From positions 1-64,000 of IMG/VR virus record IMGVR_UViG_3300034062_004313: DNA of 64,000 nt; one strand, 5' to 3'. The notes under the pieces are model-generated. The model ran no database searches. It worked only from the letters and a program-made list of their open reading frames with translations, and was not told the origin of the DNA. The translations under genes and the position numbers were made by a program. Every line of letters starts with the position of its first letter. Positions within the stretch are counted from its first letter, which is position 1. Below are positions 1 through 64,000 of this stretch, one piece after another. The DNA is from a virus.

Positions 1-2
1 AT

Positions 3-1175
3 GCGTGGTCATCTGCTTTTGCGCGAAATCAGGCAGCATTTGGAAGCAGGCAAGGTTTACTTTTCTTTTCAAATAATGCGTTATTAACTGGTGGAACTTC
101 GCCGATTGATTTTTATCCCGGTGGCGGGTTAGAATCGCAGCGTTTTGTAAGAATGAAAAACTTTGGTATGGCTATGAATAGCGCAGGCACCACAGCCGAC
201 CCGGTGGCAAGCGCAATACTTGACATGAATAGCACCACAAAAGGTTTTCTTCCACCTCGTCTAACAACTACACAACGTAATACAATCGCAACACCAGCAA
301 CAGGGTTACAAATATATAACACAACAACAGGTAGTCCTGAGTTTTATAATGGCTCATCTTGGATTAGCAATGGATTAATTACCGTAGGAGCAGTTGGAGC
401 AGGAACTGCAAATGCTTTAACTGCCGCTGGTACTACAGTAACTGCTCATGTAGCTACAGTTACAACACCCGGAGTAATAACAATGCCTAATGCAATACAT
501 AGTGGAAGCGGCCAATATCCCGTATTACTTCAAGATGGAAATAACATAATACGAGATAACGATGCTTTAAGAATAAGAACAGCAGATAATTTGATTTTGG
601 GTAATGGTACTTTTGATTTTGCTGGTAGCATTTTTGGGAATTTATTCCAACTAAAAACTGGTGGAACACATAGTTTTAATACAAGTACAACAACAAATCC
701 CGTTCTTACAAGTACTGCGGGTCTTATAACTTCAAGAACTGCTTACGAATTTAATAATAGCGTAGGTATTGGATGGGTAGGTATTCCAAATGCAACCCAT
801 AATATTACTGAATTAAGAGGCAATAGTTTATTAGTTAATAATAATAGCTCAGTTTATATAATAGGTGCATTTGCAAGTGCTGTACCTGTAACATCAACAG
901 AAATAGTACTAAGACCCGGTGGGTTACAATCACACGGTAATATTGCAAAATTTAATCTTGGTGGGGCTTTAATTGAAAGTGGTGGAAATGGTACAATTGC
1001 ACCAACTTCTATATTAGATGTAAGAAGCACTACACAAGGCTTTTTACCACCAAGGATGACAACTGCCCAAAGAACAGGTATCATATCACCTGCTGAGGGT
1101 TTAATAGTTTATGATTTAACCCTACGCAAATTATTTGTTTATACCTCAACGTGGGAAATGATAACAAGTTTATAA
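3..1175 (+). CDS. Tail fibre / receptor-binding-like protein (5' end outside window)
   Basis: Frame is open from position 3, in frame with ATG 153. Gly/Thr/Asn-rich beta-type sequence with two copies of the Bacteroidota motif SAILDxxSTTxGFLPPRxTTxQRxxIxxPAxGLxxY. Lies immediately upstream of lysis genes. Confidence 0.7.
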   Translation, partial: AWSSAFARNQAAFGSRQGLLFFSNNALLTGGTSPIDFYPGGGLESQRFVRMKNFGMAMNSAGTTADPVASAILDMNSTTKGFLPPRLTTTQRNTIATPATGLQIYNTTTGSPEFYNGSSWISNGLITVGAVGAGTANALTAAGTTVTAHVATVTTPGVITMPNAIHSGSGQYPVLLQDGNNIIRDNDALRIRTADNLILGNGTFDFAGSIFGNLFQLKTGGTHSFNTSTTTNPVLTSTAGLITSRTAYEFNNSVGIGWVGIPNATHNITELRGNSLLVNNNSSVYIIGAFASAVPVTSTEIVLRPGGLQSHGNIAKFNLGGALIESGGNGTIAPTSILDVRSTTQGFLPPRMTTAQRTGIISPAEGLIVYDLTLRKLFVYTSTWEMITSL

Positions 1176-1224
1176 ATTAAAACTAAGATATACGTATCTT
1201 TACAAACAAACAAAAACAAATATT

Positions 1225-1473
1225 ATGAAACAACAAAACGGATTTATCGGATTTAGCGGATTTCTAATTATGGTAGCATTTTTAGCACCATCATTCGGAA
1301 CAGCAATTTTAATTGATTCAGCATGGGCTGGATTGGTAGGTTTAGTATCAGCAGTTGCATTTTATGCAGTTAGTAAATCTAAAAAGTGGGATAGCGGTCT
1401 TACTTATTTATTAACAGGTGTAAATGCAATAGTAGGAATGGGAAAAATCGTCTACGAATTATTTATTAAATGA
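1225..1473 (+). CDS. Small multi-TM membrane protein, holin-like
   Basis: 82 aa with about three hydrophobic segments, two genes upstream of the endolysin. Confidence 0.5.
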   Translation: MKQQNGFIGFSGFLIMVAFLAPSFGTAILIDSAWAGLVGLVSAVAFYAVSKSKKWDSGLTYLLTGVNAIVGMGKIVYELFIK

Positions 1474-1952
1474 AAACATTAATAATTAAAAAGGGTAATC
1501 ACTACAGTACGTTTTATACTTTTCTAAAATTCTTCCCTTGGATAGCAATTAATAAGAATGAATTAAAAATTACTATAGAGATTACCCCAGAGATGATTTC
1601 TGTTAGTACAGAGAAAGACTGTATTAAAGATAGCAATAAAATATTTGGTTTAAATAAAGATTTATTCTCACATCATCACAAAGACAGTTTTAGAATATCC
1701 TACATAACACACCCTAAAGGTACATTAAATGGTATTGATTATGATTGTGTACAATTCGTAGAATATGATTATATAAATAGTGTGAGAATAAGTAATGAAT
1801 TAACTGGATATTATAAAGTAGGGGATATAGCGGTAATTAATCACAAGCTCCCATACACCATAAAAATTGGTAGAAAATTATTTCCCTATCATGGAGGTAC
1901 ATGTGTAGCTAAACATGATATAATACTTAAATGTAAAATTGAATACTTATGA
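1470..1952 (+). CDS. Hypothetical phage protein
   Basis: 160 aa ORF joined to both neighbours by ATGA-type overlaps. Confidence 0.7.
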   Translation: MKTLIIKKGNHYSTFYTFLKFFPWIAINKNELKITIEITPEMISVSTEKDCIKDSNKIFGLNKDLFSHHHKDSFRISYITHPKGTLNGIDYDCVQFVEYDYINSVRISNELTGYYKVGDIAVINHKLPYTIKIGRKLFPYHGGTCVAKHDIILKCKIEYL

Positions 1953-2410
1953 TAAATTCTTTAGACCTTTTAAAAAAATATGGTAAACCTTGTGATGCAA
2001 CTAATCAAGTTCAAATAACTCTACCATACCCAATGCGTCTTGCTTGGAATAAAGAGAAAAGAACAAATAAAGTTACAGTACACAAACTTATTGCTAAAAA
2101 CTTTGAGAACGTTTTCAAAGATATATTAGCTCACTATGGATTACCAAAAATTCAAGAATTGGGTATAGACTTATTTGGTGGTACATTTAATTGTAGAAAA
2201 ATGCGTGGTGGTACAGCAATGTCAAAACATGCATGGTCAGTAGCAATTGATTTACATCCTGAAGCTAATGCTTTAAAAACTCCATTTAAAGATGCTTTGT
2301 TCTCAAAACCAGAATATAATAAATTACATGAAATATTTGAAAAACATGGATTTATTAATCTCGGAAAAGTTAAGAATATGGATGCTATGCATTGGGAGAT
2401 AGCAAATTAA
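1949..2410 (+). CDS. Endolysin, peptidase M15 family
   Basis: Motifs GGTFNCR...MSKHAWSVAIDL...DAMHWE give the Zn ligands H, D and H. Confidence 0.88.
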   Translation: MINSLDLLKKYGKPCDATNQVQITLPYPMRLAWNKEKRTNKVTVHKLIAKNFENVFKDILAHYGLPKIQELGIDLFGGTFNCRKMRGGTAMSKHAWSVAIDLHPEANALKTPFKDALFSKPEYNKLHEIFEKHGFINLGKVKNMDAMHWEIAN

Positions 2411-2411
2411 A

Positions 2412-2443
2412 TTTGGTAATCTCAATAATATTTTGTATAATAC
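2412..2443 (+). promoter_or_regulatory. Putative Bacteroidota-type promoter variant
   Basis: TTTG-N20-TATAATAC in the intergenic gap. Confidence 0.45.
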
Positions 2444-2459
2444 AATATAAAACATTCTT

Positions 2460-2492
2460 ATGAAAAAGAAAGGTAAGAAAAAAGGTTGTTAA
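2460..2492 (+). CDS. Putative 10-aa basic micropeptide MKKKGKKKGC
   Basis: ATG...TAA directly after the promoter-like element; not in the ORF track. Confidence 0.35.
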   Translation: MKKKGKKKGC

Positions 2493-2534
2493 GGTTTATA
2501 CGTATAACCTGTAGAAAACGTAAAAATTTATATT

Positions 2535-3080
2535 ATGGCAAAGAAGACCTATTTACACAGAGGGTTAACTGTAAAAAGAACCGATGAACAAGCAAGAGAA
2601 CAAAATCTATTTGATTTAGAAAGGTATTGGAAAGAAACTGCCAATAAACTTTTCGTTCCATTTTCAGATACTTGCGATGAAGCATGTCCTGTACCTGTAG
2701 GACAACCAGTTAGAGTATTAGCAGATGTGTTAGAAACATATGATGGTACAGAATGGGTAGATTTAAATTCAGTAGCAGATGCAGTAACAACAACTCAAGC
2801 AACTTCTAAAACTACAGCAGTAGTAGCAAATGGTGCTAAAGGAGTTATAACAACTGTAGCTTTAGATGATGCAGCAGGTGCATATTTTCAATTTACATTA
2901 ACAAATTCGAGTATTATACCTACATCAGTTATTCAATTAACTGGATTAAATTCTGGAACTGGTCAATTGGCAGTATCATTAGTATCAATTGGTACAGGAA
3001 GTGCTGTTATTAGAGTGGGCAATGCTGATAATTCTGAAGCTTTTAATAGTTTAGTAAAAATTCATTTTAATATATCATGA
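2535..3080 (+). CDS. Putative virion structural (fibre/decoration-like) protein
   Basis: C-terminal Thr/Ala/Val-rich beta domain (TQATSKTTAVVAN...FTLTNSSI) of a kind seen in phage structural proteins; late-module context. Confidence 0.5.
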   Translation: MAKKTYLHRGLTVKRTDEQAREQNLFDLERYWKETANKLFVPFSDTCDEACPVPVGQPVRVLADVLETYDGTEWVDLNSVADAVTTTQATSKTTAVVANGAKGVITTVALDDAAGAYFQFTLTNSSIIPTSVIQLTGLNSGTGQLAVSLVSIGTGSAVIRVGNADNSEAFNSLVKIHFNIS

Positions 3081-3217
3081 AACTAAGACAACTTAAAAAA
3101 GTAACAGTTAAAAATTCGTGTGGTGGACAGGGATGTGCTTACAAACCTTATTACGCACCAATGGGCATAAAAAGAATTGCTCTTGGAAATAAAAATTTGG
3201 TTAAGAAGATTGCATAA
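3077..3217 (+). CDS. Small basic protein (46 aa)
   Basis: MKLRQLKKVTVKNSCGGQGCAYKPYY...; ATGA overlap with the upstream stop; below the ORF-track cutoff. Confidence 0.55.
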   Translation: MKLRQLKKVTVKNSCGGQGCAYKPYYAPMGIKRIALGNKNLVKKIA

Positions 3218-3227
3218 CATATCTTTG
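3196..3227 (+). promoter_or_regulatory. Bacteroidota primary-sigma promoter
   Basis: Exact TTTG-N20-TATCTTTG (-33/-7 consensus TTTG / TAnnTTTG). Confidence 0.7.
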
Positions 3228-3246
3228 TAATCTAAAATTTTAAAAT

Positions 3247-3438
3247 ATGAATGAACAATTAAAACAGTTTGACTTAGTACAGTTAAAAGCATTTGCGTAT
3301 GATGCTTCAGTAAATATGCAAGGATTACAGCAACAATTACAAATTCTAAATCAAGAAATTCAAACAAGATTAAAACTTGAATCTGAACAGAAACAAGTAA
3401 AAGAACCTGCTGAATTAACAATTGTAGAAGAAGATTAA
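3247..3438 (+). CDS. Small coiled-coil protein
   Basis: 63 aa, Q/L heptad-like pattern. Confidence 0.6.
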   Translation: MNEQLKQFDLVQLKAFAYDASVNMQGLQQQLQILNQEIQTRLKLESEQKQVKEPAELTIVEED

Positions 3439-3449
3439 AAAATAAAATA

Positions 3450-4253
3450 ATGTATATAGAGGCTGTTATAGTTTGTGTAAATTACTCTGATTTTTTAAGT
3501 CATACTTTGCCGACCAATAAGCATTTGTTCAACAAAGTGGTGGTGGTAACGGACACGAAAGACAATAATACAAAAAAGGTATGTGACTTACATAATGTAT
3601 TGTGCATACAAACTGATACAATATATACATCAGATAGCAAAATTCCAAACAAAGGAGTTGCAATTAATGCAGGATTAGAAGCCTTAGATAAAAAAGGATG
3701 GGTAGTACAGCTTGATGCTGATATTTATCTACCAACATTAACAAGAACTATTTTAGAAAGCTATCCACTGAATGTAAATTATCTTTATAGTATTGATAGA
3801 CTTATGTGTAATAGTTATGAAGATTGGTATAATTATATGCACCACAATAAAAAACCTGTCCATGAGGGTTGGATTTATCTGCATACTGATATTTTTTCAA
3901 TCGGCACAAGAATGGTGCAGTATCATGGTGACGGATATTGGCCTATTGGTTATTTTCAAATGTGGAATCCAAATCACACTTTAATTAACAGATATCCACA
4001 AGCAGAAGGTTATGATAGGAGCGATGTCCAGTTTTTAAAGCTATGGAAAAGAGCAGAAAGACATTTGATACCTGATTTACTTTGTATCCATCTGGCCAGT
4101 GATTCACACACAATGGGACAAAATTGGAAAGGTAGAAGTACCCCAATGTTTGCACCTGTAGTTGAACCCGGACGTTTTGAAATGTTTATCCAAAAAATAA
4201 AAATGTTTATGCGAAAAATATTTAAAAATAGAAAATTTAAAAAATGTTACTAA
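3450..4253 (+). CDS. Glycosyltransferase, GT-A fold (GT2-like)
   Basis: N-terminal VIVCVNY, NKGxAINAG, DxD motif VQLDADIY, GYFQ, late D motif; basic amphipathic C-terminus. Confidence 0.75.
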   Translation: MYIEAVIVCVNYSDFLSHTLPTNKHLFNKVVVVTDTKDNNTKKVCDLHNVLCIQTDTIYTSDSKIPNKGVAINAGLEALDKKGWVVQLDADIYLPTLTRTILESYPLNVNYLYSIDRLMCNSYEDWYNYMHHNKKPVHEGWIYLHTDIFSIGTRMVQYHGDGYWPIGYFQMWNPNHTLINRYPQAEGYDRSDVQFLKLWKRAERHLIPDLLCIHLASDSHTMGQNWKGRSTPMFAPVVEPGRFEMFIQKIKMFMRKIFKNRKFKKCY

Positions 4254-4347
4254 ATAATTTTTAGGTGCTTAGTGATATTTTTTTACATTTGATAAAATAT
4301 TTTTTGAAATGACATTTCCTGAAAAACAGTAATAACTCTTAAAAAGT

Positions 4348-4378
4348 AAAAGAAAGGATAGCAATGCTATCCTTTTTT
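4348..4378. terminator. Bidirectional intrinsic terminator between the convergent + and - modules
   Basis: AAAGGATAGC-AAT-GCTATCCTTT hairpin flanked by A and T tracts. Confidence 0.85.
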
Positions 4379-4379
4379 A

Positions 4380-4688
4380 TTATAGTAACTTCAACTCTTT
4401 ATAGATATAAGTTTCCTTCAATTGATTTATCATTTCCCAATTATCTAAATCCTTTTTATTATATCCTTTAGCAAATGCTAAACTTTCAGCTTTTTCTCTC
4501 CATGCTAAATATTCTTCTTCAGAATCTATAGTGTATACATTATAATAATACTCACTTCTATCTTTTCCCTTCTTATCCTTTATAGTTATTAATAAATCAG
4601 GAGACTCTTTTCTGATGTCCTGAATTGTTATGTTATGTCTTTTAAGAGCTAAGTTACTCAATTCATCTGAAAGTCTTGTATCAATCAT
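4380..4688 (-). CDS. Hypothetical protein
   Basis: Last ORF of the minus-strand unit before the terminator. Confidence 0.6.
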   Translation of the reverse strand: MIDTRLSDELSNLALKRHNITIQDIRKESPDLLITIKDKKGKDRSEYYYNVYTIDSEEEYLAWREKAESLAFAKGYNKKDLDNWEMINQLKETYIYKELKLL

Positions 4689-4739
4689 ACTCTATTTTTA
4701 TTTAATAGAGTCTTACGATACTGAATAAATCCTTTGAAG

Positions 4740-5072
4740 TTACCTGACTGATTTTTGCTGTCTGTAATTATTCTTGCGTTTATTTTCATAATACACTGTT
4801 TTTACAAGCCCATCTAACTGTATGATAAGTATCATATCTTCTTGAGAGCTATATTTGATTTTTATTTTTAATTTAATTCGTTTTTCTTCATTCTTCTCCC
4901 ACCAAACTACACTATTTTTAGTTAATTTTATGTTATTTGGTTTAACTTGTAAACACCCTTTACATCTTTCTTCAATTCTTAATAGTGCATGGGGTGAATA
5001 ATTTAATTGTATCCACTTACCTTTAAGGAAGTTTGGTAAATATGTTTGTTTCATACTACTTTCAATCCCCAC
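4740..5072 (-). CDS. Hypothetical protein, possible DUF4258/RelE-like RNase fold
   Basis: YSPHALLRIEER motif and C-terminal VKTVY. Confidence 0.35.
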   Translation of the reverse strand: MGIESSMKQTYLPNFLKGKWIQLNYSPHALLRIEERCKGCLQVKPNNIKLTKNSVVWWEKNEEKRIKLKIKIKYSSQEDMILIIQLDGLVKTVYYENKRKNNYRQQKSVR

Positions 5073-6561
5073 ATTAAATCAAACCAAGAAAATTCTTTTT
5101 CTGCTCCTTCTTTAGTTATTCTTAATGTTTTTTTTATTAATGGAATAGCCCATTTTTTAAATATTTCATACTCTTCTTGAGTCCATGTATAGTACATAAA
5201 CCATTCTATATCTCCTATTTTTTGATTTTCTTTAATATCATCATAATTAACTGCATGTTTCTCTAACATTTTATTAATTAGTTCTTTAACTAATTTCTCT
5301 TTTTTCTCCATAATCTTTAATTAATTTATCAAATTCTTCAATTGTTTTAGGGTAATGATGTGTTTGATTTAACCAAACGCTAAACCCATCACTATTCAAA
5401 TACAACGTTGGATAACCTTTAGATGTATAACTATATCCTTCATAGTAATTATAACTATAATTATACTTTTTTACAATCTTATCAAATTCTGTCATATATC
5501 TAACATTTTACTTAATAAATCAAACTCTTCTTTTGTTTTACAATCAAATTTAAAAGGATGTGTCCAACTATCATAATCTCCTAATGTATGATTATCTCCT
5601 ACATGATAATATCTAATTTCTAACGGAGAAAAGTAAGTACCACTTTTAAAATAACTAATAAACCACTTTCTTTTATTCTTATCTGTTTTAAAGAAACTAT
5701 AAGCTCTTCCATTAGGAGAAGGGCTTTCTTCAATCCAACCTTTTACAAATAAAAAATATCTATGGTCTAAATCATATTTACTCTGGTCTTTTGACAAATC
5801 CTGCATTCCATTTTCTTCCTGTAAGTCTTTCATATTGTTCTTTATAGTATCTAAATTTAATTACATCTTCTTCTGTAGTAGCAAAATAACTACTTGCCGC
5901 CCATGTACACAACATATAATAAGGAATAGAATCTTCTGCCCATATTATATGGTCTGAATATAATCTAAGGCTTTTAAAAACATACTCTTCTGAAACTTGT
6001 CCCTTTTCTAATATTTCATTATTATAATCCATTTCTTTTTGATTATAAATATAAATTTGCCAATGAGTACGTAATTCAGTAAATTTTTTAAAATACACTT
6101 GAGTATTCTCAAACTTAATCCACCCTTGTTCTTTTAAATATCTTTCAAATTTATTTAATTCTATCATATACTCTCTTTTTATCTGTGGCAGGAAGATATT
6201 TCCTACGTAATTTTTCACAATCTTCAATTAATCCATTCATGTAATCTTTCCATTTTTGAGAAGGTTTACCACGTTTATTAGCTTGTTCTTCAAAACCCTG
6301 TTCTATCTTATCAAAGTAATCCGTTACATAGATAGATGAAAAGGGGAGAATTTCTTCATCCCCTTCCAAATCTTCATTATACAATTTCAATTTTTTCATG
6401 TTTACAAATATCATGTCTATAAAAAGACATAATTGTTTTATCGTACCTATATTTTATAAGATTATAAACTTCTCCTTTTTTAATAGATTTGTTACATACA
6501 GCACATTCTCTATTTCTTAGACTCTTTGGAGATTTTTCATACATTATATTCTTAATCATAA

Positions 6562-6999
6562 TTAATTTGTTGAACCAAATCCTCCAGTTCCTCTATCAGA
6601 TTCAGATAATTCTTCTACTTCTTCAAATTCAATAGGTGGATATGGTAGAATAATAATTTGCCCTATTCTTTCTCCTACTTCATAAGGTTTTTTATATTCT
6701 TTATTAGAAGGAGCAACCATAGAAGGTTTGAATTTAAAAAATACTTCTCCTCTGTAGCTCGAATCCAGAACACCAACACTATTGCTTAATATCAAACTTT
6801 TTTTACAATTACTACTTCTTGGAAAGAGAAGTCCTACAAACCCTTTTGGGATTTCAAATGCTAACCCTACCCCATAAGAATAATTTCCATCATCATCCAT
6901 TTTAATACTTGTAGCAGTTAAATCCATTCCAGCATCTCCTTCTTTAGCATAAGATGGTAAAACACTATTCGGAAATAATTTCTTTATTTTCACTTTCAT
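6562..6999 (-). CDS. dut: dUTPase (trimeric)
   Basis: [24 protein letters not shown] and RGTGGFGST motifs. Confidence 0.97.
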
Positions 7000-8101
7000 C
7001 TTCTAATATTAATTCGTTAACTAATTCATTTGTTAATTCTACTTCTACTACTTGCTCTAATAATTTTTCATCTATGGTAGGATTTAAAACTTCCAAGGTT
7101 TTTATTTTAATTTCTTCAAATAATTCTGGATTATCTGCAAGTAATTGCATTACAGAATCAATACCTTGTCCTATTTTATTCTCTTCATAGGAAAACCAAG
7201 AACCTGACTTTTTAACTACATTATTATCAACAGCCAAATTAATAAGTTCATCAAATTTATCAATTCCTGTTCCGAATACTAAATTAAATTCAGCTTGTCT
7301 GAATGGTGGAGCCACTTTATTCTTAATAACTTTAACTCTAACTTTATTTGATACAGCTTCTTCTCCATCTTTATTAGTTGTCACCTTTCTAATATCCATT
7401 CTAACAGATGCAAAAAACTTCAAAGCATTTCCACCAGAAGTTGTTTCTGGATTTCCAAACATTACACCAATCTTTTCACGAATTTGATTTGTGAATATTA
7501 CTAATGTATTAGATTTTTCAACATCGGCAGTGAGTATTCTCATGGCTTGAGACATCATTCTTGCTTGTTTACTCACTCCTACATCACCAATCTCACCTTC
7601 AAGTTCTGATTTTGGAACTAATGCTGCTACACTATCTATAACCACTACATCAAAATCACCACTTTTAATAAGTTGTCTTGCTATCTCAAGAGCTTGTTCA
7701 CCATAATCAGGTTGTGATATTTCAAGCCTATTTAAATCAACTCCCATAGATTGCATATATCCCAAATCTAAAGCATGTTCTGCATCTACAAAAGCACAAT
7801 AAGAATTGCTATCTAAAGCATGAGCTTGTGCTATAACAGATTGACATATGGTAGTTTTACCACTTGATTCTGGACCATATATTTCTACAATACGACCCTT
7901 TGGTAATCCACCAATTCCAAGAGCTTTATCTAATCCAATAGAACCTGTTGATATAGATGCTATAATCATAGGTTTATCAGTTGCTCCTATAAGGGTTCCT
8001 TTTCCAAAATCTTTTTCCATTCGAAGCTTTAAAGCTTCAATTCGTTTAGCTTTTGTATCAGCTAATACTGTATTTTCTTCTGTCTTTTTTGGTCTTGCCA
8101 T
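6965..8101 (-). CDS. recA: RecA recombinase
   Basis: [46 protein letters not shown]. Confidence 0.98.
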
Positions 8102-8120
8102 ATTTTAATTTTTCTTTTCA

Positions 8121-8151
8121 CAAATTTACAAAATAAAATCCATCTCCCAAA
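8121..8151 (-). promoter_or_regulatory. Bacteroidota-type promoter for recA-dut
   Basis: Minus strand TTTG-N19-TAAATTTG, overlapping the upstream terminator hairpin. Confidence 0.65.
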
Positions 8152-8168
8152 TATATGAGAGATGGATT
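8131..8168 (-). terminator. Intrinsic terminator downstream of nrdJ
   Basis: AATCCATCTC/GAGATGGATT stem followed by a U-rich tract on the minus strand. Confidence 0.6.
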
Positions 8169-8256
8169 AGGTTAATAATATGTTACTATCTATTTGCTTT
8201 TATAGCATTATAAATAGAGTTAACAATATTCTGAACTATATTATCATGATTCATAA

Positions 8257-10773
8257 TTAACATTTTGAATTTCCGCATGATTTACATTTGAGACAACCTT
8301 CTTGAAATATTAATTCTCCACCGCAATCATCACATGATGCCCTTTCTATAAGTTCTTCTTCTAAACAATATTTCTTTAACACTCTACTGATTGCTTTTCC
8401 AAAACTTACGACTTCAAGTTCACATTTATCAATCTGCTCCATTATAAATTGAGGTTTAGCACCATGTCTTAACATACCACTAACTAACCTAGTTAATACT
8501 TGTTCATCCTTCCTTAATGCCGCAATTTGAAGATTTTTTAATGTCCCATCATCACAAACAAAGTTATAAACTCCTTTCTTTAATTTTACTACTTTACCAC
8601 TACATCCATTCTTCACATCATCAGGTAATTCAAAAGCAAATAATTCATAAGGATTATCATTAAACTTACCTATAATAACTCCATATTTAATACCTTTAAC
8701 AGAAAGAATGTGTAACTCTGCTGGTAACTCTTTTGGTCTCTTAGTAGCACTTGAATATTTAAAATCATCTGTTTTCTTTTCATGTACTAATACTCCACCC
8801 TTGCTACCATCTCTATAACAAGTAATACCCTTCAATCCTTTCTCCCAAGCATACATATAAATATCGGAAATAACTTCTTCTTTAACATCTTTAGGAAGAT
8901 TAATAGTAGAGCTAATAGCAGATGTAGTATACTTTTGTAAAACAGCTTGCATTTCAACACGTTTTTTCCAATCAATATCATTTGCTGTAGAACCAAACCA
9001 AGGAGATTCTTTATAATAATTATCAAGTTCATTCTTAGATAAACTATCAAAATCAGTTATACTATATTTTATAGAAAGATAATCCTTAAATGCTCCCATT
9101 ATAATAGGGAATGTTTTCCATCTTATACCAACTTCATCAATATAATCATAGGGTTCTCCATCATTCTCTGCTTTTTTATTTCTAAAGAAATATAAATAGA
9201 ATTGTGGTTCACAACCAGATGACACATTAAAATAATTGATAGCCTTAGTAGTAATTGATTTAGTTCCAACAGGTGCTATAGTAGACCAGTTTACGAACCT
9301 TCTACCATATTTTTGCATCCTTTTCCATTGTTCAGGAAATTCTTGTTCTACAAATGTATACCAATCATTACCATTTTTCTCTAATTCAGCACTCCATCCT
9401 TCAAATGTTCCATATTTTATAGCAAGGTCAATAGAAGCTTCAAGTTCAGTTTCAAACTTAACTCTCATAACTTGTTCTACAACTTGTAATGCTTCATCAG
9501 AATCATATTTAAGATTTAATGCAGCCAACATATCAGCAAGTCCTGTTATTCCACCACCAACTCTACGACCAGATTTAGCCATATCACTAACATTAGTCCA
9601 TAATTCTAATTCTATAGCTTTAGTAGAATCATCTTCAGGGTCAGATTTAATCTTGTTAATAATCTTATCTATATATTCAATTTCTAAATCAATAAGGTCA
9701 TCCCCTATTTCCATCTGAATATAAGAATAATATTTTAACTTATCCCAATCAATACTTGCTTCTGATGTAAAAGGATTTTTTACAATACCTAATAACATTT
9801 GTGTCAATAACCTACAAGTATCATTTACAGCCATAGGTTGTTCACCACATGCATTAGTTCCATCTATACTAAATTTCTTATAAACACTAGCAGGGTCATA
9901 GTTCATAACTCTTTCCCAAAATTGTAAACCGGGACAACCATCAGACCATACTGTATGAATACTACTATTCCATAGTTCTTTAGCTCTTATCTTTTTATAA
10001 TATGAATTCTTAACAAATCCATTATATAATTTATCATATTTTATTAATCCATTTTTTATAATTTCTTCATATGAAGAATCATATCCTAATAAATCTTCTT
10101 CAGAAATATCACATGGAAATCTAAGAATATAATCTTCATCATTTTTAACAGCTAATAAGAAGTCACCCCACATTTTGAATGATATATTAGCTCCTGTTAA
10201 CTTTGTTTTATCAAGTTTAACTGTAGCAAATTCTGGTGATTCTGGATGTCTAATATCTAAATCTTCTAAACATGCTCCCCTTCTACCTTCTTGTCCTACT
10301 TCTTTAGTAGAATTTGAATATCTCTCTCCGAATGGTAATATTCCTGTAGATGTTTTAGATGAGTTAGAAGTTTTTGCTCCTTTTGGTCTCAACTTAGATA
10401 ACCCTACACCATATCCACAACCCCTCTTAGCTGCTGATACAAGCATAGTATCAGTCTTCATGATAGAAGAATAACTGTCATCTGGTGGTGGCAACCTAAG
10501 ACAGTTACTAAGGCTTCTATATGAACCTTCTACACCTAATCCTGCTGCTACTCTTCCTTGAGGAATATTATCTTGATTTTCAAATACATTAAAGAAATAT
10601 TCCACCCATTCTTCTAATGTTTTATCTTGGTCTTTTTTAAATCTAACTCTAGCAAATTCTTTTGCCATTCTTAAATGCATATCAGAAGGTGTTTGTTCTC
10701 CTTCTTGTGCATACTTATTTTTCCACACTTCTGCTGCAAAATCATCACCTTTAAAATACTCTAATGTTGTCAT
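8257..10773 (-). CDS. nrdJ: Class II (adenosylcobalamin-dependent) ribonucleotide reductase
   Basis: SLSNC, TNACGEQP (thiyl Cys), TIAPVGT, AISSTINLP, KGITCYRDGS, C-terminal CxxC...CxxCGxSKC; no beta subunit gene nearby. Confidence 0.92.
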   Translation of the reverse strand: MTTLEYFKGDDFAAEVWKNKYAQEGEQTPSDMHLRMAKEFARVRFKKDQDKTLEEWVEYFFNVFENQDNIPQGRVAAGLGVEGSYRSLSNCLRLPPPDDSYSSIMKTDTMLVSAAKRGCGYGVGLSKLRPKGAKTSNSSKTSTGILPFGERYSNSTKEVGQEGRRGACLEDLDIRHPESPEFATVKLDKTKLTGANISFKMWGDFLLAVKNDEDYILRFPCDISEEDLLGYDSSYEEIIKNGLIKYDKLYNGFVKNSYYKKIRAKELWNSSIHTVWSDGCPGLQFWERVMNYDPASVYKKFSIDGTNACGEQPMAVNDTCRLLTQMLLGIVKNPFTSEASIDWDKLKYYSYIQMEIGDDLIDLEIEYIDKIINKIKSDPEDDSTKAIELELWTNVSDMAKSGRRVGGGITGLADMLAALNLKYDSDEALQVVEQVMRVKFETELEASIDLAIKYGTFEGWSAELEKNGNDWYTFVEQEFPEQWKRMQKYGRRFVNWSTIAPVGTKSITTKAINYFNVSSGCEPQFYLYFFRNKKAENDGEPYDYIDEVGIRWKTFPIIMGAFKDYLSIKYSITDFDSLSKNELDNYYKESPWFGSTANDIDWKKRVEMQAVLQKYTTSAISSTINLPKDVKEEVISDIYMYAWEKGLKGITCYRDGSKGGVLVHEKKTDDFKYSSATKRPKELPAELHILSVKGIKYGVIIGKFNDNPYELFAFELPDDVKNGCSGKVVKLKKGVYNFVCDDGTLKNLQIAALRKDEQVLTRLVSGMLRHGAKPQFIMEQIDKCELEVVSFGKAISRVLKKYCLEEELIERASCDDCGGELIFQEGCLKCKSCGNSKC

Positions 10774-10784
10774 ATATTCTTAAT

Positions 10785-10814
10785 TAAAAAGAAGGGAGAC
10801 GTTTCCCTTCTTTT
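10785..10814 (-). terminator. Terminator-like hairpin in the nrdJ leader
   Basis: AAAAGAAGGGA/TCCCTTCTTTT stem plus U tract. Confidence 0.55.
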
Positions 10815-10820
10815 GGAGTA

Positions 10821-10851
10821 ACAATATAAATCATTTTTTATGACTTACAAA
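10821..10851 (-). promoter_or_regulatory. Putative promoter, TTTG-N19-TATATTGT
   Basis: Same motif precedes both intron endonuclease genes. Confidence 0.55.
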
Positions 10852-11057
10852 GTTATTTTCAATAATTTTCTTTATTAATTTGTTGGTTCTTTTCTTCTTC
10901 ACACATTAACCAAATCTTAACTTCTAATTCTTCTAATGCTTCTAAAGCATCTTCTAATTTGACCAAAGGATGCATATTAGCACCCTTAGCCATTATTAGT
11001 TCTTTACTCTTTAATTTCTGTATTATTTCTTCTACTGGATTCATTTTACAAATAAAT

Positions 11058-11082
11058 AAAAAAGGGAGAATAATTTCTCCCT
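11058..11082 (-). terminator. Intrinsic terminator
   Basis: AGGGAGAA/TTCTCCCT stem followed by T6 on the minus strand. Confidence 0.65.
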
Positions 11083-11145
11083 ACATTGGTTTTATATAAA
11101 ATTGGTTTTTGCTTTCTTTGGTCTCTACACTTATAATATTGCAAA

Positions 11146-11799
11146 TTACGTGCCAATAAAATTTAGTGTCAATTTGTCATAGTTTGTGACACAATTATCT
11201 GTTATTACACAATCTAAGTGTTCTTTTTCCATACTATACTTACCCCAAAGCTCACCACATCCATAACTATATCTTTTTAAATATTCCATTCCTGAATAAA
11301 AGTCTTTTTCTGCATACAACTCTTTTGCTACATATTCATAATAATATTCTGGATATAATATAACATGATGTGGAGCTTGTGGAATATTATTTGGTGTTAA
11401 ACCATATGCCGTTTTAGTATCTGGAGTTTTATAATATTTAAGAATTATACTCTTATCACTCTCTGGAAATTTACTATAACACCCTTTCATAAACATGTCC
11501 ACTGTTTTTCTCCTATCAAAAAAGTTAAAAATATAAAGTTCTCCTTTATCAGTGTGATAACAATTACTCAAATTTTTATTTTGCATCACTTCCTTTTCTA
11601 TAAATAATTTATACTCCTTACTATCAAAATCACAATGATATAATAAAAGAAATAAATAATCATCTATAGATTCATTTGTGCAATTTGAATAAAGAAATGT
11701 GCTATAATCTGTAATCTTTATGTTTTTATTCTCCTTTATTTCCAATAAAGGAAATAATAGATTTTTACTCTTGTAGTTATTCTTTATTATATATGACAT
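11146..11799 (-). CDS. Conserved hypothetical protein of the replication module
   Basis: 217 aa ORF with KSxxxLFPLL start motif recalled from crAss-like phage proteins. Confidence 0.6.
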   Translation of the reverse strand: MSYIIKNNYKSKNLLFPLLEIKENKNIKITDYSTFLYSNCTNESIDDYLFLLLYHCDFDSKEYKLFIEKEVMQNKNLSNCYHTDKGELYIFNFFDRRKTVDMFMKGCYSKFPESDKSIILKYYKTPDTKTAYGLTPNNIPQAPHHVILYPEYYYEYVAKELYAEKDFYSGMEYLKRYSYGCGELWGKYSMEKEHLDCVITDNCVTNYDKLTLNFIGT

Positions 11800-12142
11800 T
11801 GTCCTCCAACTTTAATTTACTCATTATCCTATCTACAAAGGTAGAGCTTTCCCTTGTTAACATTTCCTTATTTTCCATTGCCCAATCTATATGTTTTTGT
11901 TGTTCTTCATTTGGAAATCCATTTCCTTTATTTGTATGACAATCAAGTGTGTAATATTTTATATTTTGTACACTATACTTACATTCTGGATAAGGACTTT
12001 TCTCTAATGTGTGGTCCATACATGCTTTATTAATTTCTCTCGGAAGAAATTTACCACAACCACATTCACATTTAAGCTTTCTTAATCTCCAAGCATAAGT
12101 AAAGAATATGTTCATTAACATACTATCTAAATCAGACTTCAT
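11777..12142 (-). CDS. HNH-like (NinG/Ref-like) Zn-binding endonuclease
   Basis: CECGCG...DHxLEKSxYP...NI...DCH. Confidence 0.55.
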   Translation of the reverse strand: MKSDLDSMLMNIFFTYAWRLRKLKCECGCGKFLPREINKACMDHTLEKSPYPECKYSVQNIKYYTLDCHTNKGNGFPNEEQQKHIDWAMENKEMLTRESSTFVDRIMSKLKLEDNVIYNKE

Positions 12143-12382
12143 TTATTCTTCTATTTCATTTATAATTTCTAATGTTTCTCCTTTTTTACCAGCATTATAA
12201 GCCATTACTAACATAGTATCAATCCATAATGCATCTGATAAATCTCTTGCTAAACAATTATCCTCTGGTTCTCCATGACCAAAAGAGACACTTTTACTAC
12301 CTTCAAATGTTTCAAGCTCTATTTCTATAGAACCTTCATACATAAAATCTCCATTCTCATACTTAGTTTTTATTATTTTCAT
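12143..12382 (-). CDS. Hypothetical protein
   Basis: 79 aa ORF; ATGA overlap with the stop of exon 2. Confidence 0.65.
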   Translation of the reverse strand: MKIIKTKYENGDFMYEGSIEIELETFEGSKSVSFGHGEPEDNCLARDLSDALWIDTMLVMAYNAGKKGETLEIINEIEE

Positions 12383-14203
12383 ATTAAATCTTTTAGTGAA
12401 TAAATTCTACGATACCCTACTTCATAACGTTGATTATGTGGAGCATCAAATAAAAATGTACATATTCCTGCATTATTAAGTTCTACAAAGTTTTCATATC
12501 TCTATGTGTTACCACAAAGGTTTTTTATCCTTTGTTTCTACAGTTTTATATATAGCTGTAGTCCAGACTATCTCTTCGTCCTATTTTTAGGCGTTCCCCC
12601 GCTTTCTTGGTAGATTTTATTGTCCGTTCTGGACTCACTACTAGTCGTTAGGCATTTATGAATATTCCTATTCAATTTAGCACGGGATTGTCCTTTTCAC
12701 TAAGGAGTTTCCCCGTTTAACGGAGTTTAACGATGACAGATTGTGTAATTTATATGTCATACATTTTGGAAAAAATTCTTTTATTAATTTGGTAAAAATT
12801 TTTTTACTTCTAGCTGCAATTAGTATTTCATTTTCAGAGTTAAAACTACATTCAATATTAAATGTTAATAACCAGTTTTTTAAAACTATTAAATCTTTTA
12901 TGTCAAAACAATTAGTAGAAATTTTATAAGAATATTGAGTTTTAGAACCATCATCCATAAACCAAATAGCTAAAGCTAAAGGAGATAATTTATCTAAGTA
13001 TTCTTTTGATACTACTTTTTTATTATTAACATAAAATTTATTTACAATATCGTTTAGCACTGGATTAGTTCCAATTTTACAAAAATATTGTTGATAAAAT
13101 CTGTTACTTCTTTTATCAATTTTATTATGTATTGTAGGTTTAGAACATAATCTTTTTAATAAATTATATTTATAATCTACATATTCTGAATGTTCTAATT
13201 TATGTGTAAAAGAACCACAAGCATTTTTACCTTTTTTAGTATAACCTAACCAGCTATCACCAAGTAAACCCCCAATTAAAACATCTAACTCAGTTTGAGT
13301 TAAAGTTAATTTAGAAGGTCTGTATTTAATATAAATATCGTCAGGTAGTTCAATTTTTCTTATTGTTCTTTGAATAACTTGTGTATTTACATTAAATATT
13401 TTAGCAATATCTGAAGAAGATTTACCTTCTCTTAATAATTCTATTATTTTTTCTTTATCGTATTTCATATAGATATGTTTGTAGTACAATATACTACAAA
13501 AATATCAAATTATCAAATTTATTTTATCATCTACAAACCATTCTATACCACTTTGTTTAGCAACTTCCACCTTTGATTCTCCAAATCCTACACAATACAC
13601 AGGCATAGTAGGAAAACCATTTTTATCTAACCACTCTTTTGTCCATTCTATAGGAATACTTCTTGAAGTTATATAACAGTGAGGTTCGAAGTTTATATCA
13701 GAAGGTTTAGTTTTAACAGGAATACTTAACCAAAACTCTTTATCATCTTTCAATAAATCAAATTTAGATTTAATATCTCTATCAAAATTCCAAGTTTCAG
13801 GAACTTCCAATCTATGATGTTTAGTCCAATGTCCTACCCAATCTGCCAATACTTCATCAATATCTAATCCTATCTTAGGTCTATTTAGATAATTATGTGG
13901 TCTATCATCTCCTTGTGGATATAATTTATAATAAGCTGTAAGAAAGTGTACATTGCAAGCTAAATGAGCAGCATGAAGTTCTCCTGTTTCTTTATCATAA
14001 TCTTCTCCATTTTCAATAGCAGCCAAATGTCTCTTTAGACTACTTATAATCTTGCTCCATGCCATTCCCTTCTCCCAATTCCTCTCGGAATATTTAATAG
14101 CACCCTTAGTTAATACACTAACCATTTGTTCATGTGCAAATGGATTTACTAAATCGTAGCGTAATTTTCCTTCATTGTAGCGTAATCCTTGTTCTTTACT
14201 CAT
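12379..14203 (-). CDS. Spliced DUF5664 (dATP/dGTP diphosphohydrolase-like) + HAD 5'(3')-nucleotidase fusion, join(13526..14203,12379..12501), 266 aa
   Basis: N-terminal GLRYNEGKLRYDL...GAIKYSERNWEKG...ETGELHAAH; HAD motif I LDIDEVL; splicing restores WFVDD|RYENFVELNNAGICTFLFDAPHNQ. Confidence 0.85.
12677..13468 (-). CDS. Intron-encoded LAGLIDADG homing endonuclease with N-terminal HTH
   Basis: LIGGLLGDS and LAIWFMDDG motifs. Likely start is ATG 13468 (the track uses TTG 13489). The 3' end runs into the intron core. Confidence 0.88.
   Translation of the reverse strand: MKYDKEKIIELLREGKSSSDIAKIFNVNTQVIQRTIRKIELPDDIYIKYRPSKLTLTQTELDVLIGGLLGDSWLGYTKKGKNACGSFTHKLEHSEYVDYKYNLLKRLCSKPTIHNKIDKRSNRFYQQYFCKIGTNPVLNDIVNKFYVNNKKVVSKEYLDKLSPLALAIWFMDDGSKTQYSYKISTNCFDIKDLIVLKNWLLTFNIECSFNSENEILIAARSKKIFTKLIKEFFPKCMTYKLHNLSSLNSVKRGNSLVKRTIPC
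13486..13517 (-). promoter_or_regulatory. Intron-internal promoter for the endonuclease gene
   Basis: TTTG-N20-TATATTGT just inside the 5' splice site. Confidence 0.6.
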
Positions 14204-14609
14204 ATTTTTTATATTCTTTTAATTCTAAAATTCTTTCTAATTCATCAAAATGAGAATTTTCTTCATCTTCTTCTGGATATTCATCTTGTTCTAAGAATCT
14301 TTCTGATAATATTCCATCTTCATATTTAACTTGTCCGTATAACAACATTCCATTCTCTTCATATTCTAAATGAAATCCTAAATCATATTCTTTTGCTATA
14401 TCTAATATATCTACAATAGCAGGAGACCATCTAGTAGTAAAATAAATATTCTCTCCATCAACTTGAACATCAAAGAAATAATGTTCTTTTGGTTCTCTAT
14501 CTTTAAAAGAAGTTCCTATATCAGAAGTAGACATTCTTTCAAATTCTTTTAAAACTTCTTCAGTATTTTCTCCTGTAAAATACACGTAATTATTACACCA
14601 ATTTACCAT
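14196..14609 (-). CDS. Hypothetical protein, DUF1281/YubB-like ferredoxin fold
   Basis: MxNWCNN start, FTTRWSP and YEENG motifs. Confidence 0.5.
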   Translation of the reverse strand: MVNWCNNYVYFTGENTEEVLKEFERMSTSDIGTSFKDREPKEHYFFDVQVDGENIYFTTRWSPAIVDILDIAKEYDLGFHLEYEENGMLLYGQVKYEDGILSERFLEQDEYPEEDEENSHFDELERILELKEYKKYE

Positions 14610-15970
14610 TATATATAAATTTCATTTAGATATACTCTGTGAATATACACATCTGGATATTTTTCATTCCACCATTCTTCAAACTCTACTAAATTAAAAT
14701 CTGAAAATTCAGATTCTTCCCAATTTCTATAATATTCTGCTAATACATCTTCATCTATTTCTTTTTCACACCAATAGAGTTCTTCAACTCCATCTCCTAA
14801 TATGTTATATAAATTACCATTCATTGTATGTTGTATCATAATAACTCTTTTAATTCTTTTTGAGTTCTTGTTTTTAGAGATTCTTTTACTAAATCAAATA
14901 TAAAATCTTCATATTCATATATATTCTCTCTTAACATTCTTAATACTTTTCCTATTAAAATTTCCTTATTTATTTCTTGTTTGCTCTTTTCTTTCATATT
15001 TCTTTTAAGTGTAGTTATAACACCCTTATCATGTTTTCCATCTCCGTATATTGCCATTATATTTCTTTTAAAGTATCTAAATAAATAATTTCTGAATTTA
15101 TAATAATATATTCTCTTTCTTCTTGCTCTTTATCACTCCATACTTCAATATGTTCTGCAAATTTACCATTAAAAAATAATTCTACATACTCTTCCCCAAT
15201 TTCTTTATATGAAAGATTTGATAAATTTTTATAATCTAAAGTATAATCTTCACTTTGATATTCTACATCTTCATTTAATAATTGTTGAATTTCAATATCT
15301 CCATCTGGCATCATATCTTCTGAAACTTGGTTCCAATTTTCACATAAATCATCAATTTCAGAATTAGACATATCATTTAATGTTTCTCTTGCATCTTCTT
15401 CTGAATCACCTTCAATACTAACTTCTCCTTCATAATAACCTACTAAAGGTTGTGTTACTCTAAATGTATATGTTTTCATATTTCTAATTTAGTTACTTCT
15501 TTTACAATTTTAGGAATAACAACTTCTCCTTTTATTAAAATATATCCTTGCATATAATTCATATTTTGAGTAATATCATATTCAGGAATGAAATCTTCAA
15601 CTGTAATATTTTCTTCTAACATTTCATTTAAAACTTTATTTAAAATTTCTTTATTTTCAAAAGTTGTAAAATATTTATCGCCATCTTCTGTACAGTTTAT
15701 TAAAATATATTTATCCATTTTCATAAATTTTTTGTAATTCTTCTTGAATACCTTTCTCTAAAATAAAACCAATCTTGCTACCTAATATAGTAGAAAGATT
15801 GGTATAAAATCGCACATAATTAAATTTTAACTTAATCTGATAATATTCAAATCCATGAATAGTTACCAATTCTTCAAATACTTCATTCAAGTATTGTTCT
15901 ATTTTATCATTATTAAAAGCTAATCCATAATGACCTTTCCCTAAGAAAGGTTTCCATTTTTCATTAAATG

Positions 15971-16474
15971 TCATAATTCTTCTTTTTGAAATTCTTCTAA
16001 TATTTTTTCCATTTCACAAATTGTTTCCCAATTTTTATTAAATTCTGGATTATATTTTTTAATGCTATTAATTAGCTCTAATTTATAACCATCCTCATAA
16101 TATTTTTCTGTAATAGCATCTTCTAACCAATTACAATCTCCATCAGCATATATTGATAATCTAAGGTCGTAATCATACCATTTAGTTTTATAATCAACAA
16201 ATCTAATACCATGAGTAATCTTATTATGAAGATTATGTATCCATCTATATTTTACTCTAACAATACTATTATCATTACCCAACCAATTAGTTAAACGAAG
16301 AAACCATCTTGGACACCAAAACGGTCTTGCTTTATAATCCATTAATAATACTAATGCTAATGTTTTTTTATAAATATCCCCTTCCTTATTCCAAGGAACT
16401 GCTCCAAGATAAGAAAAAGGATTCTCTGGAAAGAAAACCCTTTTTAAGTTATTTATTAATTTATACATATACAA
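15971..16474 (-). CDS. Hypothetical protein
   Basis: 167 aa ORF in a coupled array. Confidence 0.6.
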   Translation of the reverse strand: MYMYKLINNLKRVFFPENPFSYLGAVPWNKEGDIYKKTLALVLLMDYKARPFWCPRWFLRLTNWLGNDNSIVRVKYRWIHNLHNKITHGIRFVDYKTKWYDYDLRLSIYADGDCNWLEDAITEKYYEDGYKLELINSIKKYNPEFNKNWETICEMEKILEEFQKEEL

Positions 16475-16702
16475 TTTACATCATGTTGTGAAATATCTCT
16501 TTCGTTATCATTTGGATTAGTATCATCAAAAAATCCTACTACTTCCAATTGCCATTGTTTAACATCATGTACTTGAGTAGGACATACGTTTGAATAAACC
16601 TTTTGGTAACAATTTCCTTCATCATCGTTACTATATATTATTGGTAAATCCATCCATTCAGGATAAGTTTCTTCTATTTCTAAAATTTCATTTTTTAAAT
16701 CT

Positions 16703-17095
16703 CTAAGTGTTCTCATTTCTATATTCTTTTTCACGTTCAAAAATATTTTTCCATTTATCCGCATTTTGGTACTTCTCAGTTCTATCTTCCCAATATTTTA
16801 TAAGAGCATCTAAATGACCATCATCAATTTCTTTTAATAATACCCATATGGTTTTAGGAAGAATTTCTCCATCTTTATTTCTATTTTTGCCCCATTTTAC
16901 AACGACTCTTTGTTTTTCAATGTCATCTGTATCTTCTAAAGACATATCTGTATAATTTTCTCCTATTCTACGAAGATAGGAAACTCCTCCATCAACTCCA
17001 CATTTCCCACATTTACACATATTGAAATCATGTCTATGAATTGACTGAATTATATCATTACAATTGTTACATTTTATTATATTTGCTGTTATCAT
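16703..17095 (-). CDS. Conserved Cys/His-rich phage protein
   Basis: CxxC...SxHRHDF..CxCG..GVDGG.SYLRR motif. Confidence 0.65.
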   Translation of the reverse strand: MITANIIKCNNCNDIIQSIHRHDFNMCKCGKCGVDGGVSYLRRIGENYTDMSLEDTDDIEKQRVVVKWGKNRNKDGEILPKTIWVLLKEIDDGHLDALIKYWEDRTEKYQNADKWKNIFEREKEYRNENT

Positions 17096-18036
17096 AAATC
17101 TTTTATGTTTATTTTAAAGAAACATTCTTGCATTCCATCAAATTTAATTTTAGGAATGTATTTATTTTCTTTATTTATTTTCTTTAATTTTTGCTCTAAT
17201 TTAAAAATATAATCAGGTTCATTTTTAATTTCTTTTAAAATTTCATAATTATAAGGAATACTATGTGCTCTTTTATCTGTTTTTAAAAAAGTTCTACCAA
17301 TTTTATAAAATTCTTCATTTTCATTCCAGCATTTGATAATATAAACTTTAAAAGAATCAAAATTTTTACTTTTCTTACCAGCATTTTCCCAATTTGTTAA
17401 ACTCCAACCAACTGGATTCTCTGAATTAATTTGTTTTAATTTTTCAAATCCACATTTAGGACATCCTCCTCCTACTAAATGTAAATTAGTAGTTTGTTTA
17501 AACTCTCCATGAATAGGACAAATTATCGAAATCTTTATTTCTTGATTTTTATAATTTAATTTACTATAATTATATGTATCACCATGAATTTCTTTTGCTT
17601 GATTTATGAAGTATTTATTTTTATCTAATGCAGTTTGTATAGATGGTATAACTTTATTTAATAAATGGTATTTTTTAATTTTACATAAACCATATTTAGT
17701 TTTTACTATTATATATTCTTTTTCTCTTTTTTCGGTTAATATATTTTCATTTGCTATTTCATAATAATTTTTATAATCTGGAAAAACTTTAAATAATTCT
17801 TTTTCAAAAAGAGATAATTTATTTAAACATGAAAAAGGACTAACTTTTCCATACTTTAATAAATTTGCTTTAAGCACTTCATACAAATTATCATTTTCAT
17901 CTTTTACAATTATAAATGATTTAGAATTTTGACTATTTACTTTATTAGAAATTTTTATTATTTCTAAATTGGATTTAGGAAAATTTTTATAAAATCTAAT
18001 TTTAAATTCTTCCAAAGTTAACTCATTGTATCTCAT
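17092..18036 (-). CDS. Free-standing homing-endonuclease-like protein (DUF723-type Zn ribbon + GIY-YIG-like C-terminus)
   Basis: HGDTYNYS...ICPIHGEF...HL.GGGCPKC; C-terminal VYIIKC...FYKIGRT...E...FDGMQECF; Lys/Asn-rich. Confidence 0.7.
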   Translation of the reverse strand: MRYNELTLEEFKIRFYKNFPKSNLEIIKISNKVNSQNSKSFIIVKDENDNLYEVLKANLLKYGKVSPFSCLNKLSLFEKELFKVFPDYKNYYEIANENILTEKREKEYIIVKTKYGLCKIKKYHLLNKVIPSIQTALDKNKYFINQAKEIHGDTYNYSKLNYKNQEIKISIICPIHGEFKQTTNLHLVGGGCPKCGFEKLKQINSENPVGWSLTNWENAGKKSKNFDSFKVYIIKCWNENEEFYKIGRTFLKTDKRAHSIPYNYEILKEIKNEPDYIFKLEQKLKKINKENKYIPKIKFDGMQECFFKINIKDL

Positions 18037-18044
18037 AAATAAAA

Positions 18045-18140
18045 AATCTTCAAATTAAAACACGTAGTACCAGTACGTGAATTTAAAATGAAGATTAATA
18101 AGTTTAATATTAGTAAACTGGTACTTTACAGTACTAATAT
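18045..18140 (-). ncRNA. Structured leader RNA (hairpin plus pseudoknot or kissing loop) upstream of the endonuclease
   Basis: Stems 18045-52/18089-96, 18061-66/18074-79 and 18107-15/18132-40; 18066-74 is the exact reverse complement of 18117-25. Confidence 0.55.
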
Positions 18141-18165
18141 ACAACATTATAAGATATTAACCAAA
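18134..18165 (-). promoter_or_regulatory. Putative promoter, TTTG-N20-TATATTAG
   Basis: Same spacing and motif class as the intron endonuclease promoters. Confidence 0.55.
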
Positions 18166-18177
18166 TTTATTTTTTTA

Positions 18178-18222
18178 TTATACATGTCCGTCAGGACAAA
18201 TCATTTTATTTACTACTATCAT
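18178..18222 (-). pseudogene. 14-codon 5' remnant (MIVVNKMICPDGHV*) resembling the start of ORF 16703..17095
   Basis: Codon-level similarity to MITANIIKC; stops where the endonuclease cassette begins. Confidence 0.45.
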
Positions 18223-18258
18223 GATTCATATAATTTTCAATCTCTTTTAATAATTTAT

Positions 18259-19359
18259 TCATGATTCAATTAATTCAAAGTTTGGTATTGTAATTTTTCC
18301 TTGATTTCTAAAATTCTCTACACTCATATCCCAAAGATTATTTTCTGTAGAAAACTGTAATTCTTCTATTAATTGTAGTATCCCTTTATATCTTTTATTC
18401 CCAACTTTAAAACCAGTCCAACCACCATGAAGATTATCTTCTGTAACCTTATATAACAGGGGTTGCATGTAGTTGTTATAATCAGATACAATAAAGTTAA
18501 ATTCAGGAACCACTTCATAATCTTTATATTTTGGATGGTCATTGAAATGTTGCACTGCTCCGAAAAAATATAAACTGCTTTGCAAATAATATCCATCATC
18601 CAAATAATTCCATTGGAAATTATCTATAAAGGATGACACTTTATAATCATCCAAGTATATCTTTTTAACACTATCATCTATTCTACCTTGGTCTAATTCC
18701 ATTTTCATAGGTAAACCATATACATCAAAAAGAATTGGATACTTCACAATTTTATTTTGCCATAACACTTCATTTCTTGTACCTACACTACTCTTTAAAG
18801 CTTGTACTATAGAGTCACTTTTCTGTTCTTCTTCTAATGTAATAATGGTTTTTCCAATAGAGTTTAACTTTTCTTTAAAGTATTCTTCTCCTTCTACTTC
18901 AAAACGTGTGTAAAATGTATCTTCCTTACTTTTTACAGAACCACCATTAGATTCACATAATGCTTTATATGCTTCTGAAAAACGGCTGGAGAAATCACTT
19001 GTACAAACACCATCTTCCATATCTCTAACTGTATAATCAAAAAGAAAATTAGTAAGTGTGAGCATTTGTCCACTTGGAACGGATGCTTCTGTACGTACAA
19101 AGAGATTATGAAAATTTGCAGGGTCAGTTAACTGAATATCAATAAGATTACCCATACGTATATATGGGCTTGCTGCTTTAGCTCTTTCATCTTTTTCAAT
19201 TGCATCTACATCCTTGAGTACTTTTAATTTGTAATACTCTTTTTTATCTTTACCAAACTTCTTCAAATCGCTATAAGAAAGTCTATCAATTTGCCTATAT
19301 CCTTCTATAGTATTTTCTGCTTGTAATTCCTGTGTTTTTAATCTACTGCTTTTACTCAT
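18259..19359 (-). CDS. PD-(D/E)XK exonuclease (RecE/DUF3799-like)
   Basis: LSYSxLK, GxLID, KxELD...LDDYKVS, YYLQSSLY. Confidence 0.75.
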   Translation of the reverse strand: MSKSSRLKTQELQAENTIEGYRQIDRLSYSDLKKFGKDKKEYYKLKVLKDVDAIEKDERAKAASPYIRMGNLIDIQLTDPANFHNLFVRTEASVPSGQMLTLTNFLFDYTVRDMEDGVCTSDFSSRFSEAYKALCESNGGSVKSKEDTFYTRFEVEGEEYFKEKLNSIGKTIITLEEEQKSDSIVQALKSSVGTRNEVLWQNKIVKYPILFDVYGLPMKMELDQGRIDDSVKKIYLDDYKVSSFIDNFQWNYLDDGYYLQSSLYFFGAVQHFNDHPKYKDYEVVPEFNFIVSDYNNYMQPLLYKVTEDNLHGGWTGFKVGNKRYKGILQLIEELQFSTENNLWDMSVENFRNQGKITIPNFELIES

Positions 19360-19816
19360 TTTTCAAATTTATCATTCCTGTTTTCAAAATCATAATCTAC
19401 ATATTCCAAATTCAAACTCTTAGCTAAATATGTTCCTACATTATCAATTGCTTCTTTAGCTTCTTGTAAAATCTCATCTGTATCAATATTACACTCCACT
19501 CTAACTGTTTCAGTTCTTTCTAAAAAGAATATCACTTCTACATCTCTGTAATACTTCTCTATTTTTAATTCATTATATGGAGCATTAATATCATGTTCTG
19601 CTCCTTGTGGTAAATTGCTCATAATTATTTTTCTTTTAATTGTTCAATAAAATCTGCTAATTCTAAAAATTGTTGGTAATCAAACCAAATTTCTTTTTTA
19701 CATTCATCTAATTCGTCATTAAATACTAATTGTATAATACTGGCTGTAGAATGATTAATAAATTCAAATGTATGTCTTACACTTTTACTATGTACTATAC
19801 TAAAATCTATCATAAT

Positions 19817-20275
19817 TTATTTATTTAATAAGTGTTTATAAACTTTACAAGAAATCCATTTGTTATAAGAATCTATTAATAAAACTCTTTCCATAAATTG
19901 CCAATAAGCTTCAAAGTATGTTAATTCAGCTTTTGATTTACAGAAACAAATTATTTCTCTTTTAAAATACTCTTTTCCATAAGTTTTAATATCTTCCAAA
20001 AGTTCTTTCGAACTGCCAAAATATTGAAGCCATCCAGAATCTTTAGTACTTCTTACAACTCTTTGTCTTGTTTTTGTCTCTTTAATTACTTTTTTACTAA
20101 CTTTTTTCTTTGTAGCATGAGTAAATGCTTTTTTTCCTATATAACACTTTCCCCAAAGTTCTTTAGGAATACTCTTATGCTTTATTACAGATATTTTGTA
20201 AATATAACCATAATAACCGATAGGAACATCGTAAAGACATTTTCCACTTAAATCTAACCAACAATTACTCTCCAT
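19817..20275 (-). CDS. GIY-YIG endonuclease (Seg-like)
   Basis: YYGYIYKI...CYIGKK...YFGSS...FKREII...E...YN. Confidence 0.8.
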   Translation of the reverse strand: MESNCWLDLSGKCLYDVPIGYYGYIYKISVIKHKSIPKELWGKCYIGKKAFTHATKKKVSKKVIKETKTRQRVVRSTKDSGWLQYFGSSKELLEDIKTYGKEYFKREIICFCKSKAELTYFEAYWQFMERVLLIDSYNKWISCKVYKHLLNK

Positions 20276-20307
20276 ATATTAATACTATTTCTTTATTTTG
20301 TTAATAT

Positions 20308-22410
20308 TTAGTTAAATAAACTAATCTGATTTGGGTCTTTAAACACTTGTTTAACAGACTTTTTTTGTTTTTTAATCTTAGTTATAATTTCCATCACTTT
20401 ATCAATATACCATTGTCTATACACTTTTGATAAATGTTCTTCATGAGATTCTGGAAGGAGTTTGTTACATACCAATTTCTTAAATTCAGCAGGTTGAACT
20501 TCCATATCATTAGCATTTGTTAAAGTTTTATCTTTAACATTCTTCTTAATAATCACTCCATCCTTAGAAACATAATATCTAATCAACTTAGGAAGTTTAG
20601 ATTCTGTACTTTTTCCATCTTTATATGTATATCCAATATGAGTATAAGTACTTCCAGAATTGCTTCTTGCACAAAAATCAAAAATATCCTTGTGATTATT
20701 TATAAAATCATCAACTTCTACATCTTCATTATAATACTTTTGAAGACACAAGGGTACAATAGAGAATGAAGTATTTTTATTTAACTCTTTGTAATATTCA
20801 AAATCCCCCTTCACTTTTAAATCATCATCCTTCCTCTTTGACTTATGTGGTATAAATACTCCATTTGCATATTCACCTATCTTCTTTGCAATATAATCAT
20901 TGACAGAAGTTTGAGCTATCCATGCAAAAACAGTATATTCAAAGTTACCAAGTTCTACATTATCAATTTGTTTTTCTATATCCTTTAGAATTTTAAAGAA
21001 TTCATCCCTTCTATTCTTTTTTACAATAGCATCAAAGCCATCAGTATTAGCACTCACTATTCTAAATCCTTTTTCTAAAAGAATTTCTATAATCATAAGA
21101 ATCTCTAATTGACATCCTACAGTAACTTGCATCATAGCACAAGGGTCTTCTTGCCAATCTCCCTTAGTATTCAATCTACCATAAGCACCACCATTAAGAC
21201 TTAGTTTACCCATCTCTTGTAGAGAATTATACTTAGGTTCTTTAGTATCTTTATAAAGTTGTTTGAATGATAACCTTCTTTGAATCTTACCAACAAGCAT
21301 ACGGTTCCATTCTTTACCTAAATGCCTTGGATATACACCAAACTTTCTCATAGCATTTGGATATTGAGAACCTACATCACACTGAATATATTCTTCATCA
21401 TCTAATGGTTCTATATATCTTGGAAGCTCATTACTATGAATACCACCCTTAGCTATAGTTACAGATAATTCATTATTAAACTTATGTAAAAATTCTTGTT
21501 TTTTCTCACCATCCTTTTTAGGAAGTATAGTAGTCTCTCCAATTTTATTTACAAATTCTTTAACTGTTTTTGTAGTAAATTTAGCTGTTTTAGGAAAGAA
21601 TGTTTTATATTTCTTACCATAGAATGTATTTCTTTTCTTTGGTTTTAAATCCTTTTCATCTCTTCCAGACATTTCCATGTAATCCTTCTTATTCCACTCT
21701 GCACCTATTTTAACATCATCCCAATTTAAACAATTCAGCCCCACTTCTTCTTTTATAATAAATCTATCTTTAATTTTATCTTTTCCTTCATATTGTGGAT
21801 GGTCTGTTTCACCAATTGTATAAAGGAAGTGAGTATAAGTATTATCTATATCATTATGACAATAGAATATTAACTTATCCACTTGCTCTGGAGTAAAATC
21901 AATTTGATTTACATCAATATCAAAGTTTTCAATAATTGGAGACCTAACTTCAAATTCTAATTGCTTTAGACTTACTCTCTTATTCTCATTGAAGAAATGC
22001 CAAATTCTTGGTAAATCTAATACTTGCAATGTAAAATGCTCTTCTTTATAAGAAGAAAATATATTGTAATTCTGTCTTTCAATACAATCTGAACCAAATT
22101 CTGATATCTTTGTAGATATTTCTAAATTAGTTAGAGTTGAAAAATTATCAATATTACTAAGTATATATTCTATTATTTGCTGGTCAAAGTTTATTCCATT
22201 ATACCAAACAAAATAGTAATAATCCTTTCTATCATTTAAAAACTTACAAAGACTATATAAATCATTCTGATATTGATTAATTAAGAAATCATACCACTTC
22301 TTTTCTGAAATATCAAAAAAAGATGCTAAAAAACAACCCTTTGGAGTTTCAAGGTCAGAAATGATAGAATGTGTCTTATAATTTATTTGTTTGTTTTGTA
22401 ATGTGTCCAT
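20308..22410 (-). CDS. polB: Family B DNA polymerase with N-terminal 3'-5' exonuclease
   Basis: Exonuclease DLET, YNGINFD, YCHND; polymerase DVGSQYPN, KLSLNGGAYG, SANTDG. Confidence 0.93.
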   Translation of the reverse strand: MDTLQNKQINYKTHSIISDLETPKGCFLASFFDISEKKWYDFLINQYQNDLYSLCKFLNDRKDYYYFVWYNGINFDQQIIEYILSNIDNFSTLTNLEISTKISEFGSDCIERQNYNIFSSYKEEHFTLQVLDLPRIWHFFNENKRVSLKQLEFEVRSPIIENFDIDVNQIDFTPEQVDKLIFYCHNDIDNTYTHFLYTIGETDHPQYEGKDKIKDRFIIKEEVGLNCLNWDDVKIGAEWNKKDYMEMSGRDEKDLKPKKRNTFYGKKYKTFFPKTAKFTTKTVKEFVNKIGETTILPKKDGEKKQEFLHKFNNELSVTIAKGGIHSNELPRYIEPLDDEEYIQCDVGSQYPNAMRKFGVYPRHLGKEWNRMLVGKIQRRLSFKQLYKDTKEPKYNSLQEMGKLSLNGGAYGRLNTKGDWQEDPCAMMQVTVGCQLEILMIIEILLEKGFRIVSANTDGFDAIVKKNRRDEFFKILKDIEKQIDNVELGNFEYTVFAWIAQTSVNDYIAKKIGEYANGVFIPHKSKRKDDDLKVKGDFEYYKELNKNTSFSIVPLCLQKYYNEDVEVDDFINNHKDIFDFCARSNSGSTYTHIGYTYKDGKSTESKLPKLIRYYVSKDGVIIKKNVKDKTLTNANDMEVQPAEFKKLVCNKLLPESHEEHLSKVYRQWYIDKVMEIITKIKKQKKSVKQVFKDPNQISLFN

Positions 22411-22970
22411 AATATTGCTTGAGCTTCATTTCCTAATAACTTATTTTTCTTAGCAAATTTAAGAGTTTCCACTCTTAAAAATTCATATTGTTTCTCTGTA
22501 ACTGTTTTAAGTTTTGTTAAACCTGTACAAATTGAAATATGATGTGTATCTATTGTAACATATGTATTATCATATGGATTTAAAATATTGTTAAAGAAAC
22601 TAATTATTTTTGGTCCACCTAACATCCTTTCTATAAAACCTTTCCTATCTTTATAAAGATGAGTAAAATTATATATCATTGTAGCTTTTCCAGACATCAT
22701 TTTAGTATGTCTAATATAATCACATCTACTATCTAAAGCTTCTTTTACTAATTCTAAATTATGTTCCCAACTCTTTTGAGGTGACAATGCTGCTAACATT
22801 CCTACTACTATTTCTAATGGGATATTATGAATATCAGCTAAGTCCTGACAAATGTTGTGTGCTTCCCAATACCACTTTATACCTTCTATGTAAGTAGAAA
22901 GAGACACTCCAAGGAGCATCTCTTCCAAATTCTCTTGTACTACATCACTATTATAATTAAATTTAATCAT
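22383..22970 (-). CDS. DUF7178-like protein, possible HhH DNA glycosylase fold
   Basis: WY...AALSPQKSW..N...GPKxxxF..NI...VTIDTH...QAILW. Confidence 0.55.
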   Translation of the reverse strand: MIKFNYNSDVVQENLEEMLLGVSLSTYIEGIKWYWEAHNICQDLADIHNIPLEIVVGMLAALSPQKSWEHNLELVKEALDSRCDYIRHTKMMSGKATMIYNFTHLYKDRKGFIERMLGGPKIISFFNNILNPYDNTYVTIDTHHISICTGLTKLKTVTEKQYEFLRVETLKFAKKNKLLGNEAQAILWTHYKTNK

Positions 22971-24742
22971 CTACATCTCTTATTAATTTGTTAAAATAAT
23001 TTTCTGATTCCAATAAATAATTTTCAATAATTTTCAACCTCTTTTTAGTTAGAGGTTTTAATAGTTCTATACTACAAACTATATAGTTATCTTCCATTTG
23101 CCTTTCTTTTACCCAATATTCCCAACCAGAAATGTCACACCAAAAATATATTTTAGCAAAACTCCATTCTTTCTTTCTATTATCAATAGAATCTTCTACT
23201 TTATTGTATCCTTTTTCAGATAATCCACTTCCCCATGACATAATAAAATTATCAATATCATAGATATTATCACAATCTGAACATAGGTTTATATCAAATC
23301 CGCTTATTTCAAATTTCATCACATCCATCCTTCTTTAAGTTTTACAATCTTATTTCCTTTATTTTCCCATTTTTCAAACCATTCTCCCCATTCTCCTCTT
23401 TTACTCCTTATTACTATACAATAAGCACATTCTCCTTTTAAGAGTTCATTTTTCAATTCTTCTTTTAAAAGACGATAATTCTTTTTCCTAATTGTATTTT
23501 TAGAAAATGGTTCTCCCCAATCACTATAAGAATAGCTTGTAAATTGTGGTTTAAATCTACTCATATCACTTCTATTATTTTTGATTTATATTTATCAAAG
23601 TATTCTACTATTACAAATTGAACAATATTATAAAATTTTTTCAAGCGTAATGAATTATTTCTTTTATCTTCTAAATAATTTTTAAGTTGCTCTATTGATT
23701 CAAATAAATGTTCACCTTTTCTGCTACCATTCTTTTTTAATGTTCCGTTATCATAATAATATAATCTTATATCTCTCATTCTAAATGATTTATAACTAAA
23801 CAAAATTCATAATCTGCTCTTTCAAAACTTCCATCTACATAATCTGATTCTATAGGAAGACTATAACCATCTTCTGTTTCATGATTATCAAATTTTTCTA
23901 TAGCTTCATCTAAAGAATCTGCATATACTTCAATAGTACTATACACTTCCCAAGTAACAGGTATTTTAAATGGTTTCATTTTATTGTTTTATAAATTGTT
24001 TAACAGCATAATCTGGTAATTCATTTCCCCAAGTATGCTCAAATAAATCTTTTGCTAATATCTTTAAACAAAAGTATAATATAACATGTTTAGCTTCTTC
24101 TTCTAAAGAACATGTGAGTACTTTACCAGTATCTTTTTCAAACTTATAATTATCTACTTCTTTCTCAACTACAAATTCATTTCCATTAATCTTAAACTTA
24201 ACAATAATTTTATAATTAAAAGCCATAAAATTTTTAATTAAAAATATTTCACCCTTAACTATGTTATTATCCACTTTAACTTTTGCAATAATATTGTCTA
24301 ATGCTTTTTCTTGAAACTCATTCAGTAATCTTATACTATCATCAGTAGGAGCTTTTTGTTCTTTAACTTCTATTTTATCTGGATAGTGTATATGTGTACT
24401 ATCATCTATATCAAAATAATTCATGATTAATATTAAAATGTTTATCAAATTCTTTAATTATACTCCTAACTAATATATTAGAAGCATCTTCATCAAATAA
24501 TAATGAATGTTCTATTTCTTCTAACTTATCTCTAAAATAGAGAATATCTTCTATTTCGTAATATACGTCCATAATATGTTTTAATGAAATTCCCAATAAA
24601 GCTCTTCTAATATTTCTTCCTGTTCTTTATTTAAAACTCCCTGAAAACTATCTTGTAGTGCTAAAACTATTTCCAATTCAGGTAATTTTAAACTTTCTGC
24701 AATTCTTATTATGCAGTCTTCTAATTGTATTTGTCTCATAAT

Positions 24743-24771
24743 AAAAACACTCCCTATATTTCAAGGGAGTG
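24743..24771 (-). terminator. Intrinsic terminator downstream of rIIB
   Basis: CACTCCCT/AGGGAGTG stem followed by T5. Confidence 0.7.
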
Positions 24772-24781
24772 CTGTTTTAAG

Positions 24782-26155
24782 TTAATTAATTGTTATAATA
24801 CGATTCTGCAATATGGTAATTATATTCTGAACATCCTTCAAAGAAGTTTCAGGAACTTCATCTTCAATACTAAATGTATCCAATGATTTATTCTTCCATG
24901 CTTCTTTAAGTTCTTCTATACCCATATCAGAATATACCCTATCAGCTTCTTCTAATAGCTTCTCATCTATATGTACACCTTGTTCATTTGGATTGATACA
25001 TGCAATATACATTTCAGAAACACGAAATTTTTGTTTTTCATAAGTTGGTGTTACCATTATGCATTTTGCAGGGTTTACCAAAGTTACAACAGGCGTATCA
25101 CCATAACTACTGTAATCGTAGTGTACCGAGCAGTTGTGAATGCCTCCAGAATGACAGTTATCAGCATTTAAGTCAACTTCATCGCTATTAATCTTATACA
25201 AACTTGGAATTGGAAATACATATTTACCCTTATCGTGCCATGAAGTATATAATTGCACTACTTCTTTTTCACAACCTTGAGCTTTTAAATCAGCAAGATT
25301 TCCTACATAATTATTGTAACCATGATTTTGTTTATTTACATGAACTAAAACAAAAGGGTTATCATTATAAACATTATAATCACTTGCTTTCTTCTTCCAC
25401 TTCTTTACAATCTTATAGTATTCTTCATTAACAAAATCTTGTAGTTCTACATTAAACACTTCTTCAACTTCATCTTTCCATGATACCACTCTACGATAAG
25501 CAATAATATTACCCATTGGAGAAATACGAATATCATTATTTATACAATAACGTAATACATCATCTCTATCTTGAATAGGATTATTTGCTAACCAGCACCA
25601 GAAATATATTAAACGATTATAGTAATCATCAAGTTTATCATACTGTTCTTTTAATGATTCATCACATAATATACGTTCTTCCCTATTAGAAATAATTTCA
25701 GCTAATACAACATCTGGAATAGGTACATGAATACCATTTAGTTCTACTCTATTACCAAGTATTACAAAATCTGGATTATTCCTTAAAACATAGAAGTCAT
25801 CTTTAGTAATTTTTGGTAAATCCTTATCTTTAACTTCTTCTTTATAATTGAAAGAATTAAAAAAGTCTTTAACTTCTCTCTTTGTCTTTAACATCTTAAC
25901 ATTATCATAGAATGTATCTGGTACATCTGTAGCTGTTAAAATTGGATTTTCTTCATCATATAACACTACAATAACAGTTTTATCCACTTGCCTTATTGCA
26001 CTATAAGGTTTTTGTTCTAATTTATTTATATCTCCTATAAATGCTGAATTAGTACTATTCCCATTATTCATTTTATTTTCTAAATTCTTTAATTTAGAAA
26101 GTATCTCTTTTCTTTCTTCTCTACCGAAGTCAAATAATTTTTTAAAAAAGTTCAT
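24782..26155 (-). CDS. rIIB: rIIB-like protein
   Basis: FWxWLxxNP...ISPMGNIIAYR...CHSGGIH...VNP...KFRV; downstream of rIIA. Confidence 0.75.
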   Translation of the reverse strand: MNFFKKLFDFGREERKEILSKLKNLENKMNNGNSTNSAFIGDINKLEQKPYSAIRQVDKTVIVVLYDEENPILTATDVPDTFYDNVKMLKTKREVKDFFNSFNYKEEVKDKDLPKITKDDFYVLRNNPDFVILGNRVELNGIHVPIPDVVLAEIISNREERILCDESLKEQYDKLDDYYNRLIYFWCWLANNPIQDRDDVLRYCINNDIRISPMGNIIAYRRVVSWKDEVEEVFNVELQDFVNEEYYKIVKKWKKKASDYNVYNDNPFVLVHVNKQNHGYNNYVGNLADLKAQGCEKEVVQLYTSWHDKGKYVFPIPSLYKINSDEVDLNADNCHSGGIHNCSVHYDYSSYGDTPVVTLVNPAKCIMVTPTYEKQKFRVSEMYIACINPNEQGVHIDEKLLEEADRVYSDMGIEELKEAWKNKSLDTFSIEDEVPETSLKDVQNIITILQNRIITIN

Positions 26156-26395
26156 AGCTTGTTTTTTAATTATTAAAATTTTCTTTTACAAAATCAATTA
26201 CTTGTTCTTCTGTATAACCTTCTGGAATATCTTCTGTATTATCTACATAAACATTAAATCCTTCCCATCCAGTATTTTCATCCCATTGTTCATGTATTGT
26301 ACAATATATCTCTACTTCCTTATCTGTATCTTCAAAAAATACTACAGTTGCATCTGTAAATTTTGTTGTTGCGTATAATTCTCCTTTTACGTATT

Positions 26396-28705
26396 TCATA
26401 CCATTTCTAAGATTTCTTCAGGAATAAGTTCTCCTTCATTAATAAATGTTTCCTCTAAGGGTGCTTTCACACAAATTTCAAACTGTTCAAAATCATTCTT
26501 ATAAAGCTTATTAAAAAGAATATATTGAGCTACATGCTTTGCAAAAACTTTCTTTCCTTCTTCATCATTTGTATATCTACTCGGAATTCTTAAAAATTGT
26601 AGAAATTCAAACTCCTTAGTAAGCTTTTCCATCTCTTTAATATCTGACATTATACTCATATCCCAAAGATTATTCTCTTCACATATTTTTAACATGTCAT
26701 TAACTGTATATTCAGCTACACTACCACTCACATCATAAATATATGTTTGAATCCTTTCAATAACATCTTTCTTATTCTGTCTTAGAGTTTCTATAATAGC
26801 AGAGAATTCTGCACTATCCAATATTGTTGAATATTGTTTCTTTACCTTTTCAGCTTTTAATTTTGTAGCTAATTTTTTGAATTTGTTTGTTTCCATGAAT
26901 TCTTTTTCGTTTTTATAATTTTGAAGATGCTTAACATATTTCTGTTCTCTGCTATTAATTAATACTACACTAACATTATTATATTTTTTAACTTTTAGAT
27001 TATCAAATATACTATCCCAATATAAAGCCCTTTCCTTATCTTCTGGAGCAAAATATAATACTAAACGATGTTCTTTACCAAGTTTTGAAATATCCTTAGT
27101 TCCTTTATCAAACATTCTACCACCATATTCTTTATTTCGTGTAGTGTAATATGTAATCTCTCCTTGTTGTTTATTTAACAACTTTCCTTCAGATTTATAT
27201 CTAACCTTTCTTGCTTCCAGCCATTCTTTAGGAATTTCAAAATTTCTGTAGTCTATACACTTAGCTACATATTCTTTCTCCAATCTTTGAGCATCTTCTA
27301 TTAATGCTCCCCAATCTTCTTTAGGAATATCTTCTAAATCTAAAATGTGATACCAAGTGTATTTATGTGCTTCATTGGTATTTTTAATTTCTCCTTTATG
27401 GTCTTTCATCCATAATACAACAGGGGTGTCATCAAATTTAAATATATAAGAAGAGTAAGCATGTTTCTCTTTTAAATAATCCACAAGTTTTCCAGTGGGT
27501 AACCTATCTACTAAAATATTAGTATTTAAGTTACTTATTCTTCCATACACGCTTTTAGTAGAAAACTTACTACCATATTTTATAGTTGCTATACAATCAT
27601 ACCTATCTGTAATACTGCTGCAACAATCTGATAAATGCTTTAAATACTTACTATTATATCCTTCCACTGTAACATTTAAGAAAGGTATATCAGATTTTAC
27701 ATCACTCACATCAATATCTTGACCATTTAGACTAATATACTTATATCTGCTATCAATAGTAGGCTTTGCTTCTATGAATGATTTGAATTGCTTTTTATTC
27801 TTATTATATTCTGTAATACACCAATCTTGAATCTTTTGAATACGGTCTTTTAACAATATTTTAGTTTCTGTAGGATATTCTAATGATTCTCTACTTAATA
27901 CAGGTATAACTCCATCTGTTAATGAAATATTAATTGCAAAGGGTAGATATATATCATCAATTTCAAGTGCATTAAAATCCAATGGATAATATACACCACC
28001 AAAATTTATATGAAGCTTTTTATCTGAACATATAGAAGAATAAGAAAATAATTCATTTTGATAAATTTTATATGTATTATCAAATTTACTATATTCATCA
28101 TCAATAAAAACATTTGCAAAATATACCAATTGAGTCCTCATCTTCCTTGAAAACTCACTCCTATCTTCCCAATTTACATCTAATATCATTTTAACTCCAT
28201 TGGGTTCTGTGGTAGGGATTTCATATAGACACTCTATAATATTTTCAGGTTCTGCTTTACGCATGATATAAAGACCTTCTACACCATCTTTCCTACAACG
28301 AAATTGAAAGAATGGTTGATATGACGTACCAGATTTGAATCCAATGCCTTTGCATCCTAGCAATTCATCTGAAGTTTCCTTAGTTGATTTTAGATATTGA
28401 GATATTACATTATCAACTTCCCATTTACTTAAACCAAGTCCTGTATCTTCCACTGTAAACTGCCATTGATTATTATTTTGTTTCAAACATACTAAAACAG
28501 GGCTACCATTTTTAGATTCAACGGAACTATCCACTCCATTTGAAGTCCATTCTCTAATAATAGAACCCGGCTTATCAGAATAAATGTTAGAACTAAGAAA
28601 ACGCATAAGCTTTGTTGTATCATTAGCACTTATTCCCATCTTTGTAACCTGTCCTACATCACCATCTGTCTTATATTGTGTTATGTGTTGCTCTTTTGTT
28701 ATCAT
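26396..28705 (-). CDS. rIIA: rIIA-like protein with N-terminal GHKL ATPase
   Basis: IYSDK..SIIREWTSNGVDS, VEDTGLG, STK...LGCKGIGFKS, PNG; 769 aa. Confidence 0.8.
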   Translation of the reverse strand: MITKEQHITQYKTDGDVGQVTKMGISANDTTKLMRFLSSNIYSDKPGSIIREWTSNGVDSSVESKNGSPVLVCLKQNNNQWQFTVEDTGLGLSKWEVDNVISQYLKSTKETSDELLGCKGIGFKSGTSYQPFFQFRCRKDGVEGLYIMRKAEPENIIECLYEIPTTEPNGVKMILDVNWEDRSEFSRKMRTQLVYFANVFIDDEYSKFDNTYKIYQNELFSYSSICSDKKLHINFGGVYYPLDFNALEIDDIYLPFAINISLTDGVIPVLSRESLEYPTETKILLKDRIQKIQDWCITEYNKNKKQFKSFIEAKPTIDSRYKYISLNGQDIDVSDVKSDIPFLNVTVEGYNSKYLKHLSDCCSSITDRYDCIATIKYGSKFSTKSVYGRISNLNTNILVDRLPTGKLVDYLKEKHAYSSYIFKFDDTPVVLWMKDHKGEIKNTNEAHKYTWYHILDLEDIPKEDWGALIEDAQRLEKEYVAKCIDYRNFEIPKEWLEARKVRYKSEGKLLNKQQGEITYYTTRNKEYGGRMFDKGTKDISKLGKEHRLVLYFAPEDKERALYWDSIFDNLKVKKYNNVSVVLINSREQKYVKHLQNYKNEKEFMETNKFKKLATKLKAEKVKKQYSTILDSAEFSAIIETLRQNKKDVIERIQTYIYDVSGSVAEYTVNDMLKICEENNLWDMSIMSDIKEMEKLTKEFEFLQFLRIPSRYTNDEEGKKVFAKHVAQYILFNKLYKNDFEQFEICVKAPLEETFINEGELIPEEILEMV

Positions 28706-28708
28706 AAT

Positions 28709-30969
28709 TTACATTTCAAATTCTTCTAATAAAATTACTTCTTCTAATCTTTTTTCACTGGGTATATTAAACACACTATTACAACTCATACATATAGATT
28801 CATAAGAATCTCCTTGAGTTAAATTTGTACTATTACAACAAGGACATTCATTTATATCTAAACAATCTTGAATATATTCATCATCATCATTAGTAAATGT
28901 AAATTGTTCACAATAATGCCAAGAGTTATATTCTTTTTTAGAAGGAACATCAGATTGAAAATACCAATCATCTATATCATAATTTGATTTGCTCCATTTT
29001 TTATATTGAACATATTCATTCTCGGCTTTATGTTCCCATCTTTTATGAGATAGACTTTCTACTAATTCAAATGCATAATTAACAGCATTTTCAAATTCAG
29101 GAACTATTATTACTTCTTCAGCATAATGTTCATTTATATAGCCTATACTGTAATTAAAAGCACAACAATCTGCTCCTCTTTTAGATAGTTCTCCAACCTT
29201 TTTGTTCAAAATGAGTCGTTAATTCATTCCCGTAAATTAATACAGCTCATAATTTCTTATGAGAACAGACTATATCATCTTCCTAATATTTAGGAAGCTT
29301 TCTATTTTGAATCACTTGATTCTACTCCGCACAACCAGATAGTCGTTGAACCTTCATCCTTTCACTAGGATGCTTGGCTGCTGATTGCCCAATCCTTGTT
29401 TCTTTTACTATACTATAGTCATTGCTGCTACAGAGAGTGTACAAGGCTCTAAGGGGTTTCCAGTCAATTAAGAAAGTACAAAATAAATATTGCTATTTAT
29501 TTGGACATTTGACAAAAATACCTTATATTGTGTATATAAAATATAAATTATGGTTAATAAATTAAATAATTCTGATATTCCTACTCTTATTGAAATGTAC
29601 AATAAAAAAGAAAAAACTGCTACAATTGCTAAGTATTTTAATGTAACAGGTGCTACAATACATAACTATTTAAAAAATAATGTCAATAACTTTGAACCAA
29701 CTTTTTCAAGAAGAAAATATTCAATAAATGATAATTACTTTGAAAAAATAGATACAGAAGATAAAGCTTATTTTTTAGGTCTTTTGTATGCAGATGGAAA
29801 TGTTTATCTTAAAACAAATAGAATAAAATTATCTTTAGTTGAAAAAGATAAAGATATACTAGAAAAATTTAAAAAATTAATAGAAAGTAATAACCCTATT
29901 ACATATTATAATAGAACTAATAAAAATGAAAATTGGCAAAATGTTTATGAATTTGCATTTACATCTAAAAAAGTAACTAATGATTTAATTAAATTAGGTT
30001 GTATTCCTAGAAAAACATATTTTCTTAAATTTCCAACAGAAGAACAAGTTCCAAGCCATCTTATTCATCATTTCATTCGTGGATATTTTGATGGAGATGG
30101 ATGTGTTCTAATTACTAAGAAATATAAAAATTTAAATATCAGATTTGATGGAACTATTGAGTTCCTTAGTTCTTTACAACAATATATCTCTACAAAATTA
30201 AATTTACCAATAAATAAACTTGGTAAAAGACATAAAGATAGAGTAGATAATATTTATAATCTCTCTTATGGAGGAAATATTCTTTGTAAAAAACTATTTA
30301 ATTTATTTTATAATAACGCTAATTTATATTTAGATAGAAAATATAAAATATTTAAGTCAATTTATCTGTAAACATACAACATTGATAAGCATATCCATAT
30401 TTTTTATTAATGTGTTTTGTTGCTTTTTTAAAATTTTCTGAAACTGTGATTACACCATTTGTTGATTCACTAATATCTCTTTTATATGAATTTCTATCTC
30501 CTTGTATAAGGAAAGAACAATCTTTAAAAAATTGTATATCAGCATTTTTAGAACCTATTGCTCCCACTTCTTCTGATTTAGCAAAAAAACATTTAATATT
30601 ATCAAATTTCTGTAGAGCTAAAAGATTTAACATACAACCTAATTTATCATCTGCTCCTAATCCACATTGTATCATAGCTGTATTATCCATTCCAAATATA
30701 TAATCCTTATTCCAAATAATACTAAAATCTTTAATTTCATCTTGATTTATATCAACATGGGCTACAAAACATGGATATATTTCAGCTTCTCCCTTAGTTA
30801 CATATAAATTACCAAACTTATCCTTCTCAAATGATACACTTTTTATATTGTCAAATATCCAACTCTGAAGAAAGTTTATCATAACATCTTCTTCTTTTGT
30901 TTGAGAATGACTTCTAATTTCTAATAGTTTGTGTAATAACCTGTATTGTTCTTTATCAAATTTATACAT
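28709..30969 (-). CDS. Spliced M28/M20-like Zn peptidase with C-terminal Zn ribbon, join(30364..30969,28709..29197), 364 aa
   Basis: AHVD, GADDKLG, SEEVG, QGDR; splicing restores MFTD|VGELSKRG...NYSIGYINEH; C-terminal CPCC...CMSC. Confidence 0.85.
29198..30363 (-). ncRNA. Group I self-splicing intron 2 (1166 nt) with antisense endonuclease gene in L1
   Basis: 5' exon ends in U, terminal G. P1 is GAU|AAAUUGAC with GUCAAAUGUC (29513-29504). P2 has a GCAA tetraloop (29481-29502). Core P AAUUGACUGGAAAC, Q AAUCAGCAGCC, R GUUCAACGACUA, S AUGAUAUAGUCU. Confidence 0.93.
29500..29531 (+). promoter_or_regulatory. Promoter for the antisense endonuclease gene
   Basis: TTTG-N20-TATATTGT ending 18 nt before ATG 29550. 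Confidence 0.6.
29550..30371 (+). CDS. LAGLIDADG homing endonuclease with N-terminal HTH, antisense to its intron
   Basis: AYFLGLLYADG and HFIRGYFDGDG motifs; the only convincing + strand gene in the 60 kb minus-strand region. Confidence 0.9.
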   Translation: MVNKLNNSDIPTLIEMYNKKEKTATIAKYFNVTGATIHNYLKNNVNNFEPTFSRRKYSINDNYFEKIDTEDKAYFLGLLYADGNVYLKTNRIKLSLVEKDKDILEKFKKLIESNNPITYYNRTNKNENWQNVYEFAFTSKKVTNDLIKLGCIPRKTYFLKFPTEEQVPSHLIHHFIRGYFDGDGCVLITKKYKNLNIRFDGTIEFLSSLQQYISTKLNLPINKLGKRHKDRVDNIYNLSYGGNILCKKLFNLFYNNANLYLDRKYKIFKSIYL

Positions 30970-32272
30970 GTTCTAATAATTTATAAGTGCTTGTTTCTTC
31001 ATCGTATTCTAATTCTTTTTCTTTTATCCAATCATCTTCTTCTTCTACGTAAATAAAATTATCATCCCCCCTAATAAAATATACATCATGATATTCTGAT
31101 TTTAATAAATTACTGTCATCTTGATAAGCATAATCACCATCATATAACTCTATTGCATTATCACAATGACAATGTATTCCATTATATAAACAAATTACAT
31201 CATTTTCATGACATATTCCATCATGATAAGTATCTTCACTATCATTTCGCAATATAATATCTCCATTATAATCTGTCACCCAACATCTTTCACAAACATA
31301 TTCTTCTTGTCTTCTACCCCTTGTTATTCTATTAAAATCATCATCGGAATCATGGTTTGAATCACAACAATCACAATAATAAGAATCTTCTTCATTATTT
31401 ACTAATGAACCATCCGTTTCCTGTAAATTTTCTTCTCCTCTATTAGATATGTAATGTCCATCTAAACAACAAAGTGTATCAGCATAAGGATAATAATCTA
31501 AATCATGTTGTCCATACTGTAGTTTTATAGTTATATCTCTTGAAATAAAGGGTTTAATTATATTTTTATTAGAAATGTTTATATATCCAAGCTTTTCTAA
31601 ACAATTCTGCATTGACATGTTAATTTCATTATTAACAGCATATATTCTATCATAATAAGTAGTTTCACTATCAGGATGCCATAATATACAACGAGATTTC
31701 ACTCTTTCTGAATCTGTAAGAATAACAGCTAAACTAACTTGTTTTTCATTTAAAGAATATATATCTAAATAATCTTGACAACTTTCATAACGCATACAAC
31801 TAGCAAAAATATCAGAATTATTTCCATCTGATTGTTTACCATAATTTGAATAATTATCTTCTAAGTAATATTTCTTAATATCATCTCCTTTAACTATACA
31901 AACAATAGATGTGTCTATACACTCATAACACTGTTTATTTTGGAAAGTATATAATTGTACAAAACGTTCTAACATCTTATCAGGAATAAGTGGAATAAGT
32001 TTTTTAATTACTTTACCTGCTGTAGACATTATTCTTTTATCTGGATTCCAGCAATCTGAATAATTTAAAGTTTCTATCTTTTTTTTATCAAGAAAACTTA
32101 TCATATTATGATTATCTCTTGCTATACCAAAATAATTTCTATAATCTTTATGTTCTTCATCTAAATTTAACTCAAATATTTTTAAAAATTCTTCTTTAAA
32201 TTCTTCTTTTTCTGAATCTAATACAGAACATATTCTATGTCTTAATTCATCTGAAATTGTAATATATATCAT
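30962..32272 (-). CDS. Conserved phage protein (SCM / DRIY / PYxDT family) with C-terminal Cys/His-rich repeats
   Basis: ASCMRY, RCILW, YYDRIY, YPYADT followed by CxxC repeats; coupled to the peptidase gene. Confidence 0.6.
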   Translation of the reverse strand: MIYITISDELRHRICSVLDSEKEEFKEEFLKIFELNLDEEHKDYRNYFGIARDNHNMISFLDKKKIETLNYSDCWNPDKRIMSTAGKVIKKLIPLIPDKMLERFVQLYTFQNKQCYECIDTSIVCIVKGDDIKKYYLEDNYSNYGKQSDGNNSDIFASCMRYESCQDYLDIYSLNEKQVSLAVILTDSERVKSRCILWHPDSETTYYDRIYAVNNEINMSMQNCLEKLGYINISNKNIIKPFISRDITIKLQYGQHDLDYYPYADTLCCLDGHYISNRGEENLQETDGSLVNNEEDSYYCDCCDSNHDSDDDFNRITRGRRQEEYVCERCWVTDYNGDIILRNDSEDTYHDGICHENDVICLYNGIHCHCDNAIELYDGDYAYQDDSNLLKSEYHDVYFIRGDDNFIYVEEEDDWIKEKELEYDEETSTYKLLEHV

Positions 32273-33588
32273 TCGAATAGTTTTCCTTGTTTTTTATTTT
32301 GAAAATTTAATTGTTCTCCATCCATAAGCATAATTTCATCCTTAACTATAGATAAATGCACCAATGCACTAAATACTTGTTCATATAAAAGAGAAGACGG
32401 GATAGCTTTCCCGTCTAAGTCTTCTTCAAGTTCTTTCTTATATGCTTTTAATGCTGGTTCTGCTTTCTTTATTAATATTCTTAAACTTTGTTCTACTTCT
32501 TTTTTTAATTTCATATTAAATCTTTTATATCAAATCCATCTGTAAAATATTCTACACCGCTATATTTACCAGAAGCTGTAATAATAAAATCACCATCTTT
32601 ATAAAACCTTATGATATTATATACTATCTGGTCTTCTGGTTCAAGAAATAGATTTTTATTTTCTTTATACCATTCTTCATCAAGGAATGCCCAATCAAAA
32701 TCTCCTTCTATAAAGTCTTGTAATTCTTCTTCTACATCAAAAAATTCTACACCAAAGTTTGCAAAATATTCTAGAGAAAAGAAATCATCTTTAATATTAT
32801 CTATTGTTTCTTTACATCTAAGAAGAAAATCTTTATTAACATAGAATATACAAACATCTATATTTAAAAATTCATCATTATTAAATGCTTTTGCTATTAC
32901 TATTCCTGTGTTTTCTTTACTAAATTTCATTTATTTTTAAATTTTTAACAATTATTTCATTCTCAAATGCATATGGAATTATACTCGTTATCTTCCATAT
33001 TTTCATCAAACTCTTTTTTAAGTTTTAAGTATTGTTCATATCTCTCTTTCTTACTTTCTTCTCTTTTATTTTTCCAGAATAGTTCTCTTTCTTCTATTTC
33101 TTCTGGAGTTTCTTCTATATCTCTATATACTGCTATAAAAGTATTTTCATTATCATCAAATCTATTAGGATGCTCTACTACAATATAATCAGTTGATAGT
33201 AAATCTACTTCAAATTTAGACACTCGAATTTTATCATAATGTCCATCTAACTCTTTTTCAAAAATGCACTTGTTAATAATCATATTTATTCTTTCTTTTA
33301 AACCAACTCATGATTCGTATTTAGTTTGTATTATTCTTGAATCTTGTATAATTCTATCTTTTGGGCTTGCACAAGCTTTTAAAAGAACATGAGAGTCTTC
33401 ATTATGCATATGTAATCCTATCCACCACATTTTTCCTTGAAATTCTCTAAGTCTTATCCATTTGTACATGTAATAATGTTTTCTACCTCTACCTTGTTCA
33501 TTTACTCCTTTAAAGTGATAAATTTGTAGTAGGTCATATTCTTTTATTTCTCTTCCTTTTCCATCAAAATAAGGTGCTTCTATTTCCA

Positions 33589-34335
33589 TTAAAAATAAAA
33601 ATCTGCTGGAATCTCTTTGGGTTCCATTGTTATTGAATCATTTTCATACCACCACTTCAAATCAAAACCATTATTATCTTTTACGATTTTAGCTACATTC
33701 CGAAATGTGTTCTCACTATCCCAATCAGTTTGATTATATGCTGCACTAGCTGGATGGTCAAGCTTAAAACATCTTTGAAATGGATATAACCACTTTTCAA
33801 CTTTATGTGTGTTTTTTCCCAAGAGTATAACTGGAACTCCTGTAACACCTATAATATCCTTTATAAATGCTTCTGTGAATGGTTCCCACAATTTGTTATG
33901 ACTTTCAGCTTTCATATGTTCTACAGTAAGCCCAAAGTTATACATTAATACTCCTTCTTTACCTAAATAGGATAAATCACATTTACGTTCTATAATTTGT
34001 TCAGGAAACTCTTTCTGTATACTATCATACCACTTCTCTAATGAAGGTTGTTCTTTATTAGTATTTGAGCAAGAGAGAGCTATACCATCAGCAATTATCA
34101 CTTTTTCCTTTGTTATAGAGTGGTAAGGACATAAACCCACGACCAAAACCTTTAGATTATTATAATCACATTCTTTGAAAGCTCTGAATGTTTGTGTACT
34201 ATCAGGAAATATCTTCTTTCCACGTTTGCTTAATAGTTGTAATTCTGCTAATATTGGTTCTAAGTGTTGAACCACTCCTTTTTGTTGGAGTGGTTCAAAC
34301 CAAGAACTTAAATTTTCTTCTAAATTTTTAATCAT
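33589..34335 (-). CDS. ung: Uracil-DNA glycosylase family 1-like protein with variant active site
   Basis: IFP...FRAF...KVLVVGLCPYH (canonical GQDPYH), ADGIALS, QPSL, GVLMYN, HxxLWEPF, LLG, DHPAS. Confidence 0.8.
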   Translation of the reverse strand: MIKNLEENLSSWFEPLQQKGVVQHLEPILAELQLLSKRGKKIFPDSTQTFRAFKECDYNNLKVLVVGLCPYHSITKEKVIIADGIALSCSNTNKEQPSLEKWYDSIQKEFPEQIIERKCDLSYLGKEGVLMYNFGLTVEHMKAESHNKLWEPFTEAFIKDIIGVTGVPVILLGKNTHKVEKWLYPFQRCFKLDHPASAAYNQTDWDSENTFRNVAKIVKDNNGFDLKWWYENDSITMEPKEIPADFYF

Positions 34336-34546
34336 AATCTTCTATTTCTGGTTCATATACTTCTGCTCTATAATCAACTTTAAAAAAGAAATCATCAATC
34401 ATATTAATATGAGTTTCAAATCCTTCATCTGATTTATCCCAATCTCCACATAATGCCATTTCTGCATCTATACGAAGAGTATTAAGTATTTCACAAGATT
34501 CTTTTAAATGTTGTTCTGTTTGATGTAATTTTTCTACTATATTCAT

Positions 34547-35341
34547 CTATGAATAAATTAAATGATTTTCAAAACTATCTTCCATCATTTCAAAATTAAT
34601 ATCTTCTATACTTTGCCTAATAAACCTATCTTCAAATTCAGAAGTGATAAAATCAGTAATATCCCTATGATGTTTAAAATAATCAGTAGGATGTGCTCTT
34701 TTAGCAACATGTGTTAGGTGATTGTAAAATTCCCATGCTGTATTATTATTACCACCATAATCATAGGTTGGCTTATTAATCTCTGCTTTCAAATCAGACA
34801 TTTGACGAGGATTAAGAATATCTTGTGTAATGAACATTCTTCCACAAAGTTCAGCCATTTCAATATGAGAAACATCAACCTTCTTCAAATTCTCACGAAG
34901 GTCTACTAATTCCTTAAATTCATCTACTGCTTTTTCCATTTCCTTATCAAATGTTAAGAATGCTTCAACATCAACATCTCCCATATGCTTACGCTTATAG
35001 TTAAACTTATCTCCTGCTATCATACCATTATCACAAACGAATACAGAAGCACCCATCGCATACTTGAATGATGTCTTCTTATTATAACTATTGATAAATG
35101 CTACCATAAGCCCCATTTCACTATCACCATGATTTAATGTAAAGCTACCAGTAGCAATATTACCACCTTCTGCTGATTTATAAACCTCATTCCTTACATG
35201 ATAACCAAACTTACTAAATGTATTCTTCATGTTCTTTATTGCTTCATCATGTGAAACAACCGTATACCTTCCACCTTCAAAATTTGGAAGTGTTACTGCG
35301 CTTAAAAATCCTTGTTCTACAAATTGTGTTTTACGTGCCAT
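34547..35341 (-). CDS. DUF932/DUF945 family protein
   Basis: YTVVSH, NSYNK, VFVCDNG, RKH, TAWEFYNHLTH. Confidence 0.75.
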   Translation of the reverse strand: MARKTQFVEQGFLSAVTLPNFEGGRYTVVSHDEAIKNMKNTFSKFGYHVRNEVYKSAEGGNIATGSFTLNHGDSEMGLMVAFINSYNKKTSFKYAMGASVFVCDNGMIAGDKFNYKRKHMGDVDVEAFLTFDKEMEKAVDEFKELVDLRENLKKVDVSHIEMAELCGRMFITQDILNPRQMSDLKAEINKPTYDYGGNNNTAWEFYNHLTHVAKRAHPTDYFKHHRDITDFITSEFEDRFIRQSIEDINFEMMEDSFENHLIYS

Positions 35342-35345
35342 AATT

Positions 35346-35687
35346 TTAATTTATTGTAATTGTTTTTTCTTCTATTTTTTGTTCTATAATTTCTGCTATT
35401 TCTTCAAAAGATACCCCTTCATCATTTTTATTAGCTAAATCCATCCATTCAACATTTCCTATTAGTTCATCAAATAAGCTGTAATTATATCTTTTACCAT
35501 CTAATAACATATAATCATCAGGGTCAGACTGGGAGGCAAAAGAGCAATATGGTTCAAATCCATTAATTTTAGCCCATACACCTAAACAGCAAAATCCTTT
35601 ATTATCTGTAAGAGTTCCTTGACATTGTTGATAATCTCCACTGCGTAGAGCTTGTATCCATTCTTTTTTATTTACTGATACTTTCAT
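35346..35687 (-). CDS. Conserved small phage protein
   Basis: WIQALRSGDYQQ..G.L....FCCLGV...ND...SFEEIA motif. Confidence 0.6.
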   Translation of the reverse strand: MKVSVNKKEWIQALRSGDYQQCQGTLTDNKGFCCLGVWAKINGFEPYCSFASQSDPDDYMLLDGKRYNYSLFDELIGNVEWMDLANKNDEGVSFEEIAEIIEQKIEEKTITIN

Positions 35688-35866
35688 AAATTAAATTGTG
35701 AAATTTTCTTGTATTTCTTTTTTAATATCTACTAATTGATTTATTAAATCTTCTAAATCTTCTAAATCATCTAATCTAATGATAAATTTATTAAAATCTA
35801 ATAATATAGATTTATTTATTAAATCTCCATCTTTATCATACTCATTTACTGAAAATAATATTTCTT

Positions 35867-36214
35867 TCATTTTACCACTTTAAATAATACTTTTTCTATT
35901 TTGTATCCTTGATTAATAAACTCCTTTAAACTATTCTGATTACAATGTGCATAAACTTCTTTATGTGTATCTCCAATAAGAAAGTTCCTATAATTACAAA
36001 GAAGTTTATATATACCATGTCCTCTATGTTCTTCTTTAACATAATCATGACATAAGTATATAACATGTTCATGTTCTACCCATCCTGCTATACCAACTAA
36101 TACACTATCTGTATTAAAACATCCTATATAGTTAGCATAAGCATCAATTAAATCTGGCTTTATAAGAAGAAACTCTTCTTTAACTTTATTAAGATATATT
36201 CTTTCTAAATTCAT
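35867..36214 (-). CDS. GNAT acetyltransferase
   Basis: Acetyl-CoA motif VKEEHRGHGIYKLL; S..EF...GY. Confidence 0.75.
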   Translation of the reverse strand: MNLERIYLNKVKEEFLLIKPDLIDAYANYIGCFNTDSVLVGIAGWVEHEHVIYLCHDYVKEEHRGHGIYKLLCNYRNFLIGDTHKEVYAHCNQNSLKEFINQGYKIEKVLFKVVK

Positions 36215-36437
36215 ATTTCATTTTTTAACCAAACCACTATATCTCCTCTAAAATCTGAACTAATTCCCATTTTTGCACTACAAACTAAACATTTTTTATA
36301 AATGTAAGTTTTCTTACTCTTTTCAAGAACTTTATAATAAAACTCTTCAGAATATTTTTTATCACAATTAGGACATTTAAAATCTGTCTCTGCTAAAGAT
36401 AATATTCCATTAGGTATAAGTATTGAATGTCCCATAA

Positions 36438-36950
36438 CTACCAAGGTAAATCATCAATTAAATCACTAATTACTTTCATACTATTTTCAATATCTTCTTT
36501 ATGTTTTGGATTCTTTTCAGCATAACATTGTTTTGCTTGTAGAACATAATTAACATTTTGTATACATATTTCTCTTCCAAGAAATTTCACCTTACTATGT
36601 TGAAGTTCTTCTTGACTAACTTTAAAACAGCAAGTATTAACACCCTTAATTTTAACACTTGTTCTTTGAATTGGTTCTCCATTCATATCTGTTACTGTAT
36701 CAGATTCTACTGTAGTATCACCATTTTCAGTAAACATTTTCCAAAAACCACTTTCTCTACCCCTACAATAATCCAAACTATCTCCTTTTATAAAGAACAA
36801 ATCAATATCTTTTACAGGTCTATCTATAAGATTAATAGCATTTAAAGCTATACTACCACCAAATATTGCATGGGGCATATGTTTAATAATTAAATCAATT
36901 GCTCCCAATATTTCGGAAGATACATTTCCTTCTTTTTCTAAATTATTCAT
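36438..36950 (-). CDS. Pol-beta-like nucleotidyltransferase
   Basis: FGGSIAL...RPVKDIDL; C-terminal K...KHxxD. Confidence 0.7.
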   Translation of the reverse strand: MNNLEKEGNVSSEILGAIDLIIKHMPHAIFGGSIALNAINLIDRPVKDIDLFFIKGDSLDYCRGRESGFWKMFTENGDTTVESDTVTDMNGEPIQRTSVKIKGVNTCCFKVSQEELQHSKVKFLGREICIQNVNYVLQAKQCYAEKNPKHKEDIENSMKVISDLIDDLPW

Positions 36951-37815
36951 TTTATATTATTTATGATTTCTTCCCACTCTTCTTTTTTAATATATCCTGT
37001 TTCACCCGCATAATATTTTGATTCTTGTAACTTTTGAATTTTATTTACATGATGTTTAGTAAATTCTATCATTAATGTTTTTACTATTTTAGAATCTATT
37101 GCTTTTAATTTTTCATAATTAAAACCATAAGAAATAGAATTTTCTTTATTTATTAATTGTTTTGCTGTCATAATAATTCTATTTGTGGTGCATTTAAAAT
37201 ACTATCTCTATTTATTGTAAAATCTACAGGAATATAGTCTTCATATCCTATATCTTCAAAAAAATGATTACGATATTCTGTACTTTTAACTTTATCATCG
37301 TCCACAGGGTCTAAATAATCTTTTCTAATTTTTACATTTTCAACTACATTAAGTCTATCTAACTTAATCATTTCTTTTGCATATTCTTTCATTGCTTGTT
37401 CTACAACTCCTTTTCTCCAAATAATATGATTGTATTCATCTATTTCAAGATGATTTTTTAATATTTTATCTGCTGTCATAATTTTTCATTATTAAACCAT
37501 TTTCCCCAATATTCTTTTTCGTGAGGATTTTCTTTTAAAAAGAAAATAATCATTTCATCTATAAACTCTTGATAAGAATATAAATCATTTTTTAAATGTT
37601 CTAATATTTCTTCTTCTGTCATAATTTTACTATTTTACTTGATACTTGTTCATATTTTCTTTTTCCAACCTTCTTTAATTTAGTTTCTACAATAACATTA
37701 AGATTTCCATATTCATGTCTATTATTAATTGCTTCTTGTAATGTATCACACACTTCAAAACAATAAGCATCATCTGGACGGTCTATATATCTACTATCAT
37801 ATATTTCGTATACTG

Positions 37816-38592
37816 TCATAAATTTGTATTGATAAAATTCTTTAAAATCTTAATTTCATTTTGTAATGCTTCATATCTCCTACCACTTGTCCATTGACTG
37901 CTGCAATCTTTTTCAAGTTGTTTAATTTGCCATTCTAATATAGGTTTTGCATATAGTTTAGGTAACCATCGCCTTTTATCAAACATAGGTAATGTTCTAT
38001 ATTCAATAACATGATGAACATGTGGAAAGTTTTTAAAATCAATCATTTCAATATCCATATCAGAAATACATTGTTCAATTATAGACTCACTTCCAAAATC
38101 TCCTTGAGTAATCCATTCTTCTTTTAATTCTGGTAATTTACCATTAAAGTGATTTTTAATAATTGTATTAGCTTCTTCTGCAACTTCCCATAATTGTTTA
38201 AACTTCTCTAATGATATTTCTTTCCTAAATTGAGAATATCCTGAATAAAGATTATATGAAGCATTATATTTTCCACCTTCACTTGTTAAAGCTCTTGAAT
38301 AAATATTTCTATTATATGCAATTTGCTTCATGGATTTTTTATAGTGATTATCTGCATGAGAACAAGAAACCGTATGTTCTAATACATAAATTTCACCATC
38401 TTCTATAAAGAATTTTTCATAATATACAGCATTCATATATGCAGCAGCATGATACCTATCAAATGTATGACTACCAAAGCATTTACCTTGAAATTCTTTA
38501 ATCAATCCATCTAATTCTTGAATCCTATAATTATTCTTTTCTTGTTGTTTAGCATCTGCTAAAGCTTTTTCGGCTTGTTGTACTGCTGTCAT
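37816..38592 (-). CDS. Hypothetical protein
   Basis: 258 aa ORF with no recognised motif. Confidence 0.7.
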   Translation of the reverse strand: MTAVQQAEKALADAKQQEKNNYRIQELDGLIKEFQGKCFGSHTFDRYHAAAYMNAVYYEKFFIEDGEIYVLEHTVSCSHADNHYKKSMKQIAYNRNIYSRALTSEGGKYNASYNLYSGYSQFRKEISLEKFKQLWEVAEEANTIIKNHFNGKLPELKEEWITQGDFGSESIIEQCISDMDIEMIDFKNFPHVHHVIEYRTLPMFDKRRWLPKLYAKPILEWQIKQLEKDCSSQWTSGRRYEALQNEIKILKNFINTNL

Positions 38593-38754
38593 AATTTAAT
38601 TTTTAATTCTTGAAGAAAGTTGATAAATATATCTACACTTATATCATTTATTTCTAAATGGTGTGTTTCAGATAAAGGATATTCTCCAAAGAATTTTATT
38701 CTAAGTCTTGTCTTTTCTTCAATTCTAATTCTTTCTAGTTGGTCTTTATAATAA

Positions 38755-39774
38755 TTATACTCTTCCATTTAATTTAATTTTTAATAAGTAATCCAATGCT
38801 TCTAATCCATATCCTTCAACAAAATCAGCAGGGTCTTCTATATCTTCATTCTTATAATGATGATTATCAATATTAAACCAATCCCAACCTGTACTTTTTG
38901 TTATTTCAATAGAAGTAGCTTTACCTTGTGGGTCTGTACCAAACCCCATTATGTTATGTTCTGTAATAGCATTAATTCTCTCAACATTATTACTAAGTTC
39001 TGGAATTAACATTATTTTTGCATTCTCACTTTGAGTTGATATACTGTGATAATTCAAATAACGAGCTACTAATTCATCCTTTTGACTCTTCCAAGTAAAC
39101 ATGTAAGAGAGTTTTTCAGGTATGTTCTTATATCTATAATAGTTCCATAAATAAGAATTCTCCATACCACTTCTCCATTTATCTCCCTTGCCTACATTTG
39201 GACCAATTCTCATTATCTTTGCTCTTTGTATATCTTCTGCCCAATAACCAAATGTTAATTCTCCTTCAGTTTTGGGTTGAACCTTCTTATTTATAGCCCA
39301 TTTATCTACTCTGAATAGATTATTTTCTCTAAGGAAAGTTTCAGGTAAATAATATTTATCCCAATAAGCTGCATGTGCTTTATCGAATGGTATATCATCG
39401 AATTCAATATATGGAATATCTTTTTCAATTGGTGTAGATTTAATATTTTGAATAATAGGTTTATATTCTTTAATTTTCGTTGCTAATCCTAAATCTTGAA
39501 TGATTTTACTCATTGCTTCAGAAAATGTTAATCCATATCTTTTTTGTACAAATGCTATTGCATTACCAGTCCAGTTATCCCCTCCGTAGTCAATTCCAAT
39601 CCAACTCCCATTTACACTCTGTTTAACTCTAAAGCTTGGAGCATTTTTTTCAGTTCTGAATGGGGAAAAAATATTCTTTCTTTGAATTTGTCCTAATTCA
39701 TATTCAAAAATATTTCTTCCACCATCAGTCATTTCTAATATCTTCTTCGGAGTAAAGTTTGTTGTTCTGCTCAT
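38755..39774 (-). CDS. DNA primase-like protein (crAss-type, degenerate Toprim)
   Basis: SPFRxE..PSF, DYG...GNAIAFV...Y.L.F.EA, KSxKD, QSE, TDxxG, EDPAD. Confidence 0.7.
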   Translation of the reverse strand: MSRTTNFTPKKILEMTDGGRNIFEYELGQIQRKNIFSPFRTEKNAPSFRVKQSVNGSWIGIDYGGDNWTGNAIAFVQKRYGLTFSEAMSKIIQDLGLATKIKEYKPIIQNIKSTPIEKDIPYIEFDDIPFDKAHAAYWDKYYLPETFLRENNLFRVDKWAINKKVQPKTEGELTFGYWAEDIQRAKIMRIGPNVGKGDKWRSGMENSYLWNYYRYKNIPEKLSYMFTWKSQKDELVARYLNYHSISTQSENAKIMLIPELSNNVERINAITEHNIMGFGTDPQGKATSIEITKSTGWDWFNIDNHHYKNEDIEDPADFVEGYGLEALDYLLKIKLNGRV

Positions 39775-40047
39775 ATCTTTCGTATTCTAATGATTGTAAT
39801 GCTACTTCTTCTGCTAATGCACTACATCTTTCATAATCTTCTAATAAATGTTCTACTCCTTCAAAGCTAATATCGCTTAATAATTGATTATCAAACCATA
39901 TTTGCATAGTATCTTCTTTTGTAGAGTAAGTAATATGTTCGAGAAACTTTTCTTCTTTTGTCATTTCTTTAAATTATTTAAATGTTCTTTATCCTGTAGA
40001 GTGCCCGCAAAGTTTGTTGTTAACTAAATGTAATTTTTCTAATTTAT

Positions 40048-40602
40048 TCATAGTTTAACATATTTATCATACTTACCTGAATAAGAATTAATATATAGTC
40101 TCCATTTACCTACAAACATTTTCTTAAATAGTTTAGTACCGAGTTTTACAATTTCTTCTTCTGTCCAAAAACCATTTGTTTTATCACCTATTTTACATCT
40201 TAACCATCTATCTCTATCATAATGTTTATCATGTTCTAAGTCTCTTTCATCAACAGGTCGAACTAATTCTAAATTTAGAAAATCTCCATATTTAGGTTCA
40301 GTACCAGATGTAAAAGCTCCACTTACTGAAACTTTTCCAATTTGTTCTGGAGTTTCACAAAAAGATAAACTATAAGATTTTATTCTTCCATAGTAATGAA
40401 TTGCTCCTATTGAACCTAACCAAGAAGTTATATATAATTCTACATTTCTATATCCATCTTTATCATATGAAGGATAACATATAACATCTTTTTCATACTT
40501 ATTTTTTAAAACTATATCCTTTCCAAAATCATATGGTATAGGAAATTCCCAATGATTATTATAGTCTCTAAAGTGGTCTTCTATTTTAAATTTCTTTGGC
40601 AT
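40048..40602 (-). CDS. Hypothetical protein
   Basis: 184 aa ORF with GAIHYYG motif. Confidence 0.65.
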   Translation of the reverse strand: MPKKFKIEDHFRDYNNHWEFPIPYDFGKDIVLKNKYEKDVICYPSYDKDGYRNVELYITSWLGSIGAIHYYGRIKSYSLSFCETPEQIGKVSVSGAFTSGTEPKYGDFLNLELVRPVDERDLEHDKHYDRDRWLRCKIGDKTNGFWTEEEIVKLGTKLFKKMFVGKWRLYINSYSGKYDKYVKL

Positions 40603-40604
40603 AT

Positions 40605-41075
40605 TTATTTTTTAATTGAATATATCACTTCTTCATCTTTTGATGTTCCTTTATGGTCTAATAATATTTTATTATCATCCCATCTTCCTAAATCTTGATA
40701 TTTTGTTACATTTTCAGGAATTGTAATATATAAAACTTCAGCTTCATCATCCATATAATCTATACAAGTTTCAACAAAATTAGAGTGACATGGACGAGCA
40801 AATAAAAATAAAGCTTTCTTTCCTAATCCTTTAATTAACTTTTCAGAATTTTCTACTGTCTCAGGCCACCATTGAATACCTTTACTTATAAATTTAAATG
40901 TATTAACATGAAATAAAGGATATGGTTCTATACACATTATTTTAGCTCCTATAGCATTCATTTCTAATGCAAATTCACCTGTACCAGCACCAACATCCAC
41001 TATAAATCTATCTCCTGCATAATCCTTAATCCATTGTTTTAATTCCATATTAGGAATAAAAAATCTAATTCCCAT
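40605..41075 (-). CDS. Class I SAM-dependent methyltransferase-like protein
   Basis: IVDVGAGTG motif I, acidic residue after strand 2 (CIEP). Confidence 0.7.
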   Translation of the reverse strand: MGIRFFIPNMELKQWIKDYAGDRFIVDVGAGTGEFALEMNAIGAKIMCIEPYPLFHVNTFKFISKGIQWWPETVENSEKLIKGLGKKALFLFARPCHSNFVETCIDYMDDEAEVLYITIPENVTKYQDLGRWDDNKILLDHKGTSKDEEVIYSIKK

Positions 41076-42011
41076 TATAACTATTTATAAAATTATCAAA
41101 ATCAATATTATTTATAGAACACCAAAACATAATTGTGTCTTTTTGCTCTTTATTAGGTTTTTTAGCTTCTCCATAAACTTTACTATTCTTACCAGTCCAT
41201 GTTAGTATTCTAATCCAATTAAGTTTTTCTAATGCTACATATGGATAAGCACTTAATATACTTCCACATATCTTTTCTATTTCATCATTAGCTTTAAAAA
41301 AGTCTCCTTTATTCTTCCATGTAAAATATTCAGAAGCCCATACGTTATGATTCATATAACTACATTCATATAAATCACCATCTGGATTTATCCAAGCATT
41401 ATCTACTCCTTTATATTCTTTAGTCTTCAGTGGTTTCATATGTTATTAAATCTGGATTAAACATTTCAAATACTAATTTACCATTTTTATATCCTTGATA
41501 TGCTATTTTTTGTTTATAACCTTTAATACATCCAATATCAAATTCTTGTTCACTATCTACCCAATTAGATTGTATTTCATCTACATGATTAATGCAAGGA
41601 GAATTAGGTACTACTAAAAAATATACATCTTGATTTGTTTGTATGCTTTTAATTTTCATTATTAGTATTTTCAAGTTCTGTAATTACATTCTCTAAATCT
41701 TCAACTTCAACTTCTAATTCACTAATTCTACTCTTTAACTTTTCATTTTCATCTTCTAAATCTGTATATTGGTCTTTAAAATTATTAAAGAACTCTATTG
41801 CACTATCAAATGCTCTTTCTGTACTTCTATCCATGATATGTTTATAATAATGATTTGAATCTATTTCCTTTTTCAATTAAATATTTAAGTGCTTCAATAT
41901 GTTCACTTTGAATTTTTATAGTTTCTTGAAGCTCTTTAATTAATAAATTCTTTACTTCTATTAATTGACTATTAATATCTAAAAGCTCTAATATTTGAGA
42001 TTGTTCTTTTG

Positions 42012-42818
42012 TTAATATTCCCATTTTTCTGGATTTAATTCTTTTACATTTTTAAAATCAGATTCTTCAAACTTTTTCAATCTTCCTAAATAATAATGTC
42101 CTTTAAGTCCACTATATTCATTCTCAAGATTCTTTTTATACTTAGTCCATGTAGGAAGAGTATATTTAGAGAATGTTCCTGTATTAATCTCTGCAAGCAT
42201 TTTAACAGGAAGGAATTCTTTCCACACCTTCTGATGCAATTCTTCATCTGCATATAATAAACATACTAAATGATACTCTCCTGTATCTGGAATATCCTTC
42301 TTTAATCTACCTATATCTCCTTGTAATAGTTTGTCCCAATTAAGAAATATATTAGCTTGAGGGTCTTTCATGTTCCTATTCAGGAGCATTTTTCTTAAAT
42401 GTAGCACTTCTTCTTCTCCCTTACGTGCTATATGATATTCTTTATCTCCTATTATTTCTTTATTGGTTGGTTTTCCATCAACCCATACAACATTTTCGAA
42501 TTGTTTAAAGCTATCCCATAAATCGTCTTCTGTATTAGCAGGTTGTGTATCTCCTACACAATTGATATACTTTTTTATACCAGATTTATATTCAATATTC
42601 TCATCAGAAATGTATATAGTATACTTATAAATTTCATCTGATAAATCTTGAAGATATATATCTATCCTAGCATGGTTTACACCATTTCTTTCCCAAGTGT
42701 AAGGTTTAAAATCTTCTGGATATTCTCCTGTAAGTTGTTCTATTTCTTCTTCGTCAATATTTATTCCAACAATCTTCATTTTTTGGAATCCTGTTTTCAA
42801 ATGACTATAATCGTTCAT
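42012..42818 (-). CDS. Conserved replication-module protein (possible ssDNA-binding fold)
   Basis: KIVGIN..EE...RIDIYL...KYINCVG...GEE pattern recalled from crAss-like phages. Confidence 0.45.
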   Translation of the reverse strand: MNDYSHLKTGFQKMKIVGINIDEEEIEQLTGEYPEDFKPYTWERNGVNHARIDIYLQDLSDEIYKYTIYISDENIEYKSGIKKYINCVGDTQPANTEDDLWDSFKQFENVVWVDGKPTNKEIIGDKEYHIARKGEEEVLHLRKMLLNRNMKDPQANIFLNWDKLLQGDIGRLKKDIPDTGEYHLVCLLYADEELHQKVWKEFLPVKMLAEINTGTFSKYTLPTWTKYKKNLENEYSGLKGHYYLGRLKKFEESDFKNVKELNPEKWEY

Positions 42819-45360
42819 CTTTACGTTTTTTCATTTGTTCATTTAATAATTCTCTTAGTAAATTAGTGTTGATTTCTTCTAAATAAAAACTCGGAAAACT
42901 TTCTGGAATTCCATATTCATCAAAACAATACGCTCTACCATTTTCATCTAAGAAACAAAGTTCATCTTTAATTTCTCCTTTAACAATCTTAATTCTTAAT
43001 TCTAACAAAGAAGTGGAACAATACTCACCATATAATTCCCTATCAGGAAATGTATATATCTTTTGAGTTTTAACTTTATAATCACTCATATTTCTTTTTT
43101 AAGTTTTCTAACAAGGTTCTTTCTCGTTTCTCTTGAGCTTCTTTTCTATTTTTAGCTGCTAATTTAGCACTTTCACTCCTTTTCTTATCTAAATCCAATC
43201 TTTTTTGAAGCTCTTCATCTGTTTCCCATCTGTAAACAGTAATTTCTAAATCTTTATCACCATCATAACCATATTTAATACCCATTTCTATTTTTGCATA
43301 TTCTTCGAATGGTGTACAATATACTGATTTTTGTATTATATCACATGCTTCTTTAAGTCTATCTTTTATTCCTAATATATTTTTAGCTACTTCTTCAATA
43401 TCTCCATAGAGTAAATTAAAATCTAAATAGATATATGGAACATCTCTTATTTGTACTAATTGTTTATTTATATTTTTGTCCATACCAAATTAAGAATTGA
43501 TTAATTGCATGTACTAACTTTTCTTTATTATTATCTGTATCTTCAAAAGCTTCCCACATAGCTAAGTGTACATCATTAGTTTCAGTTCCTAATATAAAAT
43601 TTTCAATAGATTTAATTTGAATAAACCTATTTATTTTTAAATAAACTTCCATAATCCAATTCCAGTCTGAATGAAATTTTAAATCTTCTAATAATATCAT
43701 ATATCTTAAAATTACTTCTCCACTTTCAAAATGATTTATTTTACTAGTTAATTCTTTAGAAAAAGGAGTTTTAAATAAAGATGTGTCTATTTTATACATT
43801 AAATTTGAACTTTCAGGATATGCTCTAATATATTTCATATCCTTTAAAAATTCAGCACATCTTTTATTAAATTCTATTATTTCTTCTTTATTCATTTACT
43901 TAATCTTTAAATGAAAATTTCCATTATATAATATTTTTGCTTGTTTTGGTAATGGTTTATAACTATCTGATGTATATAATGTAGGATATTCAGAATTCAT
44001 TAACCAAGTAGGTTCTACATCAATTCCAATTATATCTTTAACCCATTCTCTACAGGTTTCTATACTATCTGCTGCTGTAACTATAACAAAATGAGATTTA
44101 TAATCAGGAAAAGAACCTTCTCCTTTATATTCACTTACATATATTTTGTTCATACTTCTATTTCTGCTTTTTGCATTATTAAGAATAATTCATTCGATTT
44201 CTTAACTATATAATCTTCTATATCAGTAAGATTACTATAACAATATGTACCATCATCTTTAAAAAGCATCATATCAGCTTCAAGATTTTGTAATAAATTT
44301 GTATATGATTCTTTTAGTAACAATAAATTTTTAAGTTTCTCTGTCATATTTCTTTTTTAGGTAAATTATTAAATAATAAAGTTAGTATACTGGACATAAA
44401 CATACCAATACCTAACATATTAACTTCCAATGAATTTTTAATAAAAATCATTAGTATTGCAGAAAGAATTAATATAGAAATATTTACTACATTAGTTATA
44501 TCTTTACTTGTCATAATTTACTTCTATTTTTGAATTAATTATTTTTCTTAATACTATACATCTTTGTTCTTGTCTTTCAACAGCAAGTTGCCACATTATT
44601 ATTTCCTTCTTTAATTCTAATATCTTGCTTTCATATCCTGCATTAGAAGTTCTTTGCATACTTAAAGAATCTTCATATGCTTCTTTACTTATCATTCTTT
44701 CAGCTTGCCATTTAGCACCTTCAATAAATGAAGAGCTAAAACCATAGAAATTACCAACTTTTGAAGTAAATTCCTTATTTAGTTCTTTATTAGCATAATT
44801 TCCAGCAGCTTCTTCAAGTTCTTTGTTTATCATAATTTATTTTATAATTTTACATCCATCTTTATTAGTTATACCAAAACCATTCCATAATTGATAATAG
44901 AATAAACCATTCTCTTCTTTTATGAATGGGAATATATCACTACTATATTTAGATTTATCTAATTTCATCATATTAGTATACCAAAATATTTGTATCATAA
45001 TTTATTTTTAAAATAATTATATACTTCTGGTATATGTTTTTTATAATAAGATTGATTTTCCATACACCATTTTTTAACTTCTTCTGATGTTTTAAATGGT
45101 TTAATATGTGATTTTCCTGATTGAATCATATTAAATAACCATTCAAGTTCATCTATAAAATCTTTAACGAGCCATCCTTCCCAAATGTGTTTATTTAGAT
45201 TCATTTATTTTTACTTCTCCAAAGTTTTATTGCTTCTTTTATAGTATAAAAAAAGAATTTTTCTGAATTTATATTTATGCATCCATTTCTATATTTATAA
45301 GCATAAATATCTTTTCTTATTTTAGTTTTACTAATTGGTTCTTCAAATAAAATCATAATT

Positions 45361-45389
45361 AAAAAACCCCCTGTATTTCTACAGAGGGC
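45361..45389 (-). terminator. Intrinsic terminator
   Basis: CCC-CTGTA/TACAG-AGGG stem followed by T6 on the minus strand. Confidence 0.65.
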
Positions 45390-45405
45390 TTTATTTTGAG
45401 GTTAA

Positions 45406-46221
45406 TTAATCTTCATCCTTTACACTATCCCAATCAACAGGATAGTCATCGGGAGCATCTTCATCTTCTTCCTTCTTCACTTCAACTGGTTTTGTTATAT
45501 ACCATTCAAAGTATTCTTGGAAAGCTTTATCCAATGCTACAATTTTCTCATTATCTTCTGCTGAAATAGGTTCTCCAAGCTTATAAACTGGTACACTAAA
45601 TTTCATTGCATCATTACTTCTTATAGTAGACTTATTGATTTCAATCCAATTGTCATAGAGTTTATCACTATATACTTGTGTGAAACCAAACCATCCGGCA
45701 ATACGGTCTTCAAAATCCTTGCTCTTCAAATCTACACCACCTGAAAGTTGACTTCCCTTCAATTGAAGGTTCCAAATTTCAAATTCTCCTTCATTATCCA
45801 CTACAATATAAACAGATTGATGCCTTTTAACAGAGAGAGATTTAAGTTTATCCTTCACCTTTGAAGAATCTCCAGCTTTAAATTCATATAGTTTACCATC
45901 CTTATTACGTATAGTAACTACCATATTCTTATCACCTTCTGAAAAACGCCTGTTCCTAACTTCATTACTCCATGCACCCTGTTTAGTAGTTTCATTATAC
46001 CCTTTAAAATTAAAGGTGTCAGGTTCAATCACTGCAAACCTAAATGGTAGCTTTACAGGAACGTTTTCTTCTGTCACTTTATCATAAAAAGTGAAATTAC
46101 CACCAACTAATTTCTTAATTTCATCACCATCACTGTCTGTTGTAATCTTGTAAACGCTTTTCCATTGCAAATACTTTTTACATGGACTTTCTTTAATGTT
46201 ACTGCTTGTTGTTTTACTCAT
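45406..46221 (-). CDS. Putative single-stranded DNA-binding protein
   Basis: Beta-rich body with a strongly acidic C-terminal tail (EEDEDAPDDYPVDWD). Confidence 0.5.
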   Translation of the reverse strand: MSKTTSSNIKESPCKKYLQWKSVYKITTDSDGDEIKKLVGGNFTFYDKVTEENVPVKLPFRFAVIEPDTFNFKGYNETTKQGAWSNEVRNRRFSEGDKNMVVTIRNKDGKLYEFKAGDSSKVKDKLKSLSVKRHQSVYIVVDNEGEFEIWNLQLKGSQLSGGVDLKSKDFEDRIAGWFGFTQVYSDKLYDNWIEINKSTIRSNDAMKFSVPVYKLGEPISAEDNEKIVALDKAFQEYFEWYITKPVEVKKEEDEDAPDDYPVDWDSVKDED

Positions 46222-46400
46222 TCTATTTTTGTTTAATTGTTAATACTTACTTAAATCTATTTCTTTAACTGTTTTATCTAAAGTTAATTTAGCTTCTTTA
46301 ATTTCAAATTGTTCTATTATTTTATCTTTAATATCATCATATATTTCTAAAACTTCTCGTAAGCTATAAGAACTATCAGGAACTAAAACTATTTCTATTT

Positions 46401-46937
46401 TCATTTTACTTGATATTTAACTCCACGACAAATAAAATAGTTAATCGTCCTTGGGTCTACTAAACGATTTCTTGTATCATAATCTTTAGATGGGTCTTTT
46501 GCAATTTGCATATCTACAAAATGTAACCTACTATTAACATCAAGGCTACCAAAATGACGACCAACCATTAATCTTTCTTCTCCTTCTAATGCTCTTTTAA
46601 CAGTGGCTTTGAATGCTTTTTCAACATCTTTAGGAGCAGTGTTATTATGAGTATTCATAATTTCCAAAAGTACATCTTTAGCATCTACCTTTTTGTTAAA
46701 ATTAACTGTAATTGCCACTGCTGTACATGTCATAAATTTCTCAATAACTTCTGTTCTTGAAAGAGTTTCTGTTTTTTCAAATTCAGATGCAGAAGAAAGA
46801 AAACTTTCTGCATATCCTTTATTCACTTCAATTTCTTCACCATCATCATTTTTCAAAATAACTTGATTTCCATTAACTGTTTTTACGGTGTAAAATTGCG
46901 TTTCTGACGCTACATCACCAATTTTAATTGTTTTCAT
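46401..46937 (-). CDS. Conserved hypothetical protein next to the VWA gene
   Basis: TVNFNKK, GEERLMVG, RLVDPRTI motifs. Confidence 0.65.
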   Translation of the reverse strand: MKTIKIGDVASETQFYTVKTVNGNQVILKNDDGEEIEVNKGYAESFLSSASEFEKTETLSRTEVIEKFMTCTAVAITVNFNKKVDAKDVLLEIMNTHNNTAPKDVEKAFKATVKRALEGEERLMVGRHFGSLDVNSRLHFVDMQIAKDPSKDYDTRNRLVDPRTINYFICRGVKYQVK

Positions 46938-46943
46938 ATTTAC

Positions 46944-47783
46944 TTATTTGTTTAAAACTTTTTTATAAAATCCTGTACTTACATCTTTCTTTTCAATTAC
47001 ATTCTTAGTATATGTATTTAATGCTTCTGTACGAACTGTCATAGACATTTTCAATCCAGCACCTGTTCCATCATAACTTTGTGTATTACTTCTATCAATT
47101 TTCAGATTTTGAATAGATTCTTCAACATCTTGTGTTGTACCTACAAAAGTAATTGTAAAATTCTTACTATTAAGTTCTTCTATCAATTTTGACACATCAT
47201 TAGCAGAATATACTATTGAGTGATTATTCTTACCATCAGTAATAATACTAACTATAATCTTTTCATTTTCAGGAATATCTTTTAAATCATTTAATGTCAT
47301 TCCTACAGCATCATATAATGCTGTCATGTTATCTGTTACAATTTTCTTAAATTTTGGAGTTTTAGATAGGCGATATGTATAATTATCTACTACTGTATGA
47401 AATGTTCTTAACGTGTAAGTATAATTTACATCCTTAGTATTTAATACTTTTTCAATATCACTTTTAACCATTTCATTTGCAGCAAATATTTTACTATCAC
47501 TATCACCCTTTGTAAATCCATCATCCATACTTCCACTTCTATCTACAATATTAACAATATGAATTGTAGGAATATCTTTTACTTTAGTCTTTTTATTAGA
47601 TTTTTGTAAATAATCATCTACTTTTTGTAAATAATTATCTACTTTTTGTTTTGCATCTTCAAAAGGATATTCATTTTTTGTTTTAAAGTAATTCTTTAAA
47701 AATTCTACTGTTAATCCTTCTCTTTGAGCTAGTACTTCTTTTCTTTGTTTGTTTGCTTTTGTAAATTGATTTTTGTTTACCAT
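46944..47783 (-). CDS. von Willebrand factor A domain protein
   Basis: MIDAS IVDRSGSM, TALYDAVG, IITDG. Confidence 0.88.
   Translation of the reverse strand: MVNKNQFTKANKQRKEVLAQREGLTVEFLKNYFKTKNEYPFEDAKQKVDNYLQKVDDYLQKSNKKTKVKDIPTIHIVNIVDRSGSMDDGFTKGDSDSKIFAANEMVKSDIEKVLNTKDVNYTYTLRTFHTVVDNYTYRLSKTPKFKKIVTDNMTALYDAVGMTLNDLKDIPENEKIIVSIITDGKNNHSIVYSANDVSKLIEELNSKNFTITFVGTTQDVEESIQNLKIDRSNTQSYDGTGAGLKMSMTVRTEALNTYTKNVIEKKDVSTGFYKKVLNK
47601..47648. repeat. 21-bp in-frame tandem duplication (about 2.3 copies)
   Basis: TTTTTGTAAATAAT[C/T]ATCTAC twice, encoding QKVDNYL-QKVDDYL-QK. Confidence 0.85.
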
Positions 47784-48055
47784 ATAATCGTTTTAATAAT
47801 AATTTATTCTTTTCCCATTGTAACCAATAACTATTTAATTTATTTGGATTTTGCTTGTGTATCTTAATATTTATTTTATACCATCTAATTAAATTTAGTT
47901 TGGATGCCATAATCTAATCCATTTTCGTTCTGTAAAGTTACTGAAAATAGTGTAATAAAACAAAAATATTTCACCACTTTCTTCATTTTTTTCTATGCTT
48001 GGTCTTATAGCAATTTGAATAAATGCTATAATAGCTAAAGGTATTAAGAGATATG

Positions 48056-48697
48056 CTAACATTTGTATTCTTCTTTAATTATTTCTATAATTTCTTCTTT
48101 TTGAGCTTTAGTAAATAAAGGGTCTTTTAATTTTTTCCAAGTATTTAAAGGACTAAATCTGCTACCATTTGTATATATTACATAAGGTGTATTATTATAC
48201 CATTGTATTTCTTTAATAATTCCACTATTAGTTCTATCTTCCAATTTAAAAATTTCTCCGTCACTAAGACGTTTAACACTACCTATAGTCCAACGTTCTT
48301 TACAAAATCCTTCTAACCAAGCATTTATATTACTTTTATCATTTAAAATTTCATAATTCTCTTTGTATGATTCTGTTGGTTCAAGAGTTAATATTTTCCA
48401 TTCTTTCTCTTTATATTCTATCCATGTACCATCTTTAAAATTTGCATTTACTTGTTTAATAGGGTAAGTTGTAGAACCTCCTCCATCAAAGTTCCAAGAT
48501 ATAGTAACTAAATCATTAACTACCTTTTCTATACAATATTTACTATGATATTTTGTAGTAAACTTAGTACCTACAGGTACACATAATTCTTCTTTCTTCT
48601 TAGGTATATACCATTTATTTTGATACCATACTCCATTTGATATAGGATATATATTATCTGTTTCTTCAAATTCTATTCCATCTATTGTTATATTCAT
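48056..48697 (-). CDS. Modular hypothetical protein
   Basis: Contains IxSVKRLSDGEIF motif recalled from Flavobacteriia phages. Confidence 0.6.
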   Translation of the reverse strand: MNITIDGIEFEETDNIYPISNGVWYQNKWYIPKKKEELCVPVGTKFTTKYHSKYCIEKVVNDLVTISWNFDGGGSTTYPIKQVNANFKDGTWIEYKEKEWKILTLEPTESYKENYEILNDKSNINAWLEGFCKERWTIGSVKRLSDGEIFKLEDRTNSGIIKEIQWYNNTPYVIYTNGSRFSPLNTWKKLKDPLFTKAQKEEIIEIIKEEYKC

Positions 48698-48709
48698 AAT
48701 TCAAATTTT

Positions 48710-50050
48710 TCATTTTACTCTTTCTCTTTTAATTCTTAAAATTTCTTCCCTAATATGGTTCGTATTTGAATTCCAATTGGTATTCTTTAAACACCATATT
48801 AAATAATTATCTGGAGCATCTGTAACCTTTTGTCCTTCATACTTACCAAAATTGAAATATACATTCCATTCATCAGATTTCCAAGGACGAATATGTTTTA
48901 TATCAACATCGCTTAAAAGTCTATCTTGACTATATACATTCCAATCTCCTAAACTATTCTTTTTGAATCTAATATCTTCAAGTTTTCCGAACCTATTATA
49001 ATTACCAGCTAAATCTGTTATGATACATTTTTCTTTTAAAAGATGAATTCTTGTACCTCTTCCACCTCTTTGTGTAACATTAGATAAGGAAGCTGTAGGA
49101 TTAGCATCTATAATGTGACTTATTTCAGGATAATCAAATCCAATTGCAAATATTGAAACATTAAAAACAGTTCTTATAAGTCCTGCTTTATATTGTGTTA
49201 CAATACGTTGCCTTTCTTTATCAGGCATTCCACTATATACACATGCTGAATTAGGAACTCTTGCTGCTAATGCTTGTGCTTGAGCTATACTTTTAACAAA
49301 TACTAATATAGCATTGGAATCACTATCTATAATACGATTGATAATTCTTTGTTCTATATTATTATTCTTATAAAATCTTTCTATACTATCATCTGTATAT
49401 TCTGCTCCAGTACTATTAAAAACTAATCCACCTGTATCCCAATCGAATAGTTCATATTCCAACTTGCTCCAAAATCCCTGTTTAACAATATCTTCTACTT
49501 GCATAAGATAGATAATATCTTTAAACATAGGTCTTGTAGAACCACGTTTGGTTAACATCTCCACCTTTGTATATCTGTTTCCACTAAAATCTGTTCTTTG
49601 AGCAAGTTTATATGGAGTGGCTGTTAAACCAAGTATTTTTTTAATACCACTTTCCTTTATAAACTTTCTATATTGACCTACATCTCTTGATGCTGTATGT
49701 ACTTCATCGAACAAGCAGTTTTTATAACCCATTCTTTTAAATTCAGAAGCATATTTAACAGCAGTTTGTATAGTAGCATATGTAGACTTTCCAAACTCTT
49801 TTTGTTTGAAGGAAGCAGAAAATATAGAAGCTTCACCACCAAAACCAATCATCTTTTCATAGTTTTGACCAAGAAGCTCCTTTGAAGTTGTTAAAATTAT
49901 TGTATTCCCTTCTATTTGTTTTGGAATAAGCGCACAGAGCAAACTTTTTCCAAAGGCTGTCGGGCATACCATAAGACTTTCAAAGTTCTTTTTATCAAAC
50001 TCTGAAAGTCCTATATTAACTGCTTCTTCTTGATATGGTCTTAATATCAT
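48710..50050 (-). CDS. SF2 DExH helicase with C-terminal FGKYxG domain
   Basis: LRPYQ, PTAFGKS, DEVH, GLTATP, GFD, QRGGRGTR; FNFGKYEGQ...YLIW. Confidence 0.9.
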   Translation of the reverse strand: MILRPYQEEAVNIGLSEFDKKNFESLMVCPTAFGKSLLCALIPKQIEGNTIILTTSKELLGQNYEKMIGFGGEASIFSASFKQKEFGKSTYATIQTAVKYASEFKRMGYKNCLFDEVHTASRDVGQYRKFIKESGIKKILGLTATPYKLAQRTDFSGNRYTKVEMLTKRGSTRPMFKDIIYLMQVEDIVKQGFWSKLEYELFDWDTGGLVFNSTGAEYTDDSIERFYKNNNIEQRIINRIIDSDSNAILVFVKSIAQAQALAARVPNSACVYSGMPDKERQRIVTQYKAGLIRTVFNVSIFAIGFDYPEISHIIDANPTASLSNVTQRGGRGTRIHLLKEKCIITDLAGNYNRFGKLEDIRFKKNSLGDWNVYSQDRLLSDVDIKHIRPWKSDEWNVYFNFGKYEGQKVTDAPDNYLIWCLKNTNWNSNTNHIREEILRIKRERVK

Positions 50051-50862
50051 TCATCCATTTTTAATGGTTTAAACTTTTCTTTTTTAATCACAATTCCTTC
50101 TTTCAACAAAGCTATACATTCTCTCTTACAATATTCGTTAAAAACAAATGCTTTATAAAAATTTTCACGCATATACCTTTTGAATGTATATTCAGCACTA
50201 TCTCCTTCTTGTATTGGAATACGTAGTATTACTGGATGTATTTTAAATTCTTCTTTCAAATATTGTATACTTTTTGCATTTTTGTATATTTCATACATAT
50301 GTTTAGCAAATCTTTTATTAAAATGGTCTTTCACACTACAATAAAGAAGAAATATTTCTACTTCTCCTATTAGTTCTCTGCCGAATGCTGCAACTCTACG
50401 ACCATCTTCTAAATATCTCTTAAAATTTTTCATTCTTTTAAATATGCTGGTAAAATTAAATAATAACCATTTTCATAATGGTCTTTTGGTATAACATATT
50501 CTTTTAAATACATTTGTGCTTCACCTTCAGTATCAAAATTTGTTTCTTTAATACTAAATGTTTGAATTTCTTCTGTAGAAGATTCACCATTTCTAGCATA
50601 ATAATCAGTTGAAGGAACATGTACTTCTTTATAATCAAAGTAACATATTATATACTTCTTTTTCATGCTTCCAAATCTAATAGGTTACCAATTGTTTTTA
50701 ATGAACCTGCTAATTGTTTAGCTAAACTTATTAATGCTTCTCTTTCTAAAGATTCTAACCATATATCTTGAGTATGTTCTTGACAATCTTCAAAACAAGT
50801 TGGTGTTTTTTTATCTTCTCCATCAAACTTATCAAATATATAAATTCCGCTTAAATTTCTTC

Positions 50863-52212
50863 TCATTTTTTAATCTTTTGTTTTGTAAATTCTGCTAAGT
50901 CCAAAAGTACATTCTTTTTTCCTACTAAACTAAAATATGATACTAAAAATTCTGCAAAATCTGCATCTACATCAAATTCTTTATCTATAATAATACATTT
51001 ATTGTATTTATCTTCAATAGACTTTTGACCAAATATTGATGCTTGTTTAATATCACATTCTATATGAATATCATAAATTCTTTCAATTTGGTCTTTTATA
51101 GATTCCTTTGTTTGATTGAATATTGTACATATTACTTCAGTTGGAGTAGATTTTATAGTAACATTCTTACTATAAGTCCACATGTCATCACCAATACTCC
51201 TTAATACTTTACCACTACTATTATATAGTTTATGACATTTAATATTCTTCTCTAAATCTTTGAAAGTGTGTGGTGTACAATATTCAAACTTATCTTCAAA
51301 ATACTTAACAAGAAAATTATTAGGACTATAGAATGACACTTTATTTAAAACATCATTCTTATCTAAATATTCTTCTTCACGAATAATAAAACTTGCTAAA
51401 GTATTATCATTAGTATATTGTAAATATCCTGTTAATTCAGATAAAACACTCCAATAATCATTTAGCATACGTCTTTCATCTATCTCTCCAAATTCACTAT
51501 TAAAATTAAAGAAAGACTTTTCATTTACATTCTCATAAACAAGTATACCTTTCTTATATATTCTTAAATGACCATCTGGACTTTCAAAAATATAACCCTT
51601 AATATTATCATAATTATCTTTTATTGGTAAATATACTTCATGATTCTTAGAATTAAGTATATATTTATCTCTATCTAACCAAACTTGATAAAATAGATTA
51701 TGTTCATCAAAGGTTAATGTTATTTTAGTCCCATTAATATCTAAAGAATAAGAATCACTATCATTTGTATAATATCCACCTTCATCAAGCATATTACTAT
51801 ACAACTCTCTCCATGCTTGCCACAGTTCCCAATTATGTCCTAATTGTAATGCAAATCCTGTATGAATATCTGATTCTTCTGTAGTTCCCCAAGGTTCTAC
51901 ATATGAATTACCACATGGAGTTTTAGTAACATGGAATGATATTAATTCTTTACACTTATTAGTATAATCACATTCTTCATTCCTTATGAATGGTTCATAT
52001 AAGTAAGAATAAGACTGTTCTTCTTTATCAGTAGACTCTTTATATACCTCTATTGTAATATCAACATTATTTCTTAAAAGAAGAGCAATAGCATATTTTA
52101 ACCCACTGTCAAATGACCCAATCTTACTATCATCTGTTCTTTTTGAACTATCACCCATACTACTTATGTCAATAGGAGATAAAAGAGTAGGTGTTATAAA
52201 ATTTATTTGCAT
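50863..52212 (-). CDS. GHKL/HATPase-like protein with permuted motif order
   Basis: GxSSKR...IGSFDSGLKYA precedes RELYSNMLDE, followed by GTKITL. Confidence 0.6.
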   Translation of the reverse strand: MQINFITPTLLSPIDISSMGDSSKRTDDSKIGSFDSGLKYAIALLLRNNVDITIEVYKESTDKEEQSYSYLYEPFIRNEECDYTNKCKELISFHVTKTPCGNSYVEPWGTTEESDIHTGFALQLGHNWELWQAWRELYSNMLDEGGYYTNDSDSYSLDINGTKITLTFDEHNLFYQVWLDRDKYILNSKNHEVYLPIKDNYDNIKGYIFESPDGHLRIYKKGILVYENVNEKSFFNFNSEFGEIDERRMLNDYWSVLSELTGYLQYTNDNTLASFIIREEEYLDKNDVLNKVSFYSPNNFLVKYFEDKFEYCTPHTFKDLEKNIKCHKLYNSSGKVLRSIGDDMWTYSKNVTIKSTPTEVICTIFNQTKESIKDQIERIYDIHIECDIKQASIFGQKSIEDKYNKCIIIDKEFDVDADFAEFLVSYFSLVGKKNVLLDLAEFTKQKIKK

Positions 52213-52217
52213 AATAT

Positions 52218-52247
52218 AAAACCGTCTGTAAATTTCTCTACAGACGG
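52218..52247 (-). terminator. Intrinsic terminator
   Basis: CCGTCTGTA/TACAGACGG stem followed by T4 on the minus strand. Confidence 0.65.
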
Positions 52248-52267
52248 CTATTTAATTTAATGTGAAT

Positions 52268-52567
52268 TTAAAAATTTACTGTCTTATCTTCTTCTTCTGT
52301 GTAAAACTGTTCAATAAAATCTTGAATAAGTTCTTGTTCTTCTATAAGTTTTTTAATTTCTGCAAACATTATCTTAACTTCTGCCATTGTTACTTCACCT
52401 ACATTACTCAATCTTTCTTGAATTTTTTCCATCTTACCTTCAATCTCATACTCTAAATCTGAAATCTCTTTGTTGAATTTCCTTAATTCTGTGTTAACTA
52501 CTTTCTTAAATACCACTTCACTCTTGTTTTCTTGTGCTCCTTGTTGGAGAAGTTCTAAACGTGTCAT
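52268..52567 (-). CDS. Small coiled-coil protein
   Basis: 99 aa, E/K-rich helical sequence, followed by its own terminator. Confidence 0.65.
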   Translation of the reverse strand: MTRLELLQQGAQENKSEVVFKKVVNTELRKFNKEISDLEYEIEGKMEKIQERLSNVGEVTMAEVKIMFAEIKKLIEEQELIQDFIEQFYTEEEDKTVNF

Positions 52568-53510
52568 AATTGTTGATTTTTTATTGTTTTTAAAATTAAC
52601 TCTGTTACCTTTTTAATATCTACTACTTGTATAGATTCTGTTTTAGATAATGGAAATTTCTTTTTAGTTGTAACTAAAATTTTCTTAATTTCTTTTTCTA
52701 AATTCATTATATTCTTGTTGTTTTTAATTCTTCTGCAATTTTTCTATATGCTTGTTCTTGTTCTTCCATTCTTTTTTTAACTATTTCAATAAGTTCTCTT
52801 CCTTGTTTTTCAAGTTCATATTCATTATTGCTTCCATTATGTCTGAGCCTATTTGCCGTTACATATACTTTTGCAATATCATTAATAGATAAACATCGAA
52901 TATCTTGAAGAGTTTTAATTTTATCTATATCTACACTCACTTTAATCCATTCTACACTATCTTCTACTACACATGCTGGAATAAAATCATTATTTTCATT
53001 AGTATAGCACATATTTTCTCTTAATAAGCTTTCATCAGGCCAAACTATAATGCCACTTTTTCTATGCTTGTATTTCATTTTGAATTTTTTAATACTTCTT
53101 CTATAGCTATTTTTAAATCTTTTAAACCTTTTCTTGTTATAGGACCGATTGTTGTAGTATTAAATCCTAAATCTCTTTTAGTTGCTCTACTATCTTCTTT
53201 TGGATATATTGCATTATCCATCATAGAAACATATCCTGTATTATTAATTAAGTCTATATTAATTAAATAAGTTCCTAAAACAATTTGCTTTTGAACGAAT
53301 TTCATTTTATCTTATTTAAAATCATTTGAGTATGAAGAAATATAGTTTTACCACAATTAGTTTTATATGGTGCTGGATTATTATCAATATTCAATAGAAA
53401 ATGGACAAATGCCTGATGAAAACTACGTTCATCAAGTATTCTTGTGTCACAACTTTTGCTTATGTTATCAATATAATATTGATATGCTTTTTGAATGTTT
53501 ATTTGCATAA

Positions 53511-54695
53511 TTATTTTTTAGCATCATATCCAAGTGACATGTACTTGCAGGAAAAGTTATGATTTTCATCTCTAATAACTATACCTTCTACCATATTATC
53601 TCTGAAGTAAGTTTCACATTCTTCTTTAATTTCTTCAATAGTGTTAAAAGTCTTATCGAAAACCAAATCTGTTATAGGAACATTTAATTCTGTAGTAATT
53701 CTTTTAAACTCTTCTTCTCCAAGCTTTATAGATTGGTCTTCATATTTACAAACATTAAAGAATTTAATTCCTACAGGAAGTTTAGCATGTGGATTGTTCT
53801 TGTTACCACTTCCTTTCATGTTTTGACCATAAATTTCACCCTGAAGTACTATGTTGACATTGTTTTTCTTACAATAAGATTCTAATAAATCAAGATATTT
53901 CATTCCATGTTTAACAAAATCACTGTCATTAGGTACTTCTTCGTAGAAATTTAAATCAGGCTTAGTCCAAAATAACACTTTTTCTAAGAAAGTTTTATTA
54001 CGTCTTCCTGTAACCTTTTTTGTAGATAGTGGTTTACCTTGATTACGAGAAGCAATTCCTTTTTTACCATCTTTATACCACTCTGTTATAGAGCTACCAT
54101 CAATTTTAACACGACCAATAAGTCTTTTAGGAAGAATCTTCTCAAAATGTTTAACTACATTATTAAAATTCTCTTCATCTGTTTTAACTACTCCATCTGG
54201 AAATTTAGTAGAGGCTCCACCTTTAATTCCAGCACCAGATTTATCATCAGGTTCTTCATATTTAGTAATTCCTAATTCTTGTGCTAAATCTAAAGTAGTT
54301 AAAGGTAGATTATGACCATGAGCAGTCATTCCTGTATAATCTTGAACTTCTTTATATTGTAATAATATACCATTACTATACACTGGAAATCCATCTCCAC
54401 GATGTAAATTAAACTTCTTAGCACGAATACGTCTTGGTAATCCATTTGTTTTTCCTAACATACTCTTGCTTTCATCTCCATTAGGACGAATGAACGATTC
54501 GAATAGTGGAATATCTGAAACACAATAATCAGGAAATATTAATACTGCTTTATCTCCAACTTTATAAATATCTTTTTGACTAACTAATTCATATCCAAAC
54601 TCTTCAATAGTGAGCAACTCTATCGAGTTGGCTTGTTCTTCTCCTTTAAATAAGGGAATCTTTTCTTTTATTATAACAATTTGTACGGCTTCCAT
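53511..54695 (-). CDS. ATP-dependent RNA ligase, DRB0094/Rnl5-like
   Basis: N-terminal OB-like module; KTDEE, motif I KIDG, ASRN, QGEIYG, FFNV, EGIV, KY. Confidence 0.85.
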   Translation of the reverse strand: MEAVQIVIIKEKIPLFKGEEQANSIELLTIEEFGYELVSQKDIYKVGDKAVLIFPDYCVSDIPLFESFIRPNGDESKSMLGKTNGLPRRIRAKKFNLHRGDGFPVYSNGILLQYKEVQDYTGMTAHGHNLPLTTLDLAQELGITKYEEPDDKSGAGIKGGASTKFPDGVVKTDEENFNNVVKHFEKILPKRLIGRVKIDGSSITEWYKDGKKGIASRNQGKPLSTKKVTGRRNKTFLEKVLFWTKPDLNFYEEVPNDSDFVKHGMKYLDLLESYCKKNNVNIVLQGEIYGQNMKGSGNKNNPHAKLPVGIKFFNVCKYEDQSIKLGEEEFKRITTELNVPITDLVFDKTFNTIEEIKEECETYFRDNMVEGIVIRDENHNFSCKYMSLGYDAKK

Positions 54696-56211
54696 TATTT
54701 TTCGTATTTAGTTAATATTAAAATAACTCCTGTTAAAAATCCTGCTGGCATCCACCAAACAGCATATAATAATATCAACCACCAATTTCCTACTAAAGCA
54801 CTTAATACTATAGGAAATATCCATATAGCTATTATTATTAGTATTGATAATGTAATTATTATTGTTTTCATTCTATTTGTTTTAAAAGTTCTTCTATTTT
54901 ATCCATTACTTCTAACAATTCGTATATTTTTCCTGAAATAAAATCTGTACGTTGTAATGATTCTAAATATTCAACTCTTTGTTCAAGTTCTTCATACAAC
55001 TCTTTCATAATTCAAATTTCTTTTTAAATTTATCCCAATCTAAATCATCAAAATGATTCGAAACATCTTTTAATATTTCTTCAACATCTTCCCATTTTAC
55101 ATATTCTCCATCATGTTGTTCTTCCATTCCTGCTGAAATAGAGTCGAATTCTGTATTTACATATAAATCATATCTTTTCATAATACAAAGGTTTTAAAAT
55201 AAGATTAATACGGCAATTAATAAAAAAATCAGTAGGTTTTCCTATTTCCATACCCTCTTTAAAAACTAACCATTCTTTATTATTTTGACAATATGCTATT
55301 TCGTAATTATTTATTTTATATCCTCTATTAGGAACGTAATAATTTCCTCTGAATATAGGAGCATACTGTTCTTTAAGTAATCTCATAATTTCTCTTTAAG
55401 TTTATTATACACTGTATAAATACCTAAATCCTTAGCTTTATTTAAAGCAGTTAATGCAAATTGAATTTTTTCCTTTCTTACAAATTCAGAATTAGCTCCT
55501 GCTATGAAGTCTTCTATTGCTGAATTAGCTAAGTCATCTGTTTTTACAGGGTCAGTAAAATTATTGATTTTTATTCTCCATCCATAATTTCTAGCTTCTT
55601 CTTGTAAACTCATAATTAATGCCTCCAATTTAAATTTAAATCTCTAATATTAGTTAATGCAGAAGTGTAGTTTTCATAATTCTTCCAATCTCCTCCACAA
55701 TTATATACCACTCTCACTTGTTCTGTAGTCCATTCAGGAACTTCTTTTACAATACCATTCTCCCATCTATCTTCATAACCATCTGTACTTATTCCATCTT
55801 CTTCGAATATTGGTACAGAATTTCTATAATGAGAAGGGAGATAGTGTACTTTATCTCCCTTTTTAAGTTTTGCTATATCTATCATTTATAAAGATTTTAA
55901 ATAGAAATAAGTTTTAAACAATTGAAGTTTTCTTTTTATAGATTCATAGTATTGCATAGACTTAGACCATTCTGATTTAGCAGACATTTGTGCCATTTCA
56001 CCTTTAGTTTAAGCATATTTAATTGATTATAATAACTAAAAAATTAATCAAATATCCATTCAATTAACCATTTGTTGCTTTTGCGATTTATTATCCTATA
56101 TAATAATATCCACATCAAAACAGGCATACTTACTAAAACAAGTATTATTTTTAGTAAGCACCCAATAGCAATCATTGTTGCTTCCGAATAAAACATTTTA
56201 GTTTATTTATT

Positions 56212-56391
56212 TTAAGACCATTCCCACCAATTTGATTTTTTATGAACACTACCTTTTCTAACCTTTTTGTTGAAAAACCTCTTCCAGAATTTACCACATG
56301 GTTTAACAAAAAAACTTTGAGCAGGAGTATTTAAATTTTCCTTTGTTTTCTTTTTGTTACCTAAAAAGACTTTTAATTTATCTTCATTCAT
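56212..56391 (-). CDS. Small basic protein (59 aa)
   Basis: MNEDKLKVF...NWWEWS; ATGA overlap with the helicase stop; below the track cutoff. Confidence 0.55.
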   Translation of the reverse strand: MNEDKLKVFLGNKKKTKENLNTPAQSFFVKPCGKFWKRFFNKKVRKGSVHKKSNWWEWS

Positions 56392-57293
56392 TTTAAATGT
56401 TTTTCAAATGGATATAAATCTGTACTTCCATTATTATAATCTACGTATCTATTAGTTTTAGGATTAAATCTCATTTTTACTGTACCGGGCAATCCTACTA
56501 ATTTTTGTTTCTTAATCTTTTCAGATTTAAAAATTACATAAGTATCTGTTTTATCTTTAGCATAATTAGGTCTACATACTATAATAACATTATCTGCTGT
56601 ATCTGAATATGTACCACCCTGTTTAATAGTATATTTAGAAGGTTCTGGATAATTACCTGTATCATCTTTTTTAGGTGTTTGCTGATGCATCACAAGATGT
56701 ACTGATACATCTGGAAAATCCACTACAAAGTCATTAAGATAACCCATGAAGTAGCCTCCAAATAAGTCATCCCTATCTGGACTTTCTTTACTACGAGTGA
56801 TACGAATATGTGGGTCTATAATAAATCCATAGAGAGAGGGGTCTTTTTCTTTCATTCCTCTCCACAACTTAACAAGATTTTCAATTGTATTATCAGGAAG
56901 TGGGATATGAATGAAAATGAATAAATCCTTTAAAATCTCTAAACATTTAACATATAAATCTGGTCCAATAAAATTTGGATTATCTTTGTCAGTAGATTTA
57001 CCTGAAAGAGTATGAATAATTTCATCATAAAACCATTCAGCAGGACTATCTTCTGGAGCATAGAATACAAACTTTTTCTTTTCTTCCAATGCTTTAATAA
57101 GAGCAAGGAACCTTATCATAGTTCCTTTGCCTTCATTATTATAACCTGTCCAAATATTTACTTCTCCTTGTCTCCATGTCCACACTTGGTCAATTTCATC
57201 AATATAACATGTAGTTCCCTTAACATGACCATTGAGTAATGTTTCTACCATATGTTCCTGAACATCTCTTATTCTTATTACTCTTTTACTCAT
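56388..57293 (-). CDS. SF4 (DnaB/T7 gp4-like) replicative helicase
   Basis: Walker A TGYNNEGKG, APED, IIDP, LVMHQ, IxxG...ADN...R, KIKKQ. Confidence 0.8.
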   Translation of the reverse strand: MSKRVIRIRDVQEHMVETLLNGHVKGTTCYIDEIDQVWTWRQGEVNIWTGYNNEGKGTMIRFLALIKALEEKKKFVFYAPEDSPAEWFYDEIIHTLSGKSTDKDNPNFIGPDLYVKCLEILKDLFIFIHIPLPDNTIENLVKLWRGMKEKDPSLYGFIIDPHIRITRSKESPDRDDLFGGYFMGYLNDFVVDFPDVSVHLVMHQQTPKKDDTGNYPEPSKYTIKQGGTYSDTADNVIIVCRPNYAKDKTDTYVIFKSEKIKKQKLVGLPGTVKMRFNPKTNRYVDYNNGSTDLYPFEKHLK

Positions 57294-57597
57294 ATTAATT
57301 ATTCACTACTTAAATATTCTAATCTTGATTGTAAGTTTTCTATTTCTTCTTGAAGTTCTTGTTTTTCTAATTCAATTCTTTCATCATACTCTCTTTTACG
57401 TAATTCAAATTCTTCAATAGTTTCTCCTTCCATTTTATAACCAGAAATTGTAGATACTTTATTATATGTATTTAATTTTATAAATTCTGCTCCTGAATTT
57501 TTAATCCTATTAAATACTTCTTCAAAATCAGCTATTGACATTCCATCAAGAATGCTCAATTCGTGTATTGTTTGTTTTTCAATTATTTCTTGTTTCA

Positions 57598-58206
57598 TTA
57601 GAAAAAATCTTTTTTAGTTAAAATTACTTTTGGTTTTTCTTCTACGTAATTTTCATAATCTAATGCCATATCAGAACCTTTTTCATTTCCTTCTTTAATT
57701 ATATATCGCATGATTTTTTGATTACGTATTTCACAATGTTTTAACAAAAGCTTCTCAATACGCTCCAAATCTGTCATAGTATATTTTCCTATGAACTTTT
57801 TAAGCTTACCTTCTAAATCTAATACACCACATAAATAAGGCCATTTTTGTACTTTACCATCAAATACAAGATTTGGACTATTACTACCTGTCAAATTTAA
57901 TAACTTATCTTGTAATTTCCTATGTAATTCTGCTACCCATTGTGAAAAGGATAAAGGTTTCTGAACTTCTTCTGAATTTTGTTTATTATTATCAACATTT
58001 TCTTCATTTTTGTTAATTATATTAAACATTGTAACTATTTCCTGTCCTTTATCTGATAGCACTTCACCATCTATATATCCTTTTGCTTTAAGAATATTAT
58101 AATATCCTGTAAGTCGGTTTACTTCAGGTAAATTATTAATATTCTGAAGGACATATAGATGATTGAAATCCAAACCACTTGCAAATAAAAATTCTTCTTT
58201 AATCAT
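57598..58206 (-). CDS. Hypothetical protein, possible replication initiator or helicase loader
   Basis: wHTH-like N-terminus (L..KGYI...LSDKG); position near the helicase gene. Confidence 0.35.
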   Translation of the reverse strand: MIKEEFLFASGLDFNHLYVLQNINNLPEVNRLTGYYNILKAKGYIDGEVLSDKGQEIVTMFNIINKNEENVDNNKQNSEEVQKPLSFSQWVAELHRKLQDKLLNLTGSNSPNLVFDGKVQKWPYLCGVLDLEGKLKKFIGKYTMTDLERIEKLLLKHCEIRNQKIMRYIIKEGNEKGSDMALDYENYVEEKPKVILTKKDFF

Positions 58207-58472
58207 TAATTATATCTTGTTTATACTTCTCAAAATCTACACCCTGTCTTTCTTTTTCAAACTTTACTAATTCATATAATCCAATCAATAAAGTATGAGG
58301 TATACTAATTGTATTGTTATCTTTATCAGTATATTCTATACGATTATATTGTGGATTACATGATATTCTATCTTCTAAATGGAATATTCCGTTTCTAATT
58401 ATCATAAATCTTTATTATTCTTATCACTAAATAAATACATTAATACCATTATAAGTAAAACTATATATACTG

Positions 58473-58820
58473 CTACCATAAATCTTCTGAATGTAATTCT
58501 TTAATTGTATTAAATCTTCCTCTATCAATCTGTCCTGCTAAGAATGATATGAATGCTGCTTCTATACGGTCTACAAAACGATTTTTTGAGGTTAAAAAAC
58601 CTTGTACATACTCTCCTACACTATTTTCTCCATTTGTAACTCCCCTAAGACCAGTTACAGCATTTAGTTGTTGTATACAATGAGGATGCCTATGACCACA
58701 AAAAACAACTCCTTTATCTATATTAATAGGACTTCTATTTAAATCAATTTCTTTCTTTAAAGGTATTTCTTTGTACCAAATTGCAGAACATAATATATAC
58801 TCAACTTGATTGTTTATCAT
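58473..58820 (-). CDS. Conserved phage protein
   Basis: ILCSAIW...CGHRH...QGFLTSKNRFVDR.EA...SEDLW. Confidence 0.65.
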   Translation of the reverse strand: MINNQVEYILCSAIWYKEIPLKKEIDLNRSPINIDKGVVFCGHRHPHCIQQLNAVTGLRGVTNGENSVGEYVQGFLTSKNRFVDRIEAAFISFLAGQIDRGRFNTIKELHSEDLW

Positions 58821-59873
58821 GATTGTATAATTAGTCCATTAGGAAAATAAGATTTTTCATATTCTGTCATACTATTACTTACACTTTCCCAATCTGATAC
58901 AACAGGAATAATTGTACTCACTTTTAAAATTTCTTTATAAACAGCATTAATAAGTTCATTTTGATGTATTTGATTAATACTGCTTGAATACATATTTATT
59001 GATTCAAGACGAGTTATTCTATCTTCAATTTCTTTCTTACCTTCTTCTGTTAAATATATACCTTTCATTATGTTACATTTTCAAGTGGATAACAGTTTAA
59101 TATTGATTCTTTATCTATACATATCCAGAAGTCTTCTAAATCTTTAATGTCTTTTCTTGTTATTTCTTGTGGTACTACTTCCCATTCTTCTTCATCTAAT
59201 GGTTGTACATTCAAACCACCTTTTTCACTAGCACATATTAATGCAGCTTGTACATGTAATCTACATAAGTATTGAAACATATGTTGATAATCATTAAATT
59301 CACCTGAAGATTCTAATTCTTTCCATGTTGGTATTTTCATTTTAATAATTCTCTTATTTCAATTAATAAATAACGACATTCAGTTATCATATCTCCATCT
59401 TCACCATGAGTGTAGTCTTCCATATGAGCTAATTTTTCATCTATATTATCAATTTTCTCCAAAATAATTTCATTCATATCCATTAATTTCTATTGAAAGT
59501 GTCCAAAATAACCAACCAAAATAAATACCATATCTGTTATCATAGTCTCCATGAATTTGAAGTTGTGGAAGTATATCAAAACACCAGAAATTAGGATTTC
59601 CATTCTTTTTAGATTTATACCATGCATCAAGTGTAACTTTTATTTTATTTGACATATTGTATCATATCTTTATTTGTATAACCCCATACATTAGGATTAT
59701 TATGTTCACAATATTTTAACACTTCTCTACCAGATTCTAAAACTTCTTCTTCAATAACTTCGTAGGTTATATCCCAATATTTTCCGTACAATTTAAATAA
59801 GTGATTCCATTCTTCGGTTTCACTCATTAAGTTTCCATTCATCTTAAACTTAAATTTTCTATTTTCCATTCTA

Positions 59874-59881
59874 CAAAGTTA
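59874..59881 (-). promoter_or_regulatory. Bacteroidota -7 element TAACTTTG
   Basis: Exact TAnnTTTG in an intergenic gap, but no canonical -33 element. Confidence 0.35.
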
Positions 59882-60282
59882 TGTCAAAATATGTTAAGAA
59901 GTCTATAACTTACTACCAAATTTTTGATAGAGTTTTCCTAACTTCAATTGAATTTTATCAATCTCTTTTTGAGCTTTCTTATGATTCTGAAAAACATAAT
60001 GTTGAGACAAAACTACATCTATAATATCTTGTGTAGATGATAATCTATCAACTATTTCGTGATAATGTCCTTTATTTAGTTTCATAATTCTGTATTTAGT
60101 ATCCTTTCTTTAACCTTTTGTAAATATTCTATTGCTGCACTAATATGTTGCATGTCTAACCATGCTACACTATTACGATGGTTATTTACTGCTATATCTA
60201 TACCATATCCTTGGTCTGTAAAATACAAACCATCTCCTATATGTTGTGCTGGAATTAAATCTTTCATAATTTACTTGTTATT

Positions 60283-61173
60283 TCAATTAATTTTTTTAAA
60301 GTTTTCAAACCATTCTTTTACATCAAAGCTATTACCTAATTTTAAAGATTGTAATTTTAACGTGTGTTTGTTGAAAGTGTTTAATAAATCAAATACTTCT
60401 TCCTCACTATACATTCTATCTACTTGGTATTTAGTTCCATTAATAAAAGATTGTATACAATGAGCAGCATAACTCGTATTGTTAAATCCAGATTTTTTAC
60501 AATCTTGATAAGCAGCTTCTTCAAGCGTTTCTTGTTTAGGATTTTTACATTTTACATTTACAAATCCTCTACATTCTGTATCACAAATGCATTCTGATTG
60601 ATATTCTTGTTTAGGTTCTTCTTGTGGAATGATGATTTTAAACCGTGTACCGAATTTAGGTTTATTACCGTGTTTGTACCAAAATTCTTTGTCATAAACA
60701 GACCAATTACCATAACCATCTTTGTATTCTATTTTAACTTCTACTTGTTCACAACTTGGATTCTTAACAAACCACTCTAAAAACTCATCATCAATAGCTT
60801 GAACACCATCTTTGATTAAGTCTGGGTCTGTTGTTAGGATTATTTTTTTACAATATCTAATTTCATGGGTTAAGTTATTAAAAGAAAATAATAATTGTTG
60901 CCCGTGCTCAACATTACCTAATTTTATATTAGAAGGTTTTACTATATAATAGTTATTATCGTTGATAGGATTTCCTTTTAAATCTATGCACCCTGTAACA
61001 TAATCAGCTATAACCCAATCTCCTTCTTTAATTTCTTCTGAAGAAGTGATGTATACGTGTTGGTTAATGGCTGGATTACCAAAGTTTTCATTACTTAATC
61101 TTAATTCTGAATTACAATTAAGTTTTACTAACCTACTTGGTTTGTCTGTTGGTAACAGATGTATGTTTTTCAT
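60283..61173 (-). CDS. Modular hypothetical protein
   Basis: MKNIHLLPTDKPSRL, KKIILTTDPDLIKDGVQAIDDEFLEWFVKNPSCE, PKQE repeats, MYSEEEV. Confidence 0.7.
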   Translation of the reverse strand: MKNIHLLPTDKPSRLVKLNCNSELRLSNENFGNPAINQHVYITSSEEIKEGDWVIADYVTGCIDLKGNPINDNNYYIVKPSNIKLGNVEHGQQLLFSFNNLTHEIRYCKKIILTTDPDLIKDGVQAIDDEFLEWFVKNPSCEQVEVKIEYKDGYGNWSVYDKEFWYKHGNKPKFGTRFKIIIPQEEPKQEYQSECICDTECRGFVNVKCKNPKQETLEEAAYQDCKKSGFNNTSYAAHCIQSFINGTKYQVDRMYSEEEVFDLLNTFNKHTLKLQSLKLGNSFDVKEWFENFKKIN

Positions 61174-61174
61174 A

Positions 61175-61639
61175 TTATTTGTTTTTAACTATTTCTATTA
61201 ATTTTTTAAGACAAGTAAGTTCTACTTCTTCGTAAGTTTTAAATGCAAACCCTCTTTCAAAAATTAAAATATTTAATTTTTCATTATCTAAACGATTTCT
61301 AGGGGTATCTTGCTTGCACTCATCCATTAAATTACTATACAAATCTTCTTGTCCTGTAATATCATTTTGTTCTCCCTTACTTATGTCAAAATGAAAATAG
61401 TTATTATGTATACTCTTATAAAAATAATTTTCTTTTCTTATTTGCACATGTAAATCATACTTATCTCTAAACCATCTAAATGCTTGTGAGAATGTTGGTC
61501 TAAGAGTAATGCCATCACCTTGTCTATCAAAAGATTTCAAATAAAACTTTTTGTTTAGGAAATGTCCAAAACAAGGTTTATCAAAACCTAATTCTTTAAG
61601 TTCTACTGCTTGTTCGTATGGGATGAATTCTTTTTCCAT
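61175..61639 (-). CDS. Modular hypothetical protein
   Basis: MEKEFIPYEQA.ELKELGFD.PC...QAFRWFR...TYEE.EL.CLKKLIEIV. Confidence 0.7.
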   Translation of the reverse strand: MEKEFIPYEQAVELKELGFDKPCFGHFLNKKFYLKSFDRQGDGITLRPTFSQAFRWFRDKYDLHVQIRKENYFYKSIHNNYFHFDISKGEQNDITGQEDLYSNLMDECKQDTPRNRLDNEKLNILIFERGFAFKTYEEVELTCLKKLIEIVKNK

Positions 61640-62044
61640 TATTTTTTAAAGATTTTATCTAATTTTTTAGCAACTTTAGGTTGTTCTTCATCTGAAATAG
61701 AGTCAAAATAACAATTTAATTCTTCATAAGCTTTTTTATATTGAGCTTTTTCTTTTTTAAGAACTTTAATTTGTTCTTTCAATTTTACAACTATCGGTAT
61801 AGAAGCTTTCATAATCCTATTTCTTTTTTAAAGAGTTCCAATTGAGATGTTATTGATTTTATATCAACACATTCATAAATCCTATCAATTTTAACATTCT
61901 CAACAATTCTATTAGTATATTCTTCTAATAGTTGTTTAAGTTCTTCAGGAGTAAATACAAATGCTTCAAAAGACTTATCATGAAAATGATAATCTTCTAA
62001 TTCTACTTTAGTAGGTATATAAACTGTTTGTAACTGTTTCATAA

Positions 62045-62473
62045 TTATTGATTTTTTCTATTCCCAAACATAAAACCTACATTAAAACACCAAAAGTATT
62101 TAGATGCAGTTATTTCACCAAAACCTCCATACACCTGATAACGAATGCCAAAAACAGGCTTTATCCTTTTTTCCAGTTCATCATTCTTGTTATAAAGAGA
62201 TAGTTGCTGAATGCCCATAACAGGGGCAACGTATGATTCTTTTTGCACGTCAATCCAATGAGCGTAATTAACCTTTATACCGGCTGTTTGGTAACCTGTG
62301 TAGTTCACTTGATATGTTCCTAATAGAGTTATCCTTTCGTGAAATAATTGCGCAACCCCAACCTCCGCAACGCCCTGCATTCCCCATCCTGTCATACCTA
62401 ATGCAATAGCTGCTACTGGTTTTATTTGACCATATGTAGCAGTACTAATTAACAATAATATTAATGTTTTCAT
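62045..62473 (-). CDS. Exported outer-membrane beta-barrel-like protein (142 aa)
   Basis: Signal peptide MKTLILLLISTATYG; alternating amphipathic strands; FNVGFMF near the C-terminus. Start is probably 62473, not 62539. Confidence 0.55.
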   Translation of the reverse strand: MKTLILLLISTATYGQIKPVAAIALGMTGWGMQGVAEVGVAQLFHERITLLGTYQVNYTGYQTAGIKVNYAHWIDVQKESYVAPVMGIQQLSLYNKNDELEKRIKPVFGIRYQVYGGFGEITASKYFWCFNVGFMFGNRKNQ

Positions 62474-64000
62474 AATTATAAAAGTGGATTTACTATTTTC
62501 TTTTTCTGAATTAAGTTCAAAACTTAGATTATTTTTCATTTTCTTTTTTTACAGGGTGGAAATAATGTTTGCCATATAGCCATTAATCCTATGAAACTTT
62601 GTCCACAAACCAATACCATATACGTACTATATATGTACGCATAAATTCGTATATTATTATAAATCCTATTATTTTCCAAAACATTATTCAAAAATTGCTG
62701 TTATTTTACATGGTTCTTTTATACAAAATCTGCATTCGTTTTCAGCTTCTATATAGTTATTATATTTAGTAGCAAATATCCAACCTCTAAATCTTTTTTG
62801 ATTACTATCCCAAAAAGCTTGTGTTGGGACAGTTTCTATTACAAAATATTGTTTCATATTCTCCATAATTATTCATTAGTAAATATTGTTTCTTAAACTT
62901 GTCAATAATTATCATCTTCACATTCAATATTTAGATTCATAAATCAAAATTGTTTAGTTCAAGTTTATCCCATATGGGACCAGTATAACCGCTTTCTTCT
63001 ACAAATTCATCATAATACTTATTACATTCTTTTTTAGTACCTTCTTTAAGAACTTTAAAACCTTCTCTTTGAGATGCAAAATCTAATTCTGTTTCATCTA
63101 TAAAATGCAGTTGTTGTTGATTATCAAGAATTACGTAGTGATTCATTTTCTTTTTCTTTTGGTGTTAGTCTTATTAAAGTTGTATCCCATTTATTACCTT
63201 CTTCATCTTCTACTCTACCAAATAATTTTCCTTTGCTTAATAATTTAACTATAGAAGAGTTGTTATATTCTTTATCTAAAACATAATATTCCCCTACATT
63301 TAAATCTTTACTCCAATCTATCATGTATTATATCTTGATGGTAATCTAAGAGCTTCAAGTTCATATTTAATAAGAGCATCTTTATCTAATTTAAAAATTA
63401 AATCAGCAATATATTCTCTTATTTTTAAATAACCTATAATTTCTGGATTATCAGAAACATTAGCCCAATTAATTTCTATTTGCATAGTGGATTATTATAC
63501 TGTTTACGAATAAGAGAATCGGGAAAACATTCAATCATAGCTTTCTTCCATGCAGTTTTCATAGAGTATATTTTATTTCTTTCTTCTATACTCTTCTTAA
63601 ATACACTCCTATCTATAGGTTCTTTATATCCTTTATTAATTTCCTTAAATAATTGCTCCCTTTTTTGAAGAGCATTTGCAATATCATTATTATCTTTAAA
63701 AATGCTATGTTCTGTTAATGTAGTTACCATACTATAAATGTTTCTTTTTTAGAATTTTTTAATAATTTATGATTATTATCCCATACAGGATTCTTATTAC
63801 CATCAATGAATACAGATGGTATCATAGTTGTTCGTATACCTTTTGGTACTAAATCAGAGTTTTTAGGCTCTGATTTAGTATTAAAGATAGATTTTATTAG
63901 TTTTAACATAAATTAAATGTTTTAGCCAAAATTAAATCTATATCTTTTTTTGAAGACTTTGGATTTAAGATGTAATTAATAAAATTCTCTGACTTACGTT

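Follow-up and report, generated by a model that had tools for sequence, protein, structure and literature searches.

Does the nucleotidase-like gene on the minus strand of this uncultured 156-kb lake phage end where its open reading frame ends, or is it split by an intron? In the 64,000-nt stretch of DNA analyzed (the window), the frame at 14203..13505 encodes 232 aa. The original prediction was that a hidden group I intron interrupts a DUF5664-HAD nucleotidase at its catalytic DD motif, and that removal of 12502-13525 restores an in-frame protein of 266 aa. All of these coordinates hold. On sequence grounds, the locus very probably carries a mobile td-like group I intron in a nucleotidase fusion gene, spliced to give the 266-aa ORF and equipped with a homing endonuclease.

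The interrupted gene and its junctions

Exon 1 (13526..14203; all features described here are on the minus strand) comprises 226 codons, encoding PF18909 (dGTP_diPhyd_N, aa 4-101) and a HAD domain up to motif IV, ...FVDD. Its frame continues through six intron codons to a TGA (13505..13507), 21 nt into the intron, yielding the 232-aa ORF. Exon 2 (12379..12501), delimited by translation and by alignment to homologues, has 40 codons plus a TGA; 12501..12379 translates as RYENFVELNNAGICTFLFDAPHNQRYEVGYRRIYSLKDLI followed by the stop, which shares bases with the start codon of the gene behind it (ATGA, 12382..12379). When 13525..12502 is left out, the 226 and 40 codons join in frame, and ...FVDD is followed by RYENF..., as in uninterrupted homologues.

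This joint of VDD to RYENF, foreseen in the original prediction, was borne out when we aligned the exons with intronless homologues. Against homologue P0002 (265 aa), 201 of 225 residues were identical in exon 1 (residues 2-226) and 36 of 40 in exon 2 (residues 226-265, E 5e-27), with zero residues lost or doubled at the junction. A scripted reading of the junction found VDD running uninterrupted into R[YF][ED]NF at 19 IMG/VR loci and, on the basis of span and HSP, no interruption was present at 22 of 24 related loci. Because the intron and exon 2 both begin with A, both junctions can be shifted by one base; the U...G rule is satisfied solely when the intron (12502..13525, 1024 nt) begins after U13526 and ends with G12502, directly before exon 2 as set by the protein alignment. 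Among contigs of four DNA runs, the 3' junction is bridged by X7 record 8 and X9 record 22 and the 5' junction by X8 record 16; a search of the contigs of these runs for an intron-skipping joint found none. Among the sequencing runs listed as containing the stretch, none was of RNA.

An endonuclease ORF lies between the two gene halves, and its presence is the sole point in favor of a free-standing endonuclease cassette that splits the gene into two separately translated pieces, or of an intein. We regard either as extremely improbable, since exon 2 lacks a start codon at the junction, the exon frame runs into stops within the insert (TGA at 13507..13505), and the insert's group I core, complete and covarying, has its end precisely there.

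The intron is inserted immediately behind the Asp-Asp codon pair of HAD motif IV. Residues D113, D115, T178, K210, D224 and D225 are invariant among 39 homologues, i.e., motifs I-IV are present, and the predicted structure (pLDDT 85.3) has as its best fold match the deoxyribonucleotidase-like 3bwv (E 1.7e-6, TM 0.63 on the target), with mdN and cdN next; the DD pair is the invariant motif IV of this fold. PF18909 scored 102.2 bits over residues 4-101, above its cut-off of 27 bits; the name originally used needs correcting, as the former DUF5664 is now dGTP_diPhyd_N. PF06941 (NT5C, cut-off 24.8 bits) scored 19.0 for P0002, below the cut-off, and 25.2 and 25.9 for P0022 and P0106, above it; Pfam gave no NT5C match in the window's truncated 232-aa ORF. 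Sequence searches of the PDB with P0002 and with a 39-sequence profile yielded nothing significant. The product is a fused dNTP-diphosphohydrolase-like and HAD 5'(3')-deoxyribonucleotidase-like protein, with a function that is predicted from its domains and fold.

A td-like ribozyme core

The core is built around P3 (12725..12720/12602..12597), whose span (12597..12725) encloses P4 (12716..12711/12687..12682), P5 (12706..12702/12695..12691), P6 (12681..12680/12653..12652 and 12674..12669/12664..12659), the 5' strand of P7 (12646..12642), P7.1 (12641..12638/12613..12610) and P7.2 (12634..12631/12625..12622). The 3' strand of P7 (UAGUC, 12570..12566), which completes the pseudoknot, shares the segment 12566..12593 with J8/7 and P8 (12593..12588/12583..12577, with one bulged A). 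P9 (12561..12556/12543..12538) and P9.1 (12535..12529/12520..12514) lie in the segment 12502..12561, which includes the terminal G12502. None of the core helices is disrupted in the window, and the P3-P9 core with its P3/P7 pseudoknot places the insert in group I.

P3, P4, P5, P6, P7.1 and P9.1 were recovered unaided by RNAalifold; of 36 pairs, 18 showed compensatory changes. When the full structure was applied to 12 related introns, 92.1% of 633 cells could pair, compared with 33.8-46.5% when it was slid along the alignment; both sides had changed in 29 of 57 pairs, and none of 500 shuffles reached any of these measures. All four pairs of P7.1 had changed on both sides. P7 is invariant in all 12 sequences, so covariation neither supports nor contradicts it, and the window's P7.2 is a shortened version that is not common to the family (27% of cells paired).

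The group I core of the original prediction also found support in homology. A blastn search with the core matched 297 phage records; one of the matches directly follows exon 1 of thymidylate synthase in a T4-like phage, and the terminase intron of Twort contains another. When 12300-14300 was compared with phages by megablast, nothing matched. A family model built in this analysis (R1) scored 84.5 bits on the T4-like td intron (over the whole model) and 71.4 and 60.4 bits on Twort introns. The proposed check against group I models had a divided outcome: in a 281-nt search the full RF00028 model did match, at 12756..12545 (31.4 bits, E 1.6e-6), but below the curated gathering threshold of 50 bits. 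That model expects a local P1 and P2, neither of which is present in the window's intron; P2 is absent because only 6 nt (GUUAAA) separate the guide from P3.

An Rfam gathering scan of the whole window gave no matches, RF00028 was absent from the whole-genome scan, and an E-value scan of 12300-13700 returned two spurious miRNA matches only, without RF00028. A second, high-scoring intron in the window was likewise missed by the standard Rfam scan. One miRNA match of the 1.4-kb scan fell on a 9-bp hairpin in the MFE fold (13478..13500; UUUGUAGUA/UACUACAAA, 5-nt loop), which ends 9 nt before the endonuclease ATG; the match was rejected as spurious.

The td intron is classed as IA2. The window's intron shares with the T4 td intron (I-TevI) the placement of P7.1 and P7.2 between P7 and P3', a ribozyme core whose homology is indicated by blastn and R1, and a host gene of phage nucleotide metabolism that is invaded at codons of a conserved catalytic motif. 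Unlike td, the window's intron has no P2, sits in a different host gene, and carries in its P1 loop an endonuclease of the LAGLIDADG rather than the GIY-YIG type; the td ORF is in the P6 region. The insert is thus a group I intron of the td-like (IA2-type) phage lineage, and from its sequence we infer that it splices.

A guide sequence within the endonuclease gene

The internal guide sequence lies at 12732..12741. Its GUCAUC (12737..12732) is complementary to the last six bases of exon 1, GAUGAU, with a G.U pair at the splice site (U13526 opposite G12737), and its AUCU (12741..12738) can form a 4-bp P10 with the first four bases of exon 2, AGAU. The terminal G and a guide pairing with both exons had been predicted, as had a guide about 780 nt downstream within the last endonuclease codons; the distance from the 5' splice site proved to be 788 nt. 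It is this long because the endonuclease ORF occupies the P1 loop. Guide and P10 strand fall in codons 243-246 of its 263, GUCAUC itself in codons 244-246, and from codon 243 to the stop (21 codons) the ORF runs through P10, the guide, P3, P4 and P5 into the start of P6. Hence the same stretch is coding sequence and ribozyme, as the original prediction held.

The endonuclease ORF (12677..13468, 263 aa) is intact and encodes an N-terminal HTH followed by a double-motif LAGLIDADG_2 domain (PF03161: E 3.3e-34, 118.7 bits against a cut-off of 25). Both motifs, LIGGLLGDSWL and LAIWFMDDGS, are present. Its closest solved relative is I-SceI, from the group I intron of yeast mitochondrial 21S rRNA (3oor_A, E 9.5e-14; residues 48-246 of the query align with 23-231 of the chain). 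The two share a monomeric, double-motif build and an ...M-x-YKL stretch in the C-terminal part; the window's protein differs in its added N-terminal HTH, in a 17-residue tail whose residues the ribozyme sequence dictates, and in residing in a protein-coding phage gene. A search for a promoter of the endonuclease found none, and candidate motifs were not enriched: TAnnTTTG occurred 120 times against 111.7 expected, and sigma-70-like sites 8 times against 14.4. With the endonuclease as query in viral contigs, 15 pattern stretches were matched and none was confirmed.

We propose that in the pre-mRNA the terminal GAUGAU of exon 1 would pair with GUCAUC on the far side of the 788-nt P1 loop, and that free guanosine bound in P7 would attack after U13526. 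With AUCU paired to exon 2, the freed 3'-OH of exon 1 would attack after G12502 and ligate the exons into the 266-aa ORF; the expected junction is ...GUAGAUGAU joined to AGAUAUGAA..., at GAUGAU followed by AGAUAU. The endonuclease would be made from a separate AUG that lies 58 nt inside the intron. It would cleave the intronless alleles that co-infecting relatives carry, near the junction of GTAGATGAT with AGATATGAA, and repair of the cut would copy the intron in (homing). Its translation and the folding of the ribozyme would exclude each other on one RNA, because the terminating ribosome would cover the guide and P3-P5.

How readily such a P1 forms bears on whether the intron splices at all. 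The helix is only 6 bp and closes a 788-nt loop. An additional helix closing the loop did not exceed chance (its duplex had -13.1 kcal/mol and the shuffles averaged -12.3, with 36% of them doing as well), and the guide has five other possible partners among upstream hexamers, one of them a GAUGAU (12955..12950) within the endonuclease ORF, only 212 nt away. These competing sites, the short P1 without a closing helix, and the Rfam score below the curated cut-off are what one might expect of an inactive relic, in which the ribozyme no longer splices, perhaps since P1 spans 788 nt, and the gene is truncated to 232 aa. That form would lack the last 40 residues but retain HAD motifs I-IV and the diphosphohydrolase-like domain at its N terminus. 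We nevertheless consider a relic very unlikely. Exon 2 is intact, in frame and nearly identical to its intronless homologue (the 36 of 40 residues above); all core helices and the endonuclease ORF are intact; and at least six further introns, whose exon/guide pairs differ, have this architecture too. In addition, between the two intron-bearing lineages 10 of the 40 codons of exon 2 differ by synonymous changes only and 7 by changes of amino acid, and the first 26 codons show no change in protein, a pattern which argues that exon 2 is still being translated.

Two related contigs carry an ORF-less, 268-nt intron at the same site. In one (L017:3676-3943), the GAUGAU/GUCAUC pairing is kept as an ordinary hairpin with a 32-nt gap, the endonuclease is lost, and the host ORF is still intact, so this form of the intron appears to need no protein of its own. 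This bears on another alternative, i.e., that splicing is non-autonomous, with a LAGLIDADG maturase, a host RNA chaperone or a ribosome stalled at the TGA bringing the distant 5' splice site to the guide. The 788-nt loop, the 6-bp P1 and the failure to detect a closing helix are consistent with such help, and there are precedents in the cited part of PMC3984707, which describes LAGLIDADG maturases of a bacterial group I intron as well as the aid that T4 introns receive from host factors. We judge it unlikely, given that the ORF-less intron lost the protein while its host ORF stayed intact, although P1 there is a local hairpin. If splicing were non-autonomous, its efficiency would determine how much of the truncated 232-aa form is made relative to the full 266-aa form.

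An intron family and its meaning

We return to the mobile, td-like intron and its relatives. Where the long upstream ORF breaks, 10 of 12 family members have a 6-nt strand that ends in U and pairs with the aligned guide, and these comprise eight different exon/guide pairs; the 5' splice sites of these other members were placed by guide complementarity at the ORF break, not via intronless homologues. In L032 and L034, where the intron is in a DnaB-like helicase gene, neither a canonical U.G P1 nor a clean junction was found, even by hand inspection. An endonuclease in the P1 loop is likewise found in at least six further members of the family. GAYGAU, usually the Asp-Asp codons of catalytic motifs, precedes the intron in the window (WIN) and in L033, L035, L037 and L041, and GAGGAU precedes that of L047. 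A joint reading, which we offer tentatively and hold to be doubtful, is that these form an undescribed intron family of aquatic phages, with an ancestral endonuclease in the P1 loop reading through the guide and P3-P5. Translation and 5'-splice-site recognition, mutually exclusive on one RNA, would then act as a built-in switch, and the similar target hexamers would fit spread by guide-directed reverse splicing, not endonuclease retargeting alone.

Related layouts occur in other systems: an ORF overlapping the ribozyme core, or an endonuclease in the P1 loop, is known from the cited parts of PMC4964425 and PMC3984707. Hypomyces cox3-i2, a fungal mitochondrial IA1 intron, resembles the window's group IA intron in having a LAGLIDADG gene in its P1 loop, but is organellar with degenerate ORFs, and the relevant part of PMC4964425 describes no overlap of ORF and guide. 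Twort and Bastillevirinae introns share IA-type cores and an endonuclease in a long loop; according to PMC11878797, they differ in having mostly HNH endonucleases and, as hosts, ribonucleotide reductase, DNA polymerase and terminase genes. Crass-like phages of the Delta and Zeta groups (145-192 kb, Bacteroidota-type) have many group I introns, with LAGLIDADG proteins named as intron-encoded, found via protein domains in MCP, PolB, primase, ATP_43b and TerL (Yutin et al., 2021; PMC7886860); unlike the present analysis, the cited part of that study gives no RNA structures, nucleotidase host gene or P1-loop layout. The PolA of the window's genome is most similar to those of uncultured crAss-like phages (27% identity, E 4e-38) and the endonuclease to those of Bacteroides crAss phages (30%), so that a crAss affiliation of the 156-kb genome is only suggested.

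A literature search for the host gene as an intron target found no paper naming it; the supplements of PMC11878797 on split phage genes, which lie outside the scope of that search, may list a nucleotidase. A search for introns "inserted into P1" had no match. This result is consistent with the original remark on the host gene. The layout is less singular than had been thought, because it is common to a whole family of phage introns. Judged from sequence, this appears to be a known kind of selfish element whose host gene and layout are, as far as we found in the literature, not yet described for phages.

For annotation, the true product would become a 266-aa two-domain enzyme in place of the truncated 232-aa form, and standard Rfam scans are seen to overlook the P1-loop layout. 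A nucleotide-catabolic fusion gene (PF18909 plus HAD nucleotidase) joins the phage genes invaded at catalytic-site codons, and the ORF-containing, ORF-less and empty alleles may represent a full snapshot of the homing cycle in uncultured freshwater phages. The 788-nt P1 loop with its coding guide offers a test case for how a 6-bp P1 finds its partner across a translated ORF, and the family one for how translation and ribozyme folding would be kept apart on one RNA.

The interrupted nucleotidase gene

Two open reading frames on the minus strand were in the ORF list for this region: an exon-1-derived ORF of 232 aa (14203..13505) and an endonuclease ORF of 263 aa with its ATG at 13468 (13468..12677). 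Exon 2 (12501..12379, minus strand) was spanned by no listed ORF and was found by translation, its first frame reading RYENFVELNNAGICTFLFDAPHNQRYEVGYRRIYSLKDLI followed by a stop codon. Exon 1 ends with ...GUAGAUGAU, its last base being 13526, while the insert starts with AAAAUAAAU... and finishes with ...ACACAUAG at 12502. Excision of 13525..12502 (1024 nt) fused 226 and 40 codons in frame, bearing out the original prediction that the 232-aa ORF is truncated and that removal of this segment restores a 266-aa frame.

When the 232-aa ORF was used as query, 2267 of 2356 candidate proteins matched with E ≤ 0.001, and most of the best 120 of these 2267 were 263-278 aa long. All eight homologues retrieved carried ...[FY][VI]DD and then R[YF]ENF, except one with GFHNF. 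In BLASTP alignments with P0002, an uninterrupted 265-aa homologue, exon 1 matched residues 2-226 (201/225 identical) and exon 2 residues 226-265 (36/40 identical, E 5e-27); P0002 continued through the VDD/RYENF junction with no residue missing or doubled. Judged by span and HSP, the gene was uninterrupted in 22 of 24 related IMG/VR loci, the two with an insert being L017 and L018. The sequence VDD/R[YF][ED]NF was read directly by script in 19 of the 22, the regular expression failing to match the three further uninterrupted loci.

The N-terminal domain of the host protein is PF18909 (102.2 bits); NT5C matches to the C-terminal region of homologues are weak (19.0-25.9 bits; cut-off 24.8). Residues D113, D115, T178, K210, D224 and D225 are invariant in 39 homologues, and in an AlphaFold model of P0002 (pLDDT 85.3) strand 221-224 terminates at the DD. 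The best PDB fold match of this model was 3bwv, a deoxyribonucleotidase-like protein (E 1.7e-6), the other best matches being mitochondrial and cytosolic 5'(3')-deoxyribonucleotidases. The invariant residues and fold matches therefore place the intron directly after HAD motif IV, in agreement with the proposed split of a DUF5664-HAD nucleotidase at its catalytic DD.

Exon 2 is under purifying selection in intron-bearing lineages: of its 40 codons, 10 show synonymous changes only versus 7 that change the amino acid, and between these lineages the first 26 codons contain no protein-changing difference. The exon-2 stop codon and the ATG of the following 79-aa gene overlap (ATGA, 12382-12379), and translation of this gene may be coupled to that of the spliced message. 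Neighbors of the host gene encode ribonucleotide reductase large subunit, DNA polymerase, a RIIA-like protein and a helicase.

An IMG/VR virus record of 155,874 nt, with a completeness rating of 100%, has the window as its first 64 kb. The PolA of this genome has its best similarity to uncultured crAss-like phages (27% identity with E 4e-38), which suggests a crAss-like affiliation. The stretch was present, whole or in part, in 16 DNA runs from lake/freshwater metagenomes, with at least half of its sampled words occurring in 7 of these; none of the runs with the stretch is on record as RNA. Contigs from three further runs bridged both intron-exon junctions without differences.

The ribozyme core

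The insert is a group I intron. At the gathering threshold, an Rfam scan of the whole window gave no match at all, nor did an Rfam scan of 12300-13700 give any group I intron match. In a scan of 12480-12760, the group I model RF00028 matched full length at 12756..12545 on the minus strand (31.4 bits, E 1.6e-6), yet under its cut-off of 50. The G+C fraction was 0.39-0.41 over 12500-12724 versus 0.18-0.30 in the endonuclease ORF. By blastn, 12745..12502 matched 297 phage records, including H37, a match directly 3' of thymidylate synthase exon 1 in a T4-like phage, and the intron region of the Twort terminase gene.

Of 19 IMG/VR loci matched by a 20-nt pattern from the core, 11 were aligned with the window. 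L038, L039, L042, L043, L045 and L046 were omitted as duplicates or near-duplicates of aligned rows, L030 because its core is interrupted by an ORF after P7, and L040 as divergent. RNAalifold recovered P3, P4, P5, P6, P7.1 and P9.1 unaided (36 pairs, 18 with compensatory change). In a hand-drawn full structure, which includes the P7 pseudoknot, P8 and P9, 92.1% of 633 cells paired, versus 33.8-46.5% with partners slid 1-3 columns; both partners changed in 29 of 57 pairs, and none of 500 shuffles matched it on any of five measures. P7 was uninformative for covariation because it is invariant across the alignment, and the window P7.2 was paired in 27% of cells, other members having a longer hairpin there. 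On separate folding, P8, P9 and P9.1 formed hairpins with differing letters in 9 of 12 sequences; for L033, L047 and L041, P8 alone was displayed, the P9 segment having been mis-cut by the pattern. With R1, a covariance model built from this intron family, the T4-like td intron reached 84.5 bits, and two Twort introns reached 71.4 and 60.4 bits. The Rfam, blastn, covariation and R1 results therefore assign the core, which includes P7.1 and P7.2, to the td type of phage introns; the P/Q/R/S-type core claimed at the outset is upheld by covarying P3-P9.1 helices and td/Twort homology. The intron is without P2, GUUAAA alone lying between the guide sequence and P3.

A second group I intron lies at 29246-29521 on the minus strand (RF00028, 80.4 bits, above cut-off), and was missed by the whole-window gathering scan despite this score. 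ORFs around it are at 30352-30969 (-), 29550-30371 (+) and 28709-29209 (-). It is preceded by a peptidase-like ORF covering profile positions 5-179 of 342 in phrog_4191, and between this peptidase-like exon and the intron core the opposite strand carries a LAGLIDADG_3 endonuclease ORF.

P1, the guide sequence and the endonuclease gene

The guide sequence GUCAUC (12737..12732) complements the GAUGAU that ends exon 1, with a G.U pair at the splice site, and AUCU immediately upstream of it pairs with AGAU of exon 2. It begins 788 nt past the 5' splice site, in endonuclease codons 244-246; a guide about 780 nt along, within the end of the endonuclease gene and pairing with both exons, had been predicted. 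An extra helix closing the 788-nt P1 loop was sought in the window intron and not found.

The best support for this P1 is the ORF-less allele of L017 and L018, whose host protein is 86% identical and whose 268-nt intron (L017:3676-3943) occupies the same codon. This intron retains the last ~30 nt of the endonuclease ORF (...KCMKYKLHNLSS), which makes its P1 an ordinary hairpin. The core is identical to that of the window at 195 of 243 positions, with compensatory changes in P3, P5, P6, P7.1, P8, P9 and P9.1. Endonuclease-bearing, ORF-less and empty alleles of the gene all occur.

PF03161 (LAGLIDADG_2) matched endonuclease residues 62-213 (E 3.3e-34); its two motifs read LIGGLLGDSWL and LAIWFMDDGS, and there are weak HTH matches at residues 2-40. 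I-SceI is the closest solved relative (E 9.5e-14, residues 48-246), the guide codons still falling within the aligned region, and the final 17 residues come from reading on into P3-P5. Among phages, the closest relatives are from Bacteroides crAss phages, with only 30% identity. A promoter signal for the endonuclease was looked for and not found. A perfect 9-bp hairpin at 13478-13500 (minus) ends 9 nt before the ATG; no conservation of it was seen by eye in other ORF-bearing family members, and the mir-190 match of Rfam at this position is spurious.

An endonuclease ORF reaching the guide region from the P1 loop is a family trait. Nine stop-to-stop ORFs end at or in this region: five are LAGLIDADG_2 (L032, L035, L037, L044 and L047), one is GIY-YIG (L029), one has no family match (L031), and two are host exons, that of L040 encoding NrdD and that of L034 a DnaB-like helicase. 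The closely related introns of L029-L047 occupy other phage genes, such as these last two. Outside the window, 5' splice sites are putative, being placed by guide complementarity at the ORF break: in 10 of 12 sequences, a U-ending hexamer complementary to the aligned guide lies at the break of the upstream long ORF, and none was found there in L032 and L034. This hexamer is 693-1212 nt upstream of the guide in ORF-bearing introns versus 32-82 nt in ORF-less ones. The exon/guide pairs are GAUGAU/GUCAUC, GACGAU/GUCGUC, GACGAU/GUUGUC, GAGGAU/GUUCUC, GUCGCU/GGCGAC, UUGGAU/GUCCAA, CUCAAU/GUUGAG and AUCAGU/GCUGAU. Several members sit after GAYGAU (Asp-Asp) or GAGGAU hexamers, a pattern that could stem from a common origin of their guide sequences or from dissemination through reverse splicing.

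The endonuclease ORFs of L031, L032, L035, L041 and the window (12677-12737) stop 24 to 69 nt past the start of the core pattern. The frame in which a tail reads the conserved core differs between them (...SVKRGNS... in the window versus ...TPLNGETP... in L032, L031 and L035), and the overlap is therefore shaped by RNA rather than protein; the C-terminal tails are by-products of the RNA sequence. In L030 (L030:1-1621), with P3-P7 almost identical to those of the window, an ORF whose start is LAGLIDADG-like (…LGDGH…) lies just after P7 and not in the P1 loop. The loop that carries the endonuclease gene therefore varies within one intron family.

Splice-site choice and comparison with described introns

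Besides the true exon-1 end, five competing hexamers can pair with the guide sequence, so that the 6-bp P1 must outcompete them to select the splice site. One of them, GAUGAU at 12950-12955 (minus) in the FMDDG codons of the second LAGLIDADG motif, could act as a cryptic 5' splice site; it is only 212 nt away from the guide. In L035 and L037, too, a hexamer able to pair with the guide happens to fall within the second LAGLIDADG motif of the endonuclease.

A 2014 review recognizes overlap of an endonuclease ORF with core sequence, and names GIY-YIG, HNH, PD-(D/E)xK and EDxHD as the usual phage intron enzymes, LAGLIDADG not being among them (PMC3984707). Other papers place endonuclease genes in the P1 loop of fungal mitochondrial IA1 introns (PMC4964425), describe crAss-like phages of 145-192 kb as rich in group I introns that have LAGLIDADG proteins (PMC7886860), and report that in Bastillevirinae introns the ribozyme signature is often on one side of the endonuclease loop alone (PMC11878797). 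The P1-loop layout is undescribed for phages, yet not unprecedented. Among titles and abstracts on group I introns together with deoxyribonucleotidase or phage nucleotidase, none concerned an intron in such a gene; the nucleotidase is new as an intron host gene. We infer that the window intron is a catalytic ribozyme capable of homing, and that translation of the endonuclease and folding of the ribozyme would be mutually exclusive.

Follow-up and report, generated by a model that had tools for sequence, protein, structure and literature searches.

Group I introns that carry homing endonuclease genes are textbook selfish elements, and to our knowledge the nuclease genes of phage and bacterial introns have been described as lying on the intron strand. 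For the cyanophage S-PM2, Millard et al. reportedly described, in 2010, a psbA intron together with an antisense RNA, CfrI, and a free-standing endonuclease, F-CphI, with the antisense RNA proposed to influence expression. The classical phage group I introns hold their endonuclease ORFs in peripheral loops, as in T4 td/I-TevI and nrdB/I-TevIII, SPO1 I-HmuI and phiL7 gp45 (PMC2988022, PMC3428280). Antisense endonuclease genes have been published for nuclear rDNA group I introns with His-Cys box genes, namely Dir.S956-2/I-DirII of Didymium iridis and Dsq.L2066/I-DsqI of D. squamulosum (PMC9548176, PMC3073962). Opposite-orientation nuclease genes go unmentioned in a review of bacterial introns (PMC3984707) and in a 2025 database paper (PMC11835236), and we found no publication describing an antisense endonuclease gene in a phage intron. 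The locus considered here lies in a window of 64,000 nucleotides (positions 1 to 64,000 of IMG/VR record IMGVR_UViG_3300034062_004313, whose numbering is used throughout), where an M42/M20-like peptidase gene of a 156-kb freshwater (lake) phage is interrupted by a group I intron. Its layout is real and unusual, and most likely represents an ordinary mobile intron with an inverted, self-promoted nuclease cassette. Specifically, we think it probable, reading from the sequence, that a mobile group I intron, putatively of IA type, has settled in the conserved catalytic region of the phage metallopeptidase gene and holds an inverted, self-contained LAGLIDADG cassette in the terminal loop of P1.

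The peptidase gene and its intron are read from the minus strand. Exon 1 (30364–30969) comprises 202 codons ending in ...CCMFTD and is homologous to intron-less peptidases of 354–359 aa (65% identity); exon 2 (28709–29197), first called as a separate 166-aa ORF, has 162 codons plus a stop and starts VGELSKRGADCC... Between them lies the intron of 1,166 nt (29198–30363), whose core matches RF00028 at 29246–29521 with 80.4 bits against a gathering threshold of 50 (E 2e-20, model positions 1–253), a match that a scan of the whole 64-kb window missed through a filter effect. The 5′ splice site, after U30364 (30364/30363), is the only choice that has U at −1, places a G before exon 2 and keeps the protein collinear with its intron-less homologues. 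At the other end the terminal G29198 is followed by GUU GGA of exon 2. Splicing at TD|VG would give a 364-aa peptidase; its alignment with three more distant homologues that have no intron shows no gap at the junction, and the intron-less alleles at 65% identity, around which gene order is conserved, read YTD|IG at this position. The predicted sequence of the ligated exons is UUUACAGAU|GUUGGAGAA. The factual statements of the initial annotation about this DNA hold, with the correction that the intron ends at G29198 and not at 29246, where the Rfam match ends. With a 3′ splice site at G29246 the protein would finish ...TD-LY-stop, without the 162 codons of exon 2 that show homology.

Within the intron, the P2 hairpin (29481–29502, minus strand) has 9 bp and a GCAA tetraloop, on which the RF00028 alignment, the fold and the reading of the sequence agree, and the same alignment places the catalytic core, P3–P9, at 29246–29480 (minus strand). 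It also shows a 33-nt insert between P7 and P3′, part of which (GUAGAAUCAAGUGAUUC) is common to another intron (L007); the insert suggests the P7.1/P7.2 elements of IA-type introns and hence subgroup IA. The 3′ tail after P9 (29198–29245, minus strand) forms one or two small hairpins and ends ...AAAAAG before exon 2. Judged by its core, its splice sites and the peptidase that their use restores, this is a predicted self-splicing group I intron. Gene callers nonetheless return three separate genes at the locus, of 205, 273 and 166 aa, as would be expected if a free-standing inverted nuclease gene lay between two gene fragments beside an incidental ribozyme-like stretch, or if the peptidase were a pseudogene. 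We hold this to be highly improbable, given that the RF00028 match is full-length, that a U.G wobble falls at the splice site within a significant long-range helix, that the terminal G stands exactly where exon 2 homology starts, and that both exons retain open frames and conserved metal-site motifs.

That helix is an extended P1. Its 5′ strand (30340–30366, minus strand) consists of GAU|A (30366–30363), UUGAC (30360–30356) and the 14-nt AAAUAUUUUAUAUU (30353–30340); its 3′ strand, which includes the internal guide sequence (29504–29529, minus strand), consists of UGUC (29507–29504), GUCAA (29513–29509) and AAUAUAAGGUAUUU (29529–29516). The resulting 4+5+14 bp contain the U30364.G29506 wobble at the 5′ splice site and amount to an interrupted 23-bp helix of −18.7 kcal/mol on the intron strand, a value that was reached neither in 1000 shuffles nor in 660 natural windows of this DNA. 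The plus-strand version of the helix has only −11.8, because its G.U pairs turn into A-C mismatches. The 23-bp clamp closes a loop of 810 nt, and a possible P10 pairs GUUGGA of exon 2 with 29507–29512 at 5 of 6 positions. An alternative P1, GAUAAA/UUUGUC with G29513 as wobble partner, competes with the UUGAC/GUCAA helix and leaves a poorer P10.

The loop of this long helix is occupied by the endonuclease gene (29550–30371), which runs on the plus strand, opposite the RF00028 match, as the initial annotation had it. It encodes a LAGLIDADG homing endonuclease of 273 aa that matches PF14528 over two stretches (46 bits, cut-off 22.5) and phrog_4645 over residues 11–271 of 273 (4.7e-68), with 4,525 relatives in the database. 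Both LAGLIDADG motifs, GLLYADGN and GYFDGDGC, keep the catalytic acidic residue and align with the same motifs of the enzyme of L034, a relative discussed below; there is a weak match to an N-terminal helix-turn-helix, and a search of solved structures gave no match at E <= 0.01. The frame is the sole long plus-strand ORF at the locus. Opposite it no mirror frame is open, the longest minus-strand frame across the gene having 65 codons. In the 76-kb minus-strand block from 4380 to 80666 only one other gene is on the plus strand, a T5orf172/GIY-YIG-like nuclease gene at 75344–75949.

The endonuclease gene crosses the 5′ splice site. Its TAA (30369–30371) lies 6–8 nt inside exon 1. Read on the opposite strand, its last ten codons are the P1 5′ strand with the splice site, and its last 32 nt (30340–30371) take in all of the P1 5′ strand, that splice site and 8 nt of exon 1. 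Any full-length endonuclease mRNA is therefore necessarily antisense to this splice site and to the P1 5′ strand, a consequence of ORF geometry on which, as on the position of the stop, the initial annotation was right. Its observation that no terminator is evident is also borne out, the plus strand having no terminator-like site after the stop before 32395. The stop within exon 1 may be a by-product of packing, in that the frame would cross the P1 stem and end at the first stop beyond; this stop is made by the Phe-Thr codons UUU ACA, and Tyr alleles (UAU ACA) would not supply it.

From this geometry it was proposed that the layout acts as a splicing switch: the endonuclease mRNA would pair with the pre-mRNA, block P1 or trigger duplex cleavage, and so lower the amount of spliced peptidase mRNA. 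Besides the obligatory complementarity and the long terminator-free stretch, the plausible candidate promoter upstream of the gene speaks for such a switch, and so do two parallels. An antisense RNA has reportedly been tied to a phage intron and endonuclease locus in S-PM2 (Millard 2010, cited in PMC3428280), and in work on nuclear endonuclease genes of antisense orientation the risk of antisense interference was named as a concern (PMC9548176). We still regard a switch as unlikely. P1, an intramolecular helix of 23 bp, can fold while the RNA is still being made, the antisense RNA would need to be plentiful relative to the transcript of the early block, and no benefit to phage or intron from less peptidase is apparent; the comparisons with relatives given below weigh in the same direction. 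We give a similarly low probability to a working antisense module in a broader sense, in which the mRNA made from a promoter in P1/P2 would cover the splice site and the P1 5′ strand or bring about cleavage of the duplex, or its transcription would run into RNA polymerase moving leftward. If this were true, nuclease expression would govern both self-splicing and the output of peptidase, and a phage group I ribozyme would be under natural antisense control. On the reading favoured here, antisense pairing with the pre-mRNA would be an unavoidable side effect rather than a demonstrated control circuit.

Whether the gene is expressed at all turns on its promoter. The candidate, of Bacteroidota type by resemblance to the consensus, lies at 29500–29531 on the plus strand and has a −33 element TTTG(GA) (29500–29505), N20 after TTTG, and a −7 box TATATTGT (29524–29531) with one mismatch to consensus; it ends 19 nt before the ATG. 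The initial annotation held that the promoter is built into the DNA encoding the P1 3′ strand and P2, and the location is confirmed (P1 3′ strand 29504–29529, P2 29502–29481), while the promoter reading draws some support from spacing, since similar promoter-like elements end 18–20 nt before three other genes of the genome. The other inverted nuclease gene of the block (75344–75949) is among them; its element, TTTG-N20-TATATTTG, is perfect and stops 18 nt short of the ATG. Of 14 matches to the strict consensus, 7 are intergenic, against an intergenic share of only 11.8% of the genome; the relaxed pattern occurs 38 times genome-wide versus 29.9 +/- 4.5 in Markov simulations. The candidate is a low-information match in DNA of 27.6% G+C to a consensus of Bacteroidota type, though the scarcity of Shine-Dalgarno-like motifs, found before only 4 of 63 genes, fits a host of that type. 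A search for enriched words as signs of a phage-specific promoter returned only low-information words (TTATTTG, ACGAAA) at variable distances.

These figures also bear on a less active scenario, in which the inverted gene has no dedicated promoter, is essentially unexpressed, remains intact only through recent insertion or inversion and is heading to decay, the promoter-like match being due to chance in AT-rich DNA. TAnnTTTG alone is not enriched (120 versus 112 expected), the −7 box has its mismatch, and a sigma-70 reading (TTGACA, 29509–29514) fails, such sites being at chance frequency (39 versus 36.5 expected) and the genes being without Shine-Dalgarno motifs. Moreover, a nonsense allele exists in a near-identical genome, and the population is almost clonal, leaving little time for selection to show. 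Against such a silent relic stand the shared 18–20 nt distance to the ATG, for which about 0.3 such placements would be expected by chance among 200 genes (a rough estimate from genome-wide pattern counts), and the fact that most metagenome copies keep the 273-codon frame open. We give this scenario a minor share of the probability, behind the reading of an inverted cassette in a mobile intron.

The nonsense allele deserves comment, as it touches both alternatives. A near-identical sister genome differs over 8.5 kb at a single place, where it has a stop at codon 17 of the endonuclease gene. Its tolerance there argues against a splicing switch, and it is the decay expected of a selfish nuclease gene after fixation of its intron. 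Signs of mobility are more ambiguous. In one run (X9), pieces of the intron and of the endonuclease gene match the window almost exactly, while those of the flanking exon and of rIIA are 86–94% identical, at similar depth; the pattern suggests recent transfer into a diverged genome, although it could instead come from a two-strain mixture assembled into short contigs. In the covered stretches of four DNA runs, whose contigs are short and of low depth, no joint skipping the intron or the endonuclease gene was found; exact-word scans for the ligated-exon junction and for the intron 5′ end returned nothing from viral and metagenome contigs, among which records of the window's own genome may be missing. 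An intron-less allele of the same lineage was thus not found in the four DNA runs or in the viral and metagenome contigs. The phage itself recurs in lakes, appearing in 13 runs from 2016 to 2024.

Among the phage and metagenome relatives compared, neither the intron nor its inverted layout was found outside one near-clonal phage population. Relatives at 65–68% identity are intron-less or have a different intron, inserted 51 nt downstream, with sense-strand nucleases. The initial annotation had suggested surveying homologous introns for gene orientation; the inverted layout occurred in none of 17 related endonuclease loci, all of which are co-oriented with their upstream neighbours and 16 with the genes on both sides, and the diverged relatives lack it. 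The closest endonuclease homologue with context, P0003 (52% identity), sits among co-oriented genes with no detectable intron. A layout so poorly conserved, in a gene whose homologues do without it, is a further argument against a switch.

If the reading of a mobile intron with an inverted cassette is right, the endonuclease would be transcribed from its own host-type promoter at 29500–29531, translated from a short leader that has no Shine-Dalgarno motif, and would cut intron-less peptidase alleles of co-infecting phages near ...TACAGAT|RTNGG..., and the proposed consequence of the cut is that the intron is copied in. Inverted orientation would make the nuclease independent of transcription across the 76-kb early/replication block, which is strong and leftward. 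It would also keep the P1 loop free of ribosomes, as the unspliced exon-1 frame stops three codons into the intron, at UAA 30354–30352. How the cassette came to be inverted is a matter of speculation: the two strands of the P1 extension form inverted repeats at the DNA level, and recombination between them may have flipped it, an idea that no sister intron carrying this gene in the sense direction supports.

The locus is a clean, fully delimited inverted example in which the same DNA serves as ribozyme helix, candidate promoter and coding sequence. It offers a natural substrate for asking whether antisense transcription affects self-splicing, and how nuclease cassettes enter, and perhaps flip within, intron loops. 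There is also a practical lesson, in that gene callers and pipelines that look for ORFs on the intron strand will overlook nucleases of this kind and wrongly list the exons as genes of their own.

One close comparison is with L034, a Logan contig (SRR2107179) whose exon 1 is 68% identical. It too has a group I intron (97.3 bits) in the same conserved region of the same peptidase gene, with a phrog_4645 LAGLIDADG gene between the 5′ splice site and the core. The insertion there is 17 codons (51 nt) downstream, after ...CCAINFS, and the endonuclease, 33% identical, is encoded by a sense-strand gene that reaches into the 5′ part of the core; in L034 alone a second, endonuclease VII-like gene follows the core. 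Our intron, putatively of IA type as the classical phage introns are, shares with them the placement in a conserved active-site coding region, a nuclease with its own expression signals (here a candidate) and the expectation of a homing life cycle in which the nuclease gene decays in the end. Their ORFs lie on the intron strand, as we checked for phiL7 and six related LAGLIDADG-carrying introns, whereas here it is inverted and overlaps exon 1. A precedent that the initial annotation had drawn from T7-like phages, antisense HNH genes in DNA polymerase introns, could not be confirmed, the HNH gene of Xanthomonas phage phiL7 being co-oriented with the polymerase exons. The S-PM2 case is likewise a phage locus with an antisense transcript linking a group I intron gene and a homing endonuclease gene; there, reportedly, a co-oriented endonuclease gene lies outside the intron, and the antisense transcript is short and non-coding, whereas here the endonuclease mRNA itself would cover the 5′ splice site.

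Close kin in layout are the nuclear rDNA introns, which likewise have the endonuclease gene opposite the ribozyme strand and in a peripheral loop. Their genes are expressed from an internal promoter of their own, shown or presumed, in place of the candidate proposed here, and the possible problem of antisense interference with transcripts of the host gene has been recognised. Theirs alone are the eukaryotic IE or IC1 ribozymes, the rRNA host genes, the His-Cys box enzymes, the Pol II promoters, the spliceosomal introns and the polyadenylated messages. The insertion of Dsq.L2066 is in P9.2, while the phage cassette occupies the P1 loop with a LAGLIDADG ORF that crosses the 5′ splice site. With a LAGLIDADG enzyme, a phage protein gene and a prokaryotic context, the locus falls outside the nuclear antisense His-Cys family and has the same kind of layout.

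The layout described in the initial annotation, a group I intron with an antisense LAGLIDADG gene whose stop codon lies past the 5′ splice site, is confirmed here by an RF00028 match, a junction alignment and the P1 helix. The RF00028 match is full-length (29521..29246, minus strand; 80.4 bits, E 2e-20, in an Rfam scan of 28900-30800), and a genome-wide search of the 155,874-bp source virus record, which is rated complete and has the window as its first 64 kb, recovered the same intron and no second one. Joining U30364 to G29197 yields a 364-aa peptidase that aligns to three homologues with zero gaps at the junction (MFTD/VGELSKRG, the slash marking the junction, versus GMTDVYQLCLNG, LMTDILTLKEKG and GQTDIVELKEMG). 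Since this is the sole pair of sites among the length-preserving alternatives with a U at −1 and a G before exon 2, the intron is placed at 30363..29198, 1,166 nt in all, with a 48-nt tail past the end of the Rfam match. Exon 1 (30969..30364, minus strand) ends in the residues ...CCMFTD and, if its frame were read on, would meet a UAA at 30354-30352, three codons inside the intron; exon 2 (28709..29197, same strand) is an ORF earlier called as a separate 166-aa gene. Closer, intron-less relatives confirm the predicted junction: their proteins, 65% identical to exon 1, are continuous (354 and 359 aa), the gene order is kept, with the peptidase flanked by a 431-aa gene on one side and the rIIA-like gene on the other, and the insertion site reads ...TATACAGAT/ATCGG... 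in one and ...TATACAGAT/ATAGG... in the other. The host gene encodes an MH-clan metallopeptidase; M42, M20 and M28 matches of the intron-less relatives are weak, and the homologue in Cellulophaga phage phi38:1 carries a peptidase annotation. As a side observation, Rfam scans of the whole 64-kb window missed this 80-bit intron with both gathering and E-value thresholds, while a 1.9-kb scan recovers it, apparently because the speed filters are stricter with more sequence. Negative whole-window scans should be considered unreliable for AT-rich introns with large insertions.

On the intron strand, a nested P1 helix forms between the 5′-splice-site segment and the stretch immediately upstream of P2. 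Its base consists of G30366-C29504, an A-U pair, U30364·G29506 and A30363-U29507; beyond a small internal loop, UUGAC (30360-30356) pairs with GUCAA (29513-29509), and a UU/UU loop then leads to a distal 14-bp run, 30353-30340 with 29529-29516. Neither 1000 shuffled pairs (mean −5.7) nor 660 natural windows of 34 nt from this DNA contained a case that reached the duplex energy of −18.7 kcal/mol. The equivalent plus-strand helix comes to −11.8 only, since G·U pairs turn into A-C mismatches, and we therefore assign the long helix to the intron RNA. A GCAA loop caps the 9-bp hairpin P2 (29502-29481, minus strand), and GUUGGA of exon 2, which can pair with 29507-29512 at 5 of 6 positions, is a possible P10.

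The loop closed by the long P1 (810 nt, 30339..29530) is filled by the LAGLIDADG ORF on the opposite strand (29550-30371, plus strand, 273 codons). Its product matches PF14528 in two stretches (46 bits) and phrog_4645 over residues 11-271 (4.7e-68), has a weak helix-turn-helix match at the N-terminus, keeps the acidic residue in both LAGLIDADG motifs (GLLYADGN and GYFDGDGC), and is 40-52% identical to thousands of relatives in the databases; no long minus-strand frame was found opposite the gene. Because the family match extends to the C-terminus, the ORF is no accidental extension. Through its last ten codons (KYKIFKSIYL), it is complementary to the 5′ strand of P1, with a TAT codon straddling the splice site and CTG TAA inside exon 1, the TAA being the complement of UUA across the Phe-Thr codons UUU ACA. 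Two intron-less alleles (L035 and L037) have UAU ACA at this position, which would supply no stop, and hence the location of the endonuclease stop in exon 1 looks incidental.

The gene runs against a block of minus-strand genes that extends, almost without exception, from 4380 to 80666 of this 27.6% G+C genome and includes ribonucleotide reductase, DNA polymerase, a UvsX-like recombinase, an rIIA-like protein, a helicase and RNA ligase. Sigma-70-type sites are at chance level in the AT-rich genome (39 versus 36.5 ± 5.5), and a Shine-Dalgarno-like motif is present in only 4 of 63 genes, a scarcity typical of Bacteroidota and their phages. For these reasons, we scanned for the Bacteroidota promoter form TTTG-N19-21-TAnnTTTG, reportedly described by Bayley et al. 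in 2000. It has 14 genomic matches, half of them (7/14) in the intergenic DNA that makes up 11.8% of the genome. These lie ahead of the gene that opens the rightward block and, within the same block, in extended gene-free stretches (280-500 nt) at 107.9-108.8 kb; others lie 20 nt ahead of the UvsX-like gene and ahead of the single further plus-strand gene that the leftward block contains. Within the window, the form TTTG-N19-21-TAnnTT[TG][GT] occurs on the minus strand at 8091-8121, the element next to the UvsX-like gene, at 13455-13486, 18 nt upstream of a 270-aa ORF, and at 10791-10821, 48 nt upstream of the ribonucleotide reductase gene. Such promoter-like elements, together with the few Shine-Dalgarno-like sites, suggest a Bacteroidota-like host. 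With the −7-box mismatch of the endonuclease element allowed, there are 38 genomic matches (versus 29.9 ± 4.5 simulated), of which 11 are intergenic, and 4 of these 11 end 18-20 nt before a start codon, where we estimate from match counts that chance would place about 0.3 among 200 genes.

Against this background, the promoter that the initial annotation assigned to the endonuclease at 29500-29531 (plus strand, TTTGGACATTTGACAAAAATACCTTATATTGT) is plausible but unproven: the element ends 19 nt before the ATG and fits the Bacteroidota-type consensus with one mismatch in the −7 box. The P1/P2 junction is complementary to its −33 box, and the P1 extension to its −7 box. An mRNA with the predicted start near 29537 would be antisense to the P1 loop, to the 5′ strand of P1 and to the splice site, and not to the guide sequence. 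The absence of an evident terminator after the endonuclease stop holds up, with no terminator-like hairpin on the plus strand before 32395; clear G+C-rich terminators are present elsewhere in the genome. Past the stop, antisense RNA that is not translated would make a natural substrate for Rho. An 8-bp G+C-rich hairpin at 32395-32416 (AGACGGGA...TCCCGTCT), terminator-like on both strands, lies inside a minus-strand ORF (32269-32514).

A survey of relatives for the inverted orientation went the other way: 16 of 17 LAGLIDADG loci are co-oriented with both neighbours, the remaining one being at a strand switch, and any group I core that could be detected shares its strand with the LAGLIDADG gene. 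The most informative comparison is with a related phage (L034, Logan SRR2107179 contig; locus 4001-6814), in which the peptidase exon 1 is 68% identical to that of the window but the group I intron is another one (97.3 bits, core 5574-5803), inserted 17 codons downstream, after ...CCAINFS. Its 314-aa LAGLIDADG gene (4727-5671, sense), 33% identical and of the same PHROG family, is placed after the splice site and ahead of the core, an endonuclease VII-like gene of 166 aa (5829-6329, sense) follows the core, and exon 2 starts near 6403; this could be a single intron holding both genes, or two introns, one nested in the other. Introns have thus entered this conserved part of the peptidase gene at least twice, and only the element of the window is inverted. 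Separately, a metallophosphatase gene in two IMG/VR contigs (L007:2504-4517 and L008; 3300029749_000055 and 3300029745_000005) is interrupted by a related intron of IA type (79.6 bits); the LAGLIDADG gene of this intron, sense and 40% identical to that of the window, is split between two frames (2848-3219 and 3253-3672), and the L008 contig has three further group I matches. The other inverted gene of the block lies outside the window (G000:C1:75344-75949, plus strand, in the full genome record; also L039:545-1147), and a perfect match preceding it, TTTG-N20-TATATTTG, stops 18 nt short of the ATG. Its product has a T5orf172/MUG113 domain, GIY-YIG-like, and a weak homing-endonuclease PHROG match, and the gene appears to be another inverted nuclease cassette driven by its own promoter, which would make both plus-strand exceptions in 76 kb nuclease cassettes with their own promoter-like elements.

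Metagenomes of lakes and fresh water spanning 2016-2024 contain the phage repeatedly. An identical exon 1, adjoined by the inverted gene, is present in 17 contigs from several sources, and the pieces of these examined are 99.8-100% identical to the window. One 28,456-bp contig (NCBI GCA_043537325.1, JGI 3300049595) differs across an 8,535-bp stretch solely by C29600A (L031:3817; also L041), which changes endonuclease codon 17 from TAC to TAA; the gene caller gives a 195-aa remnant. In one metagenome run (X9, region 27800-31800), divergence from the window is 6-14% in contigs covering the rIIA-like gene, exon 2 and exon 1, but contigs of similar depth covering the intron and endonuclease match it exactly or with one base changed, and contig ends fall at the splice sites (29191 and 30361). 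Recent homing into a diverged genome would give this pattern, although a strain mixture could also produce it.

Taken as a whole, the initial interpretation is partly supported. The splicing switch that it proposed, in which antisense endonuclease mRNA controls splicing, is physically possible but in our view improbable: the layout is conserved in one near-clonal population only, a nonsense allele of the endonuclease is tolerated, and the intramolecular 23-bp P1 can form during transcription. The data fit a conventional selfish intron with a nuclease cassette that is, as it happens, inverted. Inversion may insulate the nuclease from heavy leftward transcription and may keep ribosomes out of the P1 loop. 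More speculatively, it could have originated by recombination between the P1-extension strands, which as DNA are inverted repeats (12/14 identical); such an event would flip the contents of the loop and leave the stem intact, and a flipped ORF reaching into the stem would stay open to the first stop beyond, here in exon 1.

Antisense endonuclease genes with their own promoters are known from nuclear rDNA group I introns (I-DirII and I-DsqI), where antisense interference is an acknowledged risk (PMC3073962, PMC9548176). For bacterial or phage introns, no description of such a gene was found in the literature searched in full text, and orientation is not mentioned in a bacterial intron review (PMC3984707) or a 2025 database paper (PMC11835236). 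The phiL7 intron carries its HNH gene in sense, whereas the LAGLIDADG gene here is antisense, and the particular twist of this locus is that the endonuclease ORF crosses the 5′ splice site.
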